DNA from: Paraphysomonas bandaiensis
Lineage: Eukaryota; Protista; Chrysophyceae
Direction: 5' to 3'
NCBI GenBank assembly: GCA_965644295.1
Contig: CBFFRP010000566.1
Coordinates: 1 to 54,312 of the forward strand
Length of the DNA stretch: 54,312 bases
Part shown: piece after piece, positions 1 through 54,312 of the stretch
How positions within the stretch are numbered: position 1 is the first letter of the stretch
Layout of the letters: each line of letters opens with the position of its first letter
Notes under the pieces: generated by a model
Database searches by the model: none
What the model saw: only the letters and a program-made list of their open reading frames with translations
Told to the model about the DNA's origin: nothing
Translations under genes and position numbers: made by a program

Positions 1-2
1 TC

Positions 3-3000
3 TTCCTCCAAGGGGAGATCACGGACATCCCGCAGCACCTTAAACGCCGGTGCCTTCGAGATCGGAGGAGGAGGCTTCAACATCACAGTCGTGTCTGGGA
101 GGCCCACATCCAACACCACCTTCGTAAGAGAACGGCACCTGGACAAACGATTGCCCCAGCTGTGTTCAACATACTGGATCAACGACCTACCCCATGGCTG
201 ATGCGAACACGACAGCCACTAAGGCCCACCTCTGAATCCGCACACCCAGATGCAGTCGACTACTATAGAGCACACCCAGGCGGCGACACCCGATTTCAAA
301 TCCTCCGCGGATGTCAAAAACCCAATATCACCGGCGACAACTCTCAAAGAGGGGTATGGGCAGTGGAGAACATACCGACTGGCACACCACTCTTCCCCTA
401 CGTAGGGCAATACATCACTGGCACACCGTCAGCCAGCAAATACCTCCTTCAACTCCGCGAAGACGAGAAATCTATACAGGCGGAACCCGCCATGGTGGAC
501 TATGGATACGTCGCATTCCGAAAACCCAGTGACCCACTCCCCAAACGAATCCCTCGCGCATTCGGAGCCTGCTGCAATACCATCCCTGTGGAAGACCTCG
601 GCACACGCGTATACAACGCCCGTATTCGTCCCCGGGATGAAAATGACCTCTCAGACTGCATATTCATCGATGCCTGCGCAGACATCCACCCGCAGGAAGA
701 AATCCTTCTGGACTACGGTGACGGCCACCTCATCTCACGCACAAACAAGACACCAGACGAATGTCTTCGCGCCTACAGAGCGTACCTCCGCACGGCAGAG
801 GCAACTGAAACCCACCCGCAGTCGATTCGACGCTCCCCCCGTCTGCGTACCACCGCCACTGCCACTCACAATCCTCGACACCCACAAGGAAGCACCACCA
901 TGAAGGCGTCGGCAGTGACCCCCAGAAAACAGCCAAGAGCCCACACTCTTCCCAAGGCAGCATTTGTCGACGACACCACTGAACAATGGACCTTCTACTC
1001 TCCGTCTGGCCTCATTGCCATGACGCTATACCCCTCAGAGCTACAACGTCTACTTGAACTCTCCAGAGCGTCCGCCACTCGCAGCACTATCAAAACTCTA
1101 GTCGCCACCTGCCTTAAGAAAGGAGAGATATGCACCGCTAGGAAATACACGACAGCTGAGGTTAACACCACCCCTGGTAACGGTTTCTGTGGGATAGGAG
1201 CCCTAGGTCCACTCCTCCCGGAATACTCCACAATACACCCAACCCGACCCACCAAGGGACCACTGCTCAACCCCGATGACCCCACAGACAACGAATACTT
1301 ACAGGAGCTGCTCAACCACAGTCAGGCTGTGATTATATCCCTCCCAGACCAAGTAATCGAAGAGGTAGGAGACAGGGCAGTTATCGAATTCCTGCTTGAG
1401 TTAATCGACGCCTACCGCATAGCTCTCTCCGCTGACGTGCCTACAAAGACAGGTCTCCCACCTCAATACTGGGCTCAAACGGACGCCCTCATGCTCATGG
1501 CCGAAACCCACGGTATTCACATCAGGATATGGCAGGACCCAACGCTCCCCACAGAGCCGGTGTTCCTCAATCCAAATTGGGCCACATGGGCGAGCCACCA
1601 TCGTACCTTCCTTCCAGATACTGCGCGCAAGACCCCAAAGGACATTTTCTGCTGCGACCAACACTTCTTTCTCGACCTGAAGGAACCTGCAGAGGATGAA
1701 ATCCACCGTCTAATGGAACTTCTCCCACACCTCTATGCTGAAAGGCTCGCCCCCTCCCTCCCTTTAGCCCCAGCTCATATCCATGCCGCCCGAACTCAAC
1801 AGGGACCGGAATACGCGTCTGACAGCAGCGGCGACGGCCCGTACACCCGCCCGCATCCCCACAAACACCCACCGACGCAAAATCCGCTCAGGCCACGCCA
1901 GTTTGGACCCGGATACAGTAGTGACGACAGCGGCGATGGCCCGCGCAAGCGACGACCACGCAAACCCCCCAACGCGCCTCAACCACCCATAATCCCAGGA
2001 CACACTCACAAACCCGATGCCCACACCACGACACCCGCACCAGACACCACAAGGCAACCTCCCGGACGGCATCGTCACAACATGACACTTGCTGACTATT
2101 TTCCGCCCATCCCGCCACTCAAGTCTGACACCAGGAGCGCACCCGCGGATCAACCAACACCCTCGCCCACAGAACAAATCTCGATCGTCAACACTCTGGA
2201 CATTCCCCTATCCCAAGACCGGCCAACCCCACGTATGTCATCATCCCCCCCGCCACTACTACCCCAGCCGGCCCGGCGGGAAGCGACTCCGTTCACCAGT
2301 TCACTTACCAACGCCTGGACCGCGTACGACAACACACACCGAGTTGCAGTCTCTCTACGCGAAGACCTGCTACGCCACATCCACAACACCGTCATGGCAG
2401 GCACGAATGCCTGGAGCCAGCTTCTTCAAATTATACACGACGACACAAACTACATACAAGTTGCCAACTTCGACTGGGAGGCTGACTACAGAGCCACAAT
2501 AGCACGCGGCCTAGACGCCCTTGCAGCCACATACCAAATCCATACCGCTCCCTCGCCTGGACATTACCCTAACGTGCCTCTACAAACTGCTGAAGATGCA
2601 AAAGCACTGCATAGGTTCATCGCCCACTTACAACGAATTTGCCTCGCATCCGGACAGGCTCACACAAGCCGACTGCTCCGCACCCTCCAATGCGCGCACA
2701 AGGCTCTAACCACCATGCCCCCGCAGCGATGTGCACTCTCTGCAGATCAGCAAATGGAGATCACTGACGTCCAGACATTGCTCCAGCTTCTTCGTACCAA
2801 CTTCCGACTTTGGACAGAAACCTCAGGCTCATTATCTAGCGGCTGGGTAATGCTACACAACCACCACAACCACGACCCCAAGGCTGCGACCACACACAAC
2901 GTCGCTATTACCAACAAACATTACTTCCTCCTACGAATACCGGACATCGGATCCAAGCTCGACGAGGCGCACTGCAGAGCCAAATCGGCACTCTCTCACT

Positions 3001-5885
3001 TCATCCACCTCGCAGCACAGAGGACCCCACAGCCACACCCCAGAAAGGAGCATCAACCCCAAGCAGCCCTGCCAACGCCCACGCCACTAACGATACCCGC
3101 GGGCCACCTCACCCTTAGCACCACACAGCGGGGTGCCAGAGCCATAACCGCGCGCCTAGTTGGACCGGGCACACACAATTCCCCACGAACAGCCATCCAG
3201 ACAGCTGGGCGTGTGCTACGTGTACACGTAACTACCGCGTCCGTCCAGGCAGCTCACCGCATACCCGCAAACGGGTACTGCGCATACGGAACACTGTACC
3301 GACTGCACACGCTCTGCGTGGGAACGAGACACACAGCCAATCACTGGAATCTGGATCTCCAGAAACCAGAGCATCGACTACACCTAGGCCACTGGCTTGG
3401 CAACCTTAGGACCATAGCACTAGACAGCCCACACTGCACACCAACCATACTTAATAAAACAGAACATGCTATCCACTCCCTAACAGTCAAACATTCCCCC
3501 ACATACACTACTCCACAAGACATTCAACACTGGCTCTCCGTCCGCGAGCTACACATTCTCTCCTCCTACATTGGCCCAGTCACCACATGGACAGCAGACG
3601 GTGACAATATCACAATCGTCGGAATCCCCGACGCACCAATCACTCACAGCCCCGCCTGGACATCCGACGAACTGAGAGATGCCATCACCGACGATCGACC
3701 TCATATTGTTCTGCACGACGCCCACTACTACCACCTTAACCCCAGAGGGCTAGCAGCAGAGCTAGACAACGCACTCCTCGACCTCGAAGCAGCATTTCTG
3801 AGCCCACAACTACACCGACCCACCAGTCCAACAGAACTTAGCACTGGGAACACCGCCCCCCCGGCGCCCCTGCCTCCGAAACAACCCCAGCAGAGCATCA
3901 CCCACAGCACCACACCCTGGCCGCCGACACCAACAAACGGCATGACGACCAACCTCCCACGGAGGGGTCCCCACGTCTCCACACCCTTGACGTCACCCGG
4001 AGACCGCTCCCAACACCGCACATACACGACAGCGGGCACTTCCCCACCTGACGCGCCGCCACACATTCCCCACCTCCGAGATGACCCCGGAGCAAGGAGA
4101 GCCAAAGGAAAGAAAACACGGAACTCAACGCCCGTCCCCACGCGAATACAGCCAGCCCGCACAGCCCGCACCACAAGCTCCTACGCAGAAGACCCCGACG
4201 AAGTCCAAACACACGCCATATACCGCCCACGGGCTACTTTCAACACACTACTCCAAACGGCCCACCCACCCCTCCCGCTCACCTGGGACACAACGCTACG
4301 ATACAAGGTACTAGTGGGCAAGGCAGACACAGTTACCAAGGGGAACGCCCTATATGCGGGAGAGCCAATCCCTGCCCATACCATTATTTCTGAGTACACT
4401 GGACACCGCCTACCCATCACAGAAGCCAGGTCCACCGGTTACACTTCCGACTACCTTGTGCAAGACGCGAAAGGTACATTTGCGATAGACGCAAGGGATA
4501 AACGAAGCAAAACCATACTATGCGCAGCGGGGTACATCAATGATCCGTTACAGGCCAGGGCTGCTAATGTAGAATTCCACACGAAAAAAGACAAAATCTA
4601 CATCAGAACCACACGGAACATTGCGACTCACGAGGAACTACTTGTACACTACGGGTACAGATACTGGCAAGACCCCAAGTGGCCGCTTGAGATCCTACTA
4701 CAAGCGAGAGAGGCATACGCTGACGACGTTGAATTCTGCACGCAGGAGTGGCAAGACCTCATCGCCAGCAAGCAATCACATGCACAGGCGACACCCAAAC
4801 CCCCAGAGCCGAACTACAGCCTGGTGTCATGTACCTCGACCTTCATATTCTCCACATGGAACGTAAACGGTAACCCCTCCAACAACCCTGGAAAAATCGA
4901 AGCTATCCTACACTACATACGCACACACCAAATAGATTGTCTTTACCTGCTCGACGTCCGTCTGTCACAAAACCAGGCACTATACCTTGCTGACTACATC
5001 CAGGACCAGATTCCAGGGGCTCTTGTCTGCAACTTTCTCAACTCAACGCGGAAACAGGGCCCCAACGATCCGCACATGGGAGGAACTATTGCAGTGATCA
5101 GCGAAGCGTGGAAAGGAAGAGTCCGCCACACAGGATCCGACTGCACTGGATTAGGGCTCATCTCTCGAATCGAATTTCACACCGGCAGACCTAACAGAGA
5201 CGAAAGATTCACTGCCATAGGAGTGTACCTCCCCCCCAAGCCTGCGACCGATGGACCCTGCACACTGTGGGCATCACTAAAAGCCTTCGGCAAGAATGCC
5301 CACAGGAACGGCGCCACGGGACCCTATGACATCCTCACGAACATCATATCCAAATGGATCACCAAAGCCAGGGCAAACAACCACACAGTACTAGTTGGCG
5401 GAGATTTCAACGCCACCCTAGAGGGACAAACGGGTAAGAGGGACCTCAGAGGTTTCGCAAGATCCCTGCAGCTAACAGCCCCTCTCATACAAACCCTTGA
5501 CCAGGAGGCACCATACCACACCTTTTACTGGAAAGACCGCGGCATCTCCAGAATAGACCATATACTACATTCTCCCCTTCCTACACACTTTCATAACACT
5601 AGAAATGGATGCCACACATCTGATGCCATCACTGCTGCACCATTTGATCATAGACCGGTCTGGATCCAGATTGACATTAGCGGTACAGGTCCAACCCTTC
5701 CCAAGGAACGGCACCGTCAGATTCCTCCACGGCTCAACATCAACCCTACTGACCAAGACATGGTAGAAGAATTCCAGACCCACCTACACAAACACCACCA
5801 CAAATTGTCCACGTTCCCCACGCACCCCCACCCCGCTGAAAACGCAGCCATAAAACTGGCGCTCCTCCATATCGTATCACCTTAG
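3..5885 (+). CDS. LINE polyprotein N-terminal part: SET - OTU - OTU(degenerate) - OTU - SET - AP endonuclease
   Basis: Frame is open from base 3 (no stop upstream of the called GTG at 162). SET1 ~295-720 (RGVWAVENIPTGT..YVG; EEILLDYG). OTU-like PGNGFC (Cys 1188-1190)...DQHFF (His 1662). OTU-like PANGYC (Cys 3279)...DAHYY (His 3723). SET2 ~4300-4670 (GNALYAGEPIPAHTIISEYTG; AGYIND; EELLVHYGYRYW). APE ~4845-5680 (TWNVNG, GVYLPP, GGDFNA, SRIDHIL, FDHRPV). Confidence 0.85.
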   Translation, partial: FLQGEITDIPQHLKRRCLRDRRRRLQHHSRVWEAHIQHHLRKRTAPGQTIAPAVFNILDQRPTPWLMRTRQPLRPTSESAHPDAVDYYRAHPGGDTRFQILRGCQKPNITGDNSQRGVWAVENIPTGTPLFPYVGQYITGTPSASKYLLQLREDEKSIQAEPAMVDYGYVAFRKPSDPLPKRIPRAFGACCNTIPVEDLGTRVYNARIRPRDENDLSDCIFIDACADIHPQEEILLDYGDGHLISRTNKTPDECLRAYRAYLRTAEATETHPQSIRRSPRLRTTATATHNPRHPQGSTTMKASAVTPRKQPRAHTLPKAAFVDDTTEQWTFYSPSGLIAMTLYPSELQRLLELSRASATRSTIKTLVATCLKKGEICTARKYTTAEVNTTPGNGFCGIGALGPLLPEYSTIHPTRPTKGPLLNPDDPTDNEYLQELLNHSQAVIISLPDQVIEEVGDRAVIEFLLELIDAYRIALSADVPTKTGLPPQYWAQTDALMLMAETHGIHIRIWQDPTLPTEPVFLNPNWATWASHHRTFLPDTARKTPKDIFCCDQHFFLDLKEPAEDEIHRLMELLPHLYAERLAPSLPLAPAHIHAARTQQGPEYASDSSGDGPYTRPHPHKHPPTQNPLRPRQFGPGYSSDDSGDGPRKRRPRKPPNAPQPPIIPGHTHKPDAHTTTPAPDTTRQPPGRHRHNMTLADYFPPIPPLKSDTRSAPADQPTPSPTEQISIVNTLDIPLSQDRPTPRMSSSPPPLLPQPARREATPFTSSLTNAWTAYDNTHRVAVSLREDLLRHIHNTVMAGTNAWSQLLQIIHDDTNYIQVANFDWEADYRATIARGLDALAATYQIHTAPSPGHYPNVPLQTAEDAKALHRFIAHLQRICLASGQAHTSRLLRTLQCAHKALTTMPPQRCALSADQQMEITDVQTLLQLLRTNFRLWTETSGSLSSGWVMLHNHHNHDPKAATTHNVAITNKHYFLLRIPDIGSKLDEAHCRAKSALSHFIHLAAQRTPQPHPRKEHQPQAALPTPTPLTIPAGHLTLSTTQRGARAITARLVGPGTHNSPRTAIQTAGRVLRVHVTTASVQAAHRIPANGYCAYGTLYRLHTLCVGTRHTANHWNLDLQKPEHRLHLGHWLGNLRTIALDSPHCTPTILNKTEHAIHSLTVKHSPTYTTPQDIQHWLSVRELHILSSYIGPVTTWTADGDNITIVGIPDAPITHSPAWTSDELRDAITDDRPHIVLHDAHYYHLNPRGLAAELDNALLDLEAAFLSPQLHRPTSPTELSTGNTAPPAPLPPKQPQQSITHSTTPWPPTPTNGMTTNLPRRGPHVSTPLTSPGDRSQHRTYTTAGTSPPDAPPHIPHLRDDPGARRAKGKKTRNSTPVPTRIQPARTARTTSSYAEDPDEVQTHAIYRPRATFNTLLQTAHPPLPLTWDTTLRYKVLVGKADTVTKGNALYAGEPIPAHTIISEYTGHRLPITEARSTGYTSDYLVQDAKGTFAIDARDKRSKTILCAAGYINDPLQARAANVEFHTKKDKIYIRTTRNIATHEELLVHYGYRYWQDPKWPLEILLQAREAYADDVEFCTQEWQDLIASKQSHAQATPKPPEPNYSLVSCTSTFIFSTWNVNGNPSNNPGKIEAILHYIRTHQIDCLYLLDVRLSQNQALYLADYIQDQIPGALVCNFLNSTRKQGPNDPHMGGTIAVISEAWKGRVRHTGSDCTGLGLISRIEFHTGRPNRDERFTAIGVYLPPKPATDGPCTLWASLKAFGKNAHRNGATGPYDILTNIISKWITKARANNHTVLVGGDFNATLEGQTGKRDLRGFARSLQLTAPLIQTLDQEAPYHTFYWKDRGISRIDHILHSPLPTHFHNTRNGCHTSDAITAAPFDHRPVWIQIDISGTGPTLPKERHRQIPPRLNINPTDQDMVEEFQTHLHKHHHKLSTFPTHPHPAENAAIKLALLHIVSP

Positions 5886-8800
5886 AAGCGGCCCACGACA
5901 CCCGCCACGCGGACAGAACCAAGAAAAACGGCATCCATGCAAAATGCCAGCGAAAACGATCCCGGTTCAAGGATGGCTTCTCCGCCGAAATGAGAGTCCT
6001 GCAAATGGCACTCCACCTGATTGTATATCTCAAACGCAAGCTCTTTACCAGATCCGGCCACCTACACCCCCGTGTCACCGACGCATACTTATACAGCATC
6101 GTCCGGAGAGGAATCTGCAGATGGGAGCGCACCACTGCTGCACTTGACCGCTCATCAGAGGACAACGATCGACCGCCCACAGCCATCATCCGGGCCGCGA
6201 CAGACCCAAGGCAAATGCTAACATGGACCACAACTAACGTCACGGGCAAAACCTTCGACAACCTCCGTGACAGTCTCATGCGGATGCTCCAAGGGAGAGC
6301 CCGAGCTGAAATGAGGAAAAGGATGACCGCCAGAACACACGCCCTCCAAGCCCAACTCGAAACACAACAGATACGCAAGATCCTCCAATCCATCGGACTA
6401 AAGCGGAAGCAGACACCAGCGCTCACCCGTCTCACCCTGGAGGACGGAGCCACGATCACTATTCCATCGGAGATACAGGAAGCCCTGAACAAGCACTTCA
6501 CGGCACACCACGCATTCCCCAAAGGCATGGACCCCACCGCCCACAGATTACACTACGATGACAACTGGTGGCGCGAACTAACCGCCGGTGAGAACCTCCA
6601 CAACCCCCTCCACCCAAACTCCGCTATCCCGATACAACATCATTCCGGACTACGCAAACTATGCAAAACAAAGGTCGGCTCATCCACCTCAGCAAAGATA
6701 CAGGAAGCCCTCAGGCAACAAATTTCGATCCATGAGTTCCACTCCACACTTGATAATATGGCCAAGGACAAAGCACCCGGACCGTCCATGGTCACCACAA
6801 ACATGATAAAAAGTTGGACCCCACAAGTCAAAATAGAAGTACTCGGTCTCCTACAAACGCTCTGGACTCACCGCCACATCCCACACTGGTGGAAAGACAG
6901 AGTCATGACCCCATTACTCAAGAAACCGGGAAACACCTCCCTCAAAAACTTGAGACCGATCGGATTGCTCGAGGTACTCCGTAAACTGATGACACGCATA
7001 ATTACCCACCGACTCCTCCAAATTTGGGAAGACGACGATGTCCTACACCCGGCGCAACACGGTTACAGGTGGAGACACGGAACAGACACTGCCATCCTTC
7101 GTGTACTAGCGGCCACCGAGCTGGCCAAGCTCACAGGAAACGCGAAAATATGCACCTTCTGGGACTTTCAAAAAGCTTTCGACTCCATTGCACCTAACCT
7201 CCTCAAACTCGCGTGGGCGAGACTTGGGGTTCCAGAAGACACAATCAAATGGCTCAGCGAACTCGACTGCGAGGGGCGTACCTACATCTGGACACCGCAC
7301 ATGGCTGACCACATCGACCCCAAAACCCTAGAGGAACTAAGTCAATCCGACGGTTCCTTTCTCCAACACCCCGACATGGGCTTCTCCGCCAACAGAGGCG
7401 TTACACAGGGCGGAACAGAGTCCACAGTCGCATGGATCGTCATCTTCGACATGATTCTCTGCTGGTCTGACCTTAAGGACGACAGTCAGGATAAAGCGTA
7501 CGCGGACGACCTCTCCCAAATAACCAACTCCATTGCCACCGCGCAGATGAAGGCGGACAGACTCTCATCCTTCTGTGCATTCACGGGAATGCAGCTCGCC
7601 ATAGCCAAAACGGAATGCATAGCAATAGGCTCCCCCTTTGAAGTTGAGGCCATGCTAGTCACAGAGCCCACCCTAACCATTAGAGACTGGAACTGGAACC
7701 CGCACACCATCCCCATTAGAGCCACCACAGTCCCCACCAAATACCTCGGAGTTCTACTCCCGTTCTCCTCGAAGGACACCGACTCGTACGCCTGGTGTGT
7801 CGATTACGTCAACACCTCCGCAACACATCTTCGCTACAAATGTGCATCCCCAGACTGTAAACTGTTAGTGCTTAACACACAAGTACTCCCGACACTACTC
7901 TACAAAGCCACCAAAGCCTCCTGGACGTACGACAGATACCTGGACATCGACAAACTCCTTGCACGAGCAGCCAGGAAAGTCCTCCGACTACCCCCAGGAT
8001 ACCCCACAGCCCTCATCTATCTGCCCACGAAATACAAAGGACTTGGCCTGCATAAGTTCTCCACATGGGCCCAGATCCAAAAGTGGCACACACTCCAAAG
8101 GGCCATCACCCTGGGGGGGGAACCCAAGCGAGCCGCCATATCCATCTTAAAACGTCACGATCACAATCGCCCAGACATCGACCTGTACATCACTAGCCTG
8201 GTCCAATGGGGACGTCAGCTCGGGATTCGACTGCAGCCCCCATCCCCGGTCACGCCCCAATTCCGAGAAACCATCGACAAGGTCCAAACCCAACTCCAAC
8301 TGCACAACAATCATCCACACGACTTTCAAGCCATCTTCACTGATGGTTCCTTCACTCGCACAAACCTCACTCCTGCTCATCTCCTCGGCGACGCTCACGT
8401 ACAGCCCGCAACACATTATGGGGGGGCAGCAATTGTCTGGCTCCCACCCAAAACCAACTGGAGCACAGGAATAACCAAAATCCTTCGACTTACAGCCCCT
8501 GAGCATACCTTACCAGGGATAACCCCATACACCTACGAGACCCTGGCAATGTCAGCAGCCCTCACGTTCTCGAAACTCGTATCCCCCACCGTACCTATGT
8601 GCACCGACTGCCGAGCAGTCCAAACACGAACCACGGAAGCTCTCTCTCGTCGGCGGCGGGCCCTCGGCACGAAGCCCCAGGGCATCTTTTACGAATGCCT
8701 CGCCATCGGAAATCACCGACAGCGACCAATACGATGGGTCCGCTCCCATCCAGAACGCCGAACACAAGATCGGAACAACTGGTCCTACAACGACTATGGC

Positions 8801-9994
8801 ATCTACATAGCTGACGCTGCCGCCAGTGGAGAGTGGTCGGCGATCGACAAAATATTAGGCGGCACAAACTACAGCGTGGTCACGACTGAGATCACACACC
8901 TCATCGACGAATTCCTCACGGCCGGCCAATGGCAATGGAGAAGATACGACAAATTCCTCCACACCGACTGTGGACCCCTGCTAGGGGATGTCACCGAACT
9001 CCAACACCAATGGGACCTTCACCAATACATCCTCACGCGTGACGGCACGTACCCCGCAAGCACAAGCCGAGACTCGCAGTACTGGACACGCAGCGGCACC
9101 AGGCTCCCACACAAACTCCATCCCCTCAAGCCCAATAATTCGTCCAACTGCTATGTCCCATTCCACGACCGCATCCGCGAAACTGCATATGTCTGGGACA
9201 AATCATACGCGATGGGCAGAAATAGGGCCAAGGGCAAACATGGAGACGAACTCACAACAGCAGCCAAATGCACAGACTGTGACCACAACCTGGACAACAT
9301 GGCGCATATGCTCCTCCACTGTCCACACCCTGAGATCGCCCAACTACGTGAACATGCCTGCCACACACAGCAAACCCAGCTTACAAAACTCCAAGAGCAA
9401 CGACAACCCATCCCCTGGCTCCGAAACGCCCTACAAAGACTGGCGAGGGCTGCCTGGGATCCCACCACACCCCAGGTTGAAAGATACTGGACCGGACAAC
9501 TAACAGCCTCGCAACTGGCAAATGCTTTCGGACACAACATCTCCACCACGTTACACGACCACCAGTTCCATAAACTCGAGAAATCCGTCACCAAAGTCCT
9601 GCTCCCCCTCTACAATGGAGGAATAAACATGCTCAAAAACAGAGGATGTCGATTTCACAGTAACGATGCGACAACAATGACACCAACCCCGACTCATGCC
9701 AGCTCACAACCATGTCACCCAAACCCTACCACCAACCCGACGATCCTCCAGCTACTTAAAGCAACATCCACCCCCAGAGCCGTGCCCCACACGAGACCCC
9801 GCCCACAACGCAGGCCTGCCAACCCGATCCGGAGGCAGACAACACTCATCTCCGACAGAACCGCACCCACAACTAGTACTCCCAAAATCTCCGCTGATAC
9901 ACATCCACAGAATGGCACGTCACCCCCCACACCCCGACTCGCATGTGGACATGGACCACCAGACACACTACCCAAAGGACGACCACCAGACTAA
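5840..9994 (+). CDS. pol: LINE polyprotein C-terminal part: reverse transcriptase, RNase H, CCHC zinc finger (frameshifted continuation of the upstream ORF; first ATG 5990)
   Basis: RT motifs KAPGPS, RPIGLL, QHGYR, DFQKAFDSI, GVTQG, AYADDL (7499-7510), KYLGV. RNase H FTDGS...YETLA...CTDC...WVRSH...IADAAA (~8330-8825). Zinc finger CTDC-x8-H-x4-C (~9270-9320). Frame is open from 5840 and overlaps the upstream ORF. Confidence 0.92.
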   Translation, partial: KRSHKTGAPPYRITLEAAHDTRHADRTKKNGIHAKCQRKRSRFKDGFSAEMRVLQMALHLIVYLKRKLFTRSGHLHPRVTDAYLYSIVRRGICRWERTTAALDRSSEDNDRPPTAIIRAATDPRQMLTWTTTNVTGKTFDNLRDSLMRMLQGRARAEMRKRMTARTHALQAQLETQQIRKILQSIGLKRKQTPALTRLTLEDGATITIPSEIQEALNKHFTAHHAFPKGMDPTAHRLHYDDNWWRELTAGENLHNPLHPNSAIPIQHHSGLRKLCKTKVGSSTSAKIQEALRQQISIHEFHSTLDNMAKDKAPGPSMVTTNMIKSWTPQVKIEVLGLLQTLWTHRHIPHWWKDRVMTPLLKKPGNTSLKNLRPIGLLEVLRKLMTRIITHRLLQIWEDDDVLHPAQHGYRWRHGTDTAILRVLAATELAKLTGNAKICTFWDFQKAFDSIAPNLLKLAWARLGVPEDTIKWLSELDCEGRTYIWTPHMADHIDPKTLEELSQSDGSFLQHPDMGFSANRGVTQGGTESTVAWIVIFDMILCWSDLKDDSQDKAYADDLSQITNSIATAQMKADRLSSFCAFTGMQLAIAKTECIAIGSPFEVEAMLVTEPTLTIRDWNWNPHTIPIRATTVPTKYLGVLLPFSSKDTDSYAWCVDYVNTSATHLRYKCASPDCKLLVLNTQVLPTLLYKATKASWTYDRYLDIDKLLARAARKVLRLPPGYPTALIYLPTKYKGLGLHKFSTWAQIQKWHTLQRAITLGGEPKRAAISILKRHDHNRPDIDLYITSLVQWGRQLGIRLQPPSPVTPQFRETIDKVQTQLQLHNNHPHDFQAIFTDGSFTRTNLTPAHLLGDAHVQPATHYGGAAIVWLPPKTNWSTGITKILRLTAPEHTLPGITPYTYETLAMSAALTFSKLVSPTVPMCTDCRAVQTRTTEALSRRRRALGTKPQGIFYECLAIGNHRQRPIRWVRSHPERRTQDRNNWSYNDYGIYIADAAASGEWSAIDKILGGTNYSVVTTEITHLIDEFLTAGQWQWRRYDKFLHTDCGPLLGDVTELQHQWDLHQYILTRDGTYPASTSRDSQYWTRSGTRLPHKLHPLKPNNSSNCYVPFHDRIRETAYVWDKSYAMGRNRAKGKHGDELTTAAKCTDCDHNLDNMAHMLLHCPHPEIAQLREHACHTQQTQLTKLQEQRQPIPWLRNALQRLARAAWDPTTPQVERYWTGQLTASQLANAFGHNISTTLHDHQFHKLEKSVTKVLLPLYNGGINMLKNRGCRFHSNDATTMTPTPTHASSQPCHPNPTTNPTILQLLKATSTPRAVPHTRPRPQRRPANPIRRQTTLISDRTAPTTSTPKISADTHPQNGTSPPTPRLACGHGPPDTLPKGRPPD

Positions 9995-10177
9995 ACTTAA
10001 CACAAGGGATGGTTGCACCAAGGTGCTTGCAGCAATGCACAAGCAGTCCCGAGATAACTGAGCATTTCATATTTTGTGTTACAATTAGTCTAAAGTAATA
10101 GCTAGATAAATGCAACGAGTTCTCTCATGTAATAATCAGATCTATTTATACGGAAGAGTCCTCTACCGGCGGAAGCA

Positions 10178-10972
10178 ATGGATTTAGTGGCAAAAGGGAC
10201 GCGGCATGAGCATACCGAGAAGGAACAGCTTATAGTAGATAACTTTCCATATCGGCCGCTGATAGGTGCATTACTATATCTATCGATGAACACGAGGCCG
10301 GATATTGCCTATGCAGTGGGAGTACTGTCTCGGTTCAGTAATAAGGTGAATATTGAAGTATGCAAGCTATTAACACACGTATGGCAATATATTCGTGGTT
10401 CTATTGACAAAGGGATTCAATATGGGAGTAGACGGTTCGACTTCCATATGTTTACTGACGCGGATTGGGCGGGAGACCAGATCTCCAGGAAGTCCACGTC
10501 GGGGTACGTTGGGTTTGCAGCGGGAGGGCCTATAGTCTGGCAGTCCAAACTGCAGACGACAGTGGCAACGTCAAGCATGCAGTCTGAGTATCAATGTATT
10601 TACTCGGGTCTCCAAGAAGTGCTATGGGTTCGGGGGGAGACGGGTGAGATTAAGTTGAGGCTCATCAAACCCACACCATTCTTCATCGACAGTCAGAGTG
10701 CCCAGGATTTGGCCGAAAACCCAGTGTTTCACAAGAAGTCGAAGCACATTGAGATTAAGTATCACATGGTGAGAGAGCACGTGGATCCCAATCAGTTCAA
10801 TACGATTAAGTTAGTGCATGTGCATACATCGCAACAAGCAGCAGATATTTATACAAAGTCATTGGTTGGTTTATCATATATGGAGCAGAGAAAGAGAAAT
10901 CTTGGAGAGAAAATTAAGAGTTCCACTGAAGTGATTAATGAGGGACCAAGGGATAAAAGAAGACGCAAGTAG
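10178..10972 (+). pseudogene. pol: 3' remnant of a Ty1/Copia pol (RT C-terminus + RNase H), truncated by the LINE
   Basis: YRPLIGALLYLSMNTRPDIAYAV, FTDADWAGD, RKSTSG, SSMQSEY, IDSQSA, KHIEIKYH, ADIYTK are canonical Copia RT-tether/RNase H motifs. Confidence 0.9.
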
Positions 10973-11087
10973 GTACTGAGTTTTTTAGACAGAGGTTTAG
11001 ACTTAGAGATGAGTCTATTTTACTGTCAAGAATTTTTTTATCTCAGGCATTCAATAGCTGGGAGGCGTCATAGTACAACACTCAATT

Positions 11088-11096
11088 GAGGGGGAG
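11088..11096 (+). promoter_or_regulatory. Polypurine tract of the Copia remnant
   Basis: GAGGGGGAG lies immediately before TGTTGAG (11097), downstream of the pol stop. Confidence 0.75.
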
Positions 11097-11469
11097 TGTT
11101 GAGATCTGAAGATTCTATATACTTGCAATTGAGTGCAGTATTATGTGAGATGCAAGGATCGAAAGATATATATATATGTAATTAGTACATTATATTGTGT
11201 AGTATGAAACTGAAGTAGAAGTGGGTGACTATACAGGATACGATCACTGAGTGTGTGGTTTGTACACTATAGTAGTAAATGAATGGTGTTGAACACATCG
11301 AACACAACTTAGGTTCTTTATCATGTAATGTTTATAATTTTCATCTTATCATTGAGAATAGTAAACCTTAGCAAATAATGTCAACTTCTGTTAGATTAAA
11401 GCAAGGCAGAGTAAAGCAACCTTGGGTTTAAGCACTTAAAACTCTCGTACCTCTAAGCGCTAAGCAACA
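11097..11469 (+). repeat. 3' LTR of the Copia remnant (right end uncertain)
   Basis: Starts TGTTG after the PPT. A CAACA at 11465-11469 is a candidate end. Segment ~11280-11394 recurs at ~31678-31797. Confidence 0.55.
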
Positions 11470-11799
11470 CATCGCCATTAAAAGCAAAAAGCAGGGGGCA
11501 GAAGGGAGATTATTTAATATTAAGGGTCCGGGCGGATTCCGGATAATACCTATTATGTATGCATGAGAGAAGTAGCTAGTGCGTAGTACAAAGTTGCTTA
11601 TTAGTTGACTCACAAGAGTTGTGTATACCATATAATATAACCTGCTATTCTTACGTGTGACAGTATTGAGTAGACAACGTCACTAGCATGATAGATATGA
11701 GATACACATATACAGGTCACTGTGGACCCCTCAGCCGCAGGCAGGCAGGTGCACTTGCTGTGATGATGATGGCACAAGACTTGAAAGTCACCAATACTG

Positions 11800-13479
11800 C
11801 TATAGTTCCTTCTCATTCGCGAAATCGCTCGAATAATCTGTGGGAATATGCCAGACTTCATAACCATTTTCCAGCGCCGCATTCATTAGGATCTTCTTGT
11901 CGTCCTCGGCTACTTCGAATCGTGCGCTTTGTGCCAGCGACGGCAATGGGATGAGAACTAACCTCAGCAGCGATACCTTGTCGACGGGAAGTTTAATCTT
12001 GTCCAATAACTGCTTCAAAGCACTCCCCTTGATAATCTTCTTTGGGGACTTGTTTCTGGTGACCTGAAACATAACCAATTCCCCCTGCTCCGTCTTGTAC
12101 ATGTATTCAGCCAATGGAAAGGTCGGATTCGAAGACACGTAGAGCACCAGTGGCCGCATTTCCTCGAACGGAGGAGGGTGCAGCTTAACCGCTTCATTCA
12201 ACCTCAACGAGAAATCGGACCATTCACTTACTTTCCCCTCTGAGCTGGCCATCACTTCCCGTTTTCTCCATCGCACGCCAAGAGCAGATGTCAATTGATC
12301 CGCAATGACACTTTCATAGATCTTAGCAGATGCATCCGCCATAAATCCTGTCTCGTCATTTCGAATCAGCGCTGATCTCCTGTCGTCCAGAGAGCTCTTG
12401 TTAAGCTTATCTTGAACTTTAGATGCGACGGATTCGTTCACGAAGTTCAAGCGATATCTGCGAAAGGGGGATTTGCCGTCCCTCTCCACGTCATATTGCA
12501 TGATGAAATGACTGACGTCCGCTCTCTCCACATTGCCGGAGACCAGGAGTGCATGTGCATTACACGAAGCAAGTGCCTCGGACTGACTACTTTGACACAA
12601 ATCAAGGTAATCGAGAGATACCGGCAGCACATGGCGGAAAATACCCCCAAATTGGTGAAAGCGCTTCGTGATCTGCACAGAAGAATACTCCGGCTGCAGC
12701 AACTTCGGCACATGCCCGTTCTCCAGCAAATACTTCCCAATCGCAAGCAACTCCGGAAGAGTGAAAACAGGCATGTACAGTGCTGCTCCTCCGTTCTTGC
12801 AGAATTCCTTATATCGGGCCGGATTCGGAGATACGGTGGCCAAAGTGGGAATGCGAAGGTCTTCACTATAAGGTTCCGCCACAGATTTCCCAGGTTCCAT
12901 CAAATATAATGACGTTTCTGGATCAAAACAGTCTAGAAGTGAATCTAGACAACCAACAACTCTCTCTGCTTGGCGATTAGCAATGTCGAATATTGTCATT
13001 CGCTTAGTGCCCTCCTGGCGGATGACTATCTTCGGCGGGGTGGTGGAGTCGTAGCAGTCAGGTGGAAGGGGCCCGAACAAAGAAGGATTCAGTATTCGAG
13101 CCAGGTAATAATACTGGAAAAAGGATTTGCCAATCCCAGGGTTTCCAATGAGAACACTTCTGTCTCTCCCCCTTATTTCTCTCAACAAGTCAGGATAAAA
13201 CTCCCTTACAAACAACTTCTGTGGGCCCAAGCATTTCCATGGCACTCCCAACTTGTTATCAATATGAATTACATCGATGCCATCCCCAATGGGATCAACT
13301 CGACAGTTCGCCAAGCCCTCGAGGAAATCGGACCTGTTCTTGTCTCTTTTCGGTCCAAAGTCAAAGTACGTTTCTTTGTCCTCGATGAGGTTAGTGTCAA
13401 TGGAAAGAAATCGACAAGACTTTTTGCGTCGACAAGCTAATGCCAGCGTACTGCACGGGGTGGTTCTGAGCTTCATCAT
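11800..13479 (-). CDS. Crinkler/RHS (CR)-type protein: P-loop NTPase + C-terminal restriction-endonuclease-fold domain
   Basis: KLFVREFY, Walker A LIGNPGIGKS, TVSPNPARYKEF, LYMPVFTLPEL and GGIFRH are typical of CR-NTPases. The C-terminal PTFPLAE...LVMFQVT resembles the CR REase motif. 559 aa, intronless. Confidence 0.75.
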   Translation of the reverse strand: MMKLRTTPCSTLALACRRKKSCRFLSIDTNLIEDKETYFDFGPKRDKNRSDFLEGLANCRVDPIGDGIDVIHIDNKLGVPWKCLGPQKLFVREFYPDLLREIRGRDRSVLIGNPGIGKSFFQYYYLARILNPSLFGPLPPDCYDSTTPPKIVIRQEGTKRMTIFDIANRQAERVVGCLDSLLDCFDPETSLYLMEPGKSVAEPYSEDLRIPTLATVSPNPARYKEFCKNGGAALYMPVFTLPELLAIGKYLLENGHVPKLLQPEYSSVQITKRFHQFGGIFRHVLPVSLDYLDLCQSSQSEALASCNAHALLVSGNVERADVSHFIMQYDVERDGKSPFRRYRLNFVNESVASKVQDKLNKSSLDDRRSALIRNDETGFMADASAKIYESVIADQLTSALGVRWRKREVMASSEGKVSEWSDFSLRLNEAVKLHPPPFEEMRPLVLYVSSNPTFPLAEYMYKTEQGELVMFQVTRNKSPKKIIKGSALKQLLDKIKLPVDKVSLLRLVLIPLPSLAQSARFEVAEDDKKILMNAALENGYEVWHIPTDYSSDFANEKEL

Positions 13480-13883
13480 TCGGCTCGCATTGTTCAGTAG
13501 ATGGATGTTTGTTTCTTCTGTTGATGAGATAGAACATAAAAATGTTGTTGTGGTCCGTCGTATCGGCAGTCAGCATCTTATTTTTTTCGGAAATAAATTG
13601 AAGCAAAAAGCTTCTATATTACTGATATATAACTACGGCTGGAATACAGATAATTGTTGTCTCAATATTAGAGGCATATACAGATAGATGATGCCGATAC
13701 GGTGAAAAGAATTCTAAATGGCTGTATACGGGATAGATATACACGATGGTATAGATGGAGTCGGAGTGGAGGCTCTGCACTCATGCTCCATACGAACACA
13801 ATACAAAAAAAGAAGTTGTCGAAAAACGTCTCCATGGTATACTGCTGTATACACAATCGTTAACCACACCTGCACTCATGTAT

Positions 13884-14239
13884 CGTAGAGAAATACGTAC
13901 TTGGATCGAAAATACAACACTGATACTACAGATCAATCAAACACTCACGGATCCAGTTCGCCCGTTGTCCTCCGTTCAAACTACACTACAGGTAGGCAAA
14001 AGACAAGTCTCTTTGCAAATACTACAGAAATCGTTAGTGATAGGAAATTATGGTGTCTCCCTACAACACAACAATACTACAGCTGATCATGTTCTACTGT
14101 ACACTCTCACTCGTATCCTACAGAGTCACACATGTACAATAACTGAAAACATAATCACTGTGACAAAAACGAATGTGCTCGTTGACTTTCATTTCCATCA
14201 CTCGAAGACTTCTATACCGAATCATCATTTAGCTCTACG
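13884..14239 (-). repeat. 3' LTR of Copia element (CGTAGAG...CTCTACG)
   Basis: Direct repeat of 18626-18981. Preceded on the minus strand by a short purine-rich tract ACAGGGGTG. The ORF stop lies inside this LTR. Confidence 0.95.
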
Positions 14240-17200
14240 CACCCCTGTGGCATATGTATTGTTTCCCACGATACCACATGTCATAAACTTGTACAGAGTA
14301 CCTTGGAGGGGCTTCGTCAATGCATCAGCCAGCATCATCTTTGTGGGTAAGTACTCCAATTGAATGCTTCCTTCATCTGCCCTTTCCTTGATGAATTCAC
14401 GCCTCACTCGCAGGTATTTTGTACGATATTTGCCTCCGCCTTTCGTTACAAGAGATAGAGTCGAGGTATTGTCTTGCAACACTCGAGGTGCGTCAATACT
14501 GTATCCTTGTTCCTTTATGAATTCTGCACATTGCACAATCATCATTAACATATCTGATAGACCTACCAACTCTGATTCCGTCGAGTCACGTGTCACAATG
14601 CGCTGTTTCGACGATTTGCAGAGTACTGTTGCATCCCCCACCTTTACGACCAGACCCGAATGACCCTTTCCATCGTCATGAGTCCCAAATGCCGCATCGA
14701 CGTATCCAGTAACGGTAAGATTCTTTCCAATGCACAGCAACAAGTCCTGCCCCTTAGTCGCGTTCAGGTAGCGGGTCACCCTGCCAAGTTTCTCCATGTC
14801 AGCATGCGTCGGATTCTTGACTCTCGTGCTAAGGTAAGCGACTGCAAGCAGTATGTCTGGTCTAACCCTTTTGGCCAGGTACAGCAACTGAGCCACCATC
14901 TTGTGAAACTTCCTTCTATCACTCTTACTAGTGGGTTTGTCCATGGTGTTCTTAAATAGAGTAGCTGTAGCAGGTGATGTAGCAGTTCCTGTCATTCCGT
15001 GTTCTCGTAGAAAATTCTCGATGTACGATCTCATGGACACTGTCACCATTTCTCCCTCTGCTCTAATGTGCATTCCGAGATATGACAGATCTTTCCCATT
15101 GTCGTGCTTTACATCCCCAAACTTCTCTTTCAGTTTCTTAAGCAACTCTAGGTAGTCGCCCTTATGGCTTGACATGACCAGTATGTCATCCACGAATATC
15201 ACCACTGTACACTTTCGCCCGCCAGCTACTTTGTTCATTACACATGGGTCGACCGCGTTGTGCTCGAATCCCAAACTTCTCAAATATCCTGTAAGCGTGT
15301 CGTACCAGAGTTTCGCACTCTGGATGCACCCGTATAGCGCCTTGTCCAGCCGCACTAGTAGTTTACCAGTCTCATCAACATACGGTGATACTTCAGGAGC
15401 CACTTTCTTCAATATCGTCGTTAACATTGGCTCTAATTCCATTATGACTTCTTCGCCAGACATCTCGGCGTTCAGGTAAGCGCCTCCTATATCCATGGTA
15501 CCTATGTGACGTCCCTCTTTAGCAGCTATCGCCAGACACATCATAATCGACTGCATCGCTGCTGTTGGTGACGATGTGTCTACGTACACCTTCCTATCTT
15601 GTTGTGCGCCATTAGCTACCAGTCTTGCTTTTATCTTTTCGAAGCGCCCTAAGCCATCATACTTAGTCTTGAGAAACATCAGAGATCGAATAGCTCTCTT
15701 CAACTGTGTTGCCGATAAGTCTTTGCGGTGTACTGGACGCATAGCCTTCTTGTCATGCAAAAGTTGTTTCAGCTCCGATATGATAGCGTTATATGCCGGT
15801 GGACCATACTCACGCAGTCCCTTCATCGCACTCGTGTGAAAGGCCCTGTACTCTACTGGTTTCGACTTCGCATCCGGCGACCTGTCGTTCTCAACGCCTG
15901 TCTCGTCACTGCTTGTAATGCTGCTGCCGGACTTTATAGTTGGGACATCGTCATCCAGCTCCTCATCAACAAGTTCTGGCACTTCACCTTCATTATCACC
16001 GTCATCTCCCAGTGGGTCTCCGCTATGCTCTTCATCAACCACAGTAGTAGATACATCTTCCACTATTGTTTCTGCAACTGGAGTCTGTTTAACGTCCTCT
16101 GGCGTACTCTCCTTCATGTCTTCGCCTTTCTGCTGCTCTTCTGCTTCTATCGACTGTAGGAGTGGGTTCGGAATCTGACTCTTCCTAGTCGTATCACCCA
16201 TCTTCGCCATCTGATTCATCGCATCAATTATGAGCTGTGTTGTCTTCATTTTCACCCAGTGTGTCCTTCTCACTCGCTTGTGTGTCTTCGCATTCATGAA
16301 AAACCAGCTACCGTTGGCATTTCCAGTAGGGTACAATGCAATACACGGCTCAGTGCGACTTTGCTCGGCATCGTTGCTTCGCACCTTTGGGTTGTAGCAC
16401 TCCACGTAGTCACCAAATGCTAGCTCTAGTTCCTTTCGGTAGTTAGGCTTTCTCCCAGTGAACGCTACTCGTGGCGCTACTATGGATGTGCCTGTAGACG
16501 GCCTTCTGATATTTAGGCGACTGTTTGAGTACTTCACCAGATCTCTGACCATGTTATCAGGCAGTGACCAGGGTAATCCTGCCTGCACAGATCTAATAGT
16601 CTCTTTCAGTCTCCGGATCTTGAGATCTACCTTGTCCATGTGATCCCCTGCTCCACACACATCCACTTCCACCCCTGTAATCTGTCCTCTGAGGGGTTGG
16701 AAACCAGGCTGCGGATCCAGATAGGCTACAGTTGGTGCGAAACCATGACTTCTTAGTAGAGATACTTGCTCCTGAAAAGCTAGACCTAGATCATCAGTCT
16801 TCTCACTAGCTACCGGAGATACAAGAGTCAACCCCAGTGGCTCGGACAGTGTTATCAGGAACGGTTGTTTTCTCACACTGAATATATCGGTATACAAACG
16901 TTGCGGCTTGGGCTGATCTGCTTTGATTCCCACGTCCACGTACTGCCTACCGCTCTTACGTTTAGTGGTCTTCCCCCTAACCGCTTCATAAGGCTTCCCG
17001 TATATGTCGAAAGCTCGCCTCACGTCTTGCGCCGTCAACGGCACGTCTGTTACATTTCCGTCGCTCACAAGGTTCATGGCTCCCTGCTCTGAGTCGAAAC
17101 CCGCGTTCCGTACAAGTTCCAGCGCCCTCCGAGCTCTCACCACTTCGCTTTTAGTGTATTCTTGTTCTTTCATTCTTGTTGTCGTAATATTTACCCTGCC

Positions 17201-18613
17201 TTGTGTCACCCAATCCCTCATATCAGCTATATACATTTTGTTCCGTCTGTAGAACACTAGCTCTCTATTAGGTAGACACACCGTGTATGACACTCCTGGC
17301 TCATACACAATAGGGTACAGATCTTCGACATCAGCTTGGCACAACACACTGACTCGTAGGTTGTCGGCAGTTTTACATGTGAAAAATTGTGGCAGCTCTC
17401 CCACATTGGGCAGTTCTACTGCGTGACCAGACAAGCCAGCTACTTTACACTTACGATCGGCAGGTCTCACATCTGTCAGTAGCCACGGGTGCACAACGGA
17501 CACATCCGCCTGATTGTCTAGTAGAACTTCGTACCATTCGAAACGCTCTCCTCCCGATGTGAACGCATTCTGCATAGTCACTGAGCATTGTTTCTCCTCT
17601 GGTTCGACGTTCTCTTGACACTGGTTTAGCTTGTGTCCAGTCTTTCCACAACCCCAACATACAATAGGGCCTCTATGCTTTCGCACGCCTCCTTTCGACT
17701 CGTCGGTCCCATTCGACTTCGTCTTGTCATCAGCATCACCTGTGCGACGCTGTTGTTTAGTCGAGGTGTCCTTCCTGCTCACAAACGCAACACCACCATT
17801 AGGTTTCGCTCCTCTCTTCGGGGTGATATACTTCGAAGCTTTAGTGTAGATCTCGTTCACGTGCTTGGGTGGCTTCTGGGTACCCATCATTAAGTCGTTC
17901 ATAAAACTGGTCTTAAACTCCTCATATCTGGTGTCGTCCAGACCCCTGAAGAAGTCCATAGCTATATCTTCTTCTTCCATCTTCGGATTCTCCATATCAT
18001 TGTACGCTTCCAAAAGAAAATCGAAACGCTCCTTATAGGCCACGATACTCTCAAATGGACCCTGACGCACGTCTTGGTACTTCTTTCTCGTCTCTGCACG
18101 CATGATGGTCCCTACATTGGAGTTCGTCGCTGTTTTGTGAGTCTGCTTGATAGCAAGCCACAACAGTAGAGGGTCCTTGGAGGAGTTAATCTCTTCGTAT
18201 TCCTCCAATTGCTTAATCGCGTCCACGGACTCGTTGCTCAGTCTGTCATACATGAACGCATAGAAAGCTGATCGGTTGTCACGCATTTGGTCAATCTTCC
18301 TTTGGCGTGTCTTTCTCGCATCCTTAAGCTCTTCCAGGTTCAGACCGTGGGGGTCATTATCAAGATCGTAGTCCTCGATCTTTATCTTGGGTGGCTCATA
18401 ATACTCATCGGTCTCCACGAGCCTCGCTAGGTCACCAAATAGCATCATGGCGGCCACTGTGAGCTTCTGCTTAAATACCGCCAGGTTGGTGTTCGTCCCA
18501 TACTTCAGAATCGGCACCGTTGGGGTCAATGCCTCTGCCCCTTGGCCCCTGGACCGCTGGTCCAACGCCTTGTTCCTAAACTTCTTGAGCTTCTCGTTGC
18601 TCGACTTCTTCAT
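14225..18613 (-). CDS. pol: Copia gag-pol polyprotein (Gag, CCHC knuckle, protease, integrase, RT, RNase H)
   Basis: CWGCGKTGHKLNQC; protease LLDNQADVSV; integrase LYTD...YLD...VDLKIRRLKE; RT KARLVANG, DIGGAYL, KALYG, FVDDIL; RNase H YVDAAF, STESE, QDN, ADALTKP. Order IN-RT-RH identifies it as Copia. Confidence 0.95.
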   Translation of the reverse strand: MKKSSNEKLKKFRNKALDQRSRGQGAEALTPTVPILKYGTNTNLAVFKQKLTVAAMMLFGDLARLVETDEYYEPPKIKIEDYDLDNDPHGLNLEELKDARKTRQRKIDQMRDNRSAFYAFMYDRLSNESVDAIKQLEEYEEINSSKDPLLLWLAIKQTHKTATNSNVGTIMRAETRKKYQDVRQGPFESIVAYKERFDFLLEAYNDMENPKMEEEDIAMDFFRGLDDTRYEEFKTSFMNDLMMGTQKPPKHVNEIYTKASKYITPKRGAKPNGGVAFVSRKDTSTKQQRRTGDADDKTKSNGTDESKGGVRKHRGPIVCWGCGKTGHKLNQCQENVEPEEKQCSVTMQNAFTSGGERFEWYEVLLDNQADVSVVHPWLLTDVRPADRKCKVAGLSGHAVELPNVGELPQFFTCKTADNLRVSVLCQADVEDLYPIVYEPGVSYTVCLPNRELVFYRRNKMYIADMRDWVTQGRVNITTTRMKEQEYTKSEVVRARRALELVRNAGFDSEQGAMNLVSDGNVTDVPLTAQDVRRAFDIYGKPYEAVRGKTTKRKSGRQYVDVGIKADQPKPQRLYTDIFSVRKQPFLITLSEPLGLTLVSPVASEKTDDLGLAFQEQVSLLRSHGFAPTVAYLDPQPGFQPLRGQITGVEVDVCGAGDHMDKVDLKIRRLKETIRSVQAGLPWSLPDNMVRDLVKYSNSRLNIRRPSTGTSIVAPRVAFTGRKPNYRKELELAFGDYVECYNPKVRSNDAEQSRTEPCIALYPTGNANGSWFFMNAKTHKRVRRTHWVKMKTTQLIIDAMNQMAKMGDTTRKSQIPNPLLQSIEAEEQQKGEDMKESTPEDVKQTPVAETIVEDVSTTVVDEEHSGDPLGDDGDNEGEVPELVDEELDDDVPTIKSGSSITSSDETGVENDRSPDAKSKPVEYRAFHTSAMKGLREYGPPAYNAIISELKQLLHDKKAMRPVHRKDLSATQLKRAIRSLMFLKTKYDGLGRFEKIKARLVANGAQQDRKVYVDTSSPTAAMQSIMMCLAIAAKEGRHIGTMDIGGAYLNAEMSGEEVIMELEPMLTTILKKVAPEVSPYVDETGKLLVRLDKALYGCIQSAKLWYDTLTGYLRSLGFEHNAVDPCVMNKVAGGRKCTVVIFVDDILVMSSHKGDYLELLKKLKEKFGDVKHDNGKDLSYLGMHIRAEGEMVTVSMRSYIENFLREHGMTGTATSPATATLFKNTMDKPTSKSDRRKFHKMVAQLLYLAKRVRPDILLAVAYLSTRVKNPTHADMEKLGRVTRYLNATKGQDLLLCIGKNLTVTGYVDAAFGTHDDGKGHSGLVVKVGDATVLCKSSKQRIVTRDSTESELVGLSDMLMMIVQCAEFIKEQGYSIDAPRVLQDNTSTLSLVTKGGGKYRTKYLRVRREFIKERADEGSIQLEYLPTKMMLADALTKPLQGTLYKFMTCGIVGNNTYATGVRRAK

Positions 18614-18625
18614 AATTTCCTATCA

Positions 18626-18981
18626 CGTAGAGAAATACGTACTTGGATCGAAAATACAACACTGATACTACAGATCAATCAAACACTCACGGATCCAGTT
18701 CGCCCGTTGTCCTCCGTTCAAACTACACTACAGGTAGGCAAAAGACAAGTCTCTTTGCAAATACTACAGAAATCGTTAGTGATAGGAAATTATGGTGTCT
18801 CCCTACAACACAATAATACTACAGCTGATCATGTTCTACTGTACACTCTCACTCGTATCCTACAGAGTCACACATGTACAATAACTGAAAACATAATCAC
18901 TGTGACAAAAACGAATGTGCACGTTGACTTTCATTTCCATCACTCGAAGACTTCTATACCGAATCATCATTTAGCTCTACG
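18626..18981 (-). repeat. 5' LTR of Copia element
   Basis: Direct repeat of 13884-14239, flanked by TSD TGTAT. Confidence 0.95.
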
Positions 18982-19210
18982 TGTATCATAGTCACACGCG
19001 TTCTTAACAAAAAAAAACCTACCCACAAATCCTACCTTTTTCAAAACCTCGGTGGTGAGGTTTTGGGTTTTCGTTTTGCACCGTACTAACAAAAAAATCC
19101 TACCCATAAACCAGAGGATTTCGAAAACCTCTGCATTCGTCCACCAGGTTTGAATATTTAAACAGTGTACTATAGAATTACTCGATAAATCATTATTATT
19201 CGATAATATA

Positions 19211-20602
19211 ATGTTAGCAATGGACACTTCTTCAGTTTCTGATGACATGGACGTGTCTGTTGCCCCTCCAGAGGAAGCAGATATTGATGATAGCGAGTCA
19301 CCAACTCATGGAACTATTGAAGCTGACGAGGCTGACGCCTTCATAATTGACACCACAGACTTGAGTGAAGTTGTGACATATGTGCGGAAGGTTCATGCTT
19401 TAGAAGTAAATTGCGGTAACGATTTCTTGAAGTGTATTGAGACTTTGCCAAGAACCAATGCGAAAACTGGAAGATCGAATACCACTGTGAGAGTGCTGAA
19501 GGCCTTGAAGGCCCTAAAAGTACTACCTGATACCTTCAAGAAGGCAGCTTCGAAATTCAACAGGGAAGACAAGAAGCGCTTCGAAGAGGGATTGTTTATT
19601 GCTGTTGGGAATGCGGCTCAGTTGAAGACACTACAGTTTGCAGTGCTCACCCCATTCACTGAAATGATCAGGGATCACGACCGTGATCATGATGTGACCG
19701 TGGACAACACTCTGTCGAATAAGATTGCCTTACTGGCATGGCTGTTAGTAGCTCCCGAAGCCACTGAATATTGGACAAAATTAGGGGCTGGCGCACCGAA
19801 TAGTGGAGACACTCCCGCATTTCTGGAACAAACTGATGGCGTTTCCGGATGGAGAGTAAGCATTGGAGAGAAGCTTATGTCAATCGGGAACTGTATAAAA
19901 GAAGATGTTGACAAGAGTATTTTCAGCGAAGAGAGGTTAGGTTACGAAGCCTCTATAGCAATGGCAAATTTCGATCCATCCGTTGCCGAATTTACAAATG
20001 CTAAGGAACTGCTTCAGTTAAAGACACGTTACGTTAACCTCCATGACACCTTGCTTCAAAACTTAGATGCATCCGGATCAGCTGCTCCGGAAGGATCTTC
20101 TGAAAGAAGAATAAAGTGCTTTGATAATTTCATAGGGTCACATGGCAGAGCTAAGAATCTTCCTTTATTCTACTGCTTCGTGGTATGGGAGTTCAAAGCG
20201 ACGCATTTCAGAAGCAGAAGACTTGATGACAGCATATCACGATGCTCGTCTACCCCCTCTAGACAGCACGGGACGCCATCAACACCGGCCTCCAAGGGTG
20301 ACAACCAGGTTAATAAGAGCGATATAAACAGAATCCTCGGTTTGAAGAAAGTGTTAGAAGCTGAAGATAAAAAGTTAAACCCTGAAGAGATTGAAAAAAG
20401 GCAAGAATTTGCTGAAAAGAAGATGCGGCTGATGGATACACAAATGGAATCTGCCTTGTGTCGGGTACGTTACTTTAATAAACAAACAGATGTGGCTACC
20501 TTTCAGTGTCTTGACAAAGCGATACATTCGGAATACTTCAATAGCTTGCCTCATGACGAGCAGGAGAAGATAAGAAGCAAATGGTTGAACGCTTTGCTGT
20601 AG
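19211..20602 (+). CDS. Harbinger second (accessory, putative DNA-binding) protein
   Basis: Intact 463-aa ORF between the TIRs, convergent with the transposase. Acidic N-terminus and coiled-coil-like C-terminus. No Myb/SANT motif recognised by eye. Confidence 0.6.
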   Translation: MLAMDTSSVSDDMDVSVAPPEEADIDDSESPTHGTIEADEADAFIIDTTDLSEVVTYVRKVHALEVNCGNDFLKCIETLPRTNAKTGRSNTTVRVLKALKALKVLPDTFKKAASKFNREDKKRFEEGLFIAVGNAAQLKTLQFAVLTPFTEMIRDHDRDHDVTVDNTLSNKIALLAWLLVAPEATEYWTKLGAGAPNSGDTPAFLEQTDGVSGWRVSIGEKLMSIGNCIKEDVDKSIFSEERLGYEASIAMANFDPSVAEFTNAKELLQLKTRYVNLHDTLLQNLDASGSAAPEGSSERRIKCFDNFIGSHGRAKNLPLFYCFVVWEFKATHFRSRRLDDSISRCSSTPSRQHGTPSTPASKGDNQVNKSDINRILGLKKVLEAEDKKLNPEEIEKRQEFAEKKMRLMDTQMESALCRVRYFNKQTDVATFQCLDKAIHSEYFNSLPHDEQEKIRSKWLNALL

Positions 20603-20806
20603 ATGTTTATGTCAATGCATGGTTGAAAGCTTCGCTAGATGTTTATGTCAATGAGTAGTAAATGAATTGGTTATTAACTGTATAACTAATTCTCTTAATG
20701 CATCCATATGCCCAATGAATTAGCTGCAACACGTTTCTATTCACACTTAGTAGCACATTATACTTAGTTAAACTTATACAATCTTAATTTGCCTTCTTAA
20801 TTAGGT

Positions 20807-21589
20807 TTACCAAGGAAGTGTGGTAAAGTCATTGTCACTACTACGTAAGTCATACCTTATACCACAATTATAGATATGTGATATGAGATCTTCTTTACGG
20901 ACAGAGTTTATGGGGATTACTAAACCATCTCCAGCTAATATTGTTCCAGGGAAAACATCCAATCCTCTCTTCTTTTCCGTAATGCTTTTCCACTCATGGT
21001 TGCACTGTTCGAAGTCCTCAAGTGTTGAAGGAAAGTTGTAGATATCTTCATTCGGCAACGCTTTGTCAATCAAAGCTAAACATGTCTTGAAAATAGTGTG
21101 CACAGATTTCAGGCTTACTCCGTACCAAACCATATCCAAATACGAGGCACCAGCAAGCATTCTCAAGGTAATATAAAGTTTCAATTCAAGAGGTATATGA
21201 GATACGCTGTTCTCCCCTAACTGTTTAGCGACTTCATAATTCTTAAATCCATCACTATACTTCCCAGGGTAACATTTCTTCATGTTGTACACTAAGTTCT
21301 TAAACACAGATCTCGTCATTCTGAATTGCCTCTCAAACATAGCATCCGTCCAACTATCCACAACTGCTATGGGATGCTGTCGATCTTGGGCGACCTTCTT
21401 CTTTCTTTTGAACGTGGGCTTCTGTTGGATATCCACAAACCAGTGCAATATGGCCTCGTTGTTTTTGTTCTTGGTATACTCAACTCCTTCGTCAGTGTCT
21501 AGCCCATAATAAGAATCTTCTGAATCAGATACTTCTTCATCGCTATCACTGTCAACATCCTCCATTAGTACATCCATATTCAAGAGCAC
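20807..21589 (-). pseudogene. PIF/Harbinger transposase (DDE_Tnp_4 type), truncated
   Basis: FERQFRMTRSVF, IPLELKLYITLRMLAGASYLD and the first catalytic motif LAGDGLVIPI are present. The ORF ends ~35 aa later without the second D or the E. Confidence 0.8.
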
Positions 21590-24239
21590 AACCAGTTCTA
21601 TAACAATATGTGTTTAGTGTGCTCTATTTGTTATATAATATCGATTCATATGGTACATCGACCAGACCATAGGTTTTGGACCCGAGGTTTTGAAGGACCA
21701 CCCGGATGGTCGTTCAAAACCTCACCCCCCCATTTTTGGGTAGGTTTTGAAAACCTCCTATGGGTAGGTTTTGTAAAAGGTAGGATTTTTCCGAGGTTTT
21801 TTGGTAGGTTTTTTTTGTTAAGAACGGCTGTCACATGTAGCATACACGCATCTTCGTATGCTTATCGTACAATAACTAGCACTGAGCTGCACACCTCTGC
21901 TGTCTTATCTATGAAAGAAATGCGGCTTATTGAGATTGTATGCTGTGGGTAGATGAGACTGCGCATATAGGTTTCACTTGAGCTCTCTGCAACAGACCTG
22001 CCTATATGCGTATATGGCTATATGCCTACATGACTGTATGACATTATGATTATATATGACTATCAATGAAGAGGCGTCTCATTGTATGAATATGGCGGCA
22101 TTCGTGGTGCTCTTCTTATGAAGTAGGTGCAACAACGGAACCTGCTGTCTGGTACTGTAATTTGGGATTGAGAGGGAGGAAGGCACGACTCCTGGACATG
22201 AGCACATAACGTGAGTGAACCTCGTTGTCGGTACTGGTAGGAATGTCCTGTTTGTTGTTCAATGGATGTGAATGTATATCGTAGTAGATTATTAATTATT
22301 GTATTATGCTGTCTGGAGGGTGTGTTAATGATGCCATACGTGATAAAATTGTCTTTTATATTCACTTAATTAATTTTGTGTATGTTAACGTTTGCATGTT
22401 ACACACTGCTACTTCATATATATATGACATATTATTATACTGTTAGATACTTTAAAAGTATTGATAGATTTTTACTTATCATGACTACAAACGATACCCT
22501 TTCAGTCTATTTGCTAGGGTGTTTATATTGATGTCATTGGGCCTGTTTGGTTGTTTAGTATAAGCTCTCGATAGTAATTTAGGATACGCATGGTCGAAAA
22601 CAGATTGGCTATTATTCCTTGTGATTTCATTTTCCCTCGACTAGGGTTAGGGTTACTTACAGTATCACTGACATAAAGAATATGTAGATGTAGATTACAT
22701 ACACGTGCATGCGTTTGCTGCAAATTAACGACAAATCTTGAGCATATATAAGAAGTTTTACCTAATCTTATAGTTCATTACAGTACCATCTAGTTCTCAT
22801 TATTGCTTGCACATGTAACAGAAGAGCAATAACTGTACATACAAATACAATGAATGAACTGATTATTACTCAACAGCCCAATAGTACTCCAGCTACACAC
22901 TCTACTACTCTAGTCTCCAATACCACTACTTATTACCTGACACTAGCCGGGAGTCTCTTTTTGCCACGACTGAGAGCATTGCTCAGTAAGTCCACTACCT
23001 CACCTGCATGGTCTTCTTTTTCCATTTCAAACACGGTTTCAAGCTGTAAATCAGCACATAAATCAACGACGTACTCGGACTGAACTTTCACAGCGCATTT
23101 CAAATGCTTTACTCCCCTCCAATACTAATAGGCATAGTGCTTGCGTCATCATCAATAACCGAGACATACACTCTCCGCATTTCTACAGGTTTTGGGAACC
23201 CACTTGTCACGCTTATTTTGTCGATAATGAGGCATACACCTTTACAATAGCTCTCCCGCATAGACAGTTAGTATTGAGGCTTGCTATACGAACTCACAGT
23301 TAATAACAGCACAATTCACAGTGTATTCGCTCTCTCAAATTGCTTATTGGAATTCCAAATTACTAACTAAGAACGTGGCATTCGCTACTTCAAAATTGAA
23401 GTTGCGGTTTCTGCAACATGACATAAAGATTTCAGCTGGATGATGGTATCTTGCTCCCTCAAACCATCCCTATCTGCTTCTTGGAGTTCCAAAACGCTGT
23501 TCACATACCAGTGCTTGCCAATACCTCAATGTTCTGTTCGACGTCACACTTTAGTCAGCCGCATAGCATTTGCTATTACTATACAATCACAATTTCACTG
23601 CAATCAAGTCAGAGTTATCATCACACAAAGATTCGTGTCCTCACAGTGTGTTGGAGGGACTCTCTTTTATTGGCAAGCTCCATTTCCGATTGGCTTCTGC
23701 GGTATGTTTTTTTTGGACAAGACGATGAAAAAACGACGTTTTTGTTCTCGTTTGCGCGAAGGGCATCCCAGTAGAGCTCATAGAACTCCCATACATACAC
23801 TCGTATCCAGAATATACTCCAGAGCGCAAGTAAAAGTCCCTTGCCTGACGGTCCTGGATTTTTACTTGCCTCTGGAGCTGGAGGATGGTTTTACTCCCTT
23901 GCCTAACGATCCTGCAGAGTATTCGATCATGGAAGACAGCAGTCCTGATCCCTTATATCAGACATTGCATGCTCTTACTTTTCCAGATACACTGGATGAA
24001 ATGATTCAAATCGCTACTAATATTCGCCGCAACAGAGTGGATATTTTAAACGAGCAGCAGCATGTGGCAGCTCGAACAGTCGAACTGGATAATTCACAGA
24101 ACCACCTCACTGAAACCAATACATTTCCGTCGGCTGATTTAACACTTCTTCCTGCATCGTTTGCTTCTACTTATTAGTAATATTTTTTACCATCTGTTCC
24201 TTAGTAATTTCTTAGTTTGTTCCATTTTTTACATTAACT

Positions 24240-24400
24240 AACATTCGATAATAGTAACACTTACATTCGACACTTAGTAACCTTACGACACTTAGTAACA
24301 CACTTAGTATGATATATTCACATAGTAACACTTACTTCTAGTAACACATACATAGTAACACTTACTTCTATTCACACTTAGTAACAACTTACTTTTACTA
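24240..24400. repeat. Degenerate short tandem repeat (ACACTTAGTAAC-like)
   Basis: Repeated tagtaacacttac/acacttagtaac motifs. Confidence 0.6.
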
Positions 24401-24541
24401 CTATATTTAGTATACTATATATTAGCCCATCTGTTTTAGCAATAGTTACAAGTAAGGTAACCACTCTGTTCGTTCTACTGCTATTAGCGCCGCAGGTCTT
24501 CCTAGAACAATGATCTACAGGCCTTACCTTTTTTAGTGGCC

Positions 24542-24910
24542 CTATATTTCTACTAGAGGGTCACCAAACCACCACAGATCCCACATAGTTTTTACGTCAT
24601 AAGATGGAAAAATAATTCTTCCTGGAACAAAATCGGGCCGAAGTAAGGAAAAGGCATTTCTCCTTTCTGTTTGACTATCAGTAATAGTTACATCTCCAGT
24701 TCGCAATCGATCAAAGAACTCATCCTGCTTTGAAGACATGTTCTGTATAGTAGTCCTCATGTCTGCAATAGGTCCCGTTGTATCACAAAACGCCTTAGAA
24801 ATCATATCTAGGATATTACGCTTCGTGACCTTTACTACACCATCAATTTTTAATTGTTCCACAATGCAATCTATGAGTTGCTGAGGCAATTTCTCAAACT
24901 TATTATTCAT
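24542..24910 (-). pseudogene. Transposon-derived fragment, possibly the C-terminal region of a Crypton/tyrosine-recombinase-type element
   Basis: FPSYDVKTMWDLWWFGD resembles the GCR1_C-like C-terminal motif of Crypton-type proteins in stramenopiles (recalled, not searched). Confidence 0.3.
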
Positions 24911-25487
24911 TGCATCTTCAGTGCCCCTATGCGTGTAATGCAGGATTGTCTATTCTCTTCATACAAACTTCTGAAGTTTCGAATTTCTCTGGATATATAA
25001 GAATAATACCGGGTACTCCCTCCGCACTCATGTTTGTGTCTTTACAGTATGCATAGCATAGTATTACTTTTCTTTTAGTGAGTTAAGTAAAGTACAATCT
25101 GTGAAAATTGGTTGTCGAAATATTGGATGCTCGGGGTCGTACAAATCTACCAACGCACCTCGGTGGTGATGAAATACAATAAGTGCGAACAGAAATCTGA
25201 TTACTCTTCGAAAGCATTGGGGATAATAATCATAGGAAGGCAATATTTTGTTCTAACCATATCTCTCCAACTCCATGAGTGTAGATTGGCCAAAATGAGG
25301 ACATAAAACATCAAACTCATCAGCTGTAAAATTCAACTGCGAAGTCGTACGACCTACGGCTTCCGAAAACATATAGCAGTCCTGAGTTCTGCCTACTTCT
25401 TGACCAGCCCTCAAGCAAACTTGAGTTCTACTAGGTCCATCAAGTTTGGATACTGAAGTCGATTCGGCAAACTTCCGATTAAGGAAG

Positions 25488-25740
25488 TTATTTTCCTGCT
25501 ACGACGTAGCAGAACTGGCCTCTCTCATACAGCCATGATAGACATAAAGACTTGTTAGTCATAGAATCCGTATAATATAGTAGCATTAATCCCAATCTAT
25601 CATGGCTGTATGGGAGAGTAGGAAGCCGGCCACCTTTACTCCGATTCGCATTATAAGGGTCGAATTTTCTGAATTCAATCAATAATTTCTCAAATGCCTC
25701 TCGCTTCAATGACGTCGTATTCAGAATTCTCTGTCATCAT
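25488..25740 (-). pseudogene. Fragment of a second Harbinger/ISL2EU-type transposase N-terminus
   Basis: (F)LNTTSLKREAFEKLL...GGRLP...LGLMLLYYTDSMTNKSLC matches the N-terminal HTH region of DDE_Tnp_4-type transposases. Frameshifted and truncated. Confidence 0.5.
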
Positions 25741-25953
25741 GATGCCGCCAAGCTGTTTCTCTTATCTGCCTTAGAGCAGCTCGTTTCAAATAGTTTCTTT
25801 CGCGGAGAGTCATGCGGATTCTTATTAGTGTCAACTTCTTCCGCATCCTCTGACGTTTTCTCATTTTAAACAACCATCATAACGATTTTTACGTCTAAAC
25901 AAATTTTTCGTGTTTGTGTCAGTTGTGGAAGTCATCCATATCTATATATACAT

Positions 25954-25979
25954 AGAGAGAGAGAGAGAGAGAGAGAGAG
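25954..25979. repeat. (GA)n microsatellite
   Basis: Run of AG dinucleotides. Confidence 0.9.
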
Positions 25980-26023
25980 TGGATATCATCGTCATGTTGA
26001 CATTATTGCTGTTCTCAATGTAT

Positions 26024-26477
26024 AATACAAGGGTTTTTATATCCCAAAAACAAAAATACAAGGGTTTTATACCCCAATAACTAAAATACAAGGGTTTTAT
26101 ATCCCAAAAACAAAAATACAAGGGTTTTATATCCCAAAAACAAAAATACAAGGGTTTTATATCCCAATAACAAAAATACAAGGGTTTTATATCCCAATAA
26201 CAAAAATACAAGGGTTTTATATCCCAATAACAAAAATACAAGGGTTTTATATCCCAATAACAAAAATACAAGGGTTTTATATCCCAATAACAAAAATACA
26301 AGGGTTTTATATCCCAATAACAAAAATACAAGGGTTTTATATCCCAATAACAAAAATACAAGGGTTTTATATCCCAATAACAAAAATACAAGGGTTTTAT
26401 ATCCCAATAACAAAAATACAAAGGTTTTTATATCCCAATAACAAAAATAAAAGGATTTTTATATCCCAAAAACAAAA
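26024..26477. repeat. 30-bp minisatellite, ~15 copies (ATACAAGGGTTTTATATCCCAATAACAAAA)
   Basis: Head-to-tail copies with an identical core and degenerate edges. No spacers. Confidence 0.95.
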
Positions 26478-28029
26478 TCCAGTGCTTTATCTGTCATATT
26501 TTGGGATTTTATTCTGCAGTGTGCATCATCATCCTCGGAGTCATATCTGCAAACACACTCAAGCTGCACTCGAAAGATGTCAACACCATTGAAAGACGGG
26601 GCACAGTAGGAGACTCGTGAAGGAATGAGACTTGATGACTGTCCGGGCTGCTATTGTCTGGATTCCAACTCGTGAACTGGTGAGTCGAATTGCACACTGT
26701 ATGGTGAATATTTATGGACGCATCGAAGTTTATGTTGCTGTCACTCTTCAGTATGCCGCCTGTGTGTGTAGCATCTATGCTTGTGATATGTATGTACGTG
26801 AGAACTATTCCAGTATACCAACAGATGCATATTTGGTTACTTTGTTTGGTCGATATCGTAAAAGTGCCAATCTGATTCGTGTTTCACACAGCAGCATTGA
26901 GTCTATTGCTGGTGGTTACTTTCCCCCTTCATCCACCAACGCAATTAACGACTAAGCATTTATCACCTACAACTTGCACCAGGCGTTACATACATCATCA
27001 TATATATCAAGGTGGGGTGTTGTTTTCCCATCGACTATGAAAAATTTCTGAGCTGTGTAGCGTTGTTTATTTTTGCACTACTCAGTGCCGTGTATTTTAC
27101 ACACTATTTAATGTCATAGTTATTAAAAACGTTTTATGCGCACATATTTTGATTCCTGAATGAGAGCACGCACCCCTTGTATATATATGCAGTGTGCGAA
27201 GATATGATGCAGGAGTAATCGTTATTGCAGGTGGTGCTTGAATTCGGAGGCAAGCATTCGCGGAGAAATCCATCGAATATTCTTACTAACCACATGGTTT
27301 AGTTTGCTCGGTGTGTGTTCAGTAACATTTCTATTCATGTTGATGTTAACTCCGGTACAGCCTTCCACCCAGGCGCTTTGTTTTTGGGGGCAGGAGGTTT
27401 GAATGTTCGAGCTGTTTTGTCCTCTACTACCATCCTTGTAGCTGACAGTGTATATGTCGTCGGGAAGACAAGAGACCACGCATCTCCTGAGGTCATAAAT
27501 TCTTGAAACGGCATCTCCAAGTTGAAACACACCGTCCACGTTGTTGGGAATTGTCTCTTGATGGGAATCGCTATAAACTTGCGTTGCTGTTGCTAGAGCG
27601 ACGAATGCGTTCTCCGTTATCCTCCATGCTTTCCTCGACTGCATTGCGTAGCCCGTCTTTGCAGAGATATTATAGGTATCGTTCAAGGGACAGGCCTCGG
27701 TCGTTTCACAGGGTAGATTCGACGTCGCATGGCCATTCATCATGGTTCCGATCGCGTTGCCCGCCTTTCTCAGACAATCTTTGATGGACAGATTGGTAGC
27801 GAGAACCAGGGCGTAGCAAACTTTGTCATTTATATTGTATACAACACAGCTGTATAATATATATTGTATATAATAGTATATTATAATATTTTGTATATCT
27901 AGCCCTAATCGATTGCATTGTGGTCACTAAGAATTGGAATGTTAGTTTTGCGAATTTTAACTTTTGAATTATAACTAACGTACAGTATACGTATAGTAAG
28001 GGGTGCGTGCCCTCATTCAGGAATCATAT

Positions 28030-28195
28030 GTTATGATATGTTATATATGGTGTATATGATATGGTATATATAGTATATATGATATTATGTTATATATGAT
28101 ATGGTATATATAGTATATATGAGATGGTGTAAATTGTATATATGATATGTTATAAATAATATGGTATATATAATATGGTATATATGATGATATAC
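28030..28195. repeat. AT-rich low-complexity repeat (TATATGATATGGTATATA-like)
   Basis: Imperfect tandem tatat/gatat motifs. Confidence 0.7.
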
Positions 28196-31100
28196 AGGAG
28201 ACATATGCCGAAGACACCGACCGCAAGTTGTTTGTGTTAGGACAAGTAGATTGGGCAGGAGCGTATGATCCGGCTTAAACAGGCAACTCGTTGTATGCCC
28301 ATGTATCTAACTAGATCGTGTTGTATAGTTGAGCACTTGTCGGTGCATGCAATAGTAGCTAGATGAGAGTCATGTTATGCTTAGTGTCGCGCGAGTTGTT
28401 AGGTTGGTTGCGGCAACGCACAAGCTTGCGCTTCTTAATAATCAGACATTCAATATGCTCACTCGCTTTTGCAGTGACCTGTCAATAGATTTATATTTAC
28501 AATCGGTATAAACATTCAAAAATGTACTTGGTGGAATAAGCCCTGCCACGAATGGGAATGGCTGCCCTTGTTGAGTTCTGCTATATGAGAGCAATTGAAA
28601 GCTGCTGTTATAAGGTATTTAAATTACTGTAGTATACAGTTGTAGTCTTGTTAATCGTACTGTGAGAATGAATGACGATAAGTATATAGTGGTAAAGCAA
28701 AATATAGTGACGATGCAAGTTGTAGTGACGAAGTAAGATCGTCGTACAAGAAATGAGTGGTAGTGGAGACAACATGATATTGATGAATGATAAGAGATAT
28801 AATTCTCAGCATTGAGTATAAGTTACCTTCTGTTGTTAAGTTAATATTTCTCATATAATGTCAAACTTTGATAGCCCTGTGCACTATAGAAACTGTACAA
28901 GAGTTAAAATCGTGAAATCGTTACTGATTGGATCTACATACTGGGCAAGTGATGGGTCATTACATAAACGCGACATTGGGGTAGAGGTAGTAATTTAAAC
29001 TGACTATTTCATTCAGCAGTAGGTCAAGTCAGTAGTGAGTAAATGAATTGCTAAGTAAAAAAGCAATGTGACCAGAGATTAAGATCGAGGTTTATGTAAT
29101 GTTCAGTTAACTGCCATCAGTGGCACCGCACTTTCTTACTCTCGTGTTGTATTTGGTGAATATAGTTTATCACTAGAACTACAACCTATTTTATAAGGCT
29201 AGCTATGGTATGCTGAAATAATATCTGCCACTATGGAGTCCATATATTATATATTGCAAAATATTGTTATCGCCCCCTGCTATAGACATACCCATTCTGG
29301 GATTTTGGTGAACCCGCACAAGCTAACTAGCTATATCTGAATTGTTGGAAATGATTATTTCTAAATTATGATAATAAATTCTTAAACGTTGCTGATCATA
29401 ATGTAAATTATTCTAATTAACTACTAAGTGTTTCCTAATTGATTACTCTGTCTACAGTAAATATATAACAACACAAATTTGATAAAATTTCATACATAGA
29501 ATATGTACAATGGAGCAATCAACATAAATATATATTAATACCAAAAAACGATATTAAGTTACTGCGTCCATATTAGGCAAGAAAAAGTTCTGTAGTGAAT
29601 GGTACTGATGCAAATAAAAATATCACACACTGACATCAGACTCAGATGCCTCGCCGTCATCTGAATGACTCCCGGTATATGCCACAGCAGTAGCAGCACA
29701 AGCTGGATGCCTGAGAGCTTCCTGCATAGGTTCCTCCATCTTCATGACTCTCCGAACGCATCGACACACAATGACAGCCTAATTTGGGAGAACAGCACGG
29801 TATGCTTTTAACTGCCCAATAATGTAGCCGTTCCCCAATCAAACGAGGGGTTCAATGCTCCCTTTCGGAGCTGCTGTTGCAACACTACTTGTTGTTACCA
29901 TGGAACGCCGCTGCTATTGATAATTCCTTGACGACCTTGCCCTCAGTCAGGTGGAATCTTTCCATGACAGCCTTCTTGTCGCAAAAGCTAGTCTGGTCAG
30001 GGACGCCATAACCCTCTGAGGCATGATCGTAAGTAGAAGCCTCAATGCAAACATCAGAGCGCGCTTCCTTCCGCTCTTCCAGGTTCTACATCCCTCGCAA
30101 AGCAGGGAGATCTTCAGCCCTGGAGTCTTTGACTACCTTCACAATGCCCCTCAAAGGTGCGAGGGATGGCATTGTGGGTGGACTGCCTCTAGTAGTAGGC
30201 TCCCAGGAGGGGGGAGTGTGCTCTGGGCCCGGTTCACCATGCGCTTCATAGGAACTGAAGCCGGTAAACACCCTCCTGCTCCATCGCTAACAAGCTCCAA
30301 CCAGCTTGCGCTTAATCTTCCCTTACGGACCATACTGGCCTGCACAGCCTCCTTATGCTCCTTGTTGGGGGGTTCGCTGCCTCATTGAGATGCTGCAACA
30401 TGCGCTTATCGAGGTCGTTAGGAGAGACTGCAATGTGAATTATGGTCTACTGGACTCACATGCGACCCTTCGAGAGTCTGTCGGGGGCTCCAGCTGCCTG
30501 TGCGAGCAACTCTGAGTGACCTTGGAGACGTTTTTCGACAAAGTGGACCAACCCTCCACTTGTAGGACCGTAGATGGTCCCACTCGTCCTAAAAAAACAG
30601 GCACTCATCATCCCACACCCAAACTCACACTCACCATCACCACCACTTTTATGTATGAGTATACTGCTGTATACCGGTATACAATACAGTGGAACAGCAC
30701 ATGAGACTCTGAATATGTGTGCATGTATGTAGAAGATACAGTCACTTACAGGCAGCTCGACAGCATGTACCACCTTCAGAGACATTAAAGTGTATGCATC
30801 ATAAGTATATTTACTATGGCAGCGTATGATCTAAGAAATAGATGATTTTATCGAAAGATATTCTTGTAATATGTCATAACAATACAGATATCGGCCTCCT
30901 ATAGATTGCAACCCCCAGGAGCGTTGGACGACCCTCAGAGGGTGACCAACACGACAGATACATTGTAGACTATATATACATTGTTAATAAAGCCGTAATT
31001 TAGCATTTATATACGTCTTAAACATATTTTCCTTCTAATTGTACCGCTATCACATGCACCGACACGTGCCACCCCAGACGCCCATAGATCACCCCCAGAG

Positions 31101-31677
31101 TGCAAAGTAGACTTCCGGTACATTATAAACCATGTGTCTAATATATTTTTTCTATAACGTTACATTACCATATATATATATGTGATTTAATACCTTTTAA
31201 TATTAAGTACCCCTATTTTATTTTCTGAAATACCATAGGCACTGGTATGGACCACCCCACAAGCCCCCAGATCTTTGCTTGTAGAAAGTTTGAAAGCGTT
31301 TCTAAGCTACTTCAAACAGGAGACTCTAGTCAAGTGAATCTTTATGAAGACCGTAACATTTTTGACAGCTTATTGATGGACTTCGGGGCTAGGTATCCCA
31401 AACCTGCTTTAAAGAAAACAGTTCCATTGCTAGATAGGCGAAGAAGTTGAGTTGACAAGATCTGGGAAAGATGCTGTTAGAATATATCTCCGTTCAGACA
31501 GTAGTGGTTTCTTCAGTGAGCTAATAAAATTAAGAAATGAAAGATTGAAATATCTAAGTACAGGTGCACGAGTCTTGTAGTATGTACTTCCAACACACTT
31601 GAACGCCAATGCAGTAGTGGTTTTGGATATCATGTGATTTTAATGACTAATACTAAAACTGGAATCTACGGATGTGA

Positions 31678-31797
31678 TGAATGGTGGTGAACATATCCTA
31701 TTCAACTTAGGTTCTTTATTATGTAATGTTTATAATTTCATCTTATCAATTGAGAATAGCAAACCTTAGCAAAATAAATAATGTCAACTTCTGTTAG
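31678..31797 (+). repeat. Fragment of an LTR related to the Copia-remnant LTR starting at 11097
   Basis: CAACTTAGGTTCTTTAT...TGAGAATAG.AAACCTTAGCAAA...ATAATGTCAACTTCTGTTAG is shared with ~11280-11394. Confidence 0.8.
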
Positions 31798-31836
31798 TAC
31801 TACTTAAGGTTATTATCATTCATAAATGTGATACAA

Positions 31837-32484
31837 TTATCGTACGATTTCTGGAGAGGGAAGGACTAAAGGGGCGTTATTTTTCTCTCTCGTTTTCATG
31901 CTAATCCAAGAGGAAATCTGACCAACAGTAAGCCATTTCCAAGGCTCTACAAAGTGTAATTTCATGTACCGTCGGATTGTCGGAGCCTGTCTTTTATCAG
32001 GCATATCGTACTGTAATGTCAACCAGTCTTTGATTTCATCAGTAAATGATTCCAGTATGTTTTCCTTGTTTAGTCGACGGGCATATCCTGGACTGAGGGG
32101 AAATACTTTCCGAGGTCCCATGGTGAAATGACAAATGAGAGAATCGTTTTCACAGGAAAATGTCCTATGTAGAAATTCAACCACACCCTCGTCGAGATGG
32201 GCTGCACTGATCACCATGTCATTTACTTTGTGCAACTTTATTCCCACTGAAATCGTCGCGGCATTGATCGAAGAGCAACTAACTTTCGAGACAACGTGCC
32301 CTTGAACATCCATTTGGGGTAATTCCTGTAAGGAAGATATTCTGATGCTTATCTCTTTCTGTGATATATCCATTTTCCCACCAAGCAGTATGTTCGAGGG
32401 ATGAGATTTCATGCCAGAATCAAGCAGATCTAGAATTCGGACTACAGGTGTCGGAAATTTGCGAGTCGTGGAATGAGTTTCCAC
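31837..32484 (-). pseudogene. Probable transposon-derived ORF fragment with a C-terminal helix-turn-helix-like region
   Basis: 215-aa ORF with no ATG start. The C-terminal FPLSPGYARR...WLTVGQISSWIS looks like an HTH tail of TE proteins. Family not identified. Confidence 0.25.
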
Positions 32485-33953
32485 AGTAGCTGACCGTGCA
32501 GAGGGAATAGTAGGGAATACTTTTTTCCAATTCTCGGAATTTCTAAATTGCCATAAAACAATATTATATTAAAATATATATGGTGGTTGATCGAGAGTAT
32601 ATAGCAATGAGCGATATATAAAATATATTATGTAGCTAATAATAATAGTAGGGTGTTATGTTGTGAGCTCTAGTTATCTACTTGGTAATTGTTTATAATT
32701 TCTTACCTGCAGTGAATGCCGTATCAATCTTTCGCTTAGCCCCACTTATATTTGGAATATGATCTGATGTATATGTGGTCAGTGTAATAGTAACAACAAT
32801 GATATCATGAATGACTACATATTAGCGTGCATACAGTATATGATGTAATGAGTTTGTTTATAAGTATGTATGTGTTGAGTTCTACAACTATGCATATATA
32901 TAGTGACAAATTCATACCTACAGTGTAAACATAAATGCGTTCTACATAATATTAGCATGCATGTATGCCATGATGTTACCAGTATTTATTATGGATGTAT
33001 TGCTTCGCCCACCCGGGATATCGGAAGTACTAGATGCAGCCCCGATAACAGTATTGGGCCCCACATGGGGGTGTCCAGGGTCAGCAGTCCTGGACACTGG
33101 GAGTTCTGAAAAGACAATGCCACCAGCTGTCGATACACAAGTCTCTCATTGCCGGGAAGATTAAATGTGTTTATGAAATATGCTGCTGATTCTAGTGGGT
33201 AGAAAGCCCCCTTCAATACGCTGCCCCCTCCGTCCACATCTCTGATGTAGTTACAAGTACGCTGCGGGAAAAGCCTCGCAAATCTGCTGCGCGCACTGCT
33301 GCGTGAATGGACAAGATTTCTACTGGATGGGAACGCCTCAAACAGAAAATCAAAAAAGTCAGAGCTGTGCACCACGCGCATGTCCTGAACGTCGAAGCAA
33401 CGCAACTGCCGCTCGAACTGTGGGGTGTTAAAAGATACAGTCACCATCTCCGACTGGGAGATGGTCTCCGGCAGCAAGGCGAGTCTTCTTGCCGGAGTTT
33501 CTTCCATCAAGCTCAACAATACGGGTCTACGCTACAATAATACACACTTTTTATTCTCTATATATATGTGTATGGCGCTTGGCTCCTTAATAGAAATTGT
33601 TGTCATTTTGACAACAATTTCAAAGCTCTACACACATGTTCCATACGAAAACATCAACACAAAAAAAAGAAGTGGGACCGCACTGGTCCGCTTTGTTGAA
33701 AAACGCCTCCTTGCCATACCAACATACACACTCGACTTCAGTTGAAAAAGTCATGAAAATAGATGATTTTATGTCTATTTTTAAGAATATACCACTTTTT
33801 CAATATTGGGTATAAATACTGTGTTTTCTATATAAAAAGCCCCCATTCTGAGGTGTCTGTTGTTCATACTGTACGTACTCAGTGCTTGCTGTGATCCATC
33901 TGAAGATCGTATTCCGGTATTTGTTCCACTAGTATGAGATGGACTCTTAGTTC

Positions 33954-34341
33954 TGTAATCTTTCTGATGAGAAAGACCGTGTTTACAACGTTTTATATGA
34001 ATTTAAAGTGCTTCCCAAACCGAGAATACACTGTCCAGAACACCAAACCGGTGAAACTGCCTCCTAACACAAGCAAACCGCGAGTATAGAATGAATTAAA
34101 TTACGTTAAAACGTGTAAAGAAAGAAAGTGAAATCATACAACACTCTATCTTGCTGTGAATCATCTACAGTTTACAGTATCATACTTGCAGTTATACGGG
34201 ACGTATATCCCTTCAAGAATACTTAAACAGCAAGGTACACAGATAAACTGAAAATAAAAGTACAACAGCATGCTACCTAGAGTACCGCAGTATAACACCG
34301 TATAACTCCACGTATAACAGTAACTACAGGTATGCGTGACA
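33954..34341 (-). repeat. 3' LTR of Gypsy element
   Basis: Direct repeat of 40229-40616, adjacent to the PPT. Confidence 0.97.
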
Positions 34342-34588
34342 CTACCCCTTCTCCCTCCAGCTAGAGAAAAGAAATAGGAATACATATCTGGGATAGATAG
34401 AAGTAATACTTGTATCAGCCAATATAGCGTCATTCCAAGCATTAGCAAATAAATATCCAATTCATGAAATAAAAGTAATAAACATACGTAGAGCAATATT
34501 ATGATAATAAGTATGAATAATAGTATGAATGTTATAATATATATGTGATATAATCATGAAATATTAAATAAATAAAAGTAATCAACAA

Positions 34589-37500
34589 TTAGAGGAGAAT
34601 ATTAGGATATTGTTGGCAGAATGCAGCATCCACCAATACCATAGTAGAAGGATCAAATTCCGTGACTCGACCATAGCAGTGGACGTCATAGGCACTCCAT
34701 TCATAAGTAGATTGAAACAACGGGCAATAGAGGTCTATACGTAACTGGCGACGGCCAGCCCACCGCACATAAGAACATTCGACAACATACATCGTTGTAT
34801 AACAATTCGGCAGATTAAGTTCATCATAGAAATCTGAACCCCATGCACGCAAATCCACATAAATTGTTTGACCAGGTGACACCCCTTCGATAGGTATACG
34901 TTTCAAACGTGCACGTTCAGATTTTGCCATAGCAGCAGAAAACAACAGAGGGAACAATTGAGGTTTCTGCTCACAGAACGACTGAAATTGTGAGGTGGAA
35001 GCAATATCCTGTGACCATGGAAGCCATAATAACGAACCATCCTCAAACTGAACTTGGAATTCCATTCGAGAACGAACCTCCGGATCTCCTCGGTATGCAA
35101 TCACAGCAACCACAGTATACTGGTTAAAATCAATTTGCGCAACACGATATGCCTGCTCGGGCGTACCAAAGAACGGTTTGAGCCATGACATGTGCAGCAC
35201 AACTTCAAAACGCATCACAACATGAATGCATGTGACATCAGCCTTATACGTGGAAACCACTTCGTAAGGACCTTTGAAACGAGGGTACAATTTATTGGGC
35301 TTATGCTGAGTTGGATCCAGCCGCAACAAAACTAAATCACCAGGCTGATATTCATTCAAAGTGTGTGTAGGCGTGGCAGACTTGCGCTTGTCTTGGATTT
35401 GGCGCTGAACATCCATGGCAACCGCTCGAATCTTCTGTAAGTTCTCATTCAAAATAGACACATAACCCGCAGCAGAAGATTCATCCATAGTCAATTCACC
35501 CAAACGAAAATATGGAATATCAACGGTACCAAACACATATTGAAAAGGAGAGAGTCCAGTCTCACTACTGACTTCATCATTCAAAATGAACTGAATCAAC
35601 ATGTAACACTCAATATCCCCCCATGAATCTTGCAACCTCTCATCGTGGACTAAACCCTGTAGAAATCGCAACAGCTCTCGATGAGATCGCTCGACCATAT
35701 TGGACTCATGACGATTAGTTAATGACACTCGAAATCGAACTCCAAACCACTTCAACAATAACTGTACCACTTCAGCAGTAATGTTTGACCCAGGGTCTGA
35801 AATCAGTACTTCTGAAATTCCATAAGTAACAAAGTAATGAAATAACGCTCTAGCAACTCCTTCCGCTCTATAGTCCTTAGCTGGGTAGAGTCCTATCAAT
35901 CGGGCTGGCATTTGCTTCACAACATGTATGCAACAGTGTCCCTGAGCATCAGGAGGACTGACTGTAAGTGTGTCAAAACCCACAAAATGTCTGCAATGTT
36001 CTGCATCCAAAGCTCTGACAGGCGCTTGTAACGAATCCGACATACCACTGTTCAACTTCTGACATAAAGCGCACTCATCAATAAAGTTACGTACAGTCTC
36101 TATAGAGATACCATGTCCAGGAAAGACTTTGCATAATTTTAACCATGTTCTACGCAGTCCATGGTGTCCCATTCGACCATTGTGTATCATGTCGAAGGCT
36201 TCCTTTGCTGAACGGGGCTTTGGGCTCTCCTGGATCAGCTCCTCTAAATCCAGCAACACTGATTCCGGAAATACAGACATACACAACATATCTATGACAT
36301 CTGGCTCTGTTGTGCTCTCTATGTTAAGTATTTCATCATCTGACAATAAGCACCCATTCTCATATATACAGTTCAGTTCAGGCATTTCACTCTCCTCTGC
36401 ACAGTTTATACATGAATCCAAAACTGAAACCAGAGCGACAGTATCATCAGCAGCACCTTGGCGAGACAACCAATCTGCAAATTTATTCAGTTTGCCTTTG
36501 AAGTGTAATAAGTCAAACTGAAAATTCTGCATATACACACGCATACGTACGATACGATCCACCTCTGATTGCTCCATCCACTTCAGATTAGCATGATCAG
36601 TAAGAAGTGTAAAGTGTTTGCCCCGCACGTAATACGACAGTTTATAGATGCTGTAAAACGCTCCGAAACACTCCTTATCAATGATAGACCATTTCATTGC
36701 ATTGGCGGTAAACTTCTTCGATATCAACGCAATGACCTGAAACAATTCTACACCCTCATCTGAAATTGCAATCTGAATTAACACTCCACCACAGGCATAG
36801 TCTGAAGCATCAGTCATTAACAACCATCGCAAATTGTAATCCGGGTGATACAAGGTAAGAGACTTTAGTATGGCCTTTTTGAACGTTTCAAACTCATTCC
36901 TATAGTCTACTTTCCAATTTGCTTCTGTCCAATCAAAATCCTTTTTAGTCATATCATTGAGCCGATGCGTTAACTGACTGTAGTCCACTATAAATGGTTT
37001 GAAATACACTGCAGCTCCCAAAAACCGTTGCATTTGTTTAGTTTTATTTGCACCTTCTGGAAATATAATTGAATTTACAGATTCTTTTCGTTCCTGCGTC
37101 AGCGCATAGGTATTATCCTGACACAAATATCCAAAGAACTCCACCGAAGAATATCCGAACTTACTCTTAGATAACTTCAACACCACATTGTATTCTTTGC
37201 AACGTATTAGAACCAATTCCAATTTGGTGTACGCATCATTATAATCGTTCGCTAATATCAGCATATTATCAAATATGACAATCATCCATTCGGTATAATC
37301 ACTGAATATCTCTGACATTACCATCATCAACACTCCACTAGCCGGAGACACTCCTTCTGGCAAGAACTTCGGCTCAAATTGGCCCCACGGTGTTTGTACA
37401 GACAACAATGCTGACGTATTTTCATCCAGAGGTATGCCATGAAATGCATTGCATATGTCTAAGTCAACAAAAACCTTATATCCTGCAGCCTTGTGCAACT

Positions 37501-38563
37501 CTTTGATTACATCAGGAATCGGGAAGTGTGGACTCTCCATCTCAAGATTGACAACGCGATAGTCTCCACATATCCTAATGAAAGGTTTCGTTGCCTTTGG
37601 TGCAACTACAATAGGCGAAGCGTATGGACTCATACTCTTCTTGTAGAAATACTTTAACATTCTTTCAAACTCCTGCTTGGTCCGATCGTACAATTTCGGA
37701 GGAACCCTTCGCATATTTTTCGGTTTAATCCGATCTGGAATTGTAGACTTGCATTTGAGTTTAAGTGGCGTCATCTTGATTCCAGTCCACTTTTTAGGTA
37801 CAAATACTTCCATTCCAAGTGTCCTCAACAGCTCTAAAACTTTTGTCTGCTTCGCAAATTCAGGATGAATTCGCTCCTCCAACTTGCTCAAGTACTCTTG
37901 CTCAGCCTCTTCCACTGACATCTCCATAAAATTTATAAGTCCACCAAATGAACAAGGTTCTGGCATCAACTCATCTTCCGGAGCAACCCCTGCATTAGGC
38001 TTCCCCCATGGCACTCGTGTAGGAACTTTAGTAATTTTGTTATAGTCAGTTTCGAAATCATCTATCGAATAGTTAATTTGACACTCCACGCCAGCAAGCA
38101 AGTTTAGATGCATTATAGTATCACCCGAATTCGCATTACTCATAGACTGAACCATTTTACAAAACAATTCTGCGAAGTGCTCGCATATAGCTGGCAAACC
38201 GATTATAACTTCTTTAGTCAATCCATCCAACACATACAGCTTTAGCTTAGCACTGTAGATCTTTTCGCAATCCTTAAACTGCATTGTAACAGGAACATAT
38301 CCCTTTATCTGAACTTCTTTACCATTGGCTACTCTCACTCGAATTGGCCTTTCCACTAAATGCTTTTTTAACTTTTCTCCAACTTCATCCAAATACTCCT
38401 TAGAAATAAAATTATCGTTGCTCGATCCCGAGTCAAATAAAGCTACATCCACTACAATTTCATCATTATCATTATTTATTATAATCCCTTCTCTGTGTGC
38501 TGCTCTCCAGTATTTGCTGGTAGACATCTTATACAACTGGGCAGCATGATAAGTAGAACCCGA
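34589..38563 (-). CDS. pol: Gypsy Pol (protease, RT, RNase H, integrase, GPY/F, chromo-like)
   Basis: LFDSGS; RICGDYR, DLDICNAFH, IFDN; TDASDYACGG, TDHANL, ADWLSR; HHCC finger (H..GH..CALC); FDTL, SDPGS, ERSHRE; FKGPY; YTVVAVIAYRG..MEFQVQF..WLPW. Open in frame right up to the gag stop. Confidence 0.95.
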   Translation of the reverse strand, partial: SGSTYHAAQLYKMSTSKYWRAAHREGIIINNDNDEIVVDVALFDSGSSNDNFISKEYLDEVGEKLKKHLVERPIRVRVANGKEVQIKGYVPVTMQFKDCEKIYSAKLKLYVLDGLTKEVIIGLPAICEHFAELFCKMVQSMSNANSGDTIMHLNLLAGVECQINYSIDDFETDYNKITKVPTRVPWGKPNAGVAPEDELMPEPCSFGGLINFMEMSVEEAEQEYLSKLEERIHPEFAKQTKVLELLRTLGMEVFVPKKWTGIKMTPLKLKCKSTIPDRIKPKNMRRVPPKLYDRTKQEFERMLKYFYKKSMSPYASPIVVAPKATKPFIRICGDYRVVNLEMESPHFPIPDVIKELHKAAGYKVFVDLDICNAFHGIPLDENTSALLSVQTPWGQFEPKFLPEGVSPASGVLMMVMSEIFSDYTEWMIVIFDNMLILANDYNDAYTKLELVLIRCKEYNVVLKLSKSKFGYSSVEFFGYLCQDNTYALTQERKESVNSIIFPEGANKTKQMQRFLGAAVYFKPFIVDYSQLTHRLNDMTKKDFDWTEANWKVDYRNEFETFKKAILKSLTLYHPDYNLRWLLMTDASDYACGGVLIQIAISDEGVELFQVIALISKKFTANAMKWSIIDKECFGAFYSIYKLSYYVRGKHFTLLTDHANLKWMEQSEVDRIVRMRVYMQNFQFDLLHFKGKLNKFADWLSRQGAADDTVALVSVLDSCINCAEESEMPELNCIYENGCLLSDDEILNIESTTEPDVIDMLCMSVFPESVLLDLEELIQESPKPRSAKEAFDMIHNGRMGHHGLRRTWLKLCKVFPGHGISIETVRNFIDECALCQKLNSGMSDSLQAPVRALDAEHCRHFVGFDTLTVSPPDAQGHCCIHVVKQMPARLIGLYPAKDYRAEGVARALFHYFVTYGISEVLISDPGSNITAEVVQLLLKWFGVRFRVSLTNRHESNMVERSHRELLRFLQGLVHDERLQDSWGDIECYMLIQFILNDEVSSETGLSPFQYVFGTVDIPYFRLGELTMDESSAAGYVSILNENLQKIRAVAMDVQRQIQDKRKSATPTHTLNEYQPGDLVLLRLDPTQHKPNKLYPRFKGPYEVVSTYKADVTCIHVVMRFEVVLHMSWLKPFFGTPEQAYRVAQIDFNQYTVVAVIAYRGDPEVRSRMEFQVQFEDGSLLWLPWSQDIASTSQFQSFCEQKPQLFPLLFSAAMAKSERARLKRIPIEGVSPGQTIYVDLRAWGSDFYDELNLPNCYTTMYVVECSYVRWAGRRQLRIDLYCPLFQSTYEWSAYDVHCYGRVTEFDPSTMVLVDAAFCQQYPNILL

Positions 38564-40171
38564 TCAAAGATCATCAATAGGATCTGTGTCTCCCTGGTCC
38601 TCTTGTTCTCGCACAAGCATTCGCACATCCCCTTTCTCGTTTCCTAGTTTCCTCTGGTACCAAGGAACACTCTCTTTCGGAGTCCTTTGTTGAGGCCAAG
38701 GCGAAGTCCTAGTAGGCATTTCCTTAATTCCAAACCTGGCATTCATAGCTCGAAGTGTCTCTTTAAGAATCTCCTTATCATGAGAAAATTTGCAACTCTT
38801 GTCCTTGCACCCACCCTCTACATTCATTTCCTTAAAGCATGGACTCTTCTTGTAAACTTCTGCAGCCATCACATCCTCATTCACACTCTTAAGGTCATCA
38901 TCCTTTGCATCATTGTTACTTTCCTTAGTCTGTTTCTCATTCTCATCCGAATCATCTTCCTCCATCATAGCCAATATTGCAGCATTCAATTGAGGCTTTG
39001 TTTGGAAATTAAACCTGCCCTTGAATTGTTGATACTTCTCAGAAAGCTCCCTTGTTACTCTTAGATGTTCGAAAAACTCCTCGAAGAATGATTCCACTGA
39101 GTTGAAATTCTCTGTTCTCAATAATCTCTTACTGGTATCTCTCATACAAGGTGGTATCAAACTCATCCAGACTTCCAGTGACCCACCTCGTTTGGTGGTA
39201 GTTAGAGGTATACTCAAAGTCAAGTGATTTACTTTTGCTGCATCCACCAAGAAGTCATATCTCTGAATAAACTTAGTTTCGAGAATACATATATCTTCAT
39301 CAGCTTTCCTGAAATCCTCCAGTCTCTCCATATTAACCTTGTATGCTTTGCAAGATTTGTACAATATTTTGTTGAATGCCATTACGTCCAAAGGTTTAAA
39401 TAAACGTTTAACTGCCTCAATGATATGTGTGATCCTAGCATCAGTACACTCCAAGTATGTAGGGAATTCTGTTGGATTCATGCGTCGCAGGGTATGACGA
39501 ACCATGTCCCTTGCTCGATCTTTAAGCAAACTGTACACTGAAGGCACCGCTCTATTATAATTCCGTTTTTCATACTCAGCAATCTTCTCCATAAATGTCA
39601 TGAAGCCGTCTAAAGTAATTTCCGTCAATTGGATCTTCAAGTATGAATTATCCTGTTGAGTCAATACGACCTGACTAGTCCTGTCTTCGTCGGCCTGCCT
39701 TAGCGCTTCTTGAATAGTCTGTCTCCTAACATTCCTCCTCCTAGGCTGCTCTTCCTCTCTCAATACCTGCGTTGCGTTGAGCACGGCCTGTTGGACTGCG
39801 TCCTCGATTCTGGTCTGAAGTAGATCTGGGTCTATATATTGCTGTTCATGTACTGGTCCTTCAGCTTGTTCTTCTTCCTGTTGAACCTCTTCAATTTGAT
39901 TCGTTGCCTCTTCATCAATCTGGGATATCTCCCCTCCAAAATCTACTTCCGAATTAGCTGGAGTGGCTTTTCTTGAGGAACGTCGAGACTCCAGCTGCTG
40001 CAACCTTTGGTCAAACATTTCGAAATGAAGATCAATAGACTCAAAGCGTTTGTTCAGCTGCTCTTGCTGTTCAGCATACTGCTGCTGTTGTTGAGCAAAC
40101 TGTTCATTCTGTTCAGCAAACCGCTGCTGAAGGAACTCCATAATGTTCGGAACCTCTTCTTCCGAACTCAT
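38564..40171 (-). CDS. gag: Gypsy Gag with N-terminal coiled coil and C-terminal CCCH finger
   Basis: Long ORF directly after the 5' LTR and upstream of pol. First ATG at 40171. Finger CFKEMNVEGGCKDKSCKFSH. Confidence 0.85.
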   Translation of the reverse strand: MSSEEEVPNIMEFLQQRFAEQNEQFAQQQQQYAEQQEQLNKRFESIDLHFEMFDQRLQQLESRRSSRKATPANSEVDFGGEISQIDEEATNQIEEVQQEEEQAEGPVHEQQYIDPDLLQTRIEDAVQQAVLNATQVLREEEQPRRRNVRRQTIQEALRQADEDRTSQVVLTQQDNSYLKIQLTEITLDGFMTFMEKIAEYEKRNYNRAVPSVYSLLKDRARDMVRHTLRRMNPTEFPTYLECTDARITHIIEAVKRLFKPLDVMAFNKILYKSCKAYKVNMERLEDFRKADEDICILETKFIQRYDFLVDAAKVNHLTLSIPLTTTKRGGSLEVWMSLIPPCMRDTSKRLLRTENFNSVESFFEEFFEHLRVTRELSEKYQQFKGRFNFQTKPQLNAAILAMMEEDDSDENEKQTKESNNDAKDDDLKSVNEDVMAAEVYKKSPCFKEMNVEGGCKDKSCKFSHDKEILKETLRAMNARFGIKEMPTRTSPWPQQRTPKESVPWYQRKLGNEKGDVRMLVREQEDQGDTDPIDDL

Positions 40172-40228
40172 AGTCGACAATAATATAAATAAACAATGTT
40201 TCTTTCTATCCGACTAAAGTATTAATAC

Positions 40229-40616
40229 TGTAATCTTTCTGATGAGAAAGACCGTGTTTACAACGTTTTATATGAATTTAAAGTGCTTCCCAAACCGAGA
40301 ATACACTGTCCAGAACACCAAACCGGTGAAACTGCCTCCTAACACAAGCAAACCGCGAGTATAGAATGAATTAAATTACGTTAAAACGTGTAAAGAAAGA
40401 AAGTGAAATCATACAACACTCTATCTTGCTGTGAATCATCTACAGTTTACAGTATCATACTTGCAGTTATACGGGACGTATATCCCTTCAAGAATACTTA
40501 AACAGCAAGGTACACAGATAAACTGAAAATAAAAGTACAACAGCATGCTACCTAGAGTACCGCAGTATAACACCGTATAACTCCACGTATAACAGTAACT
40601 ACAGGTATGCGTGACA
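40229..40616 (-). repeat. 5' LTR of Gypsy element
   Basis: Direct repeat of 33954-34341. Confidence 0.97.
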
Positions 40617-40681
40617 GTTCCACCACACGACAGTCCCTCGTATGCATTACAAGATGCCCTCATGTGTGTGTATGTGTGTAT

Positions 40682-43600
40682 ATGAATCCACTCATTCTCT
40701 GTGTGTTTGTGTCTCAGATAACACTCACAGTTGCCTCAGTAGCCTCTCAAGAGGCAGCGCTGTGTGACTTCATTCAGGCGACTGATGTTACCTCCATACG
40801 GTCTGAGTGGACCTGTGCGGATGTGGGGAACAAGTGCAGCTTCACTGGAGTCACCTGCACAGGATCGAACATAACCAGAGTGGACTTAAATGATGATGGA
40901 ATATCAGGATCTCTCCCGTCATCTATCAGCGATATGACTGCATTGACATATTTGAATATTGCTTACAACTCTCTCATCGGTACACTCCCCTCATCACTGG
41001 GTCTGATGACTTCTCTTGATGATCTCGATCTATATGGCAATTCCTTAACGGGTCCTCTCCCCTCATCACTGGGTCAGATGACTTCTCTTAGTAGACTCCA
41101 TCTATATTCCAATTCCTTAACGGGTCCTCTCCCCTCATCTATCGGTGATATGACTGCATTGACATATTTGAGTATTGCTCACAACTCTCTCATCGGTACT
41201 CTCCCCTCATCACTGGGTCAGATGACTTCTCTTAATGTTCTCTATCTAAATTCCAATTCCTTAACGGGTTCTCTCCCCTCATCTATCAGCGATATGACTG
41301 CACTGACATATTTGAATATTGCTTACAACTCTCTCATCGGTACACTCCCCTCATCACTGGGTCTGATGACTTCTCTTCGTGAACTCTATCTATATGACAA
41401 TTCCTTAACGGGTCCTCTCCCCTCATCACTGGGTCTGATGACTTCTCTTAGTAATCTCCATCTATATTCCAATTCCTTAACGGGTCCGCTCCCCTCATCA
41501 CTGGGTCAGATGACTTCTCTTAGTAGACTCCATCTATATTCCAATTCCTTAACGGGTCCTCTCCCCTCATCTATCGGTGATATGACTGCATTGACATATT
41601 TGAGTATTGCTCACAACTCTCTCATCGGTACTCTCCCCTCATCACTGGGTCAGATGACTTCTCTTAATGTTCTCTATCTAAATTCCAATTCCTTAACGGG
41701 TTCTCTCCCCTCATCTATCAGCGATATGACTGCACTGACATATTTGAATATTGCTTACAACTCTCTCAACGGTACACTCCCCTCATCACTGGGTCAGATG
41801 ACTTCTCTTCGTGAACTCTATCTATATGACAATTCCTTAACGGGTTCTCTCCCCTCGTCTATCGGTGATATGACTGCATTGACATATTATATTTGAATAT
41901 TGCTTACAACTCTCTCATCGGTACACTCCCCTCATCACTGGGTCTGATGACTTCTCTTGATGATCTCGATCTATATGGCAATTCCTTAACGGGTCCTCTC
42001 CCCTCATCACTGGGTCAGATGACTTCTCTTAGTAATCTCCATCTATATTCCAATTCCTTAACGGGTCCGCTCCCCTCATCACTGGGTCAGATGACTTCTC
42101 TTAGTAGACTCCATCTATATTCCAATTCCTTAACGGGTCCTCTCCCCTCATCTATCGGTGATATGACTGCATTGACATATTTGAGTATTGCTCACAACTC
42201 TCTCATCGGTACTCTCCCCTCATCACTGGGTCAGATGACTTCTCTTAATGTTCTTTATCTAAATTCCAATTCCTTAACGGGTTCTCTCCCCTCATCTATC
42301 AGCGATATGACTGCATTGACATATTTGAATATTGCTTACAACTCTCTCATCGGTACTCTCCCCTCATCACTGGGTCAGATGACTTCTCTTAGACATCTCA
42401 ATCTATATGGCAAATCCTTAACGGGTCCTCTCCCCTCATCTATCAGCGATATGACTGCATTGACATATTTGCATATTGGTTACAACTCTCTCAACGGTAC
42501 ACTCCCCTCATCACTGGGTCAGATGACTTCTCTTAGTAGACTCCATCTATATTCCAATTCCTTAACGGGTCCGCTCCCCTCATCACTGGGCCAGATGACT
42601 TCTCTTAGTTATCTCAATCTATATGACAATTCCTTAACGGGTCCGCTCCCCGACTCTTTTTCCAGTCTAACTAATTTACGAACTCTAAGGGGTGATGGCA
42701 ATATGTTCACAGCTGTCTACCCTTCCGAGCTATGCACAATGACTAAATTAACAACATTCTACCTCACACAAACCAGTTACCATGAATGCTTGAGACCCAC
42801 ATCTGCCCCGACCCCTTTCCCTTCAGGACAACCATCTGGTCCTACAGGACAACCAACTGGTCAACCTAGTGGACAACCATCTACCGAACCGACAGGACAG
42901 CCATCTGGCCAACCTAGTGGACAACCATCTGGGATCCCTACTGGGCAGCCATCATGCCAACCCACAGGTGAGCCATCTGGTGAACCGACAGGACAGCCAT
43001 CTGGGCAGCCATCATGCCAACCCACAGGTGAGCCATCTGTGATCCCTACTGGACAGCCATCTGGTCAACCCAGTGGACAACCATCTGGTCAACCTAGTGG
43101 ACAGCCATCTAGTGAACCCACAGGACAACCATCTGGCCAACCTAGTGTACTGCCATCAAGCGAACCAACAGGGCAGCCATCTGGTCAACCTAGTGGACCG
43201 CCATCTGGGCAACCTAGTGGACAACCATCTGGGATCCCTACTGGGCAGCCATCATGCCAACCCACAGGTGAGCCATCTGTGATCCCTACTGGACAGCCAT
43301 CTGGCAAACCCAGTGGACAACCATCTGGTCAACCTAATGGACAGCCATCTAGTGAACCCACAGGACAACCATCTGGCCAACCTAGTGTATTGCCATCAAG
43401 CGAACCAACAGGGCAGCCATCTGGTCAACCTAGTGGACCGCCATCTGGGCAACCTAGTGGACAACCATCTGGGATCCCTACTGGGCAGCCATCTGATGAA
43501 CCTAGTGGACAACCATCTGGTCAACCTACAGGTGAGCCATCTGGTCAACCTAGTGGACCGCCATCTGGGCAACCTACGGGGCAGCCATCATGCCAACCTA

Positions 43601-46600
43601 GTGGACAACCATCTGGCCTACCTAGTGTATTGCCATCAAGCGAACCAACAGGGCAGCCATCTGGTCAACCTAGTGGACCGCCATCTGGGCAACCTAGTGG
43701 ACAACCATCTGGGATCCCTACTGGGCAGCCATCTGATGAACCTAGTGGACAACCATCTGGTCAACCTACAGGTGAGCCATCTGGTCAACCTAGTGGACCG
43801 CCATCTGGGATCCCTACTGGGCAGCCATCATGCCAACCCACAGGTGAGCCATCTGGTGAACCGACAGGACAGCCATCTGGGCAGCCATCATGCCAACCCA
43901 CAGGTGAGCCATCTGTGATCCCTACTGGACAGCCATCTGGTCAACCCAGTGGACAACCATCTGGTCAACCTAGTGGACAGCCATCTAGTGAACCCACAGG
44001 ACAACCATCTGGCCAACCTAGTGTACTGCCATCAAGCGAACCAACAGGGCAGCCATCTGGTCAACCTAGTGGACCGCCATCTGGGCAACCTAGTGGACAA
44101 CCATCTGGGATCCCTACTGGGCAGCCATCATGCCAACCCACAGGTGAGCCATCTGTGATCCCTACTGGACAGCCATCTGGCAAACCCAGTGGACAACCAT
44201 CTGGTCAACCTAATGGACAGCCATCTAGTGAACCCACAGGACAACCATCTGGCCAACCTAGTGTATTGCCATCAAGCGAACCAACAGGGCAGCCATCTGG
44301 TCAACCTAGTGGACCGCCATCTGGGCAACCTAGTGGACAACCATCTGGGATCCCTACTGGGCAGCCATCTGATGAACCTAGTGGACAACCATCTGGTCAA
44401 CCTACAGGTGAGCCATCTGGTCAACCTAGTGGACCGCCATCTGGGCAACCTACGGGGCAGCCATCATGCCAACCTAGTGGACAACCATCTGGCCTACCTA
44501 GTGAACCGCCATCTTGTGAACCCACAGGACAACCATCTGGGATCCCTACTGGACAGCCATCTAGTGAACCCACAGGTGAGCCATCTGGTCAACCTAGTGC
44601 ACTGCCATCAATCGAACCGACAGGACAGCCATCTCGTCAACCTAGTGGACAACCATCTGGGATCCCTACTGGGCAGCCATCATGCCAACCCACAGGTGAG
44701 CCATCTGGTCAACCTAGTGGACAACCATCTGGGATCCGTACTGGGCAGCCATCTGATGAACCTAGTGGACAACCATCTGGTCAACCTAGTGGACCGCCAT
44801 CTGGGCAACCTACGGGGCAGCCATCATGCCAACCTAGTGGACAACCATCTGGCCTACCTAGTGAACCGCCATCTTGTGAACCCACAGGACAGCCATCTGG
44901 GATCCCTACTGGACAGCCATCTTGTGAACCCACAGGTGAGCCATCTGGTCAACCTAGTGCACAGCCATCAATCGAACCGACAGGACAGCCATCATGCCAG
45001 CCCAGTGGACAACCATCTGGGATCCCTACTGGGCAGCCATCATGCCAACCCACAGGTGAGCCATCTGTGATCCCTACTGGACAGCCATCTGGTCAACCCA
45101 GTGGACAACCATCTGGTCAACCTAATGGACAGCCATCTAGTGAACCCACAGGACAACCATCTGGCCAACCTAGTGTATTGCCATCAAGCGAACCAACAGG
45201 GCAGCCATCTGGTCAACCTAGTGGACCGCCATCTGGGCAACCTAGTGGACAACCATCTGGGATCCCTACTGGGCAGCCATCTGATGAACCTAGTGGACAA
45301 CCATCTGGTCAACCTACAGGTGAGCCATCTGGTCAACCTAGTGGACCGCCATCTGGGCAACCTACGGGGCAGCCATCATGCCAACCTAGTGGACAACCAT
45401 CTGGCCTACCTAGTGAACCGCCATCTTGTGAACCCACAGGACAACCATCTGGGATCCCTACTGGACAGCCATCTAGTGAACCCACAGGTGAGCCATCTGG
45501 TCAACCTAGTGCACTGCCATCAATCGAACCGACAGGACAGCCATCTCGTCAACCTAGTGGACAACCATCTGGGATCCCTACTGGGCAGCCATCATGCCAA
45601 CCCACAGGTGAGCCATCTGGTCAACCTAGTGGACAACCATCTGGGATCCGTACTGGGCAGCCATCTGATGAACCTAGTGGACAACCATCTGGTCAACCTA
45701 GTGGACCGCCATCTGGGCAACCTACGGGGCAGCCATCATGCCAACCTAGTGGACAACCATCTGGCCTACCTAGTGAACCGCCATCTTGTGAACCCACAGG
45801 ACAGCCATCTGGGATCCCTACTGGACAGCCATCTTGTGAACCCACAGGTGAGCCATCTGGTCAACCTAGTGCACAGCCATCAATCGAACCGACAGGACAG
45901 CCATCATGCCAGCCCAGTGGACAACCATCTAGGATCCCTACTGGACGGCCATCATGCCAACCTAGTGTACCGCCATCTGGTGAACCGACAGGACAGCCAT
46001 CTGGGCAACCTAGTGGACAACCATCTGGGATCCCTACTGGGCAGCCATCATGCCAACCCACAGGTGAGCCATCTGGTCAACCTAGTGGACAGCCATCTCG
46101 TCAACCTAGTGGACAACCATCTGGGATCCCTACAGGGCAGCCATCATGCCAACCCACAGGTGAGCCATCTGGTCAACCTAGTGGACCGCCATCTGGGCAA
46201 CCTACGGGGCAGTCATCATGCCAACCTAGTGGACAACCATCTGGCCTACCTAGTGGACCGCCATCTTGTGAACCCACAGGACAGCCATCTGGGATCCCTA
46301 CTGGACAGCCATCTAGTGAACCCACAGGTGAGCCATCTGGTCAACCCAGTGGACAACCATCTGGGATCCCTACAGAACAGCCATCATGTCAACCCACAGG
46401 TGAGCCATCTGGTCAACCTAGTGGGCAGCCGTCAAGTGTACCAACAGGGCAACCATCTGGGATTTCTTCTAGATTACCATCAGAACAACCTATAGTACAG
46501 CCATCTCGGATTCCAACACTACCGTCATCAAGTCAACCATCTCGAATACCCACAGGACAGCCATTTGGTGAACCAACAGCACCACCATTTGTCCAACCTA

Positions 46601-49600
46601 CTGCACTGCCATCTGGACAACTACATTCGATTTTTCCATCGACGCATGCTCCTTCAGTTGCACGTTTACCTGAGATATTACATATGGACTGGACTGTGTA
46701 TCGAGATCGCGTTACACTTTCAATTCAGCTCTCTAGCAGAGGCTATGTGTATTGTGCAAGCTTTGAATCTATGGTAATCGTCGACTCTGTAAATTCTGTA
46801 ATTTTTACAAACAATTTTGATTACGTGGATGATGCTTCTGTTAACGCCTCAATCACAATAACATCTCTAACACCGTCCACGAATTACACACTCTATTGTG
46901 TCACGCAAAACAATCACCTGTTAGCTCCCTCGTATGAAGAAATGCTCTCGAATGCAGTCGTTTGGGAAACTCTCTGTTGTAAGAGCATATTTGTGGATTT
47001 GAATATGTTTGTACTGCAAGAAAATAATGTGGGCTGGAATATGGTTGTAGTAACCCTTTCGGCAGCTCCGTCATCCAGCAGTGATATGTGGATATCTGCT
47101 GGGGTGTCAAACAGCAGTGGTTCGTACACTGTATCCCCCTTTCTGGATGACGTTGTGACTGTTACACGTTCCTCATGGTCGAAGACACATTACTTCACTG
47201 TCGCCAACTGTGCGCCGGGACTGTACACACTACAGGTGACTATGATGGATTTCGCAGTGCAGCAGGAGTATGATGTAATCTTCCGAAGTGGGCAGTCGTT
47301 CACTGTAGAGCCCTCTGAAGTAGAACCCAGCACCCCGCGTTTAATGTCAGCGCAGTTCTCAAAGAGTGGTGAGTCCGCTGTCCTGAAATTTGATTCACCT
47401 ACAGACAAGGCGCAGTATTCCTCATATTTCAAGTGCTCTCGTCTCCTGGATGTAGCTGGGGCCTTATCGTCAGACTGCCTTTGGACCTCGGCCACCACAC
47501 TTACTGTGTATTTCAAAGGGCCTCTTCTACCTGAAGTGGGTGATAGTGTGGTGCTACTGCGGGGTAAACTGAGAGCTCAATGCACCTCCACATCGTCAGA
47601 GTGTACTGGCTGGGCTACTGTGAACAGGACAGAGATGGTTTTAGCTGCTCCCTACGACCCCATCTCACCCACCCTCGTTGTGACACACCCAAAGGTCTCC
47701 GGTCCCTGCGACAGACCTGTGATCGATATTACTGCCTCCTCTGGTTCGGGTGGTCGACCATGGAAACACTTCAACATCACTGTGACCAGTTTTAGCGATA
47801 CCGTCCATACAGTTCAGGAATGGCTTCTAGAGAATTACGTGATTAGCCCACCACCTGCAATGCCAGCGCAACTATTTCAAGGTGGTTATAGGTACATCTT
47901 TGAGCTATGGCTGTGCAATTTTTTCGGTGAATGCAGCTCTGCCATAGCTATCATAAAAACGGTAAATGATATTCTGCCGTATGTTTCTATGGTGGGACAA
48001 CTCTCTCGACAGATATTCACTTACACTCCTCTGGTACTGCAGTCTAATGCTTTTTTAACTGAATGCGACGGTTCTGCATCGTATTCCAACTTAATCTATG
48101 ATTGGAAAATATTCGAGGATGAAGTGGAGCACTTTGAGTTAGTGTCGTTGTCGAGTGACCCGAGAAAATTTAAGTTGCTACCTTATTCTTTTAACGTAAG
48201 TTCTGTTTACGAAATAAAGTTATCTGTGACAAACTCTCTGTCGGGGCTGTCCTCATCCACAGTTGTATACGTGTCAGTAGTTCAGTCCGATATTGTGGCA
48301 ATCATTGAGGGAGGATCACAGCAATCATTGCGAATCGGCGGAAGTGTGTTATTGGATGCATCTGGCAGTTATGATAAAAATATTCCACCCGAATTACGCC
48401 CTCCAGCTGAGAGCAGTGGGTTTGAATTCCGCTGGACTTGTATGCAGTTGTTTCCAGCTCTCCTTCTGCGGTGTGATGATTTGAATATACAATCAAATGC
48501 TATCACTACTCCACATTTACTTCATATATTTACAACGAATAAGACAAAGGAGCACTCGGAGTATTCCATAAGTGTGGAAGTGCTTAGTGTTGCTGATGGC
48601 AGGCAAGCGGAGAGCTCAGTGGTTGTGCGAGTGACTGAAGCATTGGCTCCGATTGTGTCTATAAGGAGAAGCGGAGCAGCGAATGGTGTCAACCCTTTGT
48701 CTTCTCTGGTTTTGCTGGGAACTGCGCAATTAAGTGTGGCCCAATCAGCATTTTGGGCTATCAACGAGCCATCTGTTGATCTGGCTTCTATCACATCTAC
48801 GGCGACGTATGTATTACTAGCAAAAGGGCTACAGTCAGTCAATTTGGTTGTTAGTGCCGGCTCTATTCCTGGTCGGTCGGTTCCCTATGTATTTTCACTT
48901 ACCTGTGGCTCGTCCACAGTATCATTGACAGTGATGTTTAATACTCCTCCTCAGCCTGGTCTACTTTCAGTGTTCCCTCCCTCAGGTATAGCGTGGGATA
49001 CAGTCTTTACGCTCATTGCGGAGTCTTGGTCTGATGAAGACTTGCCATTGTCCTATGTAATGGGTTATGTGGAGGATGACCACTATCCGATTGTGAGAAG
49101 TCGGTTGGAGATGTCTTATGCCAGCTCCACATTTCCACCTGGGGACAGTATAAATGGATACACATTGTTTTGTTATGTTCGTGTGCTGGATAGTTTGGAT
49201 GCAGCTTCTCGGTTGCAGACGTCAGTTGTGGTTCGTTCTAATACAGCCCTCTCGACAACATTAGCACGTGAGAAGTTTCGATTGGAACTAGAATCGAGTG
49301 GAAACAATATTGAGTTGACGAAGCAAATCCTCTCATTGTCCAGTTCTTATCTGAATACCAAGAACTGCTCCTCAGCACCCAACTGTACCACTCTGAACCG
49401 TCATGAGTGTTTTAGTGTTGATCATACATGTGGATCATGCTTGGCTGGGTATGTAGGAGAAGAGGGTGCATCTAACCATGGTTGTGTACCTGAAAGCGAT
49501 ATGTTAACACATTCTCCTGGTGTGGTTTGTGACACTGACTATGACTGCAGTGTATGGGAGTACTGTAAGATTACGGAGTCACCCTCCGTTTGTGATTATC

Positions 49601-52600
49601 TTCGGAAGACATGTACCGGCAACTGCTCGCATCGAGGCACTTGCATACTTCAGGACAGTGACAGCGGAGCTGCTGTGTCCGAGTGTCTATTAATTGACTC
49701 TTCATGTGAGGCGAAGTGTCTATGTGATAAAGGATTCAGTGGTTTGTTTTGTGAGTATACAGCCGAGGAGGCGAGAGTACGGACTATTATGAGAGAAGCC
49801 AATCTGAATGAGCTAGATGGTGTCACTAGAGTAGATGATCCAACTGTGGAGTCGATATTGGAGTGGCAACAAATTTTAGTTACACTTACGACACAATCGA
49901 GTGAACTATCTGAAGTGGGGGCAGAGCATGGTCTCAATATTGCTGATACGATTTTAAGTAACTCTACACTGCTATCGGTGGACACATATGAGGCATATTA
50001 TAGTGACACTCTGACAGCAGTAGATAGCATTGCCACTGTTTCAATGAATACTTTGTCATCCTCATTGGCCTCGTCGAGTATCACTCATCCTCACGGCAGC
50101 GTCCTCCTCAACAAGAGCTCATTCATCGCGTCCCGAGTTGCGTCCGCACTGGACACGTATGGGTCAGGTGTAAGAAGATCTCTGATTGAGGGCCAACGCG
50201 GGAACCGGATTTTACGAAAGTCATTTCAACAAATCACAGAAGTTTTTACCTCTTCAGTTAATAATGAAGATATTTCAATGGCAGTACCACAGTCATTTGC
50301 AAAGACGTCGGCTGGATTACTGCCCTCGTCTCTCCAATTTCATAGAAATAGTACACGGCACCCCTCGCGGAGTTTAAAGGTTTCATTGAGTAGTATTCGG
50401 TCGAAGCTTTATGACAATGGGAATTACAATTCGGATGTGTTGCAAATGGCTATTGATGGCTCGATATACACCAACGATTCTTTCAAGATAATTATACAAA
50501 ATAATAATCCTATCTACTACGGCCGAGTACACGCCAGCAATACCACATTTAACGTGACTTGTGATCATGATGTGTACACCACTCACATAGTACCCTGTCG
50601 CCCGTCAGCTGTGAACGTCGCTTGTAATGGCACTGCCGCAGAAGTAAGGCTACATTGTCCGGATATTTTCTCTGAACCTCATTGCCGAGTCTTGTCTACC
50701 AGAGGGAACTTCAACTGCACTGTTGACTCTTATACTGCGTGGAACACCACATGCTTGTGTCGGCTCACTTCAATAGGATATCAATTCCGAGGTGATGAAC
50801 TGTCATCGTATGATACAAACCGTTCTCCCTCTCAGCGACGCGTGGATGAGACAGGACAAGAGCAGGTGATTTTGCGAGAGTCGGGGTATGTGGAGCTCGT
50901 GAGCACGTCAGAGTACGTTGCTGGCGACTTTTCTGCAACTGTTGTTCTAGCTCAGGAGTTCGATTCACCTGAGGACTTGCAAGCAGTATTGTTGGTTGTA
51001 TCGTTGTTTGGGACAGTTTGGGGCATGGGATTCCTTGCAATGTGTTATATGTTGGCAACGTCAGCGTATGGTTCCAAAAGGGAGAAATTAAAATGTGGGA
51101 CAATCCCGAGTCCAGACGTGAATAGTGCTTCCCAAAATGCAATTACCACGGACTCGATGAAAATGCGACTTCATTCGTATGTAAAGGAAGTTTTCCCGGC
51201 AGTGTACAACACAGAATCGCCGTGGAGTCGATTGTGGAGAGAGCTTAAGAGCCATCATCGTTACATAGCTTTAGTTCTCTCAAAAGACTACACGAATACA
51301 GTGAACCAAAGAATTCGAGTGTTGCTGCACCTGTTAACGACACTTTCTATGCTGATGTTTTTCCTAGCGTTGTTGTATGACTTTGAGGTATAGTTGCATT
51401 AATATAGTTTTTCGTAATGCTAATGACGTTCATATAGTATCCAGAAGACAATGGAAAATGCGAGGCTCATATCACTGCCTCACAGTGCGCAACTGAGAAG
51501 TCGATGCTAGATTCGTCCCAGAAAGTGTGTCAGTGGGTTGAAGATAATGACACGGTTGGGGGATACTCGTGTGTATTTGTTAGCCCTGAGGTTACTCTGA
51601 AGGTGCATAGACTCTCTTTTCCATCTTAGCATTGGTCTTTACATCTCGTCTGTATGTATCATTAGGCTATCATGATTGCCTCTGTTATATGCTCCATCTT
51701 CAGCATGTTCGGAAATGCAATTGTCGATTTTATATTCGACATTCTAGCTGCTCCCACTGCATTCTGCTCAAGGCAAAATGCTGCTGAGCAAATAAACGGT
51801 CAGATCCAACGGCGTGCTGCTCAATTTGGCAGACGAGTGTCAGCCATAACTACTAATTTATCTGATCAATTTAAGAGTAGTGTGGGGAGGAAGAGAAAAA
51901 CGTCGTCTTTCATATCGATTGAATCCACCACACGTCACCTGCCATATACTTGTATTACTGCCCAGCAGTTGGCACTATCTTCGCTTGGCAGTATCGTCGC
52001 AGAAGTAAATCCATCCTTACAAACCATTGAACGTCGTTCCAGTCGTAGTCAGCGCATAAGCAGAAATATGGATACACCTCACCCACATTCGAGTAGTTTT
52101 CAGTCCTATTACAGCCCCTGTCCCGTGAGCCGGCGGTCCGAGGGAGTGGATATAGTGGCAGCAATTCCGTCGACTATTCTGTCCATCTCAACGGATGATT
52201 TATATATAGACCTGTGCATTGATATTGCGGAGCAAATGAGATGCCTAAGAACCACTAGACAAAAGGATGCGTTTATGATGGCCTGGTGGTATGTGTATAA
52301 TGTGATGTTCTTCATTTCGTTGCGTTTAATGTGTTTCTTGCAGCTTAGGAAGTAATGATCAATTCAAGCCAGAGTATGCGAGTATTATTGAGAAAACACT
52401 GAAGGAACACCTTGCCTTTGTAAAAAAGGAAGTGGCTCTCAAGCGGAATAAATTGAATCAAATTGAAGACATATATATTGGTCTGGAGCTGCTCCACATG
52501 TTTGTGCTGGATGTCCTCGGTAGAGGTAAAAAGCGTTCTTATGTTGCATATGTGATATTGCAATCTTCACCGCAATAAATATACTTACCTACTTGGTGTT

Positions 52601-53934
52601 TGCAGCGTCACCGGCAGCCAAAATATTTGAGACGAAATCAGAGGAAGAGTGAGTAGACTAATAATGATACACTAATAAACCACTGCTGATATCTCATATT
52701 TGCTGTGTTGTGGTTTTGCAGATTTCGCCACACCTACGTTGTTTCAAAGTTTCTAAAAGGCATAATGTGGGCTTTGGTTGTGCTGTTGAATCTCTGCTTT
52801 ATTTTTTACTCTATGTTACGAGGTCTGCAACGAGGACTCGAGTGGCAGATGATGTTTCTTTTTGCATGCATACTGCAATTTCTATTTGAGATTTTGCTGT
52901 ATGAGTCGTCTGAAGTTGCCATAATTCATTTTACCATTCCAAGTTTAGTCCGGTATGAAGTCATGGCTGCTCAAACTGCACTCTACAATGCAATTGAAAG
53001 TATCAGCAATAGGTCAGAAGAAACGAACGATCTGATACTTGATACGCCTCAGTATACGTTTGTATCCGTAAATGTTGCCAAATTTTTCCCGTATCAATTG
53101 GAGAGCGCAATTGTGCGATCCTATCACAGCCTTTATCCGGGTGCAGTGGCTAAGAATTGGAAAGACAGAAGTGAATTTTACTATAGAAGTGGTGCAGTGG
53201 TACCTTCAGGTCGAACGTATTCGAGACGTTTCTCTGTGATAGCTCTGTTATCTCTCTTGATTCAACAACTCGGCGCAGTGAGCAGCACTTGGCAGCGCAT
53301 GATCATTCATCTTCTCCAGCCACTCTTTGCAGTATCTCTGATCATGATGTGGCAGTATATGTGGAATCATCCCATATATTTCATTTTTCTGCTGCTACTT
53401 GTAGTGTATGTCGGATACCAATATCTCTCCGCGTGGAAAAATCAAGCTGAAGAGCGAATTTCGAATAAAGTTGGTCAATGCCCAGCATTAGTGTCACCTG
53501 CTCCTTCTTGTGTTCCTGGAGAGGAGGGAACTCAGCATCTGAATACTGATAGTGCTCATGTAGCCACGGAAGAGGGACACAGTCCCCGTCACCTCTCCAG
53601 CAGTGACCCTACTATCCATCAGCAGCGACACATGAATGATTTCCCCTCCATTGTAGAAGTGGGGCCCGATACCACCATCGACCCACTTCTACCAGCAACT
53701 GAACTTGATCTCATTGCTGCTGCTGACACAGATGCCGAAGATGCTGCTGCTGTTTCAAATTCTTCATATGGCGATTCCAGTAATTTTCGACCTGCTGAGA
53801 AAACCAGTCTCACACTTCAACACAATACCGCACCCGATGGTTCCAGTGCTGTGAGTAATGTTTCGCATCTGCTAGATATGGATTTCTCCTCTGATAGTGA
53901 GCTCGAATGGCCTGACATATTCAAAGAAGTGTAA
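40682..53934 (+). CDS. Giant multi-pass surface receptor: LRR array, P-S/T mucin-like stalk, REJ/polycystin-1-like region, Cys-rich EGF-like, GPS-like and TM segments. Predicted exons 40682-51387 (frameshift at ~41889), 51438-51603, 51666-52288, 52344-52525, 52606-52648, 52722-53934
   Basis: Hydrophobic N-terminus MNPLILCVFVSQITLTVASVAS. 24-aa plant-type LRRs. PSGQ repeats. REJ-like LDASGSYD, NTPPQPG.L.V.P..G, W.DEDLPLSY. GPS-like C..SYTAWNTTCLC. TM segments. Five GT-AG introns (51388-51437, 51604-51665, 52289-52343, 52526-52605, 52649-52721) join the downstream ORFs in frame. The true 5' end is uncertain. Confidence 0.8.
40911..42660 (+). repeat. Array of 24 near-identical 72-bp LRR-coding units
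   Basis: Recurring framework CTCCCCTCATCACTGGGTCAGATGACTTCTCTT / AATTCCTTAACGGGT with variable xxLxLxx codons. Confidence 0.95.
42800..46620 (+). repeat. 12-bp coding tandem repeat (P-S/T-x-x; PSGQ/PTGQ/PSCQ), ~3.8 kb, with higher-order duplications
   Basis: CCATCTGGTCAA/CCTAGTGGACAA units. Identical alternative-frame ORFs offset by 876 bp (43073/43949, 43313/44189) and 912 bp (44189/45101). Confidence 0.95.
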
Positions 53935-54312
53935 GGATAAAAACCTCAAATATGTATTTTGTGATTTTAACAATAATTACTTTTTATCAGATTTGGTGAC
54001 AATTATGACAACGATGATTCAACTGAATTTGAACTCTGATACATTCTGTGGAGGACAAAAATCATAACCAACCGAAGTATGCACAACTCAACGTGTGACA
54101 GAAGTTGCGTGGTATCCAGCGTGTACAAGAAACAGAAATGCAATAACATAATATTTCGATTAGGGTTAGGGTTACAAGAAAGAAAGTCTGATTATTACTT
54201 TGTTGCCTCTTTACTAGTCTGGTAGAGTGAGGCTAATTTATACCACAGTATTGGTGCACGAATAACAACATCAGTAATAATGTTAATCTACATCTACATA
54301 TTCTTTATGTCA

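Follow-up and report, generated by a model that had tools for sequence, protein, structure and literature searches.

A giant APE-type LINE of a marine protist with SET domains and putative OTU-like modules upstream of its endonuclease

The DNA analyzed here (the window, 54,312 nucleotides) begins with a long stretch in which SET and OTU-like domains had been predicted upstream of an apurinic/apyrimidinic-type endonuclease (APE), a reverse transcriptase (RT), an RNase H, and a CCHC knuckle. This raises the question of whether such domains belong to a single retroelement, and what they might do there. Positions 1-10150 of the forward strand are one copy of a giant APE-type non-LTR retrotransposon (LINE), assigned here to family A. 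The window is an entire contig and the copy runs off its left end, which removes the 5' end of the element, while the 3' limit at about 10150, past the end of the last ORF at 9994, was located by comparison of copies. A strand bias toward C and A was unbroken over 1-10000 and ended at about 10000, in line with the continuous composition noted in the original prediction.

The family is multicopy, with dozens of copies that have common 3' ends and variable 5' ends. Among the first-look candidates, 540 matched the 3' part, most of them 5'-truncated and all with a common end point, compared with a handful for the 5' end. No LTRs were found, and this combination of variable 5' truncation and a common 3' end identifies the element as a LINE. 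Copy C644, which shares 96-97% identity with the window copy, reaches 3317 bp further upstream; relative to it, the window copy is about 400 codons shorter and has no 5' leader. The 3' UTR (9995-10150, forward strand) includes a short palindrome, and the copies end in a common ...TCTATTTATA with no poly(A) tail at their 3' end. No target-site duplication was obvious by eye at the truncated copy C505, and the 5' end of the window copy lies off the contig.

In the window the coding region is divided into two ORFs of the forward strand. ORF A (3-5885; 1960 aa, open at the left edge) encodes a first SET domain (SET1), Cys/His module 1, the linkers, modules 2 and 3, a second SET domain (SET2), and the APE, and ORF B (5990-9994; 1334 aa) encodes the RT, RNase H-like motifs, and a C-terminal CCHC knuckle. 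The single reading frame that had been predicted is thus not found in this copy: two surplus bases (AT within ATAT, 5869-5870, forward strand) shift the frame between ORF A and ORF B and create a stop at 5883-5885, and the window copy therefore cannot make the full protein. These bases were missing from five other genomic copies (alignment A1). In four public runs, whose contigs fully covered the stretch 1-6000, contigs without the two bases accounted for all of the depth in X16 and X6 and for about half in X18 and X1. The insertion is private to the window copy or to a subset of copies.

Intact copies included SET, APE, and RT within one uninterrupted frame, of 3731 aa in C644, 3021 aa in C440, and 2795 aa in C143; in the latter two, the APE is N-terminal to the RT in the same frame, and in the window the two-base break parts them. 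Intact family copies encode a single polyprotein of roughly 3400-3700 aa, and the frame of C644 bears out the predicted length of more than 3300 aa. Its order is SET1 (where present), Cys/His module 1, SSDxSGDGP/basic linkers, module 2, module 3, SET2, APE, RT, RNase H-like region, and zinc knuckle. The window copy is best explained as a recently inserted, frame-broken, and contig-truncated member of family A in a marine protist host.

The location of the window copy at a contig end and the split of its ORF between APE and RT might suggest an artefact, namely an assembly error, a single chimeric fusion between a LINE and a host SET/OTU gene, or a neighboring host gene. Such an origin is extremely improbable, as the same domain order was found in at least 10 copies of family A, at least 40 copies of families C and D, and, independently, metagenome contigs of other samples, the frames of intact copies are uninterrupted, and the contigs of the four public runs span the whole of 1-6000. 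It is also contradicted by the other copies, which do carry the upstream half. The region from module 1 to SET2 is integral to the element and common to at least four diverged families in the genome. Conservation extends beyond this genome, with P0001/L019 being 49% identical over 1442 aa. Metagenomic relatives with RT identities as low as 36-38% have the same design, with SET adjoining APE. These included P0008, with a SET and an RT of 36% identity, and contig L032 (RT identity 38%), with the linker motif, two Cys/His modules (profile A10, E 9e-16), a SET (profile A8, E 5e-29), an APE, and an RT.

The dN/dS ratios (NG86) were 0.10 for SET1 (against subfamily L015), 0.11 for module 1, 0.14-0.20 for module 3, and 0.08-0.09 for SET2, which are comparable to the 0.10-0.12 of the APE and the 0.06-0.08 of the RT. 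The ratio was about 0.3 for module 2 and 0.3-0.5 for the linkers, and the spacer around the linker motif (0.53) evolves fast. The accessory domains, at 0.08-0.20, are under purifying selection. Their many copies, the 5' truncation, the uninterrupted SET-APE-RT frames, the conservation across families at 49% identity or less, and these ratios place them in the retroelement and not in an adjacent host gene, as had been proposed. The anatomy as a whole, with its accessory half as a selected and integral part of the LINE, is considered probable.

The APE and RT predicted downstream of the second SET were both recovered by Pfam. The APE (4854-5582, forward strand) matched Exo_endo_phos (PF03372) with 45.1 bits and the RT (6920-7753, forward strand) matched RVT_1 (PF00078) with 68.3 bits; the latter is of the non-LTR type, with its YADD catalytic box at 7499-7510. 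The nearest named RTs were Jockey/X-element-like animal proteins of 21-29% identity. The predicted RNase H and CCHC found weak support. The motifs D-E-D-H-D follow one another in this order at 8333-8821 (forward strand), and a relative 42% identical over this region matched Pfam RNase_H at E 7.8e-4, under the cut-off; an RNase H domain in ORF B is probable. The CCHC knuckle (9269-9322, forward strand) matched zf-RVT weakly, at an E of 0.15.

Both predicted SET domains were also recovered by Pfam SET (PF00856; curated cut-off 22.4 bits) close to where they had been placed (about 295-720 and 4300-4670). SET1 (348-719, forward strand) scored 27.0 bits and is restricted to family A. SET2 (4341-4655, forward strand) scored 39.7 bits, and 33.7 bits with PRDM2_PR, and is the accessory domain present in every related family. 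It is followed by the APE after 66 aa, compared with the roughly 60 aa originally predicted. In searches of the PDB, the SET2 profile matched KMT2D, KMT2C, and SETD7 at E 1e-9 to 1e-7, as well as EZH2, and between families whose overall identity is 49% the domain reaches 74%.

The catalytic reading of these domains is less straightforward. The His of the NH(S/C) motif is required in well-studied SET enzymes. The canonical N-H-(S/C) motif of the SAM pocket lacks the His in both SETs, and SET1 lacks the Asn too: SET1 has V-E at the NH dyad columns (within 570-596; alignment A7), SET2 has N-D-P aligned to the N-H-S of KMT2D (4530-4550), and the SET of L032 has N-E-A. The label of chromatin writer is a putative reading because both SETs are without the canonical NH dyad. 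Other motifs of the fold are strongly conserved, with EEILLDYG retained in SET1 (696-719), EELLVHYG retained in SET2 (4632-4655), and E125, E126, Y131, and G132 invariant in alignments A7 and A8. This pattern would fit pseudo-enzymes without SAM-dependent catalysis, acting as histone-tail or nucleosome tethers to select or retain the integration site, as chromodomains do for chromoviruses. Consistent with such a role, SET2 adjoins the DNA-nicking domain in a direct fusion in every family and also fits a PR-domain model, and many PR domains have no detectable activity. On the other hand, neither the Tyr of EELxxxYG nor the Asn varies between families (A8), activity is known for some PR/SET enzymes that lack the His, such as PRDM9, and a dN/dS of 0.08 is compatible with either reading. 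Judged from sequence, SET2 is a tentative candidate for a real methyltransferase, and the tether is a possible but likewise doubtful interpretation.

The two Cys/His segments predicted at 1160-1670 and 3255-3730 are real and conserved, with their boxes near these positions. Module 1 (1020-1772, forward strand), named OTU1, contains by motif reading a Cys box TPGNGFCG (1170-1193), a helix-strand motif (1467-1532), and a His box (1656-1676), and has 35-47% identity across families (alignment A5). Module 3 (3120-3827, forward strand; alignments A2 and A4), named OTU2, includes a Cys box IPANGYCAYG (3261-3290) and a His box (3714-3737), and retains both Cys and His in families A to D. The degenerate repeat predicted between them corresponds to module 2, or mid (2295-3002, forward strand), a degenerate paralogue of module 1 by hhalign and alignment A6. 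In the window its Cys is replaced (ARGLDALAAT, 2502-2531) and its His box is retained (2913-2933); the Cys is missing in families A and C and is retained in family B and L032. Between modules 1 and 2, two copies of a linker motif, [GE][YF]xSDxSGDGP, with a basic stretch after each, were identified by a regular-expression scan and translations (1809-1943, forward strand). The motif recurs as a third copy upstream in C644, and also once each in family C and in metagenome contig L032.

All modules follow the same order, with a Cys box P-x-[ND]-G-x-C, a helix-strand motif W...E/D...L-x-A...I-x-I, and a His box H-[FY]-[FY]. Alignment of A6 (module 2) with A5 (module 1) by hhalign gave an E of 3.2e-10 over 154 columns that run between the Cys and His boxes and include both, and modules 1 and 2 together matched module 3 at 1.8e-4 over 165 collinear columns. 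A direct comparison of modules 1 and 3 was not significant (E 0.14). In modules 1 and 3 the Cys and His are retained in nearly all aligned copies across families. The losses of Cys are complementary: it is gone from different modules in different lineages, and at least one module per lineage has both Cys and His.

The designation of OTU deubiquitinase derives from language-model features of module 1 together with the profile-profile links between modules. In the Atlas, 78 of 100 matches of module 1 fell in OTU (PF02338) clusters (score 0.94), with 176-192 shared features (192 of 256 at the top) and a recognition of 2332, and the closest clusters were those of Nucleocytoviricota. Module 3 obtained no OTU support from the same features. 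The predicted match to PF02338 did not materialize for any module in any family member at E values up to 10, and a whole-genome scan with this profile found only 10 other loci, none in this element. The PDB sequence search, like Pfam, left the modules unmatched. AlphaFold2 models of the modules reached pLDDT values of 40.8 and 40.4, and Foldseek found no match with them; this fold search is uninformative because models of about 40 are too poor for a meaningful comparison. In these low-confidence models a helix follows just after the Cys box, and the His box is part of a strand. The textbook OTU consensus has an Asp or Asn, the third catalytic residue, two positions past the His. In module 1 the His is followed as H-F-F-L-D and in module 3 as H-Y-Y-H-L-N, with an aromatic residue at position +2.

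The missing OTU profile, PDB, and fold matches could also mean that the modules are a lineage-specific domain, such as an ORF1-like RNA-binding or chaperone domain or a zinc- or protein-binding scaffold, in which Cys and His are structural or coincidental. Module 3 has only two relatives among 1.84 billion representatives. The element has no recognizable ORF1 or gag; an ORF of 700 aa that lies upstream in C644 was unmatched in Pfam, and families C and D have nothing corresponding to it. In addition, in the most abundant subfamily, of the C440 type, module 1 has lost its Cys half and module 2 its Cys. Such a domain would, however, leave the strong match of module 1 to OTU clusters, the OTU order of the boxes in all modules, and the persistence of a complete Cys and His pair in every lineage to be accounted for, and it is considered rather unlikely. 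The OTU part of the original prediction is indirectly and partly supported by the module 1 features and the links between modules, and finds no counterpart in profile, PDB-sequence, or fold searches. An identity of the three modules as diverged OTU-family (papain-like) cysteine-protease domains is on balance favored.

Mobility of the element would rely on ordinary target-primed reverse transcription. Being tethered to the endonuclease at a distance of 66 aa, SET2 could be delivered to the nucleosome at the nick, where it may methylate a lysine of a histone tail or of an element or host protein, or merely grip the histone tail. The modules might act as a deubiquitinase-like eraser, shielding either the RNP or the chromatin it targets, or else as a protease for which the conserved linkers of the giant polyprotein would be the cleavage sites; at least one of them would be catalytically equipped in every lineage. 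The evidence fits either role of the modules.

In a literature search, no LINE combining SET with OTU-like modules was found to have been described, as the original prediction had held, while SET and OTU domains borne by transposable elements have precedents in Helentrons and in TE-SET fusions. Among APE-type non-LTR clades, an RNase H and a C-terminal zinc knuckle are known from the I-group, L1 of plants, Proto1, and Dualen/RandI (PMC4640811). The element resembles these in its APE - RT - RNase H-like - CCHC order, 5'-truncated copies, common 3' end, and presumed target-primed reverse transcription. It differs in its conserved accessory domains, which take up about 1600 aa N-terminal to the APE, the lack of a recognizable ORF1, and the lack of a poly(A) or simple-repeat tail. 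RLE-type LINEs with Ulp1 likewise have an N-terminal papain-superfamily protease-like domain on the polyprotein; theirs is a single profile-recognized Ulp1 (C48) without SET, in contrast to three tandem modules, OTU-like at best, plus SET. Compared with cellular and giant-virus OTU deubiquitinases (PF02338), the modules share the order and spacing of Cys box, helix-strand motif, and His box, but have no profile-level similarity and no Asp/Asn at His+2, and occur as three tandem copies, one or two of them degenerate per lineage.

Helentrons and a proto-Helentron of Phytophthora infestans combine a SET gene, OTU-like cysteine protease genes, and an APE-type endonuclease on one mobile element (PMC4067079). 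However, these are rolling-circle DNA transposons with Rep/helicase and with SET and OTU as separate ORFs (PMC4067079), whereas here an RT is present and everything is in one frame; Pfam searches of ORF A, of ORF B, and of the intact ORFs of C440 and C143 revealed no Rep (HUH) nuclease or superfamily-1 helicase domain. Captured chromatin domains are also known from retrotransposons, including a DNMT in dinoflagellate and charophyte retroelements (PMC5890265) and an MBD in arthropod Copia (PMC6673714). Chromodomains and TE fusions, SET included, have been catalogued in a survey whose text gives SET fusions in aggregate only, with SETMAR as the example (bioRxiv 10.1101/2021.11.30.470311). As in those retrotransposons, a host epigenetic domain is aboard, with silencing evasion or the choice of a chromatin target as its proposed use; here it is a SET, two in family A, that is fused to the LINE endonuclease and accompanied by protease-like modules.

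The window is a complete 54-kb contig of a 62.5 Mb assembly, and the element at its left end is a mobile LINE, present in many copies, that has captured accessory domains. The first 6 kb had 45 matches in the genome, and the 3' 4.4 kb gave 540 first-look candidates. All copies share one common 3' end (...TCTATTTATA at window position 10150), which carries no poly(A), and their 5' start points are many and varied. In the window, this 3' end adjoins a Copia-type pol fragment, an open frame at 10154-10972 (+) with Ty1/Copia-type RT-RNase H motifs. As this frame directly follows the end of the LINE, the LINE was probably inserted into a Copia element. The ATG-started ORF at 10178-10969 had no Pfam match at E 0.001.

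The strand bias of the element was unbroken over positions 1-10000 (GC skew of -0.21 to -0.35, AT skew of +0.19 to +0.39) and stopped sharply at approximately 10000, in agreement with the continuous composition described in the original prediction. Both of its SET domains were recovered with the Pfam SET profile (PF00856) above the cut-off of 22.4 bits: SET1 at 348-719 (+, 27.0 bits) and SET2 at 4341-4655 (+, 39.7 bits), the latter also being matched by PRDM2_PR. They are followed by the APE endonuclease at 4854-5582 (+, Pfam Exo_endo_phos). Of the RT, RNase H, and CCHC segments predicted downstream, the RT was identified at 6920-7753 (+, Pfam RVT_1, with YADD present), and the other two are represented by motifs and sub-threshold matches. 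These include D-E-D-H-D motifs in RNase H order and a CX2C...HX4C knuckle 3' of the RT, where the sole Pfam signal is zf-RVT at E 0.15. The putative RNase H assignment depends on a relative with 42% identity, for which the Pfam RNase_H match is itself sub-threshold.

The single reading frame that had been proposed to run through the element is broken in the window copy, where two bases at 5869-5870 split it into ORF A (3-5885, +), which runs open at the contig edge, and ORF B (5990-9994, +) in a different frame. The two bases are missing from five other genomic copies aligned at the break, and without them the APE frame continues directly into the RT frame. Among contigs of four public runs over positions 1-6000, the bases were absent from all of the depth in two runs and from about half of it in the other two, so the variant is real and limited to some copies. 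A copy on contig C644, which is 96-97% identical to the window copy, has a stop-free open frame of 3731 aa, consistent with the predicted protein of over 3300 aa. It also retains upstream about 400 codons and a leader that are missing from the window copy. Additionally, open frames of 3021 aa (contig C440) and 2795 aa (contig C143) are present in copies of more distant families, each with the Pfam SET, APE, and RVT_1 domains within one frame.

Besides the SET domains, the 5' half contains three Cys/His protease-like modules, numbered 1 to 3. Module 1, linker, module 2, module 3, SET, APE, and RT follow one another in this order in at least four diverged families of the same genome: family A (the window copy), family B (contigs C426 and C32, and the metagenome contig L019, with 49% identity over 1442 aa), family C (C440, C132, and at least 40 further copies), and family D (C143 and C116). 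No SET1 was found outside family A and its subfamilies. Relatives are also present in marine and seawater metagenomes. For example, a public protein (P0008) with an RT identity of 36% has a SET preceding its RT, and a 12-kb JGI contig (L032) with an RT identity of 38% encodes two modules with Cys and His (E 9e-16 with the Cys/His module profile), a SET (E 5e-29 with the SET2 profile, 36.9 bits with Pfam), an APE, and an RT.

Pairwise dN/dS between subfamilies (Nei-Gojobori) was 0.10 for SET1, 0.11 for module 1, about 0.3 for module 2, 0.14-0.20 for module 3, and 0.08-0.09 for SET2, compared with 0.10-0.12 for the APE, 0.06-0.08 for the RT, and 0.3-0.5 for the spacers. The order shared by at least four families, these dN/dS values, and the relatives outside the genome together rule out a misassembly, a one-off chimera, or mere adjacency to a host gene. 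The claim that the domains belong to the element and not to a host neighbour is thereby upheld, two of its suggested checks, co-travel of the accessory domains with the RT across copies and constraint on those domains, having come out in its favour.

A SET2 profile built from six lineages matched KMT2D, KMT2C, SETD7, EZH2, and PR domains in the PDB (E 1e-9 to 1e-5), and the closest solved relatives of SET2 are H3K4 methyltransferases. The PDB alignments placed N-D-P at the NHS position of the SAM pocket in SET2, where L032 has N-E-A and SET1 has V-E. No variation was seen in the EEL...YG motif, in several glycines, or in the Asn of SET2. These alignments indicate conservation of the SET fold and of much of the active site. 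The SAM-pocket His needed in well-studied SET enzymes is absent from both SET1 and SET2. That the domain is a non-catalytic tether to histone tails, and not a methyltransferase, is a serious alternative, although the invariant Asn and the Tyr of the EEL...YG motif weigh against this. The SET2 profile additionally matched further multicopy long open frames (46 and approximately 80 bits) away from the LINE-family coordinates. They comprise 1526-aa open frames at C252:2130-2489, C432:239123-239482, C210, C119, C123, C201, and C191, and other loci at C476:5041-5445, C654:17875-18252, and C661:12524-12943.

The OTU identity originally assigned to the modules held in part, being favoured by the Cys and His boxes and by the language-model placement of module 1, and disfavoured by profile searches. 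Pfam found no OTU or other protease family in the whole ORFs, the cut-out segments, or any member of the module 1 alignment. The OTU profile PF02338, suggested as a check, matched no module of any family member, and none of its 10 loci in a genome-wide scan was in the LINE. Searches of PDB sequences with the module 1 and module 3 profiles returned chance-level matches only. An exhaustive profile search with module 3 over 1.84 billion representatives found two fragments, both from the same element family, and nothing else; module 3 had no match in the JGI metagenomes, and a word-indexed search with the module 1 alignment had none at E up to 10. AlphaFold2 models of modules 1 and 3 from family alignments reached a pLDDT of about 40, a level at which Foldseek results are noise. 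Protein-language-model features placed module 1 among OTU clusters, mostly of giant viruses, with a score of 0.94; this recognition was above threshold, 78 of the nearest 100 named clusters were OTU, and 176-192 of the 256 features were shared. Module 3, whole or trimmed, gave LRR-like noise below 0.9 and no OTU support.

The relationship among the modules was visible only by profile-profile comparison, as BLASTP of ORF A against itself found no internal repeats and Smith-Waterman alignment with shuffles reached only z = 2.4-4.7. Module 2 aligned with module 1 (hhalign E 3.2e-10) along 154 columns that span the Cys and His boxes, which marks it in sequence as a clear paralogue. The joint profile of modules 1 and 2 was collinear with module 3 (E 1.8e-4), with the Cys boxes, the W...E/D...L-x-A...I-x-I helix-strand motif, and the His boxes in register. 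Different modules have degenerated in different lineages. The Cys of module 2 is absent in families A and C and present in family B and L032, the Cys half of module 1 is gone in the abundant C440 subfamily, and module 3 retains Cys and His in families A-D and was undetected by profile in L032. Such complementary degeneration is the pattern expected if at least one catalytic module is required. Overall, the evidence tilts modestly towards the modules being OTU-like or papain-like.

The module boundaries are marked by a recurrent motif, [GE][YF]xSDxSGDGP followed by a basic stretch. It occurs three times in C644 (two of which lie in the window) and once each in family C, family B, and L032, where it reads YSSDITGDGP. 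The surrounding sequence is fast-evolving, and the motif may serve as a processing site or as a localisation signal.

The usual LINE is minimal, consisting of an ORF1 and APE-RT. In this element, accessory sequence makes up about half of a polyprotein of over 3400 aa and is constrained like the endonuclease and RT. Every family has a histone-methyltransferase-like domain fused to its nuclease, as do relatives from other marine samples. A speculative and rather improbable reading is that the LINE carries its own chromatin writer (SET2) and ubiquitin eraser (the OTU-type module), by which new copies escape silencing. SET2, beside the endonuclease, would place a lysine-methyl mark either on the integration-site nucleosome or on the chromatin of the element itself, and the OTU-type module would strip ubiquitin or a ubiquitin-like mark. 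Each new copy would then begin licensed for transcription and evade host silencing, and the writer would be doubled in family A. If either activity is true, the element would be a tractable natural case of a retroelement steering host chromatin or ubiquitin signalling from its own protein.

Parallels would then exist with retrotransposons that captured DNMT (PMC5890265), MBD (PMC6673714), or chromodomains, and with Helentrons and a Phytophthora infestans proto-Helentron, in which SET and OTU are separate ORFs beside an APE-type endonuclease (PMC4067079). Among LINEs, the RLE-type NeSL and Utopia carry Ulp1-type proteases, and RNase H is found in several clades (PMC4640811). The text of a 172-genome survey counts TE fusions including SET and does not describe the present design (bioRxiv 10.1101/2021.11.30.470311). 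As had been anticipated, a full-text literature search found no described LINE with SET plus OTU-like modules.

The element also has implications for annotation. LINE-borne SET domains are liable to pass for host chromatin genes, and such elements are abundant in marine metagenomes and mis-binned into bacterial MAGs. One public protein (P0009), which shares 89% identity with part of the LINE, is labelled as from a Nitrospiraceae MAG, a label probably explained by eukaryotic sequence contaminating a marine bacterial bin.

Upstream of the window's homologue, C644 (locus L001) contains a 700-aa ORF at 11-2113 with an equally C-rich strand bias, in frame with the big frame and separated from it by one stop. 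It is present at only two to three loci; Pfam gives no match for it, and no homologue lies upstream of the family C and D copies. The copy on contig C408 starts 63 bp past the stop of this ORF, adjoining AT-rich host-like DNA. The ORF may represent an ORF1 specific to the family, or else an element of its own. The family A 5' leader, at approximately 2176-3100 of L001 and beyond the left edge of the window, contains two diverged units of about 130 codons, reminiscent of the promoter monomers in LINE leaders. This duplication of about 400 bp was visible in translation and was not reported by Tandem Repeats Finder.

Fragments of other subfamilies were also observed. A family of ORFs with 406-aa open frames, at L030 (G000:C199, 3075-4280, -) and about eight similar loci, reproduces the C440-type 5' end, comprising a new N-terminus, the half of module 1 that bears the His box, and the linker motif. 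They are probably remnants of the C440-type subfamily, either 3'-deleted or solo 5' fragments. Similarly, fragments of 180 bp identical to the end of the family C 3' UTR, at L014 (G000:C363, 1132-1311) and several other loci, are extreme 5'-truncated insertions.
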